From Chiloscyllium plagiosum (lineage: Eukaryota): a DNA stretch of 64,000 nt. The stretch lies in NCBI RefSeq assembly GCF_004010195.1, contig NC_057723.1:39902119-39966118 (forward strand), written 5' to 3'. Shown here piece after piece: positions 1 to 64,000 of this stretch (position 1 is its first letter; every line of letters starts with the position of its first letter). Both the position numbers and the translations under genes were made by a program. The notes below the pieces were generated by a model. The model was given only the letters and a program-made list of their open reading frames with translations, was not told where the DNA came from and did not search any database.

Positions 1-80
1 GCTTATGCCCGAAACGTCGATTCTCCTGTTCCCTGGATGCTGCCTGACCTGCTGCGATTTTCCAGCAACACATTTTCAGC
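1..80 (+). mobile_element. Penelope-like pLTR fragment (hammerhead stem II-GAAAC-GTC plus 3' part), cut by the window start and abutting an HE1 SINE tail
   Basis: gcttatgcccgaaacgtcgattctcctgttccctggatgctgcctgacctgctgc is nearly identical to 37344-37420; it joins HE1 3' sequence at about 80. Confidence 0.8.
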
Positions 81-218
81 TATGCTAAATTGCCCGTATT
101 GTTCGGTGAAGGGGTAAGTGTAGGGGAATGGGTCTGGGTGTGTTGCTCTTCAGAGGGTTGGTGTGGACTTGTTGGGCCGAAGGGCCTGTTTCCACACTGT
201 CGGGAATCTAATCTAAAT
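81..218 (+). mobile_element. HE1-type SINE, 3' half
   Basis: tatgctaaattgcccgt...ggacttgttgggccgaagggcctgtttccacactgt...aatctaatctaa matches the 3' half of the full copy at 3732-4050. Confidence 0.85.
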
Positions 219-224
219 CCTCCT

Positions 225-345
225 ACTCTCAGCTTAAAAACTTGCCCCTTATTCATTTTATTTATACCCCTCCTGATTTTATAAACTTCAATAAGGTTAT
301 CCCTTAATTTCCTATGCGCCAATGAAAATATCCCAGCCTCCTCAT
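225..345 (-). mobile_element. CR1 LINE ORF2 C-terminal fragment
   Basis: Minus-strand translation IFSLAHRKLRDNLIEVYKIRRG resembles the CR1 motif LFSLEKRRLRGDLIEVYKIMRG. Confidence 0.75.
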
Positions 346-611
346 TTGCTTCCATAAACAGTGCTTTCTGTGTAATTACTTGATGATCATCAAACTACCA
401 TAGCTTCAGCACTTCCACAGATGAGAGGGGTCATTATGCAGGATAAAGGAAAAACCAGTAAAAGAAAATATTCTGAAATAACATACTGGCAGTGCTGGTC
501 CTCTAAATGTACTGTACAAGATAAATTGGACTGGTATGTCTCATTTGTCAGTTTTACTGTTATGTTTCCTTCTATTGTCATCTCTTCCTCCTCATGGTAT
601 TTTGTTTTCTA

Positions 612-680
612 TTTCTTCATTCTTGTGATGTGGGTATTGCTGGTCATGCCAGTGTTTACTGCCCATTATTAATTTGCCCC
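612..680 (-). mobile_element. 3' tail fragment of the SINE family seen at 12015-12378
   Basis: The reverse complement resembles gggcaattagggatgg...caataaat...ccagcgatgc...catcccatgaatgaa. Confidence 0.55.
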
Positions 681-867
681 ATATCTAGTGTTATGTACCA
701 GTTTATTCTGCAAGAAGAATTCATAAATACGTGAAAGCACTTTGAGTTTTTTCTCAACCGACTATGTCCTGAAATGGGAGAACAAATTCAAATGTGACAG
801 AAATCCATGGTAAGATGTGTCGAAACATTAAGCAGAAGTGTCCATGTTCCATAGGGCTTGAAACAAT

Positions 868-1078
868 ATCTGAAACCAAGAGAGAAATTGCTGGAAAATC
901 TCAGCAGGTCTGGCAGCATCTGTAAGGAGAGAAAAGAGCTGACGTTTCGAGTCTAACTGACCCTTTGTCAAAACATCAGCTCTTTTCTCTTCTTACAGAT
1001 GCTGCCAGACCTGCTGAGATTTTCCAGCATTTTCTCTTTCGGTTTCAGATTCCAGGATCCGCAGTAATTTGCTTTTAT
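868..1078. mobile_element. Palindromic PLE pLTR insertion (head-to-head inverted arms) with 15-bp TSD
   Basis: Arms 868-947 and 971-1050 are reverse complements with few mismatches. TSD ttgaaacaatatctg (858-872) / ttgaaacaaaatctg (1079-1093). A hammerhead-like core lies on the minus strand at 941-972. Confidence 0.85.
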
Positions 1079-2324
1079 TTGAAACAAAATCTGTTCTTTG
1101 AAACCTGCAAAGATGCTGAACATGAAGCTTGAGGTGACAGGAGGTTGCTACTACCTATAGTTGGCAGCTCATTTACCTTTTAATAGTGTTTGAGGCTAAA
1201 TCAAAGGATTTAATGTTTAGAGAGTTGCCTTACTGTTTCTGAAATTCCATGCATGTCTCGTGAATGGATGTATTATTACAGGAACTGTTTCCTCTTCCCT
1301 CCAGTAATCCGATTCAACCAGATGCATACCTCTAAGCCGTCTTCTTATCTGACTCCTAAACCTTTCTGCTCCTCCTGTTTCTTGAGATGACCTATTGATG
1401 GGTATCTCATGTCTTTATCATATCCAACATTGTTTAACTGAATCGATGTCAAGAATTTGACATGATTAGTGTCCTGCAATTCAGGCAATTGGAAAGAACG
1501 CCCTTTCACCCTCTGTTGGTGGAGCAGGCATGACAAAGTTTGACCCCTGAAAGTTTCAGTGAGCAATTCTAAATAAATTAAAATGAGAATTGAATCAGCA
1601 TGTTAGAACTTGCATTCTGTATTGCATTCTGATTGCAGAAAAATATATCAATACTTAAAGCTTGTAATGTCAGAGATTTAAGTAAAAGAACATATCATTG
1701 AATTGGAAGACCAAAAGTCTTATTTAGTTCAATCAGTAACATACTGATTTTGGGAGTATTTTACATTGTTTTCAAATAGATTCCACTAATGGGAAAACCT
1801 ATCTTTTTAATGTAAATTCTCATCTCTCATTATTGTTACTGAGCTATACTAATTAAGAACCAAACTGACTTTGGCTGGTTCGATGTCCAATCTGAGAATG
1901 TATTAACTCTTTTCCATCTGTCAGTATTCAATGACAGGCCTGCCAATGTTTCATCAGTAACCCTGTCAATCATGTTCAAGTTAAAGGGAAAAATAATTAG
2001 TCAACTCAGAATGCCACTACTAATTTTACATCAATGTGGATGTTTGAACTGGATATGGTATAATGAATTCAGAATCATCTACAAGGTACATTTTAGCATG
2101 AATGTGTATTACTCCAGGATGCTTGTTGCTGAAACCCAAATTGTAGCCAGTCTTTACAATTGCTATAACCATTTAGTGTCAGAATTCTAAGCATGAACAT
2201 TCTAATCCAACAACTACAGTCTTTAAATGGTGTCTATTTACAAAGGGAGTAAGTGAATTCTGTTCACCACCTGCATTCTATTAAACTGAATTAATATACA
2301 ATGAAGAGAATGATAGAATCTTGT

Positions 2325-2998
2325 TCAAGATGGCGCTGGCATGCTTGGTAGATTTTGGGCTTATTGGATCCAGTCTGGTCCAGATCAGTGGAATCATTTT
2401 CACTGTGTTCTTTACATCTTTTTTTCTTTTCTTCGACCTCTTGTACTTCATCTTTGAGGCCGGTGTCATTGGGGCAGTGACTACAACAACAGCAGTGTGG
2501 ACCGGGACTGCTTGTGGTGCTGTCCGGCAGGAGTAGGCCCAGAGTTTGGACTCCAGGTGGCAAATGCTCTGAAGCTTGGACTCTTGCTGGCAGTGGATGA
2601 GCTGAATTCCCAGTGACGGCCATAGGCCTGGAACCCGGATTCTTTTGGTAGTATTACCCAGATCAGGGACTCACAGCAGTGGCAGGCCTTGAGCCTGGAC
2701 TCTTGGCAGTGGTAGTGAGGCAGCGGCAACAGGAGAGCCGGAGTGTCCTGGAGGGCATCAGCTTATTGTTCCCCAAGCAGGAATCCTTGAGGACTGGAAA
2801 CCTTGCAGAAGCCCTGAAGCCATGCTTGATACTCCAGTTTGAAGAGAATTTGAACACTTATTTAAGTAATTTCTTTTAATCCTTATTGTAACATTAAATG
2901 GCACCAGACTGTGGTGACAAGACACTTTTTACTGTATCTTCAAGGTATATGTGGCAATAAATCATTCCTTCATGCATTGATTAATTCATTCATTCATA
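2325..2998 (+). mobile_element. Non-autonomous Rex1/Babar-derived element with an internal degenerate minisatellite
   Basis: Starts caagatggcg and ends cactttttactgtatct...tatatgtggcaataaa(tcat)n, like the Rex1 3' end at 15800-15850. No RT ORF; repeated ggcctggagcctggactcttggcag-like units. Confidence 0.55.
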
Positions 2999-3375
2999 TT
3001 GACATACATTAGAAAGTTCCGAGAAAGTTTCTTGAGAAATCTGTGCTGTGAAAATTTCTACTGGTCATTCACATTGACAATTCATATTCAAGAGGGTCTA
3101 CGATTCATTACCACCATGGCATGTTATGTTGCACGTTCAGTAATATGCACTATAATTGATCTAGCTTTGCTGTCTTATTGTCCAGAGTTGTTATTTAATA
3201 TTTTGCTGTTTAATTCAAAATGCAAAACTAAAACTTAAAAAAGACTTTGTATGCACTTCAGATCATTAAAAGAAAACAAATCAATTATTCCAGACACTCC
3301 TGTGAATGCAGTCTAATTTAGTATATTACTTGCAGTGATGGAGAGTGGACTTTTAAAAAAAATTGCTTACCCAAC

Positions 3376-3632
3376 TTGGCACCGCCCTCTTGGCCTGTCC
3401 ATCTTCCTTCCCACCTATCTGCTCCACCCTCCTCTCCAACCTATCACCACCCACCTAGCACCCCCCCCATTCCAGCTACCTTCCCCCAGCCACACCACCC
3501 TCCCATTTATCTCTCAACCCCCTGGCCCACAAGCCTCATTCCTGATGAAGGCCTTATGCCCAAAACGTCGATTTTCCTGTTCCTGGGATGCTGCCTGACC
3601 TGCTGTGCTTTTCCAGCACCACACTTGCGACC
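3376..3632 (+). mobile_element. PLE 3' region/pLTR with degenerate hammerhead motif
   Basis: C-rich stretch, then attc-CTGATGA-aggccttatgccc-AAAAC-GTC-gatt (3538-3573) and gatgctgcctgacctgctg...ttccagca. Confidence 0.8.
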
Positions 3633-3731
3633 AATTTAATATCTGTCCAATAATCTGCTGTCATATCTCAGGGGTGCAAAGCATTCTGCAGCAAATTATG
3701 GAACCATGTGGGTGGTGTGATAACATTATGG

Positions 3732-4050
3732 TGGGCGGCACGGTGGCACAGTGGTTAGCACTGCTGCCTCACAGCGCCTGAGACCCGGGTTCAATTCCCG
3801 CCTCAGGCGACTGACTGTGTGGAGTTTGCACGTTCTCCCCGTGTCTGCGTGGGTTTCCTCCGGGTGCTCCGGTTTCCTCCCACAGTCCAAAAGATGTGCA
3901 GGGTCAGGTGAATTGGCTATGCTAAATTGCCCGTAGTGTTAGGTAAGGGGTAAATGTAGGGGTATGGGTGGGTTTCGCTTCGGCGGGTCGGTGTGGACTT
4001 GTTGGGCCAAAGGGCCTGTTTCCACACTGTAATGCAATCTAAAAAAAAAA
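3732..4050 (+). mobile_element. HE1-type SINE, full length, young
   Basis: tRNA-like head with A box (tggcacagtgg) and B box (ggttcaattcc), CR1-like tail and poly(A). 7-bp TSD attatgg (3725-3731 / 4051-4057). Confidence 0.92.
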
Positions 4051-4239
4051 ATTATGGAAGTAACTTTTCACCTCCATTATAAACAAGCTGGTCCACACTA
4101 CCCAGTCAAGCTTGGATAAATAAGGAGCTGCATAAGAGCTTGATTGCATATCTAAGCAGTCTTATGACCACTTACAAGTTCATTTAACTATTGTATCAGG
4201 ACAGCCTTGAGCTTTAATTAGGCAGATAATACTAAACGG

Positions 4240-4350
4240 CCCACGGGCTCTTGTGGTACGGTGATAGTGTCCCTATCTCTGAACCAGAAGGCCCAGGTTC
4301 AGGTCTCACATATTCCAGAGATGTGTAATAACATCTCTGAACAGACTGGG
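4240..4350 (+). mobile_element. Short tRNA-derived SINE (different family)
   Basis: A-box-like gtggtacggtgatag and B-box-like ggttcaggtctc, followed by the hairpin cagagatgtgtaataacatctctg. Confidence 0.55.
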
Positions 4351-4554
4351 GGGAAAAAATTCCAAACAGCCCATCCTGTCCCCAATCACAGTGCTAGTAA
4401 TGTACAACTCCTTGCCACCTGTTTGTTTCAGCCTCAAACTGCAAAATGAGTTGATCTTCTTTATGTTAAACTTTCATCATTAATACTTCATTATGTTCAT
4501 CACTGACACACATTGGTGATGGGTATGCGGTGCTGCCAAGTGCAGAAGAAGCAA

Positions 4555-7500
4555 CAGAAAGAACGGGACTCCTGGAAGGTATGTTGCCTCCCTCGTGCCA
4601 GGATCCGGGATGTCGCCGATCGGGTTTACAAGATTCTGAAGGGGAATGGTGAGCAGCCAAAAATCGTGGTACATATTGGCACCAATGATATAGCCAGGAA
4701 AGGGATTGAGGTTCTGAAAACCGACTACAGAGACTTAGGTAGGAAGCTGAAGAGCAGGATGAGTAGAGTAGTGATCTCAGGTTTGCTACCGGTGCCACGA
4801 GATAGTGAGATGAGGGACAGTCAGCGAATGCAGCTTAACACATGGCTGCGAGGCTGGAGCAGGAGGGAGGGCTTCAGATACCTAGACCATTGGGATACCT
4901 TCTGGGGAAGGTGGACCTGTACATGAAGGACGAGTCGCACCTGAACTGGAGGGGCACAAATCTCCTGGCTGGGAGATTTGCTTGTGTAATTCGAGAGGGT
5001 TTAAACTAGTTTGGCAGGGGGTGGGAATCAGAGCCACATGTCTGAGAGGGGTCAGTTGCAGATGGGGCAGTGACAGGATGTATTGAATCTGTCAGGAAGG
5101 TTTCTCACGTGATGAAACAAAGGGATCGGTTAAAATGTGTCTGCTTTAATGCAAGGAGTGTCTGAAATAAGAGTGATGAAGTTAGAGCATGGATCAGTAC
5201 TTGGGGCTACGATGTTGTGGCCATAACAGAGACGTGGGTTTCACAAGAGCAGGAACGCTTGCTAGATGTTCCAGGGTTTAGAACGTTTAAAAAGAACAGG
5301 GAGGGTGGAAAAAGAGGTGGGGGTGCAGCATTGCTAATCAGAGAGTGCATCACAGCTACAGAAACGAAGGTTGATGAGGAAGGTTTGTCCACTGAGTCAG
5401 TATGGGTGGAAGTTAGGAACAGCAAGGGAACAGCGACCGCAATGGGGGTTTTCTACAGACTACCAGCAGTAGAGACATTGAAGAACTCCTAGGCAGGCAG
5501 ATTCTGGAAAAATGCAGAAGTAGCAGGGTTGTTGTTATGGGTGATTTCAACTTTCCCAATATCAACTGGAACCTCCTAAGTGCAGATGGTTTGGATGGAG
5601 CCATTTTTGTCAGGTGTGTTCAGGGGGATTTCCTTACTCAGTATGTAGATAGACTGACGAGGGGAGAGGCCATTTTGGATTTGGTGCTCGGCAACGAGCC
5701 AGGACAGGTGTCAGACCTTGCGGTGGGAGAACACTTTGGTGACAGTGACCACAACTGCCTCACATTTAGCATAACCTTGGAGAGTGAAAGGAGCAGTTAC
5801 CGAGGGAAGATATTTAATTGGGGAAAAGGAAATTATGACACTATCAGACAGGAGTTGGGAAATATAGACTGGGAGTAATTGTTCCACAGAAAGGGCACGG
5901 CAGACATGTGGAGACTATGTAAGGAGCAGTTGTTGTGAGTGATGCACAAATTTGTTCCTCTGAGAGAGGTAAGAAGGGGTAAGATTCAGGAACCTTGGAT
6001 GATGAGAACAGAGGAGCTTCTCGTCAAAAGGAAGAGGGCAGTTTACATAAGGTGGACGAAGCAAGGATCTAGCACAGCTTTAGAAGATTACATGCTTGCT
6101 AGAAAGGAGCTCAGAAATGGACTGAGAAGAGTCAGGAGGGGGCATAAAAAAGGCTTGGCAAAAAGGATTAGGGAAAACCCAAAGGCGTTTTACTCATATG
6201 TGAGGAATAAGAGAATGATCAGGGAGAAGGTAGCGTCGATCAGGGATAGCGGAGGGAACTTGTGCATGGAATCTGAGCAGATAGGGGAAGCCCAAATGAG
6301 TTTTTTGCTTTGGTTTTCACCAAGGAAAGGGACCTTTTTTTTTAGGTTAGATTAGATTAGATTACTTACAGTGTGGAAACAGGCCCTTCGGCCCAACAAA
6401 TCCACACCGCCCCGCCGAAGCACAACCCACCCATACCCCTGCATTTACCCCTTACCTAACACTACGGGCAATTTAAAATGGCCAATTTACCTGACCTGCA
6501 CATCTTTGGATTGTGGGAGGAAACCGGAGCACCCGGAGGAAACCCACACAGACACGGGGAGAACATGCAAACTCCACACAGTCAGTCGCCTGAGGTGGGA
6601 ATTGAACCCAGGTCTCTGGCGCTGTGAGGCAGCAGTGCTAACCACTGTGCCACCGTGCCGCCCACAATTGTGATTGAAAACTTAGAGGAACTGGGATACA
6701 GTCTTGACTTGATGAAGTTGATGTGCTTGAAATTTTGGAAAACATTTAAGATTGATAAGTCCCCAGGGCCAGACCAGATTTATCCTAGGCTGCTCCGGGA
6801 AGTGAGAAATGAGGTTGCTAAGCCGCTGGCGAGGATGTTTGCCTCCTCACTCTCCAGGGGAGTCGTACCGGAGGATTGTAAGGAGGTGAATGTTGTTCAT
6901 CTTTTCAAGAAGGGTAACAGGGAAATCCCTGGCAATTACAGACCAGTCAGTCTTACGTCCATGGTCAGCAAAGTTTTGGAAAGAATTCTGCGGGATAGGA
7001 TTTATGACTATTTGGCAAAGCATAGTGTGATTAAAGACTTTTGTGGTTTTGTGAGGGGCAGGTCATACCTCACAAATCTTATTGAGTTCTTTGAGGAGGT
7101 GTCAAGACCGATCGACAAAGGTCAAGCAGTGGATGTGGTATATATGGACTTCAGCAAGGTATGTGATAAGGTTCCCCATGGTCGGCTAATTTTTAAAGTC
7201 AGGAAGTATGTGATACAGCGAGGTTTGGCTATCTGGATTCAGAATTGGCTGGCTGACAGAAGGCAAAGAGTGGTTGTAGATAGAAAGTATTCTGCCTGGA
7301 GGTCAGTGTTGAGTGGGATCCTGCAGGGCTCTGTTCTTGGGTCTCTGTTCTTTGTAGTTTTTATAAATGACTTGGATGAGGAGGTTGAGGGGTGGGTTAG
7401 TAAATTTGCAGATGACACAAGGCTGGAGGTGTCATCGATAGTATTGAGGGCTACTGCAGGCTGCAGCGGTACATAGACAGGATGCAGAGCTGGGCTGAGA

Positions 7501-7980
7501 AATGGCAGATGGAGTTCAACCTGGATAAATGCAAAGTGATGTTGAATATAGGATTAAAGACAGGATTCTTGGCAGTGTGAAGGAACAGGGGGATCTGGGT
7601 GTGCGAATACATGGATCCCTCAAAGTTGGCACCCAAGTGGATAGTGTTATTAAGAAAGCATATGGTGTTTTGGCTTTCATTAACAGGGGGATTGAGTTTA
7701 AGAGCCATGTGGTTTTGCTACAGCTCTACAAGTCCCTGGTGAGACCACACTGTAGGTTCTTTACGCAGAGAGTTGTGAATGCATGGAATGCTTTGCCAGC
7801 TGTGGTGGTGGAAGCAGAGTCATTGGGGACATTTAAATGACTGCTAGACATGCACATGGATAGCAGTGAGTTGAGGGGTGTGTAGGTTAAGTTATTATAT
7901 TTTATATTAGGATTAAACCTCGGCACAACATTGTGGGCCAAAGGATCTGTTCTGTGCTGTACTTTTCTATGTTCTAAATT
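4555..7980 (+). mobile_element. CR1-clade LINE (5'-truncated, pseudogenised): ORF1 SGNH esterase, ORF2 APE endonuclease plus RT, 3' UTR
   Basis: ORF1: VCCLPRARIRDV, VVHIGTND, VVISGLLPVPR. APE: AITETW, MGDFNFPNINW, LDLVLGNEP, SDHN. RT: NYRPVSLTS, YMDFSK..DKVPH, QGSVLG, KFADDT. Stops, frameshifts and an internal deletion near 7750. Confidence 0.95.
6335..6665 (-). mobile_element. HE1-type SINE, full length, inserted in CR1 ORF2
   Basis: Reverse complement of the 3732-4050 family; (ttaga)n tail at 6345-6365; interrupts the CR1 reading frame. Confidence 0.92.
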
Positions 7981-10459
7981 GAAACGTTCAGCACAGATTT
8001 CTAGTTTCACTGGTTATTTCTCCATCAATTTTTGAAATTGAGTTTTCTTTGTATGACTCTCTACAAATTGCTGCAGAATTCACCCATGACCCATCACTTT
8101 TAGAGAGGTGAAAGTTTAATACATCTACGTCAGCTTCTTGAGACTGCTAGGAACAGGAAAATGTGTGATTGATGAGGTCACAACGAAGACACACAATAGC
8201 TACCTGATGCAAGTATACTTATCATATTTGTACATCCCTATGTGCATTGGCTGGGTGCAAGACACATGAATGTCACAGTGATACAAGAAACCTCCTTACC
8301 TGACATATTTGGCTATCTTACAAATGACTTGTAATTTCACCCACTCTCCAACCATTAAGATGTCACTGAATGATTGCATATATCAATCTATGTCGTTCAC
8401 TATTATGGCAACTTCTTAAATCTTGGAACAGAACAACATCTGCATACATAGCCTCTATGATATGATTATTTTAACCTAAAGCTCAGCTTTTGTCTTCGTA
8501 TGTGAATTGTTTATTTCCCATAAGTTTGACTTGGTGCTGATATGTAAACTGTGAATCTTAGCAATAATCTCAAGGTCCTATGAATGTATTGGATGGTTGC
8601 TGATAGGGTGCATGAATCCTCTTTGGAACAATGTGACCTGAGAAAATTTCTGCTATTCCACTAATAATAGGCACTATCTCTGCATGACTGCTGTAAAATA
8701 GCAGACCAAATGTTACCATTGAGATCAAAGATGTAAGATATTGACCTATTTCACAGTCAAACATGCATACTAACTCCCCAATGTCTGTCTTAGGCCTTTT
8801 TCAACCATCAGTAGAATGATTGTGTATGTTCCAGGTTAACTGCTAATCTGTGAATTCTACATAAGCAGATGTCAGTAATGAACTCATCCTCTTGCTCCAT
8901 CATCTGCTGCACAGCCCCAATACCTACACAAACATTTAATGAGAACTTATTGATACAGATCATTGAGGGTTAAACCAGCAAAAGAGAGAGAAGCAGTATG
9001 CCATGACTTAGCTTCAGTTTGTATGTTTGCTCCTGCATTGCTATCTCTGTCACCATTCATGACATTCCCTTGTTTGAATTGAGAGATTATTTCTATAAGA
9101 TCATCTGTCATTTGTTCATTTGCCTCACCTCTGAATCTGTGGCGCCTTAAGAGTTATTATTGCCAATCTTTTGCTGTTGAAAGCTGTCTTCTCATTGAAG
9201 AAAGGAAACTGGGACTGAGAACAATATTTTGATCTATGACTTGCGCTAAAAGGCAAGTATCAGAATAAATACTATAATGGGTGGGATAGCATGTAATTAG
9301 CGAGTAACTACATTTCAAGAGAGCTATTTCAGATGTACGTAGGTACTGTGTGAGAGGGACAGAATTCTTCTAGCTGAAGGTTGAGTTGTCAGATGCACAG
9401 GCTAACTCATGGCCACCGATGGTATGCTGTTCAGCAGGCGAAACATTCTAGAGGTGGCACATGCATTTAGTACAATGCATTCTCGGAAGATGTGGCTGCT
9501 AACTTTTATTATGCATGTCTTGTTTAACATATTGAATTAATAAAATTCATTAGCAAAGCACCAAATAGTAGAATTAGGCATTTCCTGCACTGGCCAGTAC
9601 CAAATTATATGTTGCAGGTCTCCTTCATTTTGTTACTTCAAAAATTGACTTGCTCCCTAAATTTGACTTCCTGAAACATCACACCATCATCAACCTTCAA
9701 TAGTCAAGAACCTCTGTGCGCTGCAGTAATCTTTTCTGACATATTTATGTGAAATATCTTAGCATGAAAGACTGTGCTTATTAATCCCTATAGATTGTTG
9801 CAGCTATTAAGTTACTGCATGTGCATACTATTTTTTCACTTGAAATGTGAAGATCTCAGTTCAGAGACATTTATAAAACCTGGAGCTCAGCTATAAATAA
9901 TGAACCAAATGAATACACAAAATGCCAAAGGGTTCGAAACTGTGCTCAGTCCACTGCAAAGACCTGTCCCATCTCACATTCTTATACTCTTGGTGATGAT
10001 AATGTAACTCTCATTTTGCAATACACATATTAAAGTCAAAAATATGCACATAAATTGACTGAAACCAGTTGTGTTATAATTACTTGAATTAATTTTAAAA
10101 GTACTAGCCTGTCATCTTAGACAGATAGGTGTTGAAGTTTGACTCATTACAAAATTAAGCTCATTCGTATGTAAGTTTGTCTAATTAGTGTTAATGAGAA
10201 TAATTAGCTTTTAGTGCCTATCCTTTTTTAACCAAATTGCTGAATGTCTCAGTCATAAATCAACGTAAATGATTATTCTTTCTACATCATTAATCATTAC
10301 ATTTTCATATTGTAAAATAAGGAAAAACTTACTTTGTTAAAATAGCTATAAATGCATGTTATAATTTCTTCACTTATGAGTATTTAGATTATATTTTAAA
10401 ACTCAAATGTAGTGCTACTTTTGCAAAGTCAAACTCTGATTTTTTTTTCCCTATTTACA

Positions 10460-10810
10460 TTATGAACAGTGAATACAGTAAAGTAATTGAAATAAATGTT
10501 CTCGCCTCTGAGGAAAGAGTGTGAGATCTCCTATGCTTGCAAGATGTATGCAAAGAGGATCAAAGTGTTGATGAGTGGACAAGGGCCGAGCATTTTGCAG
10601 AGTAAATGGTCTGTTTGTGTTGCTGAGAGGGGAACAGGAGAAACATTTGCTGGTGGCATCCTGTTGAAGGTGCAGAATTGACAGAGAATGATCCATTGAG
10701 TACAGAGGTTGTTGGGGTGCTCCATGAGGGTAAAGAGAACCCTACTGTGGTTCCAGGGAGGAGGGGAAGAGTTGAGAGCAATACTTCAGGAAATGGGTCA
10801 GAAATCTTGT
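10460..10810 (-). mobile_element. Old PLE ORF fragment (RT-to-GIY-YIG linker and GIY-YIG start)
   Basis: Translations HPNNLCTQWIILCQF...PLSATQTDHLL and LLYCIHCS parallel PLVITFHPTDLWMQCIIPHHFRKLQSDP in the PLE at 32590-33469. Confidence 0.65.
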
Positions 10811-10937
10811 AGAAAACTTCTTTGTTGCACAAAGTTTAGGAACATGGTAAATAAATGACCAGGCTGCTTTTGAGATTAAAGTTTAAAGAGAAAACGGAAG
10901 ACTCTGATGTGATTGTGCCAGTGCTGTGCTTTCATCT

Positions 10938-11990
10938 ATGGACAGAGTTAAAAATCACATAACACCAGATTATAGTCCAACAGGTTTATTTGGAAGCACA
11001 ACTTTCAGAGTGCTACTCCTTCATCAGTGGGGCATAAGACACAGAATTTGAAGCAAAAGATCACAATATCATGCGATTAAAATGATATATTGAGTAAACC
11101 TAGATTGCTGTTCAGTCTTTCATCTTTTAGAATGGGTTGCAGGTTTCGGGTCATTAATGTGTAAATCCCAGAACTTCATTTAAGTCACATTCTCGAGATA
11201 GCTTAAGGTTTTATTAAAAAAAAGGGACATCTCAGCTCATGAAAGGTGTGAGATCCAAGTCTATCAGTATCCCAATCTTGAGTCAGACCGGTTCTATTTT
11301 CAAAGTAGGAACTTATTAAATGTTATATGGATTGACTGCCGGCATTAACTGCCTGCAGGTTGTGTGCTTTTTGAGCAAAAACTGAATGTATCTGCAAATA
11401 CAATTCTGTAAAACAAATTCACCCCATGCATGTGTGCATGTGAGATAGAGAGAAAGAATGTGAGTGTGAGCATGTAAGTGTGTGCGTGTGATTGCGTGCT
11501 TGGTAGACTTGTGTGCATGAGTGAGTGTGGGGGATGCATGTGTGTGTATGAGAGAGTATGTGTATGAGAGAGGGTCTGCATGAGTGTGTGAATATGTAAG
11601 AGTGTGTGTTTGAGAGTGTCTAGTATACTGGGGTCACCTACAGTGTGACATGAACCCAAGGTCCCAGTTGAGGCCATCCTCATGGGTACCGAACTTGGCT
11701 ATGAGCCCCTGCTCAGCCACTCTGCATTGTTGCATGTCCCAAATTCTGCCTTGGAGGGTGGTGACCCTGACCACTGAAAGTGTTCCCCAACTGGGAGGGA
11801 ACACCTCTGTCTGGCGATTTGTGATGCATCTGTTGTCATAGCATCTGCTTGATCTCGCTAATGTACCATGCCTCGAGGCATCCTTGCCTGCAGCGTATGG
11901 AAGTCACAAGTACCTACCATGTATATGGTGGGTGGTATCCCCATGTGTAATGGTAGTATCCATGTCGACACTCTGACACATGTTTCTAGC
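10938..11990 (-). mobile_element. PLE 3' part: GIY-YIG C-terminus, CA-rich UTR, hammerhead-bearing pLTR
   Basis: Minus strand encodes RVAEQGLIAKFGTHEDGLNWDLGFMSH*. CTGATGA-aggagtagcactct-GAAAG at 10997-11029 (minus). Same family as 49380-50247. Confidence 0.8.
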
Positions 11991-12014
11991 ACTAATCATA
12001 ATAATCCATGATGA

Positions 12015-12378
12015 GGGGAGGCAATGGTTTAGTGGCCTATTGTTGGACAGTTATTCCAGAGATCCAGGTAATGTTCAGGGGTCTGAGTTTGAATCTTGCC
12101 ATGACAGATGGTGGAATTTGAATCCAATAAAAAAAACTGGAATTCAGAGTCTAATGATGACTGTGAATCCATCGCCAAGTGTTGGAAAAACCTATCTGGG
12201 TCACTAATGTCCTTCAGGGAAGGAAGCTGCCATCATCCTTATCTGGTTTGGCCTACATGTGACTACAGACTCATAGCAATGTGGTTAACTCTTATTGGCC
12301 TTGTGGGCAATTAGGGATGGACAATAAATACCAGCGTAGCCAGCGATGCATACATCCCATGAATGAATAAAAGAAAAA
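12015..12378 (+). mobile_element. tRNA-derived SINE with LINE-like 3' tail, near full length
   Basis: Head ggggaggcaatggtttagtgg...gagtttgaatc, core cactaatgtccttcagggaaggaa...tgtggttaactctt, tail catcccatgaatgaataaaa. Fragments recur at about 612, 24610 and 57515. Confidence 0.7.
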
Positions 12379-12394
12379 GCCAGAAAGCTGATTC

Positions 12395-13050
12395 CATGTT
12401 CACTGGGTAATAGGGAAGGCAAATAGAATATTCACTTTTATTTCAAAGAGAATGGAATTTAACTGTAGGGTGATTTTGATAAAGCTTTACAAGGTACTAG
12501 TCAGGCAAAAGCTGGAATTCTGTGATCGATTTTGGGCCCTTTATTAATAAAAGCTATACTGGCATTGGAGGCAGTGCAGAGAAGGTTCAGTTGCTAAATT
12601 GCTCGCAGGTATGGAGGGACTATCTTCTGAGGAGAGGTTGAGTAGATTAGGCCTGTGCTCATTCAAATATAAAAGAATGAGAGGTGGCCTTATTGAAACA
12701 TGCAAAATTTTTAAAGAACTTGACAATGTAAATACAGGAAGGTTGTTTCCCCTATGGAAAAGTCAAGGACCACAAGGCAAAATCTCAAATATGGAATCGT
12801 ACATTTAAGATAGAGATGAGGAGACATTTCTTCTCTCAGACGTTTGTGAAACTGTGGAATTCTTACAGCAGAGGGCTGTTTGGTTGGCTCATTAGGTAAC
12901 TGTAAGGCTGAAGTAGGCAGATTTTTAATCTGTAATGGAACCAAGGGTTATGAGAAAAGATAGGAAAGTGGAATTGATGATTATCAGGTCATCAATGATC
13001 TTGTTAAATGGCAGAGCAGCTTAGATGGGCTGTGCAAGCAACATTTGCTT
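12395..13050 (+). mobile_element. CR1 LINE 3' fragment, degraded
   Basis: GMEGLSSEERLSRLGLCSFKYKRMRGGLIETCKIFKELD, followed by ttctctcaga...gtgaaactgtggaattc and 3' UTR. Confidence 0.8.
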
Positions 13051-13900
13051 TTAGGGTCTAATGCTGAGGAGAAAAGAGACTATTTAAAGGGAGTAAAATA
13101 ACTTTGAAAATGTAAAGATAATGGCTTGGACTTTGTAGTCAGCAGTGAGGAATTATACTCTGCGTTCATCACATAAGAGTTGACCACAAAGTGTCTTAGT
13201 CCTTTGGGGTAGGATTTGCTCCATTCGAGCATCAGGGGTTAAGAAAAAGGATTAAGAAAGAAAGATATAAAAGAGTCCGAAAATGAGAGCAAGCATTAAT
13301 TTCTATTTAAATCTTAATCACTCATTAATGTTAGACAAAATGTGACTTGTAAAATTAAATTTTCAGAGTCAAGTAGGTGTCTAGCAGTGAATACTATTTT
13401 TCACAACCTATAAACTCAATTACAGCTAAATGCATCTACTTAATCTTTTATGGCATCTTTAGTGGGATCTAGTGACCAAATACCACAAGTTTCTGCTGTT
13501 ACATTGATTTTAGTGTCAAGTCTACTGATGGGGATTGTTATGGACAATTACACTTTCCAAAGAGAGCATCAGCAATCCTTCAGCAGTTGCCCCAACACTA
13601 CTGGTATTTTTTCTTGGGTCAATTTCTAGTTACCTGTGGCAGAGAAAAGCTGGCTGAGCATTTTCTCACTCACATGAGTGTTGTCAATCAAGTGTTATGG
13701 GCCAGTGAATGGGATGCCAATGTTTTTCTTTCTTGAAGTGGTAATGAGCAAACCTCTATCAGGGTGGGGATCTGGATTAGACTGACATACTTTGCTTTCT
13801 GCATAGTGGAGGAAAACTGAGCCCTTGAAATGAGCCTAGCTCAACTAACAGTCAGAAAAGCATTCCAATAAAAAAAAATTGTATGAGTATACTTATGAGT

Positions 13901-14191
13901 ATACAGGCTAAGCAAAGACATGCCAGAGAATTCCTAGAGGCCTGGCACTCCAACCACAACACCATAAACAAACACATAGATCTAGATACCATCTATCAAC
14001 CCCTCAGAAAACGAACAGGAAATGACATCACTGCAAACCCCAGGAACCCCATCCAGGACAAACATATAAATAGAAAGCAGGAGACAACAGCTTCGCTTCA
14101 CTTGGAGGTCGCCACTGATGATGTTACCTAGCCAGGTAATGAAACGTCTGGATATCAAACCTACAGCTCAGCGAGCAAACCTACACCCTAA
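13901..14191 (+). mobile_element. 5'-truncated PLE (GIY-YIG C-terminus plus hammerhead) with 15-bp TSD
   Basis: QAKQRHAREFLEAWHSNHNTINKHIDLDTIYQPLR. TSD agtatacttatgagt (13886-13900) / agtatacttataagt (14192-14206). Confidence 0.88.
14112..14151 (+). ncRNA. Minimal type I hammerhead ribozyme motif (PLE-associated)
   Basis: CCA-CTGATGA-T-GTTACCT-agcc-AGGTAAT-GAAAC-GTC-TGG. Stem I CCA/TGG, 7-bp stem II, palindromic ACGT stem III, GUC triplet. Confidence 0.8.
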
Positions 14192-14804
14192 AGTATACTT
14201 ATAAGTTTACATGGCAGTTTCAATTCTCTGTTTGTTGTAACAACAGTGCTGATTTAATTTGGAACTAGTCAATTGTGTTAGATATCAGATAAGAGAATGC
14301 TATCAAGCAGCAGATGGCCAATGGTAGGGTCAAAGGAACAGGCACTATTAATATTGGACTTACTCGTTGGCAGGTTTGAAAACGGCATGAAGAAACCAGC
14401 AGGTGGTCTTGCCAGCTGCCCCGGCCTGATGAATATTTTGGTTGTAGCGCGAATGGTTTTTCACGGCCAATGTGCCCTAGGGTCAATTATATGGCTATTA
14501 ATAGCTGCATAACAGCTTCACCCACTTTTGTTAGGGTGGCCCAACAAATGGGAAGCCTCACAACTCACACTTTGTGGGAAGGCTGGGCAAGAGGGCGGAT
14601 CCTGTTTGAGGCGTCTCCCCACCCCTGGCGCCCTACAAGCTGGTTAACCACCCATCTTTCTCTCATTAACAGGATCCCCTCAAACACCTCCTCAACTGCC
14701 CTCACATGCCTTTTCTTTGCCACAGCTTTTTAATTAAAAACATAGTCATGGAGATAGCCAATCCCAATGTCATGCTAAAGCCTGACCAGTCAGTATCCAC
14801 TTGT

Positions 14805-15850
14805 CTGATCATTGATTTCAGAAAGACAGGAGAAGAATACACCCCCATCTTCATCAACAGAGCAGATGTTGAGAGGATGGAGCGCATCGAGTTCCAGGAA
14901 GTGACAATAACTGACAACTTGTCCTGGACTTTCCACGTAGATCCAACGGTCAAGAAGGCACAACAATGCCTCTTCTTCCTCAGGCAGCTTAGGAAATTTG
15001 ACATGTCCACAAGGATCCTCACCAACTTTTAAAGAAGCATCCTGAAACCATACTGTCTGGGTGCATAACAGCCTGGTGTGGCACCTGCTGTATCCAGGAC
15101 TGAAATTACTGAAGGATTTGTGCACAGCCCAATCCATCATGGAAGCCAACCTTCCATCTATGGGCTCCACTTACATGTCTCATTGCCAACATCATCAAAG
15201 ATCTACCCCATGTCAATAGTGCTCTCCTACAACCTCTTCTGTCAGGCAGAAATGCAGAAGCTTGGACACACTCACCAACAGCTTCTTCCCAGTCATTATT
15301 AGAAAGGGTGGCACGGTGGCTCAGCAGTTAGCACTGCTGCCTCACAACACCAGGGTCCCAGGTTCGATTCCAGCCTCAGGCGATCGACTGTGTGGAGTTT
15401 GCACATTCTCCCTGTGTCTGCGTGGGTTTCCTCTGGGTGCTCCGGTTTCCTCTCACTGTCCAAAGATGTGCAAGTCAGGTGAATTGGCCATGCTAAATTG
15501 CCCATAGTGTTAGGTGCATTAGTCAGAGAGGAAATGGGTCTGGTGGGTTACTCTTCGGAGGGTCGGTGTGGACTGGTCGGGCCGAAGGGCCTGATTCTCT
15601 ACTGTAGGGAATTTAATCTGATGAATGGACTCTCTAACTTCAAATAATGCTGATCTTGTCAATGTTGATCTTGCCTTGCACATGCCCTGTGTGATGAAAC
15701 CTGTATGCTTCTCAATCTTTTTTCACTCTGTGATTTGTATGTCTTTTCTTACTATGATCTGTGATTTGTATGTCTTTACTTACTATGTGCTGATTGTAAT
15801 CAAAGCTTTTCAATGTACTTTGGTACATGTGACAATAAATAAATAATTCT
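14805..15850 (+). mobile_element. Rex1/Babar LINE 3' fragment (interrupted by an HE1 SINE)
   Basis: LIIDFRK...PIFIN...VTITDNLSW..HVD..VKKAQQCLFFLRQLRKF..STRILTNF. 3' end aaagcttttcaatgtactttggtacatgtgacaataaataaa. Confidence 0.8.
15306..15619 (+). mobile_element. HE1-type SINE, full length
   Basis: gggtggcacggtggctcagcagttagcactgctgcctcac...ggttcgattcc...ctgtagggaatttaatct. Confidence 0.9.
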
Positions 15851-17557
15851 AAATAGTCTGAGAATTAAGATTGACAGGTAATGCTCTTGCTCAATCTCCA
15901 TGCCAATGATGGCACAACCAATTAACATGCTCTTTGCCTGCTGTGTAAAATGGTATCCTTTTGGTTAAGTCTGATTCTTATGGCAAGCCTCAATTTCCAG
16001 CCTCTTTTTATATTCTGTACTGAAAATTTAATATCATAAGAAATTGTGCAATTTCAGTGATTATATAAAGAATTTAAATCAAAAAGCTTAATATCTTGAA
16101 AAAGAAATGTAACTAGTTATTATTTCTATGAGAGAATCCAGATTCTAACCTCAACATAACACAAATCCAAGACTTTGAAAGAAAGCAGGGTAATCTGTCA
16201 ACTGCTAAACAGTATGAGACCCATTAGATTGAGAATGAACCCACGGTGGAGGATATCAATCCCAATGGCTTTTCCCTAATGAATTAAACATTCAAGTTAT
16301 GTTGAGATGTTGATAATGAATCCTTTTTATGTTGTATAATTGAAAGATGACGTGGAAGATAGTTGGATCAATCAGTCAATAGTGGACAATTTCCATTCAT
16401 TATCCGAATCAAGTGAGAAAGCTTCCCCATTGTAACGACATTGCCTGTTCAGTTTTGAAGATTTTTAAAAAAGATTTATTCTGGAATAGTTGGCCTCAGG
16501 TAACTGTTACGTTGGTCAAACTATATAGTCATGGTGCACCAACCAGTAAGATAGTAAAACTCAGGGTTAGCATTTCATTATCAAATTGTTGTCTTACTAA
16601 GCTGAACTCTATGATGCTGGTTGTCACCACAAGGATCCCAGGATATTGGCTTTAGCCACTTGCAATATTGATCAGTAATTTCCATTTTTTTTATTGAGGG
16701 AATTGATCATGCTATTGGAGTTGGCCATTTTTGTACTTCGAAGGGTGCAGTTTGTTGTAGATTTCACCGAAAAGTAATTTCTAACTTAGGTTTTTGTATC
16801 CATCCTATGTCTTTTAGCCCTATTTCTTCACACAAACTGTAGAGGATGCTCATCTGTACCACGAAAATGCCAGTGCTGAGTTCTGGGTCCAGTGATGTAC
16901 TGATAGATGGGAAGTGCAGTTCCCAACCTCGCAGCTAGTAGTTTCATTTACCGAAGGCTTTCGAAGTCTGCAGTGATCCACCTGGAGATGTGCATCCTCT
17001 CTGGGATGAATCCAAGAAAATAATTCTCAGCCTGTGAGCTTGGTATCTTCTTGTAATGGATACAACTCCTCATGATTAAGGCAACTGCTGCTGTTATTCC
17101 TCTTTCTGGAATTCTTCCTCCATCTAAAAGAAACTGGCAGACAATGTGATATCTGGCAGCTGGAAACTTTTTGGTAATTCAAGTGCCACAGTTCCACTGG
17201 TGATGTTCTAATCTGCTGAGCTGCGGCTGAGTTCTGCTTTGTTTCAGTGGCTGAATCTCACTAGATTTTAGACATTTTGAGCAGGGCATTGTCAGGTTAA
17301 AAAAAATCAAATTGGAGCCCTGATGAGTCATAGGACCCTGACTTACATGCCAAGCAGATTGAAATCATCCATTAAATGTCTAAGCCTAGATTTAGAAGGT
17401 GAAATACAAGTGATGAAATATTGCAATTAGAACTTGATTGGAGAATTGAGCTTTTCATAAACAGGTAATCCAGCCTGCAACAGTCATTGCGTGTGTTCTT
17501 CCAAATATTTTATTGAGTGTTAAAGGGGAAAGGTGAAGTTATATCAAGTAAATGGTC

Positions 17558-17611
17558 TCTGTGGAGAGAAATCAGAGTTAATGTTTTGAGTCGGAGGATC
17601 CTTCCTCAGAA
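17558..17611 (-). mobile_element. Short PLE pLTR remnant with degenerate hammerhead
   Basis: Minus strand reads tt-CTGAGGA-aggatcctccgactc-AAAAC-attaactctgatttctctccacag. Confidence 0.55.
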
Positions 17612-19749
17612 TGGAATCATAAATCTATAAGTTCACCTATCCATGCCACAAAACAATATAATAATTTTTAGCAAAGTATGTTTCCTCAATTTTGTTTTTA
17701 ATTTACCTTTACCAAGACTGAAATATGAATGCATATGGAACGGAAATAATGCAGTCCATTGAGTATGACGTGGGAGTGGTTAAGTGTTTTACTTTCATAG
17801 ACCCTTGATCAGAGAAACATATCATTAGATATTAGGCAGCGTGGGTATATTTTCTGAATCAAAAATACTAAGTACTGACCGTCACCACTGTACCAAAGAA
17901 AATATTATGACAGGCATGAAAATTTTATTAATATCCATTTCTCTGATTCAGTGCAAGCCTACTGATTTCAACATAGCAGAAACAGATCAGTTTCAGTGGG
18001 ATATCTTCGGTTTCAGTGGGCTGCTTTCGAAAAGAAAACTTATCAGTTTCAATAAAGATGTGGAATTTGAATAAAAAGTATTGCTTTCATATTAATTATG
18101 ACTGTAGTAACCAAGTAACTAAGTAAATATATTTATACTCAACTGGTTTTAGTTTCATCGGTTACTATGAAAACGCCTGTTCTTGGGGAATGAAAGTCTG
18201 CTTCCTTCAAACATGTGTTGACTTGAAAGAACTTGTATTGGTTTAAGGAAGAATGTACAGTGTGAACAGCAATCTTTCCTACCAAATCAAAAAATAAATA
18301 GATTATAAACTTGTAAGTCAACATGTGTGACAGTGTCTTGATATCAAACATAATATGCTCCTTAAATAACTATATTTTTATATAATAATGACACTAAGAA
18401 AGAAGGAGCAATCATTTCTTAGTATCAGTGTCTTGTTCTGAGTTACTGACTGACTTAGATTGTTGTCCATGCATTGAATATCTGAAACATTTTGAATCAT
18501 AAATGTTTATTTCATGGGTTTTACAAATTGTCTTCCTTTCCATCCATTTTTCAATATTTTCTGTCAAGCTTTAAGATTCCTAACTGTACCACGACAAAGG
18601 GCTGACAGATATTTCAATGGAATAAAGTACTTGTTTTTAATCAGTACATTTTCAATCTTTGTTTTTGTGCTTTTCACAAATCTGACAGCACCTTATTGCA
18701 CACAGGCACAGGTTAGGACAAGGACTGTATCTCTTGTCTATTTTTCAATCTGAATAATAGAATGTAAATGCAAAGTCATGAGGATGGATCACTGTAAAAA
18801 CAAAATAATTCCTCTTGGCAGCAAAGGTAAATGCGATATGATCAAATTCAGCAGGAATCTAATATAAGTACATGTTCTCAAACATGTTTTTCATCAGATT
18901 CGCAACAAGATACTAAAGTGCAAAATTTTGCATTTGTAAACAGAGCAAGAAGACTTTACATACATTTATATAATATGACATTGAAATTTGTTTACTCTTT
19001 GAAGCTGAAACTCTGCCTTGGATTTTCTTTTACATCTAGAAATTATATTTATTCCTTTGGACATTTTAACTTAAACTGGATTGCATAGTTTTTACATACA
19101 CATTGTGGAAAGAATATAACTAGAATTTAAAATGTATCTCTTGAATGCATAGTCTGGACTAGAATATCTGATAATGTTCCTGATCTGCTGCTATAACTTC
19201 TGTACAAAGTCCAGTATAAACTCTGGCAAAATGGCCTGACTTTATTGATGGTCATATTGTTTGGCTGGGGGAATTCAACCAATCTTCTGCCAAAGTTATT
19301 AGACTCAATCAGAGAGCTATAATGAAAATCCCAGATACCAATGTACAAATGAAACGAGTATGGGCATAACAAATGATCATTTAGCCAACCCAATTATTAA
19401 AAGATCACAAATTTGCTTGAGTATTTTTTTCATTTCACCAGAGCCGATATAAATCCATTCTCTCTTGAGTCAAAATTTGTCTGATTCTGTCACTGTTAAA
19501 CTGACTCCTATTTAGTCCAAAGCTAAGCTAGACATTGCCAAGTCAGGGAGATATAAATTGCACCAACCTTTTTCCAATTTTCTTTTGAACTGCTGAATTA
19601 TATTTTCAACAGTTATCATTAGATTGATCCACTTTTAAAAGCTACTTTCCTTAAATCGAACTATATTGCTTTTATGTGAATTTTAGTTGTCCTATTTAAG
19701 TGACATAATAAGGGCAATGACCAAGTTAATATATTGCAAAAGAGTGGAT

Positions 19750-20400
19750 GATAAAAATAATGGTGGAACGAAAGAAGATAAACTGAGAGAAAATCTTGAA
19801 AATCAAAGACAAATCTAGTGGTAAATTTGTTAAAGGTTAATCAATAGCATTCAAGAGAAATGTATTCCACTAAAATCAACATTCAAACTAATTACAGGGC
19901 ATTGTGAATGAATAAAGAACTTAGTAGAATATTGAATCTAAAAAAAATACATATGAGAAGTACTTAGATACTAAAGGAGAGGGAAGCAATCAGGAACACA
20001 GAGAACTTAGAAGAGAAGCAATTAGGAAGACAAAGAGAAATGAAGAAATCAAATAATTATACTTTTTTGTTTATTGTTAAAACATTCTGCAGACACATAA
20101 CTGACAAATGGATGATTACAGTAGGGATAGTCACCAAAAAGTAAAATCACTTGTGGTAGAGAAATGACAGAAGTGTTGATGAACTTGGTTGGAAATAATG
20201 AAACCCCTATGAGAGGACAGACTCTATTAAAGATTAGGATAATAATATAAAATCATTAGACAACATGGATTTCAAAAGGAATCAATATTATTGGAACCTT
20301 TTGAAGAGACATCGGAGAAGGTCCATATTTGTTAATGTGGTAGATCTCATTTATCGGAGTTTTCAAAAGGCTTTCAACATTACTGACACTTTGAATAGGT
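19750..20400 (+). mobile_element. Highly degraded CR1-like fragment
   Basis: VNVVDLIYRSFQKAF resembles CR1 RT VDVVYLDFQKAFD. Confidence 0.45.
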
Positions 20401-21009
20401 GGTGTGGGGGACAGATTGCCAGAGTGAAGGAAGAGGGTAGCACCAGCCCTTGACAAGACAATGAATGGTCTGACTGGTAGAGTGAAAGGCAGCAAGACAT
20501 GAGAGCTGAAGTCTTGAGCAGATAGTCCCAAGATGGTGACTGATTATTTACTAAATCTTCAAAATCTCAACTACTCAAATAAGGAACCAGCCTTCTTCAG
20601 AATTCCCGTTATGGCTTACACAAAAATAGTCTTTTCCTACGACTTACACAAACAAAGTCTTTTCCTAGCTTTTAACAACAGCTATTTCTGTCTCCCTCTC
20701 TGTCTTTGTTTTTCTCAATGTTCAGAGAAACAACTGTCCCTATATTGTGCCAAGATGTGACAATACAAGAAAGGCACAAAAGCATCTTGTCACAAATGAG
20801 TGGACAAAGCTTTATAGACAAGAAGGTGCCATTTCTGGTGGCAGAATCATGGTTTGCATCTGAAAAATTGGATTTGGGATCAATTAGCCTGCCTTTCATG
20901 TGCTGCTTCTGCTGCTTGGCATGGAACAAGTGCTCTACTGCAGCTTCATCAGGTGGACATCTCATTTTTAGGTATGCCTTTCTGAACTCCTTTTTGAACT
21001 GGGGTTGGT

Positions 21010-21305
21010 CTCACGGCTTGATGACGAAATGGAGGGTACGCCAAACCGTAAGATTACAGATTGTAGTTTACTACAATTCTGCTGGTTTTGATCGGCCACG
21101 GTTCCTCACGGATGCTTAGTTTTGAGTTGCTAGATCTGTTCAAAGTTTGTCTCATTTAGCATTGCTGGAGTGCTACACATGATAGAGGGTATCTGCAATG
21201 TGAAGATTGACCTTTGTCTCCATAAAGATTGCACAGTGGTTTCACCTGCTGATAATATCATGGACAGATGCATCTGTGGCACGTAGAGTGCTGAGGATGA
21301 GGTAA
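21010..21305 (-). mobile_element. CR1/L2-group LINE APE endonuclease-region fragment (second lineage)
   Basis: Minus strand resembles LILTNLPATDASVHDSI...DHHTV..ETK..LH...RTDLATQNWASMRRCGPS..AELY. Confidence 0.6.
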
Positions 21306-21908
21306 GACTTTTTATTTTCCCTGAAGCTTATTACACAAAAGAATGAAGCCAAACAACGTATCTAAATATAGTTCATATTTAGGAAGTTTTTAAAACGCAA
21401 AGCAAAACAATCTCTCATCCCATTTTCAGTTACTGCCTGAGACACAGACTCAAATCTGAAGAAATTACCCTATCCCTCTTTCTCAGGTCTTTAATTTCGA
21501 CTTAGTTCTCCTTAGTTCTTTTCTGTAAACTGTGAAATCTTCTTACACAAATACTCACAGAACGGAGAGGTTTGATTTTCAGTTTCTCATAACCTACAGA
21601 TTTCTAATCAAATACTCCTGGTTTGGAAGTTTCACAAACTAAATCTTTACACTGAGATTACTGTGCTTTCCCTGAAATATCCTCAGAGAAAATATATGCT
21701 TCTGACACAGTCAGATCTGCTCTGAACTACCCTAAACACTTTTAAACTCTGCTTTGTCTAAACTAAAATCAATTCTTGATTATCCTGAACCACCATGGTA
21801 GCCTTCAATGCTTATGACCTATAATAAACCACCAAGGTAAAAGCTATATTTTTTATTCACAGTCCAGGGTCTCTGCTGTTAGACACATACTGGATTGAGT
21901 AACTATTA

Positions 21909-23175
21909 TAGAGTCATAGAGCTGTACAGCATGGAAACAGACCCTTCGGTTCAACTCGTCCATGCCAACCAGATATCGTATTTTAATCTAGTTCTATTTG
22001 TCAGTATTTGGCCCATATCCCTCCAACCTTCCTTATTCATATACCCATCTAGATGCCTTTCAAATTTCTAATTGTACCAGCCTCCTCCACTTCCTCTGGC
22101 AGCTCATTCCATACACGCACCACCCTCTTTGTGAAAAGGTTGCCCCTTAAGTCCCTTTTAATCTATCCCCTCTCACTTTAAACCTACGCCGTCTAGTTTT
22201 GGACTTGGCTACCCTGGGGAAAAGACCTTGGATATTCAGCATATCTATGCCCCTTATGATTTTATAAACTTCTATAAGGTCACCCACATTCAGCCTCTGA
22301 CGCTTTAGAGAAAATAGCCCCAGCCTATTCAGCATCCCCGTATAGCTCAAACCCTCCAACCCTGACTAATCAATGTCCTGTACAGCTGCAACATGACCTC
22401 CCAACTCCTATACTCAATGCACTGACCAATAAAGGAAAGCATACCAAATGTCTTCTTCACTATCCTGTCTACCTGCAATTCTACTTCCAAGGAACTATGA
22501 ACCTGCACTTCAACATCTCTTTCCTCAGCAACACTCCCCAGGACCTGCTCTGATTTGTCTTTCCAAAATGCAGTACCTCACACTTATCTAAATTAAACTC
22601 CACCTGCCACTCCTCAGCCCATTGGCCCATCTGATCAAGATCCCATTGCATTCTGAAGTAACTTTTTGGCTGTCCATTGCACCCCCAATTTTGATGTCAT
22701 CTGAAAACTTACTAAATATACCTCCTATGTTCACATCCAAATTACTTATATAAATGATGAAAAGCAGTGGACCCAGCACAGATCCTTGTGGCACTCCACT
22801 GGTCACATGCCTCCAGACTGAAAAGCAACCCTCTGCCTCCTATCTTCAAGCCAATTTTGTTTCCTTATGGCTAGTTTGCCCTGTATTCCATCTGATTTAA
22901 CCTTGCTAACCAGTCCACCATGAGGAACCTTGTTGAACACCTTACTGAACTCTGTATTGATCTTGTCCACCACTCTCCCTTCACCAATCCTCTTCATTAC
23001 TTCTTCAAAAAACACAATTAATTAGTGAGACACAATTTCCCACATACAAAGCTATGTTGACTATACCTATTCAGTCCTTGCTTTCCAAATATATGTAAAT
23101 CCTGTCCCTCAGGATTCCTTACAACAACTTAACACCACTGATGTCAGGCTCACTGGTCTATAGTTCACTGGCTTG
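21909..23175 (-). mobile_element. CR1 (HER1-like) LINE 3' portion: RT plus 3' UTR
   Basis: SGVPQGSVLGPLLFIIYISNLD, KFSDD, RLGLFSLKRQRL..DLIEVYKIIRG. Tail gggtctgtttccatgctgtacagctctatgactcta. Confidence 0.9.
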
Positions 23176-23299
23176 GTTGCAGGAAAGTAATCAATTTATA
23201 CAGTACTAATATAAAATAATATTCTAAAAGTTATATTACAGATATATCAAACACCTTTCATCACACCATTAACTGTAACATAAGCACCTATAAGATGAT

Positions 23300-23740
23300 G
23301 CTTATACAATAGGAGAAAATAGAAACACCTTAGAAGTTAAATAGAATGGTGTAGAAGAGCGAAGTGATCTTGAGGTACAGGTGAACAAAATAGTTAAAGC
23401 AGCATCTCAGGTCAGTGAAGAAATTGGACACGCTAATAAAGCTCTGAGATTTAGTTCTAGAAAACTCACAAGTGGTAAAGCTGTGCTAAACATGCATAGC
23501 ACCCTGGTCAGGCAGTATTTCAAGTAGTGTGCAAGATTCTGGTCTCCATATTATCAAAGGTACATTTGAAGGTCTGCAGGAAGTCCAAAGATAATTAACA
23601 AGGAATGTCCAAAGGAAAAGAAGAATTTGGCCAAATGTAAAAGTTGAATCAATTAGGAGATTTTTCTGTAGAAAAGAGATTTGGAAATGACTTGGTTTTT
23701 AAAAGTATGAATGAGGTCAATAAAGTAGATATAGAGAGAA
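23300..23740 (+). mobile_element. Degraded CR1 RT C-terminal fragment
   Basis: gatcttgaggtacaggtg..., ctggtcaggcagtatttcaagtagtgtgcaagattctggtctccatattat resembles LVRPHLEYCVQFWSPYY. Confidence 0.55.
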
Positions 23741-24067
23741 CCACTGGGAATTTTGCCAGGACAGAACCTCTCTGCTGTGGAGATATTGGTGAATAAGGCC
23801 ATAAATCTCAGGTGATGAACCCAAACATGACACTTGACATTTTCACTGGGGAAGGAATAGGGGCAGCTTACATTTTACAGAGGCAGCTGCCCCCACTCAA
23901 GCCCAATTTTGATAGTACGGGAGTATGAAACCCAAATGTAAAATATCTCAACTTGGTGAATTTCTTTAGATAGCTAGAGCAACCCTTTGAAGAAATAAGG
24001 TACTAGATTGGATATCATCCTGGGACAACACTGGGGAGGTCAGGTGTAAGTAGGTGGAGGTCAGGTC

Positions 24068-24290
24068 AGTACAGCACAAGAACAGGTCCTTCAGCCAACT
24101 ATGATGCCCATCTAAACTAATCCTATCTGTCTGCATATAGTCTGAATCGCTCTATTCCTTGCCTGTTTGTGTGTCTGTCTCAATGCCTTTTAAACTTTTT
24201 TAACATATCTGCTTCGACCAGCTCCCCTGGCAACACGTTTCAGGCATTTACTACCCTCTGTACAGAAAACTTACCTCGCACATCTCCGGT
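24068..24290 (-). mobile_element. CR1 3' end fragment
   Basis: tacagcacaagaacaggtccttcagcc...ttcaggcatttactaccctctgt is the antisense of the QRVV..WN.LP region and 3' UTR. Confidence 0.65.
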
Positions 24291-24609
24291 TAAAGGATTA
24301 CTGCTTGCCATTTCTCTCTGGCTGCTGAATCATATTTGACGGCATCCATTATTGAAATACTGTGGCATCAGTGTAACCATGTATTATCATGGCACTTGTC
24401 ATTTCATAGTTTCATTAACATCCACAAGTGGTTGTAGACTGTTTGAAGTGGGACAATGAATTGTGATGCTTCTTGTTATGAGGGAGTGTGCACTTGACTG
24501 AAACGTTTGTTATTACATGGATTTAAGTAGATGAATACAAATATAGTCCATGTGTTTTTTTAGTCTGCATTTAACAGTTAGACCAATATAGTTTCATAGT
24601 GACCTTTAG

Positions 24610-24740
24610 ACTATAAATTCTAGATTTTTTTCAAATTCCAGTGTGCCATGCTGGGATGAAAACCTGAGTCCCCAGAACATTACCTGGGTAACTGGATTAA
24701 TAGCCTACAGGTCATACCACTACACTATCACCTCCTCTCC
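24610..24740 (-). mobile_element. SINE head fragment (12015 family)
   Basis: The reverse complement matches ggaggtgatagtgtagtggt...ccaggtaatgttctggggactcaggtttt. Confidence 0.55.
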
Positions 24741-25585
24741 CAGATTAATGTTTTTGACCTTTGAGAAAATGATGACATCAAGTGGTGGTTTGATTTTTCT
24801 AGATTTCTGGGGAATTGTACTTCACAGAAGAGGGAAGCTAACTAGTCTATTTAAAGCCCAACTTAGAGTCCATTTTCCAAAAGCACAGATAGTTTATTGT
24901 CATTGGAGCATCCCTACCTATTTCATGCCACCTTATTCTTTCTCTGCAGGCACTCTCCATGGTGAGGCACCTCACGATTGCCTGCTGTGATTGTAATGTG
25001 TATCTTTCCCAGGGACTGCTACTGGCCTGATTTCACTGCCTGTGTTTGAGAATCTGCTTGAAGGTTGTGCTGGTGGGTACCCTGCTGACATGACAGCATC
25101 CATACATGAATCTGATAGCAAGGCCCTAGAACCTGCCTGAAAATTCAGCCCTATCAGTCATGTGCTGTCCCATCTGAGCTAGCTCGGCCTGGGTTCTAAT
25201 TTTCAGAGTATTCAATGACTCCTTCAATATTTACTCTCAGGATTTCGGCATCATGTTTTATGTGATTTTTTAACAGCATGATACTGAATTCATGAAGGAG
25301 TTGTCAGAAATTTACTTAATATATCACAATGTAGCCTTGTGACCGCATTGAAAATGAATTAATTCAGATGAACTTCCTCTGATCTTTGAGGGATGTGTCC
25401 TATTGAAATGAAAATCAAATTTGGCTCATTTAAATATGGCAACCTTGAACAGTATGAGTGAAAGTGAATTGATGGACTTTGCATTCTCGTTTTGTTTGCT
25501 TGTTAATGATTATTAGTATGCCATATAGTGTTTAGAGACTAATATGACATAATGGGTTTAATATTCAGTATTTCTCTCTAAATAG

Positions 25586-26504
25586 TGTTATGACCCACTT
25601 GGGGAAGTGTGCTAATTCTTAAGTCCCCTTCTGTCAGGGTCATCTCAGATGTTAATGATTTAATTTGAACACACAAAGTCCCCAATTTACCTGTCTGTTA
25701 GAATCAAGTTAGCAGAAAACTGTACTTCACAAGAGCAGCCATTTTCTACAAATAACTAGAAATTCTAATCACAAGTAAACAGCTATGAACCATCAACATA
25801 GAGCTCTGTTAGTTAAAACTCTAACCCCCTTTTGAAACCCTGACACACACACACTGAGATAAAGACAAGATAAACAGATTTTGTGGGTAAAGGGAGAAGT
25901 AAACTAGGAAACAGAGTTTAATAGCACTAATACAGAAGATGTTCATTTTACTTGTCAAGATTTTCTGTTCTTTGATCTGAAGGTTTTTCACATTTTTGCT
26001 GAAAACACAGGTGAATTGGTATACTAATTGTGCAATCTCTTTGTTACTTTTAAAAAGCAATAGTCTACTCCACCTGGTGGGAGAAAATAATTGGATTTCT
26101 TCAGGCTTCAGTTATCCTGACAGTAGAGACAGAGGGAGATCCATTGCTCCTTTCAGCAGTCCAAAGGCTTCTCAATGATTTGTTCACACCTACAAGCTGT
26201 TCAGCTGCCCATGAACCAAACAGAAAGTTCTTGTAAGGATGATGACCATTGCCTTCACAACTGGTCATATTGCACAAGCCAATCAGCGACTTGTTGCCAG
26301 CCAAGTAGCACTCTGTATATCCCCCGATGCCACTCCATCTACAAACATCTCCCCTCACTGATTAAACACGGCAGCATTGTAAATGAATAGAATTTGTTTC
26401 AGAAATTTGCTTTTAAAGTTCAGTAATTCCTTCATTAGTTTTAAAACAGTCCTTTTCTGTTTTAGTCCACATTCAAAAATACTTTGAATGATTTGGTCTT
26501 AACA
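25586..26504. mobile_element. Solo-LTR-like element
   Basis: Begins TGTTATGACC and ends GGTCTTAACA (9/10 inverted match, TG...CA). No ORF and no clear TSD. Confidence 0.45.
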
Positions 26505-27253
26505 GCACTCCAGAATACATTTCAGTAGGTCAATATCAAATCAACGAAGTTGTATTTTATGTTGCCATTGAAAAATAGTGAAGATTTATATAACACCTGG
26601 ACATCCTAAAATACTTCACAACTACTGAAATACAGAGTCACTGTTTAACTACTTGTTCGCTGGTGTTCGAGTTCAGTAAACTGCTGCCTATTTTAGATAT
26701 TTGGAGCCTTTGAAATAAAGGAAGCTTTGCCCAGTCAGGAAGGAGGGATCACATCCAGAGTGAAACATAGACTGAATGAGTGCAGAGTTTGGGGATTTTG
26801 AAGACAGTGTGGAGATTCAGTGAAGAGGGTAAGATGTGCTTTTTACTTTTTTTTTAATCACGTAGTTTGTAATTTAACAGGATAAATTGAAGCCCAGGTT
26901 GAGGGGCCCGTCATAAAAGGACAACATCACAGATAAACCGTAAATTCATTGGTTTGTGATAGCTATAAATTTGAATATCTATTATGGGTTACTTCCACAT
27001 TGAAGATAAATAGGGGAAATATGTACAGGCTACAAATCGAAGACTAGCATAAAATTTTAAAAGATTAAATAAAGACATAAATAATTAAAATTGAGATGCT
27101 GAGCCAGTTGATATGTTGCAACTGTGTAATGTGGGAGCTGGTGGACCCCGTTTTGTTCATAGCGACTATGTCCAAAGTGAGTGTTGGTTGCTTGAGGCTC
27201 AGAACTTCAAATGTTGTGATATATCAAGGAGGAGGAGAGTTACCTGGAAGCTG

Positions 27254-30200
27254 GTGTCACAAAGCTGGATAAAATCTATAGAGATGGCAAGAATTCAATT
27301 GCAAATAAAGCAGTTTGAGTTAGAGGTGAGAGATAAGGAAAGGGCAGCATAAATGAAAGAGATTGAGTTATGATTAAAAGCAGAAGAGAGGGAAAAAGAG
27401 GGAGCAGCAGAAGAGGGAGAAAAAGAGAGAGCACCAGAAGAGAAAGAAGACAGAAGAGCAGAAAAGAGAGAAAAAGAGAATGTTTGAACTTCAGAAACAG
27501 ACACATAAAAAGGAGTCAGCTTAAAATGCTGGAGATAAAGGTTTGAGGTAAACTTAGCGAGGAAGTAGTGCAAACTCATGCGGAAGAGCAGAGAGTTAAA
27601 ACAACAAGGTTAGCGGTTACAGTGAATCATAATTATGACTGGCTCATAAAACACAGGTTGGCTTCCAGAATCTGTTTCAGTCCACGAGAGATAGAAATTG
27701 GGGCAAAGAGAAATCCTCATGTGGAAAGGGAAAGGTGGATCTCAGTGAAGATCATAAGGGGTAACTTACCACAGGATAAAAAAGAAACCTTTGAGGGGGA
27801 CAAAGAAGTTAAAAAGCTCTGGTATTTTCATAGTAATAAATTGGGCCACACAGAATCACAGTGTTGGTGGGCTAGGAGAAAGCCAGATGTAGGAAAACCC
27901 AGACAAGCCTGGACATTTTGTTGGACTAGTAGCAAAAAGTACAAAGGAAGTTTGACAACTGCCTCAGAGTGTATAAGATGATCAGAGGTTGATTAAGGAG
28001 AAAGTGCCAGATTTGCTTAAAAATAATACATGCGAAGGTAAAGTTTTTTCACATAGGCCAAGAGTAGCAGGTAAAGAGTTTAAGGGACATAGGATTCTTT
28101 CAGTCTGTAATGCTGAAGGATGAGGAGATATGTACTCCTGAGGCACTATTGCCAGAAAAGATATTAGTAACAGGAATTCATGGTGAGACAAAAAGTGCTC
28201 AACTATGTAAAATGAGGCTAGAGGGTCCAGAGAAGAGTGGAGAATTTGTGGTAGGAGTACTGGACAAACTCTCAGCTCCAGGAATACAATTTGTTCTTGC
28301 AAATGATATTGCTGATTCACCAGTAGGCATGCTGCCTACTCTAGTTGAAAAGCCAGTGGAGACGAAGGCAACTGAAGACATGGAGAATGTTTATCCAGGA
28401 ATTCTCCCTGATTGTGTGGTCACAAGATCACAGAGGCACAAGTTGAAGCCAGAGAGATCAAAAGGCACAAATAAGAAATCTGACATCATGTTATCCGAAA
28501 CTTGCTTTGATCAGATAAGTGGAACTGAGAAGGAGCAAATGGGTAAACATGACAGTATCTTTAGCTGATTGAATGATAAAAGAAAGATGAGAAGTCAAAA
28601 TAGTTGTACCAAAAAGCAAATGCAGAGAAGGAGAGTGAGTATATCCCTGTGTGTTATTACTTAACAAATGATGTCTTAATGAGGAAATAGAGGCCATCAC
28701 ACAGTCAATCAGATGAGAAATGGGCAGAGATTCATCAAATCGTTTTGCCAGTAGTGTATAGAAAGGAGGTGCAAGCGGTGCATGAGCTACCACTTGGAGG
28801 TTATTTGGGGATGATGAAAACGCAGGCTAAAATACAAACATTTTTAACTGGCCTCAACTTCACAAGGATGTAGTTACATTTTGCCAGACATGTCATACAT
28901 GTCAGCTAATCAGAAAGCCACAGGCAATAATAAAACCTGCACCTTTAATACCTATTCCAGCATTTGAGGAACCTTTCACAAGATTCTTGATTGGTTGTGT
29001 AGGTCCCCTACCTCAAACAAAAAGTGGAAATAAGTATGTATTTACAATAACAAATGTGTTGACTAGATTCCCAGAGGCAATCCCATTACACAACATCACA
29101 GCTAAAAGGGTTGTAGAAGAATTACTTGAACATTTTACTAGATACAGACTACCAATAGAGATCCAGTCAGATCAAGAATCAAACTTCACATCCAAACTAT
29201 TCAAGGGGTTTTGGATAACTTGGGAATAAAGCAATTCAAATCTACTGCGTACCATCTAGAATCATAGGCGGCACTGGAGAGATGGCATCAAACGCTAAAG
29301 ACTATATTGAGGGCTTATGGTCAGGATTATCCAGCTGATTGGGATAAGGGAGTTCCGTTTGTACTTCTGAGATCAGAGATGCATCGAATGAGTCGAACAA
29401 ATTCAATCCAGTTGAATTAATGTTTGGGCATGAAGTAAGAGGACTGTTAAAATTGATTTAAGGAGAAATTAACAAGTCAGAATTCAGAGACCACCCATTT
29501 GGACTATGTGTCAAAGTTTAGAGAATGATTATATTGAACTGGAGAATCTAGACAGCATTTACAAGTATTACAGCATACAATGAAACAGGAAGCGGATAAG
29601 AAATCACAAATTCTCAATGTTGCAATTGGGTATAAGGTATTGGTTTTACTTCCAGTAACAGGTGAGCCTTTAAAAGCAAGAGGAAATTGAGTACTTGATA
29701 AAGACTCCAGATAGGAAGAAATCTCACACTGTGTGTCATGTGAGTATGCTCAAAAGGTATTTTGATAGGGAAGGAAAGCAAGAGGAGAAGATGTTGATGA
29801 TTACAGCACAGAAGGAAGAGCCAAGTTCAGAGGATTCTGAATTAAACATTCCTCAAATCGAATTGGACAATGAGGAAGTTGTCAAAAATTGGGATAAATT
29901 ATTGAGCTACCTTCCACAGGAAAATTGAAATGACCTGAAAGGGTTATTACTATCACATGGGGAGATATGCAGAAATAACCTGGGAAGTACTAACCTAATT
30001 GTGCATGATGTAGAGATAGGAGATGCTATTCCAATTAAGCAACATCTTTGTAGGCATAACCCTCTAAAGTTGCCACAGGTTCAGAGGGATATAGAACGCA
30101 GGCTTCAAGATGGCATAATTGAAGTGAGTTACAGTGACTGGAGCTCACCCATAGTCATGGTGCCAAAGCCAGATTGTACCCAATGGTAGTGTGTGGACTA

Positions 30201-31350
30201 TCACCAAGTCAACACCATTACAAAGACTGATGCATATTCAGTTCCATGGTTGGAAGACTGTGTCAGGAAAGTGGGACAAGTGACTTACATTTCTAAGTTG
30301 GACTTGCTCAGAGGCTACTGGCAAGTACCTCTGTCAGAGAGAGCAAAGGCAATTTTGGCTTTCGTAACGCTAAATGGACTATATCAGCTCAATGTCATGC
30401 CATTTCATCCGAAAAACGCTCCAGCCACATTTCAGAGACTAACTAATAAGGTCATTGCCAGGTTGCCCAATTGTGTTGTTTACATGGATGACCTGGTGAT
30501 TTTTAGTCACTCATGGAAGGAACGTTTACGGCATTTATCGGACTTGTTCAATTGACTTCGGAAGGCAGGCTTTGTGGTAAACTTAACTAAAAGTGAATTT
30601 GCCAAAGCCCAAATCACCTTCCTGGGCCATGTTATTGGACATGGACAAATGGCCCCACGAGATGCGAAAACGAAAGTAGTTGGAGAAGGTCCTACAACAT
30701 CGATGAGAAAAGCAGTACTACGGTTCCTGGGATTGAGTGGATTTTACCAAAGGTTTGTGCTGAGCTTTAGCAACGTGGCTGCTCCACTCACCAAATTGTT
30801 TAAAAAAAAAAGGGCAAGAACAGTCAGTGGACAGTGGACTGTCAAAAGGCTTTTGACAGCCTAAAAACTGTGTTATCCACCGCCCCAGTATTAGCCACAC
30901 CAGATTACATGAAGCCTTTCAAGGTGGCTATCGACGCCAGTGATGTGGGTGTCGGTGTGGATGACGAGGGGATAGAAAGACCCATCCAGTATTTTTCTAG
31001 GAAGTTGAATGTTTATCAACAGAAATATTCAACAGTGGAGAAAGAGACTTTAAGCTTGGTGTTGGCATTACAACATTTCAGTGTTTATATTACCAGCAAT
31101 GCATCTGAGACAATCATATACACTGATCATGACCCATTGACATTTGTGAAAAAGTTAAGGACACAAATGTCAGACTGTTGAGATGGAGCTTGTTGTTGCA
31201 GCCGTTCAATTTGACAATTGTGCACGTGGCAGGCCGCGAAAACGTGATTGCAGGAGCACCGCACCGACCCCACATTACTGGCATCGATAACCACCTTTGT
31301 GTAATCAGGTGTGGCTAATACTGGGGCGGTGGTTAACACAGTTTTTAGAT
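27254..31350 (+). mobile_element. Gmr1-like Ty3/gypsy retrotransposon internal region (gag-PR-INT-RT-RH), pseudogenised, no LTRs
   Basis: E/K/R coiled coil and a degenerate CCHC knuckle (FHSNKLGHTESQCW, ~27820-27867). Protease ~28020-28330. Integrase: HELP..G, CQTCHTCQ, CVGPLPQTKSGNKY, TRFPEAIPL, IQSDQESNFTS (28640-29770). RT: DLLRGYWQVPL, VYMDDLVIFS (30000-30860). RNase H: AIDASD, YSTVEKETL, YTDHDPL (30900-31250). Confidence 0.9.
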
Positions 31351-32589
31351 GCTGTTGTATCGGGATAGTATATTAAGAGAAATAAATACCTGTTTTCTGT
31401 GACTAGGATCGGGAGTCCTAAAGGCAGTGTTGCTTGCCTGGTGCTCAGATTCAGGATACCTTATCTGTGCTGCAGAGGAACTTGGAGTGGGCGAGGACAG
31501 GTCCAGTTATCATTGTCCACATAGGTATCAATGATTTAGATAGAAGGAAGAAATAGTTGTTGCAGTGGGAGTATGAGCAGTCGGGAGCTAAATTAAAAGC
31601 AGAATCAAAAAGGTCATAGTTTCTGGATTACTTTTTGAACCGTGAACAAATTGGCACAGGCTCAGTAAGAGTAAAGAGGTAAATGTGGGGTCCAAATGAG
31701 AAATGAGTTCAAATTCATGTAAGATTAACTCCAGCACTGGGGTAAGATGGAGCTGTTCTGATTGGATTGACTCCACTTGAACCATGTTGATACAAGAGTA
31801 CTGGCAAATTGAATAAATAGGGTTGTGGATAGGGCTTTAGACTAAACCATTGTGGGGGGTGGGAGTTCAGTGGGTTCAGTTACATGGATAATTATGGAAT
31901 AAATTAAAGGAGGGGAGAATTAACAGATGTTTCCAGAGTTATTAATGTTTGCAGAACATGTAGTAAGATAGAAAGTATGGAAAGAGTAAGGATTACATCT
32001 TCAGGCACAGCAGATGAGGGGACAACTGTGAGAAGGAGACAGTCAAGGCAGGACTGAGGGTGTTGGACTTAAATACAGACAATATGGGAAACAAGGTAAA
32101 TGAGCTTGTTGCACACATTGAAATTGGCAAGTACGATGTTGTAGGCATTGCAGACATATGGCTGCAAGGGGATTAGGATTGGCAACTAAATGTCCAAGGA
32201 TATACATCCCTTCAAAAGGATAGCTAGATGGGCAGAGTGGATATGGGGTTTCCTTGTTAGTAATAAACAAAATTAAATCAATAGCAAGAAGTGCTACAGA
32301 GTCGGAAGCCATAAAATTCGTGTGGGGAGAGTTGAGGAACAGCAAAAGAAAGAAAGACCCTGATGAGAGTTGTGTCCAGGCCTCCTAGCAGTAGTCTGGA
32401 TGTAGGGAAAGGAAGAAAATAAATTAGGAGATGGAAAAGGTATGTGCGAAAGGCACCGACACAATAATCATGAGGGACTTCAATATGCAGGTGGGCTGAG
32501 TTCGTACGGATGTGAAGAAAAGGAATTTGGAGAATGTCTGTGAGATAGTTTTTTGGAGCAGCTTGTGGTAGAGCTCACTAGGGAATAGG

Positions 32590-33469
32590 AGAAAAGGAGG
32601 ATTGCAGATGCTGGAGGTCAGAGTTGAAAGGTTCGGTGCTCGAAAAGCATAACAGGTCAGGTAGCATCCGAGGAGCAGGGAGAATTGAGTTAACTTAACA
32701 AGGGAGTCGCAGAGGGAATGATTTCTGTGGAATGGAGAAGGAAATATATCTCTGGTGGTGGGGTCTGACTGTAGTTTGCGAAAATGGTGTGGAATGATGC
32801 ATTGCATCCAGAGATCGGTGGGGTGGAAGGTGATGACCAGGGGAGTTCTATCCCTGTTGCGGTTGGTTGGATGAGGTTCAAGAGCAGAAGTGCGAGAAGT
32901 GGAGGAGGTATGCTGGAGGATGTTGTTGACCATGGGGGAGGGGAAATTGTGGTCCTTGAAGTAGGACGCCATCTAGGATTTTCTGGAGTGGAGTTGCTCC
33001 TCCTGGGAGCAGATAAGGGGAGACGGAGGAACTAGGAGAAATGGATAGCGTTTTTCGAGGAGAGGGGGTGGGAGGAGGTGTAGACCAAGTAGCTGCGGGG
33101 GTAGATGGGTTTGAAGTAGATGTCTGTGTTGAGTCGGTCACTGCAAATGGAGGCGGAGAGGTCCAAGAAGCGGAGAGAGATATCCGGGATGGTCCAGGTG
33201 AACTTGAGGTCAGGGTGAAAGGTGTTCATAAAGTTGGTGAACTGTTAAACCTCCTTGTGCGACCGATACATTCATCAATATAGCAGAGGAAAAGGTGGGG
33301 AATGGTACCAGTGTAACTGCAGAAGATGGGCTGTTGGACTATCCGACGAAGAGGCAGACATAGCTGGGGCCCATGAGGTTTCCATGGCTACCCCTATTGT
33401 CTGAAGCAAGTGGGAGAATTCAAAGGAAAAGTTGTTGAGGATGAGGACCAGTTCAACCAATTGAATTCC
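32590..33469 (-). mobile_element. PLE (RT fragment plus pLTR tail) inserted into the CR1 APE region, with TSD
   Basis: LVELVLILNNFSF...QTIGVAM, FHPDLKFTW..SLRFLDL..DIYFKP..SYL.YTSSHP..KNAI, PLVITFHPT. TSD cactagggaatagg (32576-32589 / 33470-33483). Confidence 0.9.
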
Positions 33470-35342
33470 CACTAGGGAATAGGCAATAATGAATTTGGTG
33501 ATGTTTAATGAAGCAAACTGATTAGGGAGCTTAAGATAAAGGAAACGCTAGAAGGCAGTGACCATAATATGATAGAATTCACCGTGCAGTTTGAGAGGGA
33601 GAAGCTGGAATCTGATGTAACAGTACCACACTGAAGGTAATTACAAAGGCATGAGGAGGGAGCTGGCCAGAATTGATTGGAAGGGGATCCTAGTAGGGAA
33701 GACAGTGGAGTAGCAATGGCAGAGGTTTCTGGTGGTAATTCAAGAGGCACAGCAGAAATTCATCCCAAGGAAGAAGAACCAAAAGTAGGGGAGGATGAAG
33801 CAACCATGGCAGACAAAGGAAGTCAGGCACAGCATACAAACAAAAGAGAAAGCACACAATGTGGTGAAGATTAGTGAGAAGCCAGATAATTGGGAAGCCT
33901 TTAAAAACAAGCAGGGGACAACTAACAAGGCAATAAAGGAGAGGAAGATGAAATTTGAGACTCAGCTAGCTAGTAATATAAAAGAAGATTGCAAGAGTTT
34001 TTTTTAGATAGTTAAATGGTAAGTCTGGACATTGGACCACTGGAAATGAGATTGAATAAATAGTAATGGGGAACAAAGAAATGGCTAAGGAACTAAATAG
34101 ATACTTTGCATCAGTTTTCACAATGGAAAACACCAGCAGCATATCAGAACTTTGAGAGTCAGGGAGCAGAGGTGAGTCTGCCCAAGTCCCATCTGCCATT
34201 TCTTTACACACACTCCTCATCTGTTTGCAACACTATTTAACCCTCTACCTGTATTTATGTAATATGCAAATTTCACAACAATGCCCTCAGTTCCTTCATC
34301 CAGAACGGTAATGTATGACGTGAATAGTCGTGGTTTCAACACGAGGTCCTCTGACCTTCACTAGTCACCAGCTGCCATCCTGAAAAAGGATCCCTTTATC
34401 CCTACTCTCTGTATTTTTACAATCAGCCAATCCTCTCTTCATGCCAGGACCTTGCTCTTATCAGTATGGGCTCTTTCCTTGTTTAGCAGCCTCCTGTGAG
34501 GCACCTTGTCACAGGAATCCAAATAGATCACATCCACCGGATGTCCTTTATCTAACTTGCTCATTACCTCCTCAAAAAAATTCTAACAGATTTGATAGGC
34601 ATGACTTCCAAGTACCCTGCAATCTCATCCTTAACATTGGATTCTAAAATCTTACCAATGGCCAAAGTCATTCTAACTGGCCTTTAGTTTCCTGTCATCT
34701 GCCTCTCTCCATTCTTAAATAGGGATGTTACATTAGTCATTTTCCAGTCCTTTGTGATTCTCCTTGACTTCAGTGATTTCTGAAAGATCAGTATCAATGC
34801 CTCTCCAATCTCCTAGCTATCTCCTTCAGAATTCTGGGATGTAGTCTATCCAATGCGGGTGATTTATCTATCTCCAGATCTTACAGATTCCACAGCACTT
34901 TGTCCTTAGTAATGGCTACACTTAATCCCCTTACCAATCAAGAACCTATGTATTTCTGTCTCAAATACACTCGATGGCTTGGCTTTCACAGCCCTCTGCA
35001 ACAATGAGTTCTACAGATTGTTCTGTATTTTCTTAAGTAGAGTATTGCAGGTTCAGTTGGCAGTAAGAAAGGCAAATCCAATGTTACCATTCATTTCAAG
35101 AGGGCTAGAATGCAGGAGCGGGAAACAATGCTGAGGCTGTATAGGGCTCTGGTCAGACTGCATTTGGAGTTTCGTGAGCAATTTTGGGCCCAATATCTAT
35201 GGAAGGATCCATTGGCATTGTAGGGGGTTCAGAGGAAGTTTACACGAATAATCGCAGGATGAGGGGCTTGTGATATGAGGAGCGATTGAGGACTCTGGGT
35301 CTCTACTCAATGGAATTTAGAAAGATGAGTGGGGGGATGAAT

Positions 35343-35655
35343 GGGTGGCATGGTGGATCAGTGGTTAGCACTAATGCCTCACAGTGCCAGGAACCCAGGT
35401 TCGATTCCAGCCTCGGGCAACTGGCTGTGTGGAGTTTGCACATTCTCCCCATATCTGCATGGGTTTTCTCTGGGTCCTCTGGTTTCCTTCCACAGTCCAA
35501 AGATGTGTAGGTCAGGTGAATTGGTCATGCTAAATTGTATTAGGTGCATTAGTCAGAGGGAAATGGGTCTGGGTGAGTTACTCTTCAGAGGGTCGGTGTC
35601 GACTTGTTGGGCTGAAGGGCCTGTTTCTACACTGTAAGGGAATCTAATCTAATCT
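35343..35655 (+). mobile_element. HE1-type SINE, full length, inserted in the CR1 3' region
   Basis: gggtggcatggtggatcagtggttagc...ggttcgattcc...ctgtaagggaatctaatctaatct. Confidence 0.88.
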
Positions 35656-36363
35656 GACTGAAACTTACAGAATATTGAGAAGCCTGGATAGAGTGGACAT
35701 GGAAAACATGTTTCCATTAATAGGAGAAACTAGGATCTGAAGCCATAACCTCAGCCTTTTAGAACTGAGATGAGGAAGAATTTTGTCAGCAAGAGGATGG
35801 TTAATCTGTGGAACTCATTGCTGCCAAAGGCTGTGAAGGCCAAATCATTGAGTGTAGTTGAGACAGAGATACATAGGTTCTGCATTGGTAAGGGGATCAA
35901 GGATTAGGGGAGAAGGCAGCAGAATAGGGTTAAGAAACATTTGGGCATGATCGAGTGGCAGAGCGGGTGGGTCTAATGGCCAATTCTGCTCCTGTATCTT
36001 CACATAATGGCACAATATTTAAAGACAGTTCTAAACAAATAGCTTAATTTTCCAAATTAACAGGGATTCATTGTGCTTTTGTTTAAAACACATATGATTT
36101 GATCATTAATTCAAAACTAGTGCATGAAAAATGGAAGAAAATAGTTTGAAAAATACTTCATAGTCTGCTTTAACCACGAGCCATACCTATACAGGGCTAA
36201 GTTTCATTTTTAGTAAAAGACTTAGCAATACATGTGTTATGAGTTTCTTTCCTCGTAATGCTGTATTGTGAACAGTATCTAGTATGTGTCAGTAATCCAC
36301 ATAATACATGTCCCTGAATTCTTCAATAAATTGGCTTAATTGCATTTTCAAGTAATTAAAAAC

Positions 36364-36453
36364 AGGGTCACCGGATCCTAAACGTTATCTCTGATTTCTC
36401 CTTACAGATGCTGCCAGACCTGCTGAACTTTTCCAGCAATTTCTGTTTTTGTT
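36364..36453 (+). mobile_element. PLE pLTR remnant
   Basis: agggtcaccggatcctaaacgttatctctg...cagatgctgccagacctgctga...ttccagca; same family as 868-1078. Confidence 0.65.
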
Positions 36454-37213
36454 CAAGAAATCAACGTTGAATCTGTCAAGTTTCATTTGGTTGCTCAATT
36501 TGCACTTAAATTGTGCAAGTAATGGTACCCTGTGGTCAATTGAGATATATTTGACACAGCTTTGCAGTTCACAGAATATAATTCTGCAACCTGATGCAAT
36601 TGTTCACTTTATCATCTCTTTATGAGAAAACTCTGTTATGGCAGGATACCAATCATCAAAATTCTTTGTGAGCTGATAGTGTAGCTGTTCCCAAGCAAAG
36701 TTTCGGGACTTACCATCTCCCTGAGTTCATAGTTCATTTTGTTTTAACCGCATTCAATAACAAAGTCTACCTATTTGTAAAAACATGCATTGGAATTTCA
36801 TGTGTGCACATGTGTATATGTAAAACCAATGTACCTGGAAATAAAATTAAATATACAAGGTATATTGACTTCATTGTGCAATAGTAAATTTATTCCAGAG
36901 GTACTGCTGCAAATTAAACTGATGTCATATTGTTTTGTGGTGCCCCATTTAATTTAAAGCATTTTTCTCACAGTTATGAAATTGTAGTCTTGAAAACTTG
37001 TTCAGAGAAAATTGTGGAATAATGTCTTCTGCATAATTAAGACTTGTAAGATAAAACCTTGTCAACTGTCAATAGATTCCTCCAATTTTCTCTTACACGT
37101 TGAGGATCAAGACATGACTGTAATTTAGAACATGTGGCAGGCAGTAAAAATACATTGATAGTTAAATTCTTTACCTGAACTTCTAACTTTAGACAAAACA
37201 TTTCTGGAAAACT

Positions 37214-37419
37214 TTGAGGAGAAAGTGAGGTCTGCAGATGCTGGAGATCAGAGCTGGAAATGTGTTGCTGGAAAAGCGCAGCAGGTCAGGCAGCATCCAG
37301 GGAACAGGAGAATCGACGTTTCGGGCATAAGCCCTGAAGAAGGGCTTATGCCCGAAACATCGATTCTCCTGTTCCCTGGATGCTGCCTGACCTGCTGCGC
37401 TTTTCCAGCAACACATTTC
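37214..37419. mobile_element. Young palindromic PLE pLTR insertion with perfect 15-bp TSD
   Basis: 81-bp arms 37255-37335 / 37341-37421 with one mismatch and a 5-nt loop gaaga. TSD catttctggaaaact (37199-37213 / 37420-37434). Hammerhead core CTGAAGA-agggcttatgccc-GAAAC-ATC at 37334-37361. Confidence 0.92.
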
Positions 37420-38324
37420 CATTTCTGGAAAACTAGTGTGCTTATCCTATAGGGAATGAATGAGCAAGAATTAAACAGAACTTGTAGTATTTCTCAATGT
37501 CAGGAATGTAGAACAAGAGAGAGCTATGTAAACACAAATCAGAATTCTGTTGTTATACTTCTTGGAGCAATTACTTTCCAAACCCCAAAACATTGCCTGG
37601 AGGATGCAGTGCCCTTTGCATTTGACATTAAGTATTTACGTAGCAAATATCCTCACCATTATATTCTGTTCATATTCTCATTGACAATGATACTTCTCAT
37701 AAATAACACTGCCCTTTGTGGTCTATAAGATGATGTTAATATTACAATAGACTCGTGAATTCTGACTAGCTGCTTGTTGTTACAAGACAGAGCATCATCC
37801 AAGATGAGTTTTAAATGATTGCCACCGGATAATTTGCCAAGCAAAACAATTGAATTGCAGCATATTTCTTGGTTTGAGTTGCTGATCTTCTCTGCAATTG
37901 AGAATAACATCATAGAGCTGGTTAATGCACTCTTGAATGGTTCAAATAAATGCAATGACCCTCAAACAATTTTTGTTCATCTACACCATATTGTTAATTG
38001 GATAAAATAATGAATTTATTTTGTCACTGTAATAATCCAGTAACATTGCTAATGTCCTTATTAAATAGATGAATGAAGTTAGGTTTTTCTCTTTCTTCTC
38101 TAGGTAAGTGTTATGTGGTTCAATTTCAGATTGTGCCTTCAGCTTGTTTAATAAATGTACAGTCAGCAAAATCACCATTAAGTTGGAGACAGCAGATTCT
38201 TTACAGTCTCATATGCATGTCAATTACCTGTTAACGGATTTCTTTCCAGCTGTTAACTTCATAACCTCCAATCTTTATTGAAGATACATTACGTCCAGTT
38301 TGACATCAATAAGTTATTGGCTCT

Positions 38325-38890
38325 TTGTACAGGGAGGGCTAAGAGACAAATGCCCAGTTTAAAGTACCTTAGTCATCAAGAGAGAATATAAATCTCGCAT
38401 TTTAGAGAAATAGGGACTTTGGGGTATTCTGATTGAAACTTTAGCAATGGTGACAGGACTAGATTATATTCTTGTTGCTTTCCAATTAAAGATTATGGAA
38501 GACTAGAACTTGCAGCCAGATCTAGTTTAAATAGCAGGAAATGGTAGAGCTGGTTGCTGCTTGTTCAGTGGACGTTAAGTTATTCAGTCAAGAATTAGGC
38601 CAGTTCCTAGATGGGACTAAGGCCATGTTGTTTAAAAAGGTAGGTTAAGTAAACAACAGAAGGCCAGACTGATCTCCTGGACTAGCTTTGATCGCCATAT
38701 GATGGTACAGGGCTGATTCATGGAGTATAATTTCCCAGGTTTCTGGTGCCAAAAATGGTCTGAATTTATCTCCTTTTTTATTCCTTTTTTTAGGACATTA
38801 CATTATTTTGGCAGAATGTAAGTTGGATATAATATGTCATATGTGGGGGACAAGCTGGATGTTCAGATGGTCTTTTGCAGTTTGGTATTG
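38325..38890 (+). mobile_element. Ancient CR1-like 3' remnant
   Basis: Faint match to RRLRGDLIETF (ctttggggtattctgattgaaacttt) and a ggacaagctggatg...gatggtctttt 3' end. Confidence 0.4.
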
Positions 38891-39792
38891 CCTTTATGTC
38901 CATATGCTTAGAGCAAAGAATTCTGTAAGATATCAAAAAGTTACTTTAATTGGAATCAGGATAGATCTTAATCCAGATTTTGTTTAACAAAAAACAAAGG
39001 TGATAGATCCCTACTGTCCTGTTGCTGGATTACTTTGACCACTGTTCACATGTTTATTTCTTCAGGGTGAGGTACTCAGAATTACCTATTCACTTTTAAG
39101 ATATCTTCATATTGGTGAAATTGTTATATAAGCTATACAGTTCAAGATTACTGCTGTAAAGCTATGATACAATATCGATTGCTTTGTTTACTTAAGAGAT
39201 AATTGTTGGTTAGGCATTGGGAGTTCATACCAAAAAAACTGATGTATAATTTTGATTCAATAAAAGCTGGTCTTAGTGCAAATAAATCTTCAATGTAAAT
39301 GTGCCAACAGTTCAGAATATATGAAAGGAAATAATAGACAGGCATTCACTGAATTAAATTTGAATTTATTTCCAAGATTGAATAAGTAATAGGATAGACA
39401 TTACAGTTGAAATGATCAATGGAGAAACACATTAGTATGAATGTCTTCTATCTGCTATTTAATGAAGTATTAAAATTCTTTAAATGGGTAATGACACTGT
39501 TAAAATGACAGAGAGAACTGTTAGATTTTATTGGCAGGAATAGCTTTGGGCTGGACTTCACAGAACACAATGGTCTCCATCCCCCACCCCTGCAAACAAC
39601 TGGAAAGAGTCCACTCACAACCCCAGTGGCTCCTCTGGAGCAGTGTAATGTGGGGAATAGCAACTAATGCATTAGTTGCTTTAAATGAGACTCTTCTCTT
39701 CTCTTAGCGGTCCCACCATATCTGCATCTGACAGCTCTGTATTTCCAGCAGCATGAAAGGAAGCCATTGCTGGAACTATACACTGATGTTTT

Positions 39793-40530
39793 GGATGTAG
39801 CTTTGCTCGCTGAGCTGGAAGGTTCATTTCCAGACGTTTCATCACCTTACTAGGTAACATCTTCAGTGGGTCTCAGGCGAAGCACTGCTGATAATTCATG
39901 CTTTCTATTTATATGTTTGGGTTTCTTTGGGTTGGTTTCCTGTGGTGATGTCATTTCCTGTGGTGAAGTCACTTTCTGTTCCTTTTCTCAGGGGGTAGTA
40001 GATGGGGTCTAACTCGATGTGTTTGTTGACAGAGTTCCGGTTGGAATGCCATGTTTCTCGGAATTCTCATGTGTGTCTTTGTTTGGCTTGTCCTAGGATG
40101 AATGTGTTGTCCCAGTCGAAGTGGTGTCCTTCCTCATCCATATGTAAGGACACTAGTGAGAGAGGGTCATGTATTTTTGTGGCTAGTTGGAGTTCATGTA
40201 TCCTGGTGGCTAGTTTTCTGCCTGTTTATCCAATGTAGTGTTTGTTACAGTCCTTGCACATATTTTATAAATAACATTAGTTTTGTTTGTGGTCTGAATA
40301 GGGTCTTTCAAGTTCATTAGCTGCTGTTTTAGTGTGTTGGTGGGTTTGTGGGCTACCATGATGCCAAGGGGTCTGGGTAGTCTGGTAGTCATTTCCGAGA
40401 TGTCTTTGATGTAGGGGAGAGTGGCTAGGGTTTCTGGACGTGTTTTGTCTGCTTGTTTGGGTTTGTTGCTGAGAAATCAGCGGACTGTGTTCATTGGGTA
40501 CGCATTCTTTTTGAATACACAGTATAGGTG
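39793..40530 (-). mobile_element. PLE 3' portion (GIY-YIG plus hammerhead), same family as 13901-14191
   Basis: RLPRPLGIMVAHKPTNTLKQQLMNLKDPI...NVIYKI.C...YIG; REFRETWHSN. Hammerhead CCA-CTGAAGA-tgttacctagtaaggtgat-GAAAC-GTC-TGG at 39830-39869 (minus). Confidence 0.88.
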
Positions 40531-42448
40531 AATATTCAGTGGTAAATTTGTCAAGGAAATGCACAGATATCAGTCAGGGGAATTTGTCACTCATTATTTA
40601 GAGCTGTCTTTCAGGGTCAATTGGGGTTGGCCTCAGCCATCTTGGGGCTCTATTCACTGAAAATCAAGAGGGTTATCATAGGTCATTACTGTGGTGGGGC
40701 CAATTGGGAAGTAAATAATGAGGATTGGAAGCAGCATTCTAGAATGCAGTGGGGAGCAATAATTGGAGCAAGTTAGCATGTAAGGCTGAGGGATGATAGA
40801 GCATGTGTGGGATACTGCATGACTGGAAGTCATTGATAGTCACTAACTCCCTGGCTTCAATGGGGAGACAAAGCATAACTACATTTGGCATGACTAAACT
40901 GTGGCTGGAGCTTGGGGGTAACTTGGTGAAATGAGTTAACTAAAAGAACTGGGTGGGAATGTGGGGAAAACCAACCCTGACAGGGTTGACAGGGCGGGAA
41001 GACAGAAAAGAACATGAAGGTTTGGAGACTCACTGTACATTGAGAAATTGAGTTTGAAATTAATTCTGTGAAGTGTTATCTGTGTTGTATCCTATCCTCA
41101 TTCAAAACACAAGTGCACAAAACAAAGAATGGATGCCAACACACCCAGAATGGCTGTTATTGTACTTTGTTTTCTCCAAGGGAGAAGACTGTACCTATGT
41201 GAGGTTCTTCAAGGTGCAACAGCATCACACAGGCACACACACAGTGCAGGTTAAACATTTGTTGTTACATAATGCAGTATGCAGTATGCAAACTCATACT
41301 TTGACTTACAGTTTTGACTAAAAGTCCTGCTTACAAGCAATCTTTACCCAGCACATTTACATTACAAATTCATTCTACTAATGGATGTGAAGTACAAGGA
41401 ATGTCAAGTTCTAGTCTTCCATAATCTTTAATTGGAAAGCAACAAGAACATAATCTAGTCCTCATACCAAAAGCTGCAATCACCTTCCAAGGTTTAATAT
41501 CCTGTGCAAGGTGCAAAAGCTGCTGACTTCATACCTTGGACTATGAAATCTTTGCACCATTATCCTATATTTAATGCTGCCTTTCTTCAAGATTGGGAGT
41601 TGTCGGAGAAGTATTCATTCTTGCTACTACTGTATATGTTCCAATGGCTGGAACAGCATACATCTGAATCAGAGCATGATGTGAAAGCTTCTTGTGGAAG
41701 TGCCCAATTCGTCACCTTGTTGGGAACCTCCATATAGCAATATTTTGGAGATATTTCACTTTTTTATATGTCTGCTACAATTGTTGAATGTTTGCATTGT
41801 TTTGTTTTGTTTTGTTCCTGATATTGTCTACATTGGCTACATAAGCTCATTGGAACCATTCCCAGTGGATCCAGGCACAGTGGCTGTGGTCATCTCTGTG
41901 GTCACTGCACTAAGAACATCCATGTGCCTTTGGAAGCTCAGCACCAGAATCAACCTCCAGTGGAAGTAGTGCAGCCTCCCAAAGTGGAGTTTCCAGCCAT
42001 AGGTACCCTCATGAAGTGTTGAAGGCGCAGGAGAACCACAGTCACATGTCTTTTATGGAATGCTGTGTAGGTGAAAGAGGGGCAGTGGCACGATATTCTG
42101 TTTAGAGGTGGTGATCAAAATGCTATGTCAGTGTGCTATATCCATCAGCAATGCAACTTTTCTTCCATTGAGACCAATGAGATCTATAAATCATCTCCCT
42201 GACATGCAGGGTTAGTGCAGTTAAAAACTAACAACACTGCTTAGTCCTTGGATTCTTTGCTTTGGGCAATGGAGGACACAGCAAGATTATGTAATAGATG
42301 ATACTGAGCTGTGAGAAGTGCTGCATTGTACTGAGTGGGAAATTGAAGGCATTATCAGAAGGAACAGCACCTTCAACAGCCTGCAGCATTGGTCAAAACA
42401 ATGAGGACTTTGAGATTTGATTTTCTGCATTTTTAATTCTAGAATGAC

Positions 42449-42624
42449 TAGAATCACTACCGTGTGGAAACAGGCCCTTCAGCCCAACAAGTCCACACTG
42501 AACCTCCAAAGCGTATCCCACCCAAACCCATTCCCCATATTCTACATTTACCCCTGACTAATGCACCTAACCTACACATCCGTGAACACTATGGGTGATT
42601 TAGCATGGCCAATGCACCTAACCT
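42449..42624 (-). mobile_element. HE1-type SINE 3' half
   Basis: tagaatc...gtgtggaaacaggcccttcagcccaacaagtcc...tttagcatggccaatgcacctaacct. Confidence 0.8.
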
Positions 42625-42625
42625 T

Positions 42626-43560
42626 GTGTGTTAAGATGGTAAAGGACTGCTTTACAAGAAAGGACTGAGGAAACAGTATCTTTACTTTTTAAAATCAAGT
42701 TACTGAAATTTGAAATTCTATGCCAATGTTTACATTGTGGCTTTGCAAGCAGTGGGAAGAAGTTGTAAATTGATGGCACAGCAAGAGGCAAGTGTATAAA
42801 GTGAGATATGACTGGCAACATGTGGCTGATCGGTTTGTGTAACTGTGTCCAATCATGAAAGTCAAAGACCATTAGCCTAATGATAACACTTTGGTTGTCA
42901 ACTCTCTTGAACAGCTTGTGGGTATGAATGATATAATGAGAAGCTGTCAGATATCTGAAAGGGAAACTAGTGTTTCCCCCTCTCATGAGTGAAAATATCT
43001 GAAATGAAAGAAAGTTAGTTATTTTCTCCCACCAGCTGCTGTAAGTAACTGATTTCAATCAATAAGTCAGGTACTTATTAATTCATAAACCCAGTCACAT
43101 TGTGCCTTCTTTGAAGAAATGAAAGAATCTGAAGAAAAAGCTCAGAGAATTAAAGTACTTGGGAAATAAAAGCAACACTCCATTGAATCCTGGGGACTGG
43201 ATCCATTGAACTGTTTCTTCTGTAGTTTATTTTCACTCTATCCACAACATGTAAAGTGTCTGTGTTTTTCTCTCTGTATGTGTGTGTAAGCAGGTGAGCT
43301 TTAGAAAGTGGTTAGAGTTTTAACTAGTAGAGTTATGATAACAGTTCATAGTTGTTTATCCATGGTTAGAATTTATTAATTTGCAATATATATTAGTTCT
43401 TGTTAGGTACAGAAATCTGGCCTGTGTTTACTATTAACCTGAGTATAACAGAAAGCTAAATTAGGAATTATGCATACTTTGATAAAAAGTTTTAATTTTT
43501 GTGACAATAACAGAAGTATAGAGACTTGATATCCAGGTGAGATAGACCATTTGTAAACCT
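42626..43560. mobile_element. Possible degraded LTR-like element
   Basis: Starts tgtgttaag. Composition and motifs resemble the LTR-like segments at 25586 and 58601; no ORF. Confidence 0.3.
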
Positions 43561-46500
43561 CATTGAATGGAATTGAGTTGCATGAAGTCACCTTTCACTG
43601 AGTGTAAAAGTATTGATGCTACTGAGTACGAATCTCCTATAGAGTACCAACTGAAAGTACAGCTGAAGATTTTGTTTTTTTTAATGTTTTTCCTGTTGTT
43701 TAATAAAAAATAATTCAACATTCAAAGCTCCCTCATTCAATTTTGACAGAATTTTATGGGTGCGATGGAAAGGATAGTGATTGTTGAGACAGCATCTGTA
43801 CATTGTGTGCTGCGAAAGATGGTGAACCTCTACTTCCAATCTTGCAGCTGCAACTAAAATGCCATTTGCTCAAAGATGAAAAGTGAACATAAATTTATAA
43901 ATGTGATGATGACTTTACAGTGCCACCCATACCATCTATGTACCGTTAGAAGGTTTTCTTTTCTTTTTTCTTCACACCAGTTTGAGGTGAAGTCCACAGA
44001 CCATAGCTGTGGCGGAGGGAACTTGCCCTATAGTGGAACCTCTTGCCCTTGAAAGTTTGGGTGGGGCTCCCTAGAGAAAGACAGCACCGATCCTTGTGGC
44101 GCATTGAGTGCTAAAGTACCTCTGTTGCCCATCTCTGGGGCAATTTTTCTATCCACTTGCAGCAATCGACCTGGTACACAGCTGGGCTTTAAATATGGTG
44201 CTGATGGCGTGAATCTCAGGAGCAGTTAATACTCCTGCTGCTGGTGAGCACAAGACAGCATGAGAGAGATTCCATAGAGGCATGGTGCATCCAGTTTGAC
44301 TGTCAGATATTCCCTATCCTGTTCAGATGATTTCATTGCTGATTTATTGGATGATAAAAGTTCTGCAGTTTATGGTTGACATCACATTCAGCCTTTTCCA
44401 AAGGCCCTGGGGCTTTTGCAGTTGTCATCCTATTCACACAGTGTAATTTAGAGTTAATTAAGAGTTAGTAGCTTTATAAGTTTTTAAAATAAATTTTACA
44501 TTATGACAATTATCACTCTTCACCTTTTACTTTTAAAGTAAGCAATCTATACTGCTGGCATCGTGGGAGAAGTAGAGGTGAACTGGATGAGTTACCGACC
44601 CTGAATGCGTGAGGAACTGAACTAATGTCAGTTGCAAAAACAATTGAACCCAGGGATTTTGATGTAATTTTGCTACTTGGTGTGTTAGTTGAGCTCTGAG
44701 ACACCGGCAGGTTCAGTAAATTATTTAAAGCATGTTCCTCAAGTAAACAAAATGAGTGTCAAAAGAATGCCAAGGAAAGATGGATCTTTTTAATTTTTAC
44801 AAGAAATGACTGAAGGTGTAATAACCTCATTGTAATTTATAGAGCTATTGAAAGCAAGAATGCCATAAAGTGAGCATAGCTAAATTTTACTAACTTTAAA
44901 ATGAGGTAATTATCATTCAAAATTATCAATAATTACCTAGGATTAAATAATGCTGGGGGACAGCATGAAAAATAAAAGCTCCATGAGGAAAGATAGAATT
45001 TATCTTTCAATACCTCTCTAATGCTGTTTGTAGCCCTCAGACTGACCAATGCGAGGGGTTGTCCAGGCAAAGAAAAAATCCAGTGGCAGTTTTGTGAGGG
45101 TACTCTGATACTTTGGGTTTACGACTAGGCGTTGTACATGAGAATGGTATGGAAAGGATGGGAAATACCTGTTCCCTTCCAACCCTCATTTAATTGCCCC
45201 TAGATAAAAATCATTTTCTATCTTGTAGTGAAATTCAGAAATCACATGCCACAGAGAGGATGCCATGAGGATCTGGCCTTTTTTTTTCCTGATCTTTATA
45301 CCTGATATCAAGAAAATCAGTCCCATAATGGAGAGGTAACACAGTCAGAAACATATGTGAAAGTGAAACAGAACATGCAAGCAAAGAGAAAGGGATAGAA
45401 AAAGATTAAAAGTTATAGTTTTACCGTTAGAGACAGACCAAGTAAACTAGCAACATTTTCAATCTTCAAAATCTCAGGATATTGACTGAAATATATTTCC
45501 AATATTAGACAGCAAATTACCAAAAATATTTATTTTTCGTGATTTAATCACATAAAATAATTAATCTAATTAAATTTGTGGACAGTGCAATAATTAAAAC
45601 TATAATTTTAGCTAACCTTTTGTGAGAGTTCCATAGCTGATTTTTATATTCTGACCAGACTGATCAGGAAGATATATGCCTGGCTTGATCTTATTCCCAT
45701 TATGTTTGAATATAATATTTTTTCTCTAAGAATAATCTGCTCACTGTCTGCATGACTGAAATTAAAGCAGTAAATGCTTTCAAATTCTGCTTTATGTATG
45801 CAATTACTTACAAACACATGAGTCTAGCCCTTTAATGTTTTTTTCATTTGAAACCTGTGATATTTCTTGAGAATTATTGAAGTGAGTAAACAGGCAGTTG
45901 TTTGGAATTCATCTTGTCTTTCATTCGAAAATATCATAAATGTTTAATGAGCCTAAGGCACTAAAATAGTTAACTTCATGAGCTCTAAGCTGATTATATT
46001 TTAAAGCCTGTTGCTATAGGTTCCTATTGAATAAATTAATTTTGGATTCAATAGTAGATCTGCTAAGATGCTAAATAAAAACTATCCTAAAATCTCATAT
46101 TAAAATTGAATCATGAAGATCAAGCTTCTCAAGTTTTAATTCACATTTCCAAATATTAAAATGTACAGGGCTGAACCTGAGCTGTAGCGAGATGTTGGCT
46201 GAATTGGATGACAAGTCCAACAAGGCACATCTCAACGTCAGCAGCAATTTGCTCCATCTTTTATGTTTTTGACAAGTGGCGAGGCAAGTTTCTTGCGAGA
46301 TGGCAGCAAGTTGCCAATTAAGGGGATTATTGCTTTTTAAATGCCATGTTGATAGCCCAGTTTGCCTCATTAATATCCAGCTTTCTATCTCACCATACTC
46401 TCCAAAACAAACAAGACGTCAAGAAAATTCAGTATGGAAACCTGAGTGGATAGTTAGCAGGTTCTGCTCACTGCTTGCTCTGAATAAACCAACACATTGA

Positions 46501-46671
46501 CTACAACCAAACTGCAATCTCGGATAGTCACTTGTTGCCCTTGGACATTGGAATCTGGCATCTGCCAACCTTCATGACAGTCTTTAATCCACTCAAGGCT
46601 GCACATTTGCAGCTAGCATTGAATGACTGCTTCGAGGGCACTTTGCCATTCACGGACAGGTATCCAGTTCA

Positions 46672-46955
46672 CCATAAGACCATGTGATGTAGGGACAGGA
46701 ATAGGCCATTCAGCCCATTAAATCTGCTCTACCATTCAATGAGATTATGACTGACTCCACTTTCATGCATTTTTCTTATAACCTGGGACTCCCTTACTGA
46801 CTAAAAATGTCTATTGGAGTCTTAAGTGTCCTTAACGAACCAGCCTCAACAACCCTCTGTGGTAAAGAATTCCACAGACCCAGTACCCTCTGAGAGAAGA
46901 AGTTCCTCCCAATCTCTAGCTTAAATGTGCAAACCCTTACTCTGAAATTATGACA
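46672..46955 (-). mobile_element. CR1 3' end fragment
   Basis: accataagaccat...aggccattcagccc...gaattccacagacccagtaccctctgagagaagaa is the antisense of FFSQRV..LWNSL plus 3' UTR. Confidence 0.75.
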
Positions 46956-47615
46956 TTAAACCAGGCTACATCTCAGAGCCGCTCGCTTTTTTTTGTTTTC
47001 AGTGCTCACTCCCTTCGTGCCTGCTTGCATGCTCCCAATTTCCCTGCCTTACCATGCTGTGCTAGTTAGCGCAGCCACCTTGCTGTCAGCAGTCCTCAGT
47101 CAAGGACTGTCAACTTACTGTGCGACAGTGTACTCAGTCAATCTCACATCTTCACCATGTACTAGCAGCTTATGCAGCAAACACATGCAGCAACCAGGCA
47201 ACCAGCCTCAAAAACATTGGGGAGTAGACTTCACCAAAGTGTTCCGCCGCAGCAAACAAGTTCAACCTCCGATATCGTACCACGGATTGGCCATGGTTAC
47301 GTGTCTGGATGAAGTGTTCTCAGTCGAGTCCAGGCCATTGCACTTTGGGGTGTGGGTCATGGTCAGTCTTGTCACTCTATAAGTGCCAGTCCAGAGGGAA
47401 GTAGGGCTAATGATTTGGGGAACTGTATAGCCAACACTTAAACCAGGGGCAAGCAGGGGCGGTCATGTGGGAAATCAGGGGTGGGTGAGAACAAGTGAGG
47501 GAAGATGGTGCAGACAATAGTGAGAGTGCAGAGCATGAGTCTTGCTGGGAGGTGAATGCAGCAGCAGAGATGGAGTGCATATGAGGTAGCAGAGTGAAAA
47601 GAGAGTGGCACTTAC

Positions 47616-47852
47616 CCTGGCACAGCTGAGAATGTCATTGTCCATCTTTCGACAGTATTGCCTCTGCATCTGCACCCTGGAGATGGCATTGAGCTGGGTG
47701 GTGACCTCACAGCAGGCTGACCGTGTCTAGTGGTGTGGCCTCCTGTATTGGTCCTTTGGGAATAGGACTTCTTTCCTTTGTATAATCTTGTTGAGTGGGA
47801 TCTCCAGGCTCCTGTCAGAGAATTGCAGTGATATTTTCCCCTTCTCTGCCAT
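47616..47852 (-). pseudogene. PIF/Harbinger accessory Myb/SANT-like (NAIF1-type) exon 1, with in-frame stop
   Basis: ATG at 47852 gives MAEKGKISLQFSDRSLEIPLNKIIQRKEVLFPKDQYRRPHH*TRSACCEVTTQLNAISRVQMQRQYCRKMDNDILSCAR, ending at donor AGG|GTAAGT. It fits the FS..LE.L...RR.VLF...W.E....NA.....R...QCRK..NDL pattern. Confidence 0.7.
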
Positions 47853-48062
47853 ATTCGTGTTCTGTCCGTCAACAAGCAGGACAACATCAGAATGCCAGTG
47901 AACAGTGCCCTTTTAAAGGCGTAGGATGCTGGTCCTTTGGTGGATATCCACCAAATGCTGAGTTGTTCCCAAAATGGAGGAAAGAAAGGGCCAGAAGCAG
48001 ATGTGACAGATGCCATTGGGGAAGGGTAGGTAATGGTGAGACAGGTTTGGTCAGACACAGTG

Positions 48063-48432
48063 ATAGATTCATAGAGATGTACAGCATGGAAACAGACCCT
48101 TCAGTCCAACTCGTCCATGCCGACCAGATATCCCAACTTAATCTCGTCCCATTTGCCAGCACTTGGCCCATATTCCTCTATACCGTTCCTATTCATATAC
48201 CCATCCCGTTGCCTTTTAAATGTTGTAATTGTACCAGAATCCACCACTTCCTCTGGTAGCTCATTCCATACATGCACTACACTTTGTGTGAAAAAGTTGC
48301 CCCTTAGGTCCAATTTTAAATCATTCCCCTCTCACCCTAGACCTATGCCCTCTAATTCTGGACTCCTCCACCCCAGGGAAAAGACCTTGTCTATTTAACC
48401 TCTCCATACCCCTCATGATTTTATAAACCTCT
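48063..48432 (-). mobile_element. CR1 (HER1-like) 3' end
   Basis: DLRGNFFTQSVVHVWNELPEEVVDSGTITTFKR; tail matches 21909-22140. Confidence 0.88.
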
Positions 48433-48999
48433 CCTGCTGATTTTCTCCAGCAATTTGTTTTTATAGCAGCTGATACTGTCCACATTTAGCTCATCAAAAC
48501 CCACCATCCCCATTTCACCATCCATGTGGTCAATTAGTGAACCAAACGTCAAGACCGTGGATGTTGTCTTGTGTCAAAAAAGCCCTCCAAGGAACTCACT
48601 GTAAAGCTAAAAAAACTAAGCCTCCAAATTTCATATCAATATAAAATTCTGTAGTGATCATTTAAAATTTTAAATGGATACTGTTAATTTCCTACATAAT
48701 ATTCCCCAAATAATAGGAAATTCCATGTTTAAATAATCTGATGATTAAGTTTTGACAAAAACTTGAAATTCAGTTTAAGATTGAGTATAAGAGTCTTGGA
48801 GTTTTCTTTATTACCATTTAATGTTTTACTGGATTGCCTTTTAAGGCAGTATAGCAGTTACTGCCAGATAAAAATGCCCTAGTGACAAGTAAAGACTTCC
48901 TTCTGTTCAGTTATTTCAAATCAAAGGTCAAAGTGTCTGCATTTTTAACTATTATATAGGTCTCATTCGTGACTTTAATAAGAGCTGATTTGATACTGT

Positions 49000-49230
49000 G
49001 GCAGGACTGAAAATCTCATTGGAAGGTTTGAAACATATTGAATTCCCAGAAGGAAAGGCTTGAATTTTGGCAATGAGCCCTGATTCAGGATTTTGGAGTG
49101 GAGGTTGGAAATTGGATACAGTTTGTAAGACGGTGGGGTCAAGGGTTATATTTTGTAGAGAGGGCTGATATTGGCAGTTTTAAAGAGGACAGAGACAGTG
49201 CCTAAAAAGAGAGACTATTCACAACACCAT
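49000..49230 (-). mobile_element. L2-like LINE RT fragment, ancient
   Basis: Minus strand resembles VN.SL..GTV...FKTA.I.PL.K..LDP.VL.N.(RPIS). Confidence 0.5.
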
Positions 49231-49379
49231 TCTAAAGTTCACAGCAAGATTTGTAACTCTAACTCTTTCACTATTACTTAGCCTCTAGCCTTATTTATGG
49301 CGAGGTGGAGACATACAGCAAGATGGGATCAATCTAGTGATTGGAAGTCTCTTGGAGCTGTAGTGTATATTGGATGAGA

Positions 49380-50247
49380 GGTACGACAAGGCAACAATGC
49401 AAAGTAGCCAAGCAGAGGTTGATAGTCAAGTTTGGTACCCATGGTAATGGCCTTAACTGGCAACTTGGGTTCATGTCACATTGCAGCTGACCCCACGGCA
49501 CTACACACACATGCACACACACACAGACAAATATAAAGAAACTCCTACAGACACACACACACACGCTCCTACAGACCCATACACTCATGCAGACCCTCTC
49601 TCATACAAGCACTCTCTCACACATACACTCCCACATTCACACGCACGCACACACACACTCACAGACTTATATCCCTTTACACACACTCATACACATACAC
49701 ACACACACTCTCACAGACACTCATACCCAACCGCACACACCCACCCACATGCGCACACATACATATAAGTTTGTGGGGTGAATTTGTACTTTGTTCAAAA
49801 ACTGCGTGAATCCATGTTAGATTCTTTAAATCCCTTTTTTAGATTAGAATCAGTCTGAACATTGGGACACAGACTGCCTCACACAGGGCACCTCACACCT
49901 TCAATGCATTATATGGGCTGACATGGCACCTATTGTTAAAGTTTACTTGAGAACGTAACTTTAGAAAAGTTCTGGGATTTACATTTGAAAGAACTAAAAC
50001 CAACATGGTCATTCTAAAAGATGAGAGATTTAACAAATAATCCAGGTCTTTTTCAATATATAATTTCAGTTACATCACACTGTCAACCTTTGCTACACAT
50101 TCTGTATCTTACAACCTTATACTCCACAACACCTGGTGAAGGAGCAGTGCTCCGAAAGCTAGTGCTTCCAAATAAACCTGTTGGACTATAGCCTGGTGTT
50201 GTGTGATTTTTAACTTTGTCCACCCCAGTCCAACACCTCCAAATCAT
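49380..50247 (+). mobile_element. PLE 3' portion (GIY-YIG end, CA-rich UTR, hammerhead pLTR)
   Basis: KVAKQRLIVKFGTHGNGLNWQLGFMSH; (CA)-rich 49500-49765; CAC-CTGGTGA-a-GGAGC-agt-GCTCC-GAAAG-CTA-GTG at 50130-50164. Confidence 0.85.
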
Positions 50248-51104
50248 AATTCATTGATATGTGGCTTGGGATGACTGACTTGGGATGGGTTGGAGAAAGG
50301 GTGGGGGAATGGGAAGACTAGCCTCCTTCCGTGCTGTAGCTATTTTCTGATTCTACGTAAGGCTATTTAGCATGTTCTTTTGGTTCCCAAGTGTTAAGGT
50401 TACAAACGTGTTTCTATGGCATGCTTTTATTAAGTGGTAAATTGTAAATTTGGATCATTAACCATCTCAAATCTAGATGTTTTAAATGGCAAGAACAAGA
50501 GTTTATTCAGAACCTACCAAATTGTACAATCTGGGCATTTTGTTTCCCTCAATTTTCTCCTTTTGCAAACACCATAATCTCAGCAACTTGTCACACAATA
50601 TTTTGAAAGAATGTGGTTGCTAAGAAAACCACTAAGCACCTTCATATAGGCTCGCTGAAAAACTAAACGAATGAAAACATACCACAGGAAAAGGCATGCC
50701 ACTTAATGCCAAGTGCCAACTGCAGGGACAAGTAAGGATTAGTGCTTATGTGCTGCAGTACAGGGTTAGCCTGGGGATAGAATTGTTCTATCGTGTTGTT
50801 TATTATGGGAGTTACCAAGTGGGCAGGTATCAGTGTGTGTTACTGTTCCATCTGACGCCACTTGTAATTTTATCTTTATTTTATGCAACAGCATTCCATA
50901 ACACATTTGCCAAATTATATTTTGAAGATGCTGTCATTTCACAAAGAGATTTAACCAGAATACCAAAATAGTGAAAGGAAAGGAAAATAATTTCCAATTA
51001 AGAGTATTACTTATAATTGTAATATTTCTCCTGTCTAAAATATCATTAAGCAAAATGCCATTTCTGGACTTGTGAAAGTTAAAATTTTGCACTGAGCATT
51101 AACA

Positions 51105-51845
51105 AAACTTTGAATGGAGAAAGACTGCAGAAAGACTGCAGGATCTGGAAGTCCTCTTGGAAAAATCACAAAAAGCTAGTGTTCAAGTTCAAAAGGTAGT
51201 GTGGATGTCAAACGTATTGTTGGCCCTTAATTTCAAGGGAATGGAGTATAAAAGTAGGGAGGGTTTGCTAAAATTACACAAGGCATAATTCAGATCACAG
51301 CCGGAATAGTGTGATTGGTTTTGGGCCCCTTATCTAAGGAAAGATATACTGGCATTGGAAGGAGTCCAGAGAAGCTTCTCTAGGCTGATACCAGGTATAG
51401 AGGAACTTTCTTAAAAAGATAGGTTGAGTAAATTACACCTGTACTCATTGGAATTCACAAGAATGTGAGGTGACCTTATTGAAGCATATGATTGTTAGGG
51501 GACCTGACAGGTAGATCTGGGAAGGTTATTTCCCTTTGTGGGAGAGTCCATGATCGGAGGACGTAATCTCAGAATGACGGGTCAAAGGTTTAATACAGAG
51601 ATGACGAGTGTTTCTTCTCTCAGAGGGTGCAGAATCTATGGAATTCTTTACTGCAATGGGCTGTTCAGTATATTCAAGGCTGAGATAAATAGATTTTTAA
51701 TCAGTGTGGGAAACAAGGGGTTATATGGGGGAAAGGCAGAAAAGTGGAATTGAGGGTAATCAGATCAGCTATGATCTCAATGAATGGTGGAGCAGACTTG
51801 GACTGATGGCTTACCTCTGTTCCTACATCTCATGTTCTTATGGTC
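51105..51845 (+). mobile_element. CR1 3' fragment
   Basis: ttttgggccccttatctaaggaaagatatactggcattggaaggagtccagagaag (FWAPYLRKDILALEGVQR), ttctctcagaggg, 3' UTR. Confidence 0.85.
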
Positions 51846-53127
51846 AAAAACAGCAGATAATATGCCTAAGATAAACATTTTTTTGCCATAGTAAAATATT
51901 GTATGCTATCCACGTGGAGCAGGTCAAATACATAATAAGACATAAAGGAAAACAGTAAGATTAGTTTTAAGTGATTATGGGGAGGTTTATTTGTATAGGC
52001 AAAAATTAGCTATGATAGCAGATAGATAAAATTGGTTATGGGACAGAAATATTAAATGACCAATGTTGAAATTGAAGATGTAGTGTATCCTGCGATCAGT
52101 CTAGGTCAACATTTCCTCTTGCTGCATGTATAGAGTATTTGGTTTACTGCATAGGAAGCTTGATAATAAAGTTGTCCAGAGAGTCACCCATTGAATTAAT
52201 GCAAGAATCTGGATTATTAATGGATGCACTGATTGGAGGAGAACACAATCTTGAAGACATGAGTACAGCCAAGAATATGTTATTCAAAATCAGATGATGC
52301 AGATTTTCCTTGCTTGCAGATTGAGCTCCATTAATCAGTAAGTGACATTCTTGGCTAATATGGATGTAGCAGAATGCGTCTGTGATTTTATTTGGTTTAT
52401 TGCTGTTAGTTAGCCACAGTGAAGATGACTGGATGATCAGGTATGGACTCATCCATAACTTCACATTTTCTAAAGCCTATTCTAAGGCAAAGAGTTGATG
52501 TCACTAAACAAAGCAGTCTGATTACAAAGTATGAGTAGGAACAAGTAATGATTGATAACAGCTATCTGTGATACTTTTGTTTTTGCACAGTCAACAAGTT
52601 TTGAAGATGCCATCATTGAATATAAATCTCCTATCACAAATTCTACATGGTTTGAACAGAACTGCAGCAAACATTTGGAATAAGTTTGCAACTGCATAAT
52701 CTCACTTCACTCCATTATTATTACATGAGCCATCATGTATTTCATCACATAAGTCTGCTGGGGTAACCAAAATTTAGGGGAATCTCCCACCTTGCATCAT
52801 AATATACTAATGCCTTTCTCAAATCAGTTAGAAGCCACATAGAATGTTTTTTGCTACATGTTTCTTGGAATTGACAGATTGAGAAAATTGTGTCAGATGT
52901 TTTGTGATCATCCTACCAACATTCGCAGTTTGCTGGGAGAAATTGTTCTTTTAGTTCTTTGTTTAGTCAGCAAAGAACGTAACTGAAGACACAAATAAGA
53001 CTACAGTGCATGCTGTAAATTGATAGCAATCCGGTAGTACCTGTGACGAGAAAAACAGTGATAATGGTGCCAGGTCACAGCATTGATCACATTTTAGTAC
53101 ACTGGAAGGATCTAGGACCTCAGAGAA

Positions 53128-53530
53128 GCATGGCAGAGAGTAACAAATATCACACTTTCAGGTGCCAAGTTCCACACTTTGAACTTCTCAGCATTTTCCT
53201 GAAGAGCTATCCACCCAGCAATGTACCTTGCAGCTCCATTCATTTCACCCTCTCTCTTCAGGCATCTCCTCATGTCATCATCAATCGTCATAATCTGTGT
53301 TTCATATTCACCCTCCACTAATGATGTTCTTCCCTCCTTTCTACATGTCATAATGAGCACTCAACGCATTCTCTCCTTTCAGAAGAAAATAACACACGGT
53401 GTTGTGGTGAGAGGCAGTGAACCGGGAAGTGGGTGGTGGTCAGGTGGCCTTCCAACTACGAGCCTGTTAATAGGCCACTGGCAATCTGTGCCCATTTGCT
53501 CCGCTGGGAAGGAGCTCCTGTTTCTCAAGT
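53128..53530 (+). mobile_element. Degraded Harbinger Myb-like gene remnant
   Basis: ATG-MAESN...QVPHF; acceptor tctcctttcag followed by KKITH...ERQ*TG, resembling the EK.AHN.RER..TGGG second exon of these elements. Confidence 0.4.
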
Positions 53531-55639
53531 TTGCTAAAGTCAGTATGATCTGTCATAAAAGATTCAGCCTCTGAGACACTGATGTTCATTGACAGAGCTG
53601 ATCCTTCATGTGTCAACTCCTTGGTGGGAGTGTTAATTGGATGTCAATGTCCTTCCCATTTGTATAGGGGCATTTAGCTGAGGAGAGGCAGCCAGTGCTG
53701 CTGCTGCTGCTTGGATAGGTGCAGCTGTATTTGCTGTTGGTGGTTGTGTCATCCCACGATGAAGGCTCACAGCAAGGACATGTAGCTGAATGTGAGTGAG
53801 ATGCAAGTCAAGGTGCAGTGTCTTAAAAGAAGTTAGCAATACTTGTCAAGCAGTGAAAGCACATCTGCTTACACAGTAGTTTACACAGTATTCAATCTAT
53901 ACCAATGGCTGTCTTCTGTGTAACTTAAGGCTTCCCAGTTAGTCAGTTTCATCAAGAAGCTCTTCCCATAATACTCTGCCCTCAGTGAATTGTTGACTGA
54001 TCAGAAAACAGAGTCCCTGGTCAGTAAATGGAGGGTTAAAACTAAAACAGTTGGTAACAAGCAGTTAAACAGGGATTCTCTCCCCTTCAAACCCATCCCA
54101 TTAAATCCTGAAGATGGTGGGATAATTTCTGTCCTGATGTCACAATTCAGTGGTTTAACCCCGTTTGCAAATCTAAATCTGCTTCCTTACGCCTGGTAAA
54201 ATCTGTTCCACTCTCCACAGAAACAGCCAGAAAGTATTTCCAGCATTTTTGAGCTTCACTTCAGATTCCCAGGATCCACACTATTAATGTTTCTGCAGAA
54301 GATTACAGTTGCCAGGATACAGAATGAGGCGCTTAATTGGTCTGAATTCTAAGTCATTCTAACTATATGTGTATATTGAAATAAGTAGAGGCAAACTTCT
54401 GTTAGCGGTTTGAGTATCCAGAGCCTGCTGACACTGAAACAGAGAGAATATCAAGTACTGACCTAAAGTTAACACCAAGGTTCTGTAAACTGAGAGCTGG
54501 GCATTGGGATTAATTCTGAATTGTTTTAGCAAAGAAAAGGGGTTTATGCAATGGATCAAGTGACCTCCTTCAGTATTACTAGCTTTGATGGTTTATGCTG
54601 AAGCAAATACGTTTGAAGTATGTAACTTAAATCTTGGGATTTTTGAGTTGTCATTAAATGGTTGTAAATGTGATATCTTGCTTCCGCCATGTGGTCCTTT
54701 ATGCATGATGCTGGATGTCTGTGGACAGAAACAGGCTTCTGAGGGCCAGAACTAAAATTGGATACAAATGGTGCACTTTGAAAATGATAAAGAAAACCAG
54801 GCTTTTCAGTGTAGAGGTACATTTTACAAAAACTGTAATATCCAGAGCTCATAAATAACATTCTGGTAATTTCCTGCAAAACAATCTGTTTCAGTTTAAA
54901 ATCGCTGATATTGCTTTATAACAGTGACTTTACTTTTACCCCTGAGATGTTTAAGGATTTTTTTTGCTGAGTAAACTGAACAAAATACAGATCAGAACTT
55001 CAGATTGTGAACAGTTATTTTTCAATTAATTGTTTGAAATGCATCATTGGAGTTGGTTTTTTGGAACCTTATTTCATAAATTTTCTTGGACTTTCAGTCA
55101 GAATATTGTTGTAACGTTATTGGAAATGCAGCAAAAAAGTCTGTTGATTTGTATTAATGGAATTTTCACCACAATTGGGATGTTACATTACTTCAGTACA
55201 ATGACAGACAGACAAATGCAATTTGGGGTCAAAGTAGGTCTTAATTGATTAAATTGCCATCTTGCTGTAATTGTTTTCTTTGGTAATCTGGTATTGCATT
55301 CGTATGTGAGCATAATATAATTACAGCAAATTATAACAGATTAGCAGATGCTTGCAATTTTACTTTCATATATTAAGCATTTGAAGAAGAATACCAAACA
55401 CCTTATCCTCACCTTTAACTAGGCATTGTAATGAGGTTAGGTTATAATATTAACCAAGTTTTATATCTTTAACAACTCTTAAAATAGTCAAACAGATGTA
55501 TCGAGATGATATTAAAAAAACAGTAAAGTTGTACTGATTATCCTGCATTGACCTAGGTACAGAATATTTTCCAGTCCATTACCAACCCATCTGTACACTT
55601 GATGGAATTCATGGATAACTCCCCACAGATTGCAGTTAA

Positions 55640-56470
55640 AGCTTGAACAAAGGAAGATGGTTGTAGTTGTTGGAGGCCAGTCATCTCAGTGCCAGGAAAT
55701 AAAGCTTCAGCAGTCCCTTAGGGCAGTGTTTTTGGCCCAGTCATTTAATCGTTATTCTTTCTAGCAAGAGGAATGGAGTACAAAAGTAGGGAGGTTATGT
55801 TTTAGTTATGTGGCATTGGCAAGACCACGTATGAAGCACTGTGCACAGTACTAGTCTCCTATTTAAGGAAGGATTTAATTGCATTGGAAGCAATTCAGAG
55901 AAAGTTTATTACACCAGCACCTGGAATGATTGTCTTATGAGGAAGTGTTAGACAGGCTAGATTGTAATCTGCTTGAGTTTAAAGTGTAAGAGCTAACTTG
56001 ATTGAAACATTTAAGATCTGAGGATGAGAACAGTTGGATGTAGAAAGGGTGTTTCTTTTTGTGGGAGAATCTAGATTTAGCAGTCAGTGTTTACGAATAA
56101 GAAGCTGTCTATTTAATATGAAGAAGAGAATGTTTCTCACGTAGAAGGTCGCAAATCTTTAGAACTCTCTTCCTCAAATGGCAGAGGTGGATAGATTCTT
56201 GGCAAAAGTGGGTACTGCAGATGCTGGAGATTAGAGTCAAGATTAGAGTGGTGCTGGAAAAGCACAGCAGGTCAGACAGCATCCGAGGAGCAGGAAATCG
56301 ATGTTTCAGGCAAAAGTCCTTCATCAGGAATGAGCCTGGATATATTCTGGATAAGCAAGGAGGCAAAAGATTATTGGGGCTAAGCAGATGTGGAATAATC
56401 GAATCAGTCACAATCTGGTGAGGCAAACTCGAGAAGCTGAGTGGTAATTCCTGTTCCAAACTTGTAGGTT
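55640..56470 (+). mobile_element. CR1-group fragments (RT and 3' end), interrupted by a PLE pLTR
   Basis: QRKMVVVVGGQSSQ...VP*GSVFGP; tatttaaggaaggatttaattgcattggaagcaattcagaga; 3' UTR. Confidence 0.7.
56202..56336 (-). mobile_element. Solo PLE pLTR with hammerhead motif and ~14-bp TSD
   Basis: Minus strand ATTC-CTGATGA-aggacttttgcct-GAAAC-ATC-GATT (56296-56331). TSD tggatagattcttg (56188-56201) / tggatatattctgg (56337-56350). Confidence 0.8.
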
Positions 56471-56544
56471 TGATTTCTGAAACTGCTTTAGTCAATGGCC
56501 ATTTCTTCATCACAAGATCATGATTGCACTGTGTGCAATTTCAT

Positions 56545-57000
56545 TCACAACTCCTCAGATAAAGGAGCAATCTTGTCCACAGACAGCAATAGCTGAACAA
56601 CATTCAGGCTCGTCCTAATGAGTGGCAGTTAACATACATGTCACAACGAACTAGGGAATGACCATCTTCAAGTGGAGAGAGTTTCATCACCCTAACTGAC
56701 ATCTAAGACATTACCATTGCTAGCCCCCACCATAAATGGACTAGTCACTTAAACTATAAAAAGATGACACTTACTGCTGAGAATTCAGCAGTAAGTGAAT
56801 CAAGTAAATGATTGATTTCCAAAGCCTATCCATTATTTTCAAGGCACAAGTCAGAAGTGTGATAGAATACTGTGTGCTTACCTGAATGAGCATTGGAGCT
56901 TCAACAACACTGAAGTAGATCAAACCATTCAGAACAAAGCAGCCTGCTGGTGGAACATGCCATACACCATTCCATTCACTCCATCTACCACTGGTGCATA
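56545..57000 (+). mobile_element. CR1/L2-group RT C-terminal fragment (second lineage)
   Basis: aacaacattcaggct...gagtggcag (NIQAWA..WQ) and ttcaaggcacaagtcagaagtgtgatagaatac (KAQVRSVMEY). Confidence 0.55.
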
Positions 57001-57514
57001 ATTGCACAATATAAATGTAGAAATCCTATCTCTGAGAATGTCATTAGGAAATGTGGTCATTGCCAGTGCTGTGATGCAGCCAACACTAGCAGACACCAAT
57101 GGCTGGATTGAACAGTGGTACCAGCAAAGTGAGAGAAATAAAGGCAAAGATTCCTGAAGCTGGGTTACTCAACCAGACATTTAGTTCCTGAAAACCTTTG
57201 CCCCTGCCCATGCAAACTGCAGTCAAAGACTACACAGTTTACTACGTGGTCTTCTCAGATGTCTCGTCCTCTGCCCACTGCTGTAGTACAGTGGTGGCAG
57301 AATGAGGTCCTTAGGAACCCCAGCTTCCCAACTCATCCCTGTTTCTGAACTCACTTTCTGGTGAGAGCAGGAGTCCTTTAAAGTCTGCAGTCTCTTACTT
57401 TAGAGTAAAAAGAAACAATTGTAAATGGCTGCACTGTAGTAATTACACTTAGAACATCTAATAGTTATACATTAAACAAATACCCTTGCATTGCTCCTCT
57501 GTGTTTATTGTTTC

Positions 57515-57690
57515 TTTTTCATTTGTTTGTGTATTGTCAATGTTGCTGACTAGATCAGCATTTATTGCCCATCCCCAGAGAACAGTTTAGAGTCAATCAC
57601 AGTGCTGTGGGTCTAGAGTCACATATAAGTCTGTACAGGTAAGGATGGTAGATTTCCTTCCTTAAAGAATGTTAGTGAACCAGATTGTTG
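57515..57690 (-). mobile_element. SINE 3' part (12015 family)
   Basis: catttattgcccatcccc...agagtcaatcac...gtctagagtcacat...ttccttccttaaagaatgttagtgaaccaga. Confidence 0.65.
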
Positions 57691-57864
57691 CATTTTTTTT
57701 TGTTCTTTTTTGGTATTTATTACATATTTCTACTCAGTTTGAGTTTAAACATTGGATCAGCACAGACTTAGAACAACAGAAGTATAAGATACAGTGTAAA
57801 TTATTTATCTATTCTGATTTTAAGTCAACAAAATAATTTTCTGAAAATCGTACTGAACTATTTT

Positions 57865-58092
57865 GGTGGTACTCAGTGGTTAGCACTGCAGCTTCACAGT
57901 GCCAGGGACCCAGGTTCAATTTGGGCCTCAGGCAACTGTCTGTGTGGAGTTTGCACTTTCTCCCCATATCTTTGTGGGTTACCTCTGGGTGTTCCAGTTT
58001 CCTCCCACAGTCCAAAGATGTTAGGTGGATTGACCATGCTAAACTACCCATAGTGTCCAGTGATGTGCAGACGATGTGAATTAGCCATGTGC
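57865..58092 (+). mobile_element. HE1-type SINE, 3'-truncated or variant
   Basis: ggtggtactcagtggttagcactgc...ggttcaatt...tgtgtggagtttgcac...ccacagtccaaagatg. Confidence 0.8.
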
Positions 58093-58600
58093 TAGTGAGT
58101 TTTATAATAAAGTAAAATACTTCAAAACTCTTCAGATACTCTACATCCTACCCACTGGGATCCTAGACACCTGACTCTTTATTCCCCTACCCATCTGGCA
58201 TTGTACCCTCCCAGGACCCTATGCTCACACTTACATTATAAACTCAACCCTCTCATAGGTGCTGTCAAAGTAGCTGTCTATGATACCAGTCAATTAAGTT
58301 ATGGAATATAGCAACTGACTGCTGTGCAAAAGGAGGTGTGGTTTGCTTTGCTACAACTATTCTATGCCACGTGAGAATGAAAGTACATCTCCACGCTGCT
58401 GAAATGGAATCTCCTGTCAAAAATGCACAGCTCTTTCCTTTCATTAACAAAAAATAAGTGGAGTAGCAATCAGCAAATGATTGCACTCCGCAGAACATCT
58501 GACCCAATCTTTTTAAACTGATGAAAAATATTGTTGAAAGTCAATTTGTGTTGTATGTAGTTTGAGCGTTAAATTCTATGATCATTTACACCAGTTATGT

Positions 58601-59268
58601 TGTTATTGGAGTAACTGCACCATTATAAAGCTTCTGTGTGAAGATATGTGCATTCAAGAGGGATTGACTGTCCTGGTTCTCTTGGTGTTGACTGTTGTAA
58701 ACCTGGTGCCAAGATATCTGCTCCATGGGAAACAGAGTAAATAGCTCTGGGTTTTTTAAACTAGACAAAAGAAACATTAGTGGGAGGAGTCAGGTTCACG
58801 CAGACCCTGAGTTTGGCTTTCTGTTGTTAAAGCTGGGGTTCTTGGAGTTGAAGCTGCTAAATGCAGCTCTCTCTCTGCTGTTGCTGCAAAAGGTTTGAGT
58901 TCTGTCTCTGCTATTGGATTAATTCTTTCAGTTTTCCCTTTCTCCTACACTGGAGAAAGCACATGAGTAAATCTGTTTTGCTGAATTTGCCTTTTGCCAA
59001 GAGTGTGTTTATGGCATGCTGCTATACTGGAATAGTTGATGAGTAGTAGTTGTCTTATTTTGTTAAGTATTTTAAGCGAGTTAAAGTTAAGCCAATTCTC
59101 TCTTGTTTTGTTTGTATTTTAACTCTGGTTTAAGAATAAGGTGTGTTTTGCTTAAAGCTGAGTAGATTGGATCACAGCTGCAATGCACCTTGCCCTTAAA
59201 TAATCTAAAAATTAAAGTCTAGGCTATCTCCTTGATATGTTTGAGAGGGTTTGATCTGGTCCATAACA
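58601..59268 (+). mobile_element. Solo-LTR-like element
   Basis: TGTTATTGGA ... TCCATAACA near-inverted termini (TG...CA); aataa-type signals near the 3' end; no ORF. Confidence 0.45.
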
Positions 59269-60179
59269 CCAGACCAAGAAGGTTTTGATTTGTTAAATCC
59301 AGTACCTTAGCAAATAAAATCCTTTCACTGGTGAATAATTGAGATATGTATCAAATCAAGTAGTCCTAATTGGTAGAATATGTGAAAAATATTTATTCCC
59401 TATATAGAGCATATGCTTTCTAAGAACTGGGGCAAATGTCTCATAATACACTTTTCTTATGGGCTTTGATATGGGTTACCAATGTCAATATAATGACAAC
59501 ATTAATTATTTTACCACAATCAAATTAAGTGTTTGTTTATGTAATTGATTAACTATCAATGTGCAATTTACAATTCTTAGAATAATGTTTTAACAATAAA
59601 TATATTCACCATTATTCAGCTATGAATTATTTATGTGAATCCTCTCACTATGCTCACAAGCAGTGTATTCTTCTGGCAGGTTGAGCAAGGCCCCTTGAAG
59701 AATGTTTATTGATCTTGGGATGAATGAGAAACTAGATTGGGCCAGACGTTGCTGCAGCAGGGTGTTTTACAGTTGAGTTGTATTTTTGTATCTTACTGTC
59801 CCGGTCATGTTACTTCTGTGCTACAAATTGCAGAAGAAGTAAATTGATTATGGCATGGCAGCATCAACAAGGCATCTGAGATTCCATCAGCATCTAGTTC
59901 TAAACCAAGAATAATAAAAGAATAAGGGCAAACAACTGAGAAGGAAATGGGATGAATTAAAGACAAATTAGATGTACAAAATCAAATAATTGCTTGATTT
60001 TCCCAGCCTTACAATGGACTAGGAAGTGGGGGTGCCAGGAATATTGGGCCTTTTTTGGGAGGGTAGGGCTGCCTCTGAAAAGCTCTCTGATGTATTTCTA
60101 CCAGCAAGTTTCTTAGGCCTGAGTGGGGACCCAGTTAGCTGCTTGGACCATTGAGATTGGTCATCAGTTCACATGGTTT

Positions 60180-60318
60180 TGAAGAAAGTGAGGACTGCAG
60201 ATGCTGGAGATCAAAGTCAAAACGTGTGGTGCTGGAAAAGCACAGTAGGTCAGATAGCATCCAAGGAGCAGGAGAGTTGACATTTTGAGCATAAGCTCCT
60301 CAAGTTCCTGATGAAGAC
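60180..60318 (-). mobile_element. PLE pLTR with a short inverted piece at the hammerhead
   Basis: Antisense pLTR (gaggactgcagatgctggaga...gagcataagctcctca) directly followed by sense ttcCTGATGAag. tcacatg occurs on both sides (60169-60175 / 60319-60325). Confidence 0.7.
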
Positions 60319-60737
60319 TCACATGTACTAGACATGGGGCAAATCTGCAGGCCGGCAAACATTTCCATCTCTCTGAAACTGTCGGCTGTAAAGTAAGAAG
60401 TTAATCAGGAAATTTTGCTGTGCTAGTTTTGAGGCCATCATGTGCTGGTTAGAGATCCCCATTGGTTTCTATGGTCAAGATCCTAAAGCCAAATAGGCCA
60501 GTTCATGTGCAGAATATGGATTTTATTTTCACTCTGCATGCACTTTTTAAATTTTTTATTGACTGCAATGAAACATTCATTATCTGTAATCCAATTATTT
60601 GCTAAGACTTTGACAAGATATAACCTTGTATAAACTATTCAACTATTGTTAGACCTGCACTAGGAAAAGATTTGGAGAGTCTTCACAGTACAGAAATTTC
60701 CATTGTCCAACAGGACGGTTCCAACTCAATGTTGAGT

Positions 60738-60972
60738 AATTAGATTAGATTACTTACAGTGTGGAAACAGACCCTTTGGCCCAACAAGTCCACACCGACC
60801 CATCGAAGTGCAACCCACCCAGACCCATTCCCCTACATTTACCCCTTCATCTAACACTACGGGCAATTTAACTTGGCCAATTCACCTAACCTGCACATTT
60901 TTTTTGGACTGTGGGAGGAAACCGGAGCACCCGGAGGAAACCCACGCAGACATGGGGAGAATGTACAAACTC
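60738..60972 (-). mobile_element. HE1-type SINE, 5'-truncated
   Basis: (ttaga)n-ttacttacagtgtggaaacag...ggaaaccggagcacccggaggaaacccacgcagaca. Confidence 0.88.
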
Positions 60973-61209
60973 GAGTAATGGAGATTCAACTGTAACACTG
61001 TCTCAGGTAAACACAGAACATAGCAATTATCAGAATAATGTAATATTTCTGCTTCTAACAAGATGGAGTTGAAAACTTTCATCATAGCATATTAAACTGC
61101 ACATACATACGTACAGACAGGTAATCAAATCGGTGAGACAAACCGCCTGACTGAAGCTGAAGGAATTCTCTCTCCACCTGCGTTTAATACAATGCCTCAT
61201 AGAACAGAA

Positions 61210-61375
61210 ACAATTTCAAATTATATAGTGCTTTCACATTCTCAACATGTCCCAAAGTGATTCACCATCACTGAAGCAATTTACAAGTGTACTTAAAGTT
61301 ATTATGGTAACAAACATAGCAGTGACTTTTCACACAGTGAAGGGCACATGTAGCAATGAGAGGATGACTAGATAA
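61210..61375 (-). mobile_element. Ancient Deu-domain/L2-tailed SINE 3' fragment
   Basis: ttatatagtgctttcac...catgtcccaaagtgattcac...tgaagcaatttacaagtgt...cagtgacttttcacacag, recalled as resembling AmnSINE1/SacSINE1-type tails. Confidence 0.45.
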
Positions 61376-61910
61376 ACTATGATAGGAACCAGAGAAGGCC
61401 ATTCAACCCATCGAGCCTGCCCTCCCATTCAAAACGATCATGGCCAGTTGAACACTTCAATGCTTTATACCCATGCCCTCCCAGTAACCCTCTGCACTAC
61501 TGGTAATCATTAATCTATCAATCTCCATCTTAAACATTCCCAAAGACTAAACTTTCACAGCCCTCTATGGTAGAGAATTCCAAAAGTTCGTCATTCTCTG
61601 AGTAAAAGAAATTTCCTTACCTCAGACCTAAGAGTCATTCTCCATATTTTTAAAAATATGTTGAGACCCCCCAACCATGGAAACATCTTAGCTGCTTCTA
61701 CTCTGTCTGTCCCTTGAAGTATTATCTAAATTTCAATGAGTTCACTTTGCGTTCTGCAAAACTCTAGAGAATGCAGGCCCAGTTTTCCCAACCTCTCTTC
61801 CTAGGACAGTCCCACTTTCCAGGAACATGTCTGGTGAGCCTTCATTGCACTCCCTCTATGGCAATAATGTCTTTCCTGAGATAAGGAAACCAAAGAGCAC
61901 ATGATACTCT

Positions 61911-62130
61911 ACCTGCATCTACCTATCGCCTTCCAAGCTACCTTCCCCCCAGCCCCACACCCCCCCTCCATTTATCTCTCAAGACCTAGACCCCCCCCCA
62001 CATTCCTGATGAAGGGCTTATGCCCGAAACATCGACTCTCCTGCTCCTCAGCTGCTGCCTGACCTGTGGTACTATTCCAGTGTCACACGTTATGACTCTG
62101 ATTTCCAGCATCTGCAGTCCTTACTTTATC
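61911..62130 (+). mobile_element. PLE 3' region/pLTR with intact hammerhead core, inserted in CR1
   Basis: ATTC-CTGATGA-a-GGGC-ttat-GCCC-GAAAC-ATC-GACT (62002-62037), then ccagcatctgcagtccttacttt tail. Confidence 0.82.
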
Positions 62131-62931
62131 CAGGTGTGGTCCAGTTAGGCTTATATACAATTGAAGCAAGACTGCAATACTTCTGTACTCCAATCATCTC
62201 GCAATAAAGGCTAGCCCATTCCATGAGCCATCCTACTAACTTACTGCACCTAGATGTTAACCTTCAGTGATGAATTGGTAGGTCCCTTTGCATAGTTGTA
62301 CTTTCAAAGCTCTTTAAGAACTATTCCGCACATCTGTTTCTCCTATGAAATTGGGTAACATCACCTTTTTCCAGATTGTATTCCACCTGCTATGTTCTTC
62401 CTCATTCCCGAAGCCTGTTTGAAATCATCCTGGAGACATACACATATCTTCCTCACAAAACATATTCCCATTTGGCTTTGCATCATTTGCAAATCTGTAA
62501 GTATTGCATTTGGTCCCCAATTCTAAATCATTGATATAGATAGTAAACAGTTGGGTCCCAAGTACTGATTCTTGTGGTACTCCACCAGTCCCAACCTGCC
62601 AACATGGGAATGACTCAATTATTACTGTTTTCTGTTTGTTAGCCAAATGTTTTGTTTTCACATACTATACAGACCGTTTTCTTTTGTCAGGTTGTGTTCA
62701 TATTCTATTTTCCCTGCCTTATCAGTTTCTTGGTCCACCTTTATTATAATCTATTAAACTCTAAATAATCAGAATTCCTTCTATTTCTTGCAACTTTATA
62801 AACGTTTTAATCTTATACAATCTTAAACTTCCTCTCTTAGCCACAGTTGACTGAACTTTAATTTTTGTACCTTGAAGGAATGTATAGTTGCTGTGAGTCA
62901 CGTAATAGTTCTTTAAAGACTATCCATTGGC

Positions 62932-63012
62932 TATGTACAGTCATGTCTTTGAATGTATTTTCCTGATCCACCTACGTACAGTCATGCCTTTAATGTATTT
63001 TCTCAGTTCACC
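62932..63012. repeat. Tandem duplication, ~40-bp unit x2
   Basis: tatgtacagtcatgtctttgaatgtattttcctgatccacc / tacgtacagtcatgcctttaatgtattttctcagttcacc. Confidence 0.75.
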
Positions 63013-64000
63013 TCAGCCAATTTGTGCCTCATGCCTTTATAATTTAATTTCTCCAATTTTAACACTTTCTTCAGCATGAATCACCCCACTTTCAAACATG
63101 ATGATTTAAAATATATGACAATGTACTCCCTCATCCCTAAAGATTATTTTACAACATAGTTAATTATTGTTTTTCATTACAAAATATATTTAGGATCGAA
63201 TCTCTTCGACTTGGCTGTTCAGTATACCTAACATATTCTAGATACTCAGCTTGCACTGCTTTAGTGCTCATTTGGTTTACCCAGTTCTTATGCAGATTGA
63301 AGTCATTCAGGTATTGCTTATGCTTATCTCATGTTGTGATTAATCCCATGTCCCACATTATCACTACTATTTGGTAGCCTGTAAATAACTCCAGCCAGTG
63401 TCCTGCCCCTTGCTGTTTTAATTCCTGGTCACCACACAGTCATGTTCTTGCATTGTTAACTAGACCACGTCCATGTATCTCTAATTGTGCCTTTAGATTG
63501 CCTACTTTGTTGCTGTATGCATTCATGGAGAGTGTCTCTAACTTAGTCTTTTAGACATCATTCTGTTTTCAAAGCCTGTTTGATACTCAGTTTTGTTTCT
63601 TCTGCCTCTCGACACCCTAACATCTTTAGATGTTATTAACTTTACTGTCTTCCTATTTGGCTACTCCTCAGGTGCCCATCCCCTGACAAACTAGTTTAAA
63701 CCAATTGCTGTCTAACTCACACGGATCCCACCTGCCCCAGAACCAGTCCCAAAGCCTCAGAAATCTGATGTCCTCCTTCCATCACAAATTCTTCAGCTAC
63801 ATATTCAACCAATTAATCCTCCAATTCTTTAACTCACTAGCTCATGGCCCTGGGTGGGGGGAGGGTAAACCTGAGATTACTACCCTCTTCTAAACTATAT
63901 CATAAGTGGACTCTACCTTCTGGCTGTTCCTCTTCCTGAAGAAGTATGTCTTGCAGCCATTTCACGACAACCTGGGCCCTGGCACCCAGAAGGCAACACA

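Follow-up and report, generated by a model that had tools for sequence, protein, structure and literature searches.

A palindrome of about 200 bp without open reading frames, joined inside a hammerhead ribozyme motif, lies at positions 37199–37434 of a 64-kb stretch of the Chiloscyllium plagiosum genome (contig NC_057723.1; hereafter the window). It raises the question of whether such a unit belongs to a class of hairpin retroelements that propagate as such, or is the product of one insertion event by a Penelope-like element (PLE). All pLTR offsets below are given relative to the predicted cleavage nucleotide, which was set to 0.

Anatomy of the insertion

The insert comprises 206 bp (37214–37419) and is flanked by two identical 15-mers, i.e., the left (37199–37213) and right (37420–37434) copies of a target site duplication (TSD), which agree at 15/15 positions and whose sequence is unique within the 64-kb window; an exact terminal 15-mer repeat was obtained for 0 of 20,000 random 206-nt spans. 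The two arms (37255–37335 and 37341–37421) pair at 80 of 81 positions, the sole mismatch (37317 C/37359 A) being a CpG-type change, and the final 2 nt of the right arm (37420–37421) are bases of the TSD, so that 79 nt of this arm are within the insert. A one-sided tail of 41 nt (37214–37254, minus strand) is carried by the left arm. An earlier sequence-only reading of the locus had described near-perfect 81-bp arms, one of them with a tail of about 40 nt, and a TSD of two identical 15-mers, all of which were recovered. Its views that both arms copy one RNA segment and that this was a young single insertion are likewise supported. The flanks are without mirror symmetry, and when an empty site was sought within the 64-kb window, the focal flanks matched only themselves.

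Both arms are 5′-truncated sense copies of one repeat, placed head-to-head and facing outward from their 5′ ends. The left, tail-bearing arm (37255–37335, minus strand) has its 5′ end at about −20 and keeps stem II and the cleavage triplet, without the CUGANGA core. The right, tail-less arm (37341–37419, plus strand) has its 5′ end at about −28 and its 3′ end at +58 (+60 counting the 2 nt in common with the TSD), which corresponds to the proximal start site. The tail covers the repeat from the proximal to the distal 3′ end class (see below) and terminates outward at +101, which corresponds to the distal start site; the same end is found in the copies at 32590, 56202, 60180, and 62131. Between the arms lies a 5-nt spacer (37336–37340, plus strand), which represents G5–A9 of the hammerhead core (starting at 37334), as read earlier, and is continuous with the tail-less arm. 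The join inside the hammerhead also stands, and the microhomology, previously given as 4 nt (ccct/aggg), is reduced to 3 nt (CCT/AGG; 37333–37335) assignable to either arm; this length was judged against three older copies which keep upstream sequence (3541, 56328, and 62005), the young subfamily's own upstream sequence being absent from the window.

At 37414–37425, the 6 nt that close the right arm recur in tandem as the first 6 nt of the TSD, possibly by primer realignment at the proximal start site, or by chance. As RNA, the focal hairpin folds at −189 kcal/mol (z = −24.6), with 0 of 200 shuffles being equally stable. In a search for a host gene, none of the 123 ORFs of at least 45 aa between 33.6 and 47 kb matched Pfam; outside this interval, the Pfam scan covered 5 of the 140 listed longer ORFs. 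Translation of the focal insert in one frame gives a match to a C. plagiosum protein.

Assignment to an endonuclease-bearing Penelope-like element

A related copy at 32576–33483 (minus strand) consists of a PLE RT fragment fused to the tail-bearing end of the pLTR within a 14-bp TSD (32576–32589/33470–33483). The RT fragment of this copy (32590–33469) has 60–65% identity to three Chiloscyllium punctatum proteins with an RVT_1 match and weak C-terminal GIY-YIG matches, the latter below the Pfam cut-off, and the pLTR of the copy is identical to the focal left arm at 72 of 100 positions. Because the RT fragment joins the same tail-bearing end inside one TSD, the repeat represents the pLTR of an endonuclease-bearing (EN+) PLE, which supports the PLE origin proposed before. 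The tie to RT and GIY-YIG holds for the pLTR family via the 32590 copy, not inside the focal locus; at the focal locus itself, the minimal hammerhead motif, the one-sided tail, and a head-to-head inverted 5′-truncated copy inside the TSD were found as EN+ PLE traits. A CX2-5CxxC linker before the C-terminal GIY-YIG domain marks Neptune/Nematis elements (PMC8557442). One C. punctatum homologue (P0002) carries a CX4CxxC linker, the window copy being deleted before the linker position, and the source element was, judged from these sequences, probably an EN+ PLE of the Neptune type. In the 32590 copy, the junction of RT fragment and pLTR lies near the cleavage site, all within the 14-bp TSD; this copy could derive from ribozyme-cleaved RNA and a subsequent template jump.

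The focal insertion is a real, young, and minimal PLE product of known layout. Head-to-head inverted pLTRs, one-sided tails, TSDs, and overlap at the junction are typical of PLEs (PMC3846280, PMC8557442). In PMC3846280, ORFs are flanked by an inverted pLTR overlapping the direct pLTR by 15 bp, with a 31-bp tail and TSDs of 8–10 bp, the head-to-head orientation is usual, and self-priming is proposed; in PMC8557442, inverted 5′-truncated copies and one-sided tails are described as typical, their mechanism being called undefined. Pen2a_Av and Pen2_Av share with the focal unit a head-to-head inverted 5′-truncated pLTR, a tail at one end, and a TSD (PMC3846280, PMC8557442), and Pen2a_Av also an overlap at the inverted junction (15 bp), whereas the focal unit has no ORF between the repeats, its arms of less than 125 nt meet inside the hammerhead, and its TSD is 15 bp long instead of 8–10 bp. 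Animal non-LTR retrozymes are likewise ORF-less, pLTR-related, hammerhead-bearing, and dependent on PLE proteins, but they are built as tandems of head-to-tail units, have two or more intact hammerheads, and are defined by a circular RNA intermediate as well (bioRxiv 10.64898/2026.07.22.740005), while the focal unit is head-to-head with none intact.

State of the hammerhead motif

A CUGANGA...GAAAC motif is located at 37334–37358, within a minimal type I hammerhead motif (37334–37361, plus strand) which is disabled at the focal locus. The motif scan yielded 5 occurrences in the window vs. 0.99 expected, and the motif is also present in the copies at 3541, 56327, and 62006. The core described earlier was recovered, with the addition of a bulged A before stem II that had been omitted. 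Metazoan PLE minimal hammerheads have the same build as the focal family, i.e., CUGANGA, a bulged nucleotide, stem II, GAAA, and a palindromic helix III (PMC4209133). Rfam at gathering score returned 0 matches for the whole window, and at E-values up to 10, 14 weak matches were obtained for the focal locus, 0/14 of them a hammerhead; the hammerhead call rests on the motif scan and the published description of minimal hammerheads (PMC4209133), and ribozyme cleavage is putative. Dispersed metazoan PLE hammerheads are mostly solitary truncated copies, and opposite-strand pairs 100–700 bp apart are described in Schistosoma (PMC4209133); the focal unit differs from these in that its two copies have a single core in common, at which they overlap, and in that the motif is disabled.

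On the plus strand, the arm mismatch at 37359 changes G16.2, which adjoins the cleavage site, to A, breaking a helix III pair as well as the palindrome. The 5′ strand of helix I is replaced by the inverted arm, leaving 1 adjacent pair vs. 2 in 3/3 native copies, and forcing stem II with an open core costs 27 kcal/mol relative to the hairpin (crude constraint). The minus strand of the unit is without a CUGANGA core. The focal unit is hammerhead-centred, yet encodes no working hammerhead, and an active ribozyme at this locus was rejected, G16.2 being changed, helix I cut, and stem II locked in the hairpin. Hammerheads with a helix I of 3 bp and a longer stem II mark a different repeat family, observed at 14115–14148 (plus strand) and 39833–39866 (minus strand); no inverted partner was seen for it, and the 14115 copy has an 11-bp TSD candidate.

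Copies of the pLTR in the window

Eleven pLTR segments at nine loci were detected in the 64-kb window by blastn and profile search. In the profile search for further copies in the window, 11 of 24 rows were significant, all of them training copies, the next having an E-value of 0.12. The 3′ ends of all 11 segments are bimodal, with five proximal (+57, +58, +63, +65, and +68) and six distal ends (+97, +98, +98, +99, +101, and +101). Ten 5′ ends were readable, the copy at 1–81 being outside this count as it is cut by the window edge; 8/10 lie between about −36 and −1 and 2/10 more than 100 nt upstream, as judged by eye with two pLTR subfamilies lacking a long copy in the window. None of the ten lies 3′ of the cleavage site. 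Seven of the eight short 5′ ends take in sequence 5′ of the cleavage site; in the remaining one, the 32590 copy, the join is at about −1. The direct-only copies 56202–56336 and 36361–36451 are among these eight, and the idea of ribozyme-defined ends is contradicted both by the seven ends passing the cleavage site and by direct-only copies ending in the same region, the focal hammerhead moreover being disabled. Candidate TSDs of the direct-only copies match at 11/12 (56202–56336) and 11/13 (36361–36451) positions, TSD scores like those of the copies at 36361 and 60180 were reached by 17 of 300 random spans, and the copies at 3541 and 62005 yielded no TSD. Tail-less ends without an inverted partner occur in copies 3541–3626 and 36361–36451. 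In a long copy, a pyrimidine-rich stretch ending in AG (3500–3540) was observed about 37 nt before the cleavage site; that this might serve as a splice acceptor close to the starting point of the short copies is speculative.

A second, older palindrome of a related pLTR family is present at 858–1093 (insert 868–1078), with arms at 868–950 and 968–1050 (77/83 paired), a 17-nt spacer, a tail of 28 nt (1051–1078), and a TSD matching at 14/15 positions (858–872/1079–1093). Both palindromes combine a tailed arm with a tail-less one; in each, the tail-less arm extends further in the 5′ direction and includes the spacer. The overlap of the outer tail-less end with the target amounts to 2 nt in the focal unit and to about 5 nt in the 868 copy. 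Additionally, a tail-bearing copy at 60180–60316 (minus strand) has an inverted core piece at its 5′ end, i.e., 12 nt (60305–60316; offsets −30 to −19) abutting the tailed copy 60180–60304; all remaining 12-mer matches to the core in the window were inside pLTR copies. This mini-inversion resembles short twin priming, a fold-back, or a decayed palindrome, and its 7-bp TSD candidate is weak. The three inverted junctions, which belong to different subfamilies, all differ (−20/−28 in the focal unit, about −9 to −6/−31 in the 868 copy, and about −25/−30 at 60305). The earlier proposal to map junctions against the core, applied to the window, hence gave all three inside the hammerhead at positions which are not identical. 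The sole same-subfamily copy in the window (1–81) is identical to the focal unit at 79/81 positions and has a tail-less end at +63, 3–5 nt from the focal tail-less end; it may be half of another palindrome.

Other repeats were noted in the window. By eye, a local inverted duplication of about 100 nt lies inside apparent LTR-retrotransposon pol sequence (30856–31355), and LINE-like fragments in opposite orientation, separated by about 900 nt, enclose a tRNA-SINE-like element (34921–35901). A decayed LINE with AP-endonuclease and RT Pfam matches spans 5417–7476.

Proposed mechanism

We regard the palindrome as a minimal, ORF-less, one-event product of an EN+ PLE, made anew by priming from two target strands at two start sites, with a probability of roughly 0.6. 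The GIY-YIG nuclease would nick both target strands 15 bp apart, as the TSD suggests, and each nicked 3′ end would prime reverse transcription on uncleaved PLE RNA, priming at the distal start site giving the tail-bearing arm and priming at the proximal site, 41 nt further in, giving the tail-less arm. Both cDNAs would halt in the hammerhead region, the usual cDNA end for this pLTR family, and would be joined end to end via the 3-nt microhomology; alternatively, the longer, tail-less cDNA might first fold back on itself and be extended, the extended part then annealing to the tailed cDNA. Fill-in would then yield palindrome and TSD. Priming of cDNA from each target strand, as suggested earlier, is retained in this scheme, and the two separate RNAs once invoked are needless, since one RNA with two start sites would suffice, the leading RT running further 5′. 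The number of RNAs, the order of events, and the cause of the cDNA stop are what we infer; cDNA ends at −28 to −36 might reflect RNA structure, transcript start, or intron end. PLE transcription start sites have been placed within the pLTR, and an intron end was mapped to helix I in D. virilis, according to the published accounts.

The protein of PAc, a Poseidon element of Anolis carolinensis, cleaves and extends both target strands in vitro, reverse transcription begins at two internal sites bounding the tail, dimerisation of the protein is predicted, and insertion proceeds normally with hammerhead mutants (PMC11167929). PAc resembles the focal family in having two 3′ end classes around a 30–40 nt tail downstream of a minimal hammerhead, and its template is uncleaved by the ribozyme (PMC11167929), as in our reading. 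The two 3′ end classes of the focal family match the two RT start sites published for this anole element, and if each strand used one PAc-like start site, the focal anatomy would be predicted. Counting against this, the focal element probably belongs to another clade, as a C. punctatum homologue has the CX4CxxC linker, and PAc evidence is from an in vitro system, an inverted, palindromic product not being among the results in the accessible part of PMC11167929. Furthermore, the 32590 copy joins at about the cleavage site, fitting a cleaved template, and only two full palindromes are available, for which both being mixed-arm, or both having the same polarity, has p = 0.25 under independent priming.

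Alternative explanations

Two separate RNAs might be held in a hammerhead dimer via the helix III palindrome, with RT stopping where the RNAs pair. Minimal hammerheads have been proposed to work as dimers (PMC4209133), the PAc protein is likewise a predicted dimer (PMC11167929), both arms carry the same segment, and the junctions are within the hammerhead, but direct-only copies halt in the same region and 7/8 short 5′ ends read through the pairing site. Arm divergence fits age (1/81 with TSD 0/15; 6/83 with TSD 1/15) and gives no sign of two sources, and the insertion of PAc is unchanged by the catalytic hammerhead mutants (PMC11167929), a result that bears on catalysis and not directly on dimer pairing. 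We consider this unlikely; as the palindromes number two and their shared polarity is a 1-in-4 chance, the one-RNA and two-RNA variants are not separable by polarity.

Self-priming, in which antisense RNA or cDNA folds back at the hammerhead, the hairpin integrates, and a nuclease trims one strand to leave the tail, has been proposed for head-to-head PLE repeats (PMC3846280), with nuclease resolution offered as the source of the tail (PMC8557442), and is compatible with the near-identical arms and with the 12-nt inversion at 60305–60316 as a short fold-back. The plain fold-back at stem II considered previously fails, because it is the shorter arm that holds the spacer, and a tail absent from the template could not arise in its copy: in 2/2 palindromes, the spacer is continuous with the tail-less arm, and the copy would be longer than its template unless extra trimming occurred. 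In addition, tail-less ends also occur in the partner-less copies 3541–3626 and 36361–36451, as a start site predicts, and two start sites account for the tail (PMC11167929). Self-priming is therefore improbable.

A non-autonomous element, whose master hairpin would be transcribed and re-inserted whole by PLE proteins, would agree with an ORF-less, young unit with a clean TSD and with two palindromes in 64 kb, and non-autonomous PLE derivatives are known (MRC1; animal retrozymes). Against it, junctions differ at 3/3 loci, which remains compatible with one master per subfamily, and the same-subfamily copy 1–81, cut by the window edge, ends at +63 and not at +58 to +60. The hairpin fold of such an RNA would hold the proximal start site as well as stem II in double-stranded form, the 27 kcal/mol given above being the price of folding stem II, and both outer ends are start sites of ordinary copies. 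The propagating hairpin class put forward in the sequence-only reading is thus unsupported in the window, because junctions differ (a weak test across different subfamilies), non-inverted copies end alike, and outer ends are ordinary; we hold a master hairpin to be very improbable. It is unlikely that two paired RNAs operate in an asymmetric shark PLE complex with the hammerhead as dimerisation and stop signal instead of a catalyst, or that some palindromes propagate themselves; were either the case, the PLE hammerhead, conserved but weakly active, would have a function, and the inverted pLTR would be accounted for.

That the palindrome arose in the assembly, that two insertions occurred independently, or that the DNA was later duplicated in inverted orientation is barely credible: tandem and inverted PLE structures are troublesome for assemblies (PMC8557442), but both arms are within one exact TSD, the flanks are unmirrored, the tail is one-sided, the mismatch is of CpG type, and the palindrome at 868–1078 shows this design in an older, diverged form. 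A second junction was sought via predicted proteins across the palindrome, with 0 candidates in the plus frame and 0/12 in the minus frame. A representative protein library gave three matches, of which one is a C. plagiosum protein reading native antisense pLTR with no junction, the other two being considered by name only.

MITEs and other TIR DNA transposons have inverted repeats at both termini and a short fixed TSD; this identity was rejected based on the 41-nt one-sided tail, TSDs of 12–15 bp across copies, and arms which are a retroelement pLTR. In L1 twin priming, both target strands prime, the products are joined by microhomology, and the TSD is kept, with the inversion affecting an upstream, largely non-overlapping segment. 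The mini-inversion at 60305–60316 resembles this, whereas the focal insert duplicates one segment in both arms instead of a separate upstream piece, and classical twin priming was rejected. Further rejected were a miRNA precursor (best Rfam score 43.9 bits vs. a cut-off of 104, structure-only) and a non-LTR retrozyme (head-to-head orientation; one disabled core on the plus and no core on the minus strand). A scan of prokaryotic genomes with a 19-nt pLTR motif, meant to reveal contaminating host DNA, returned at least 120 loci with a longest alignment of 26 nt among the matches listed, which is attributable to chance. Eulor palindromes were dismissed as PLE-derived relatives, Eulor5/6 being placed in Crypton (PMC5753468).

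Significance

An inverted pLTR with a one-sided tail and a TSD is the published PLE layout, and taken singly, the focal locus is a truncated insertion of the ordinary kind. In openly accessible papers, no account came up of ORF-less palindromes with their junction within the hammerhead, nor of such palindromes in sharks. How the inverted pLTR is formed and how the second strand is joined are stated to be unresolved for PLEs in PMC8557442 and PMC11167929. ORF-less palindromes of about 200 bp hold both priming sites, the junction, and the TSD within one short read. Two palindromes per 64 kb correspond to about 30 per Mb, which, if the window is typical, would mean very many per shark genome and counts sufficient to separate the one-RNA, two-RNA, and fold-back models. 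Long perfect hairpins of this kind are open to misfiling as MITEs or miRNA precursors, and they would give double-stranded RNA if transcribed. As short and clean copies, they could help to show how PLEs finish inserting.
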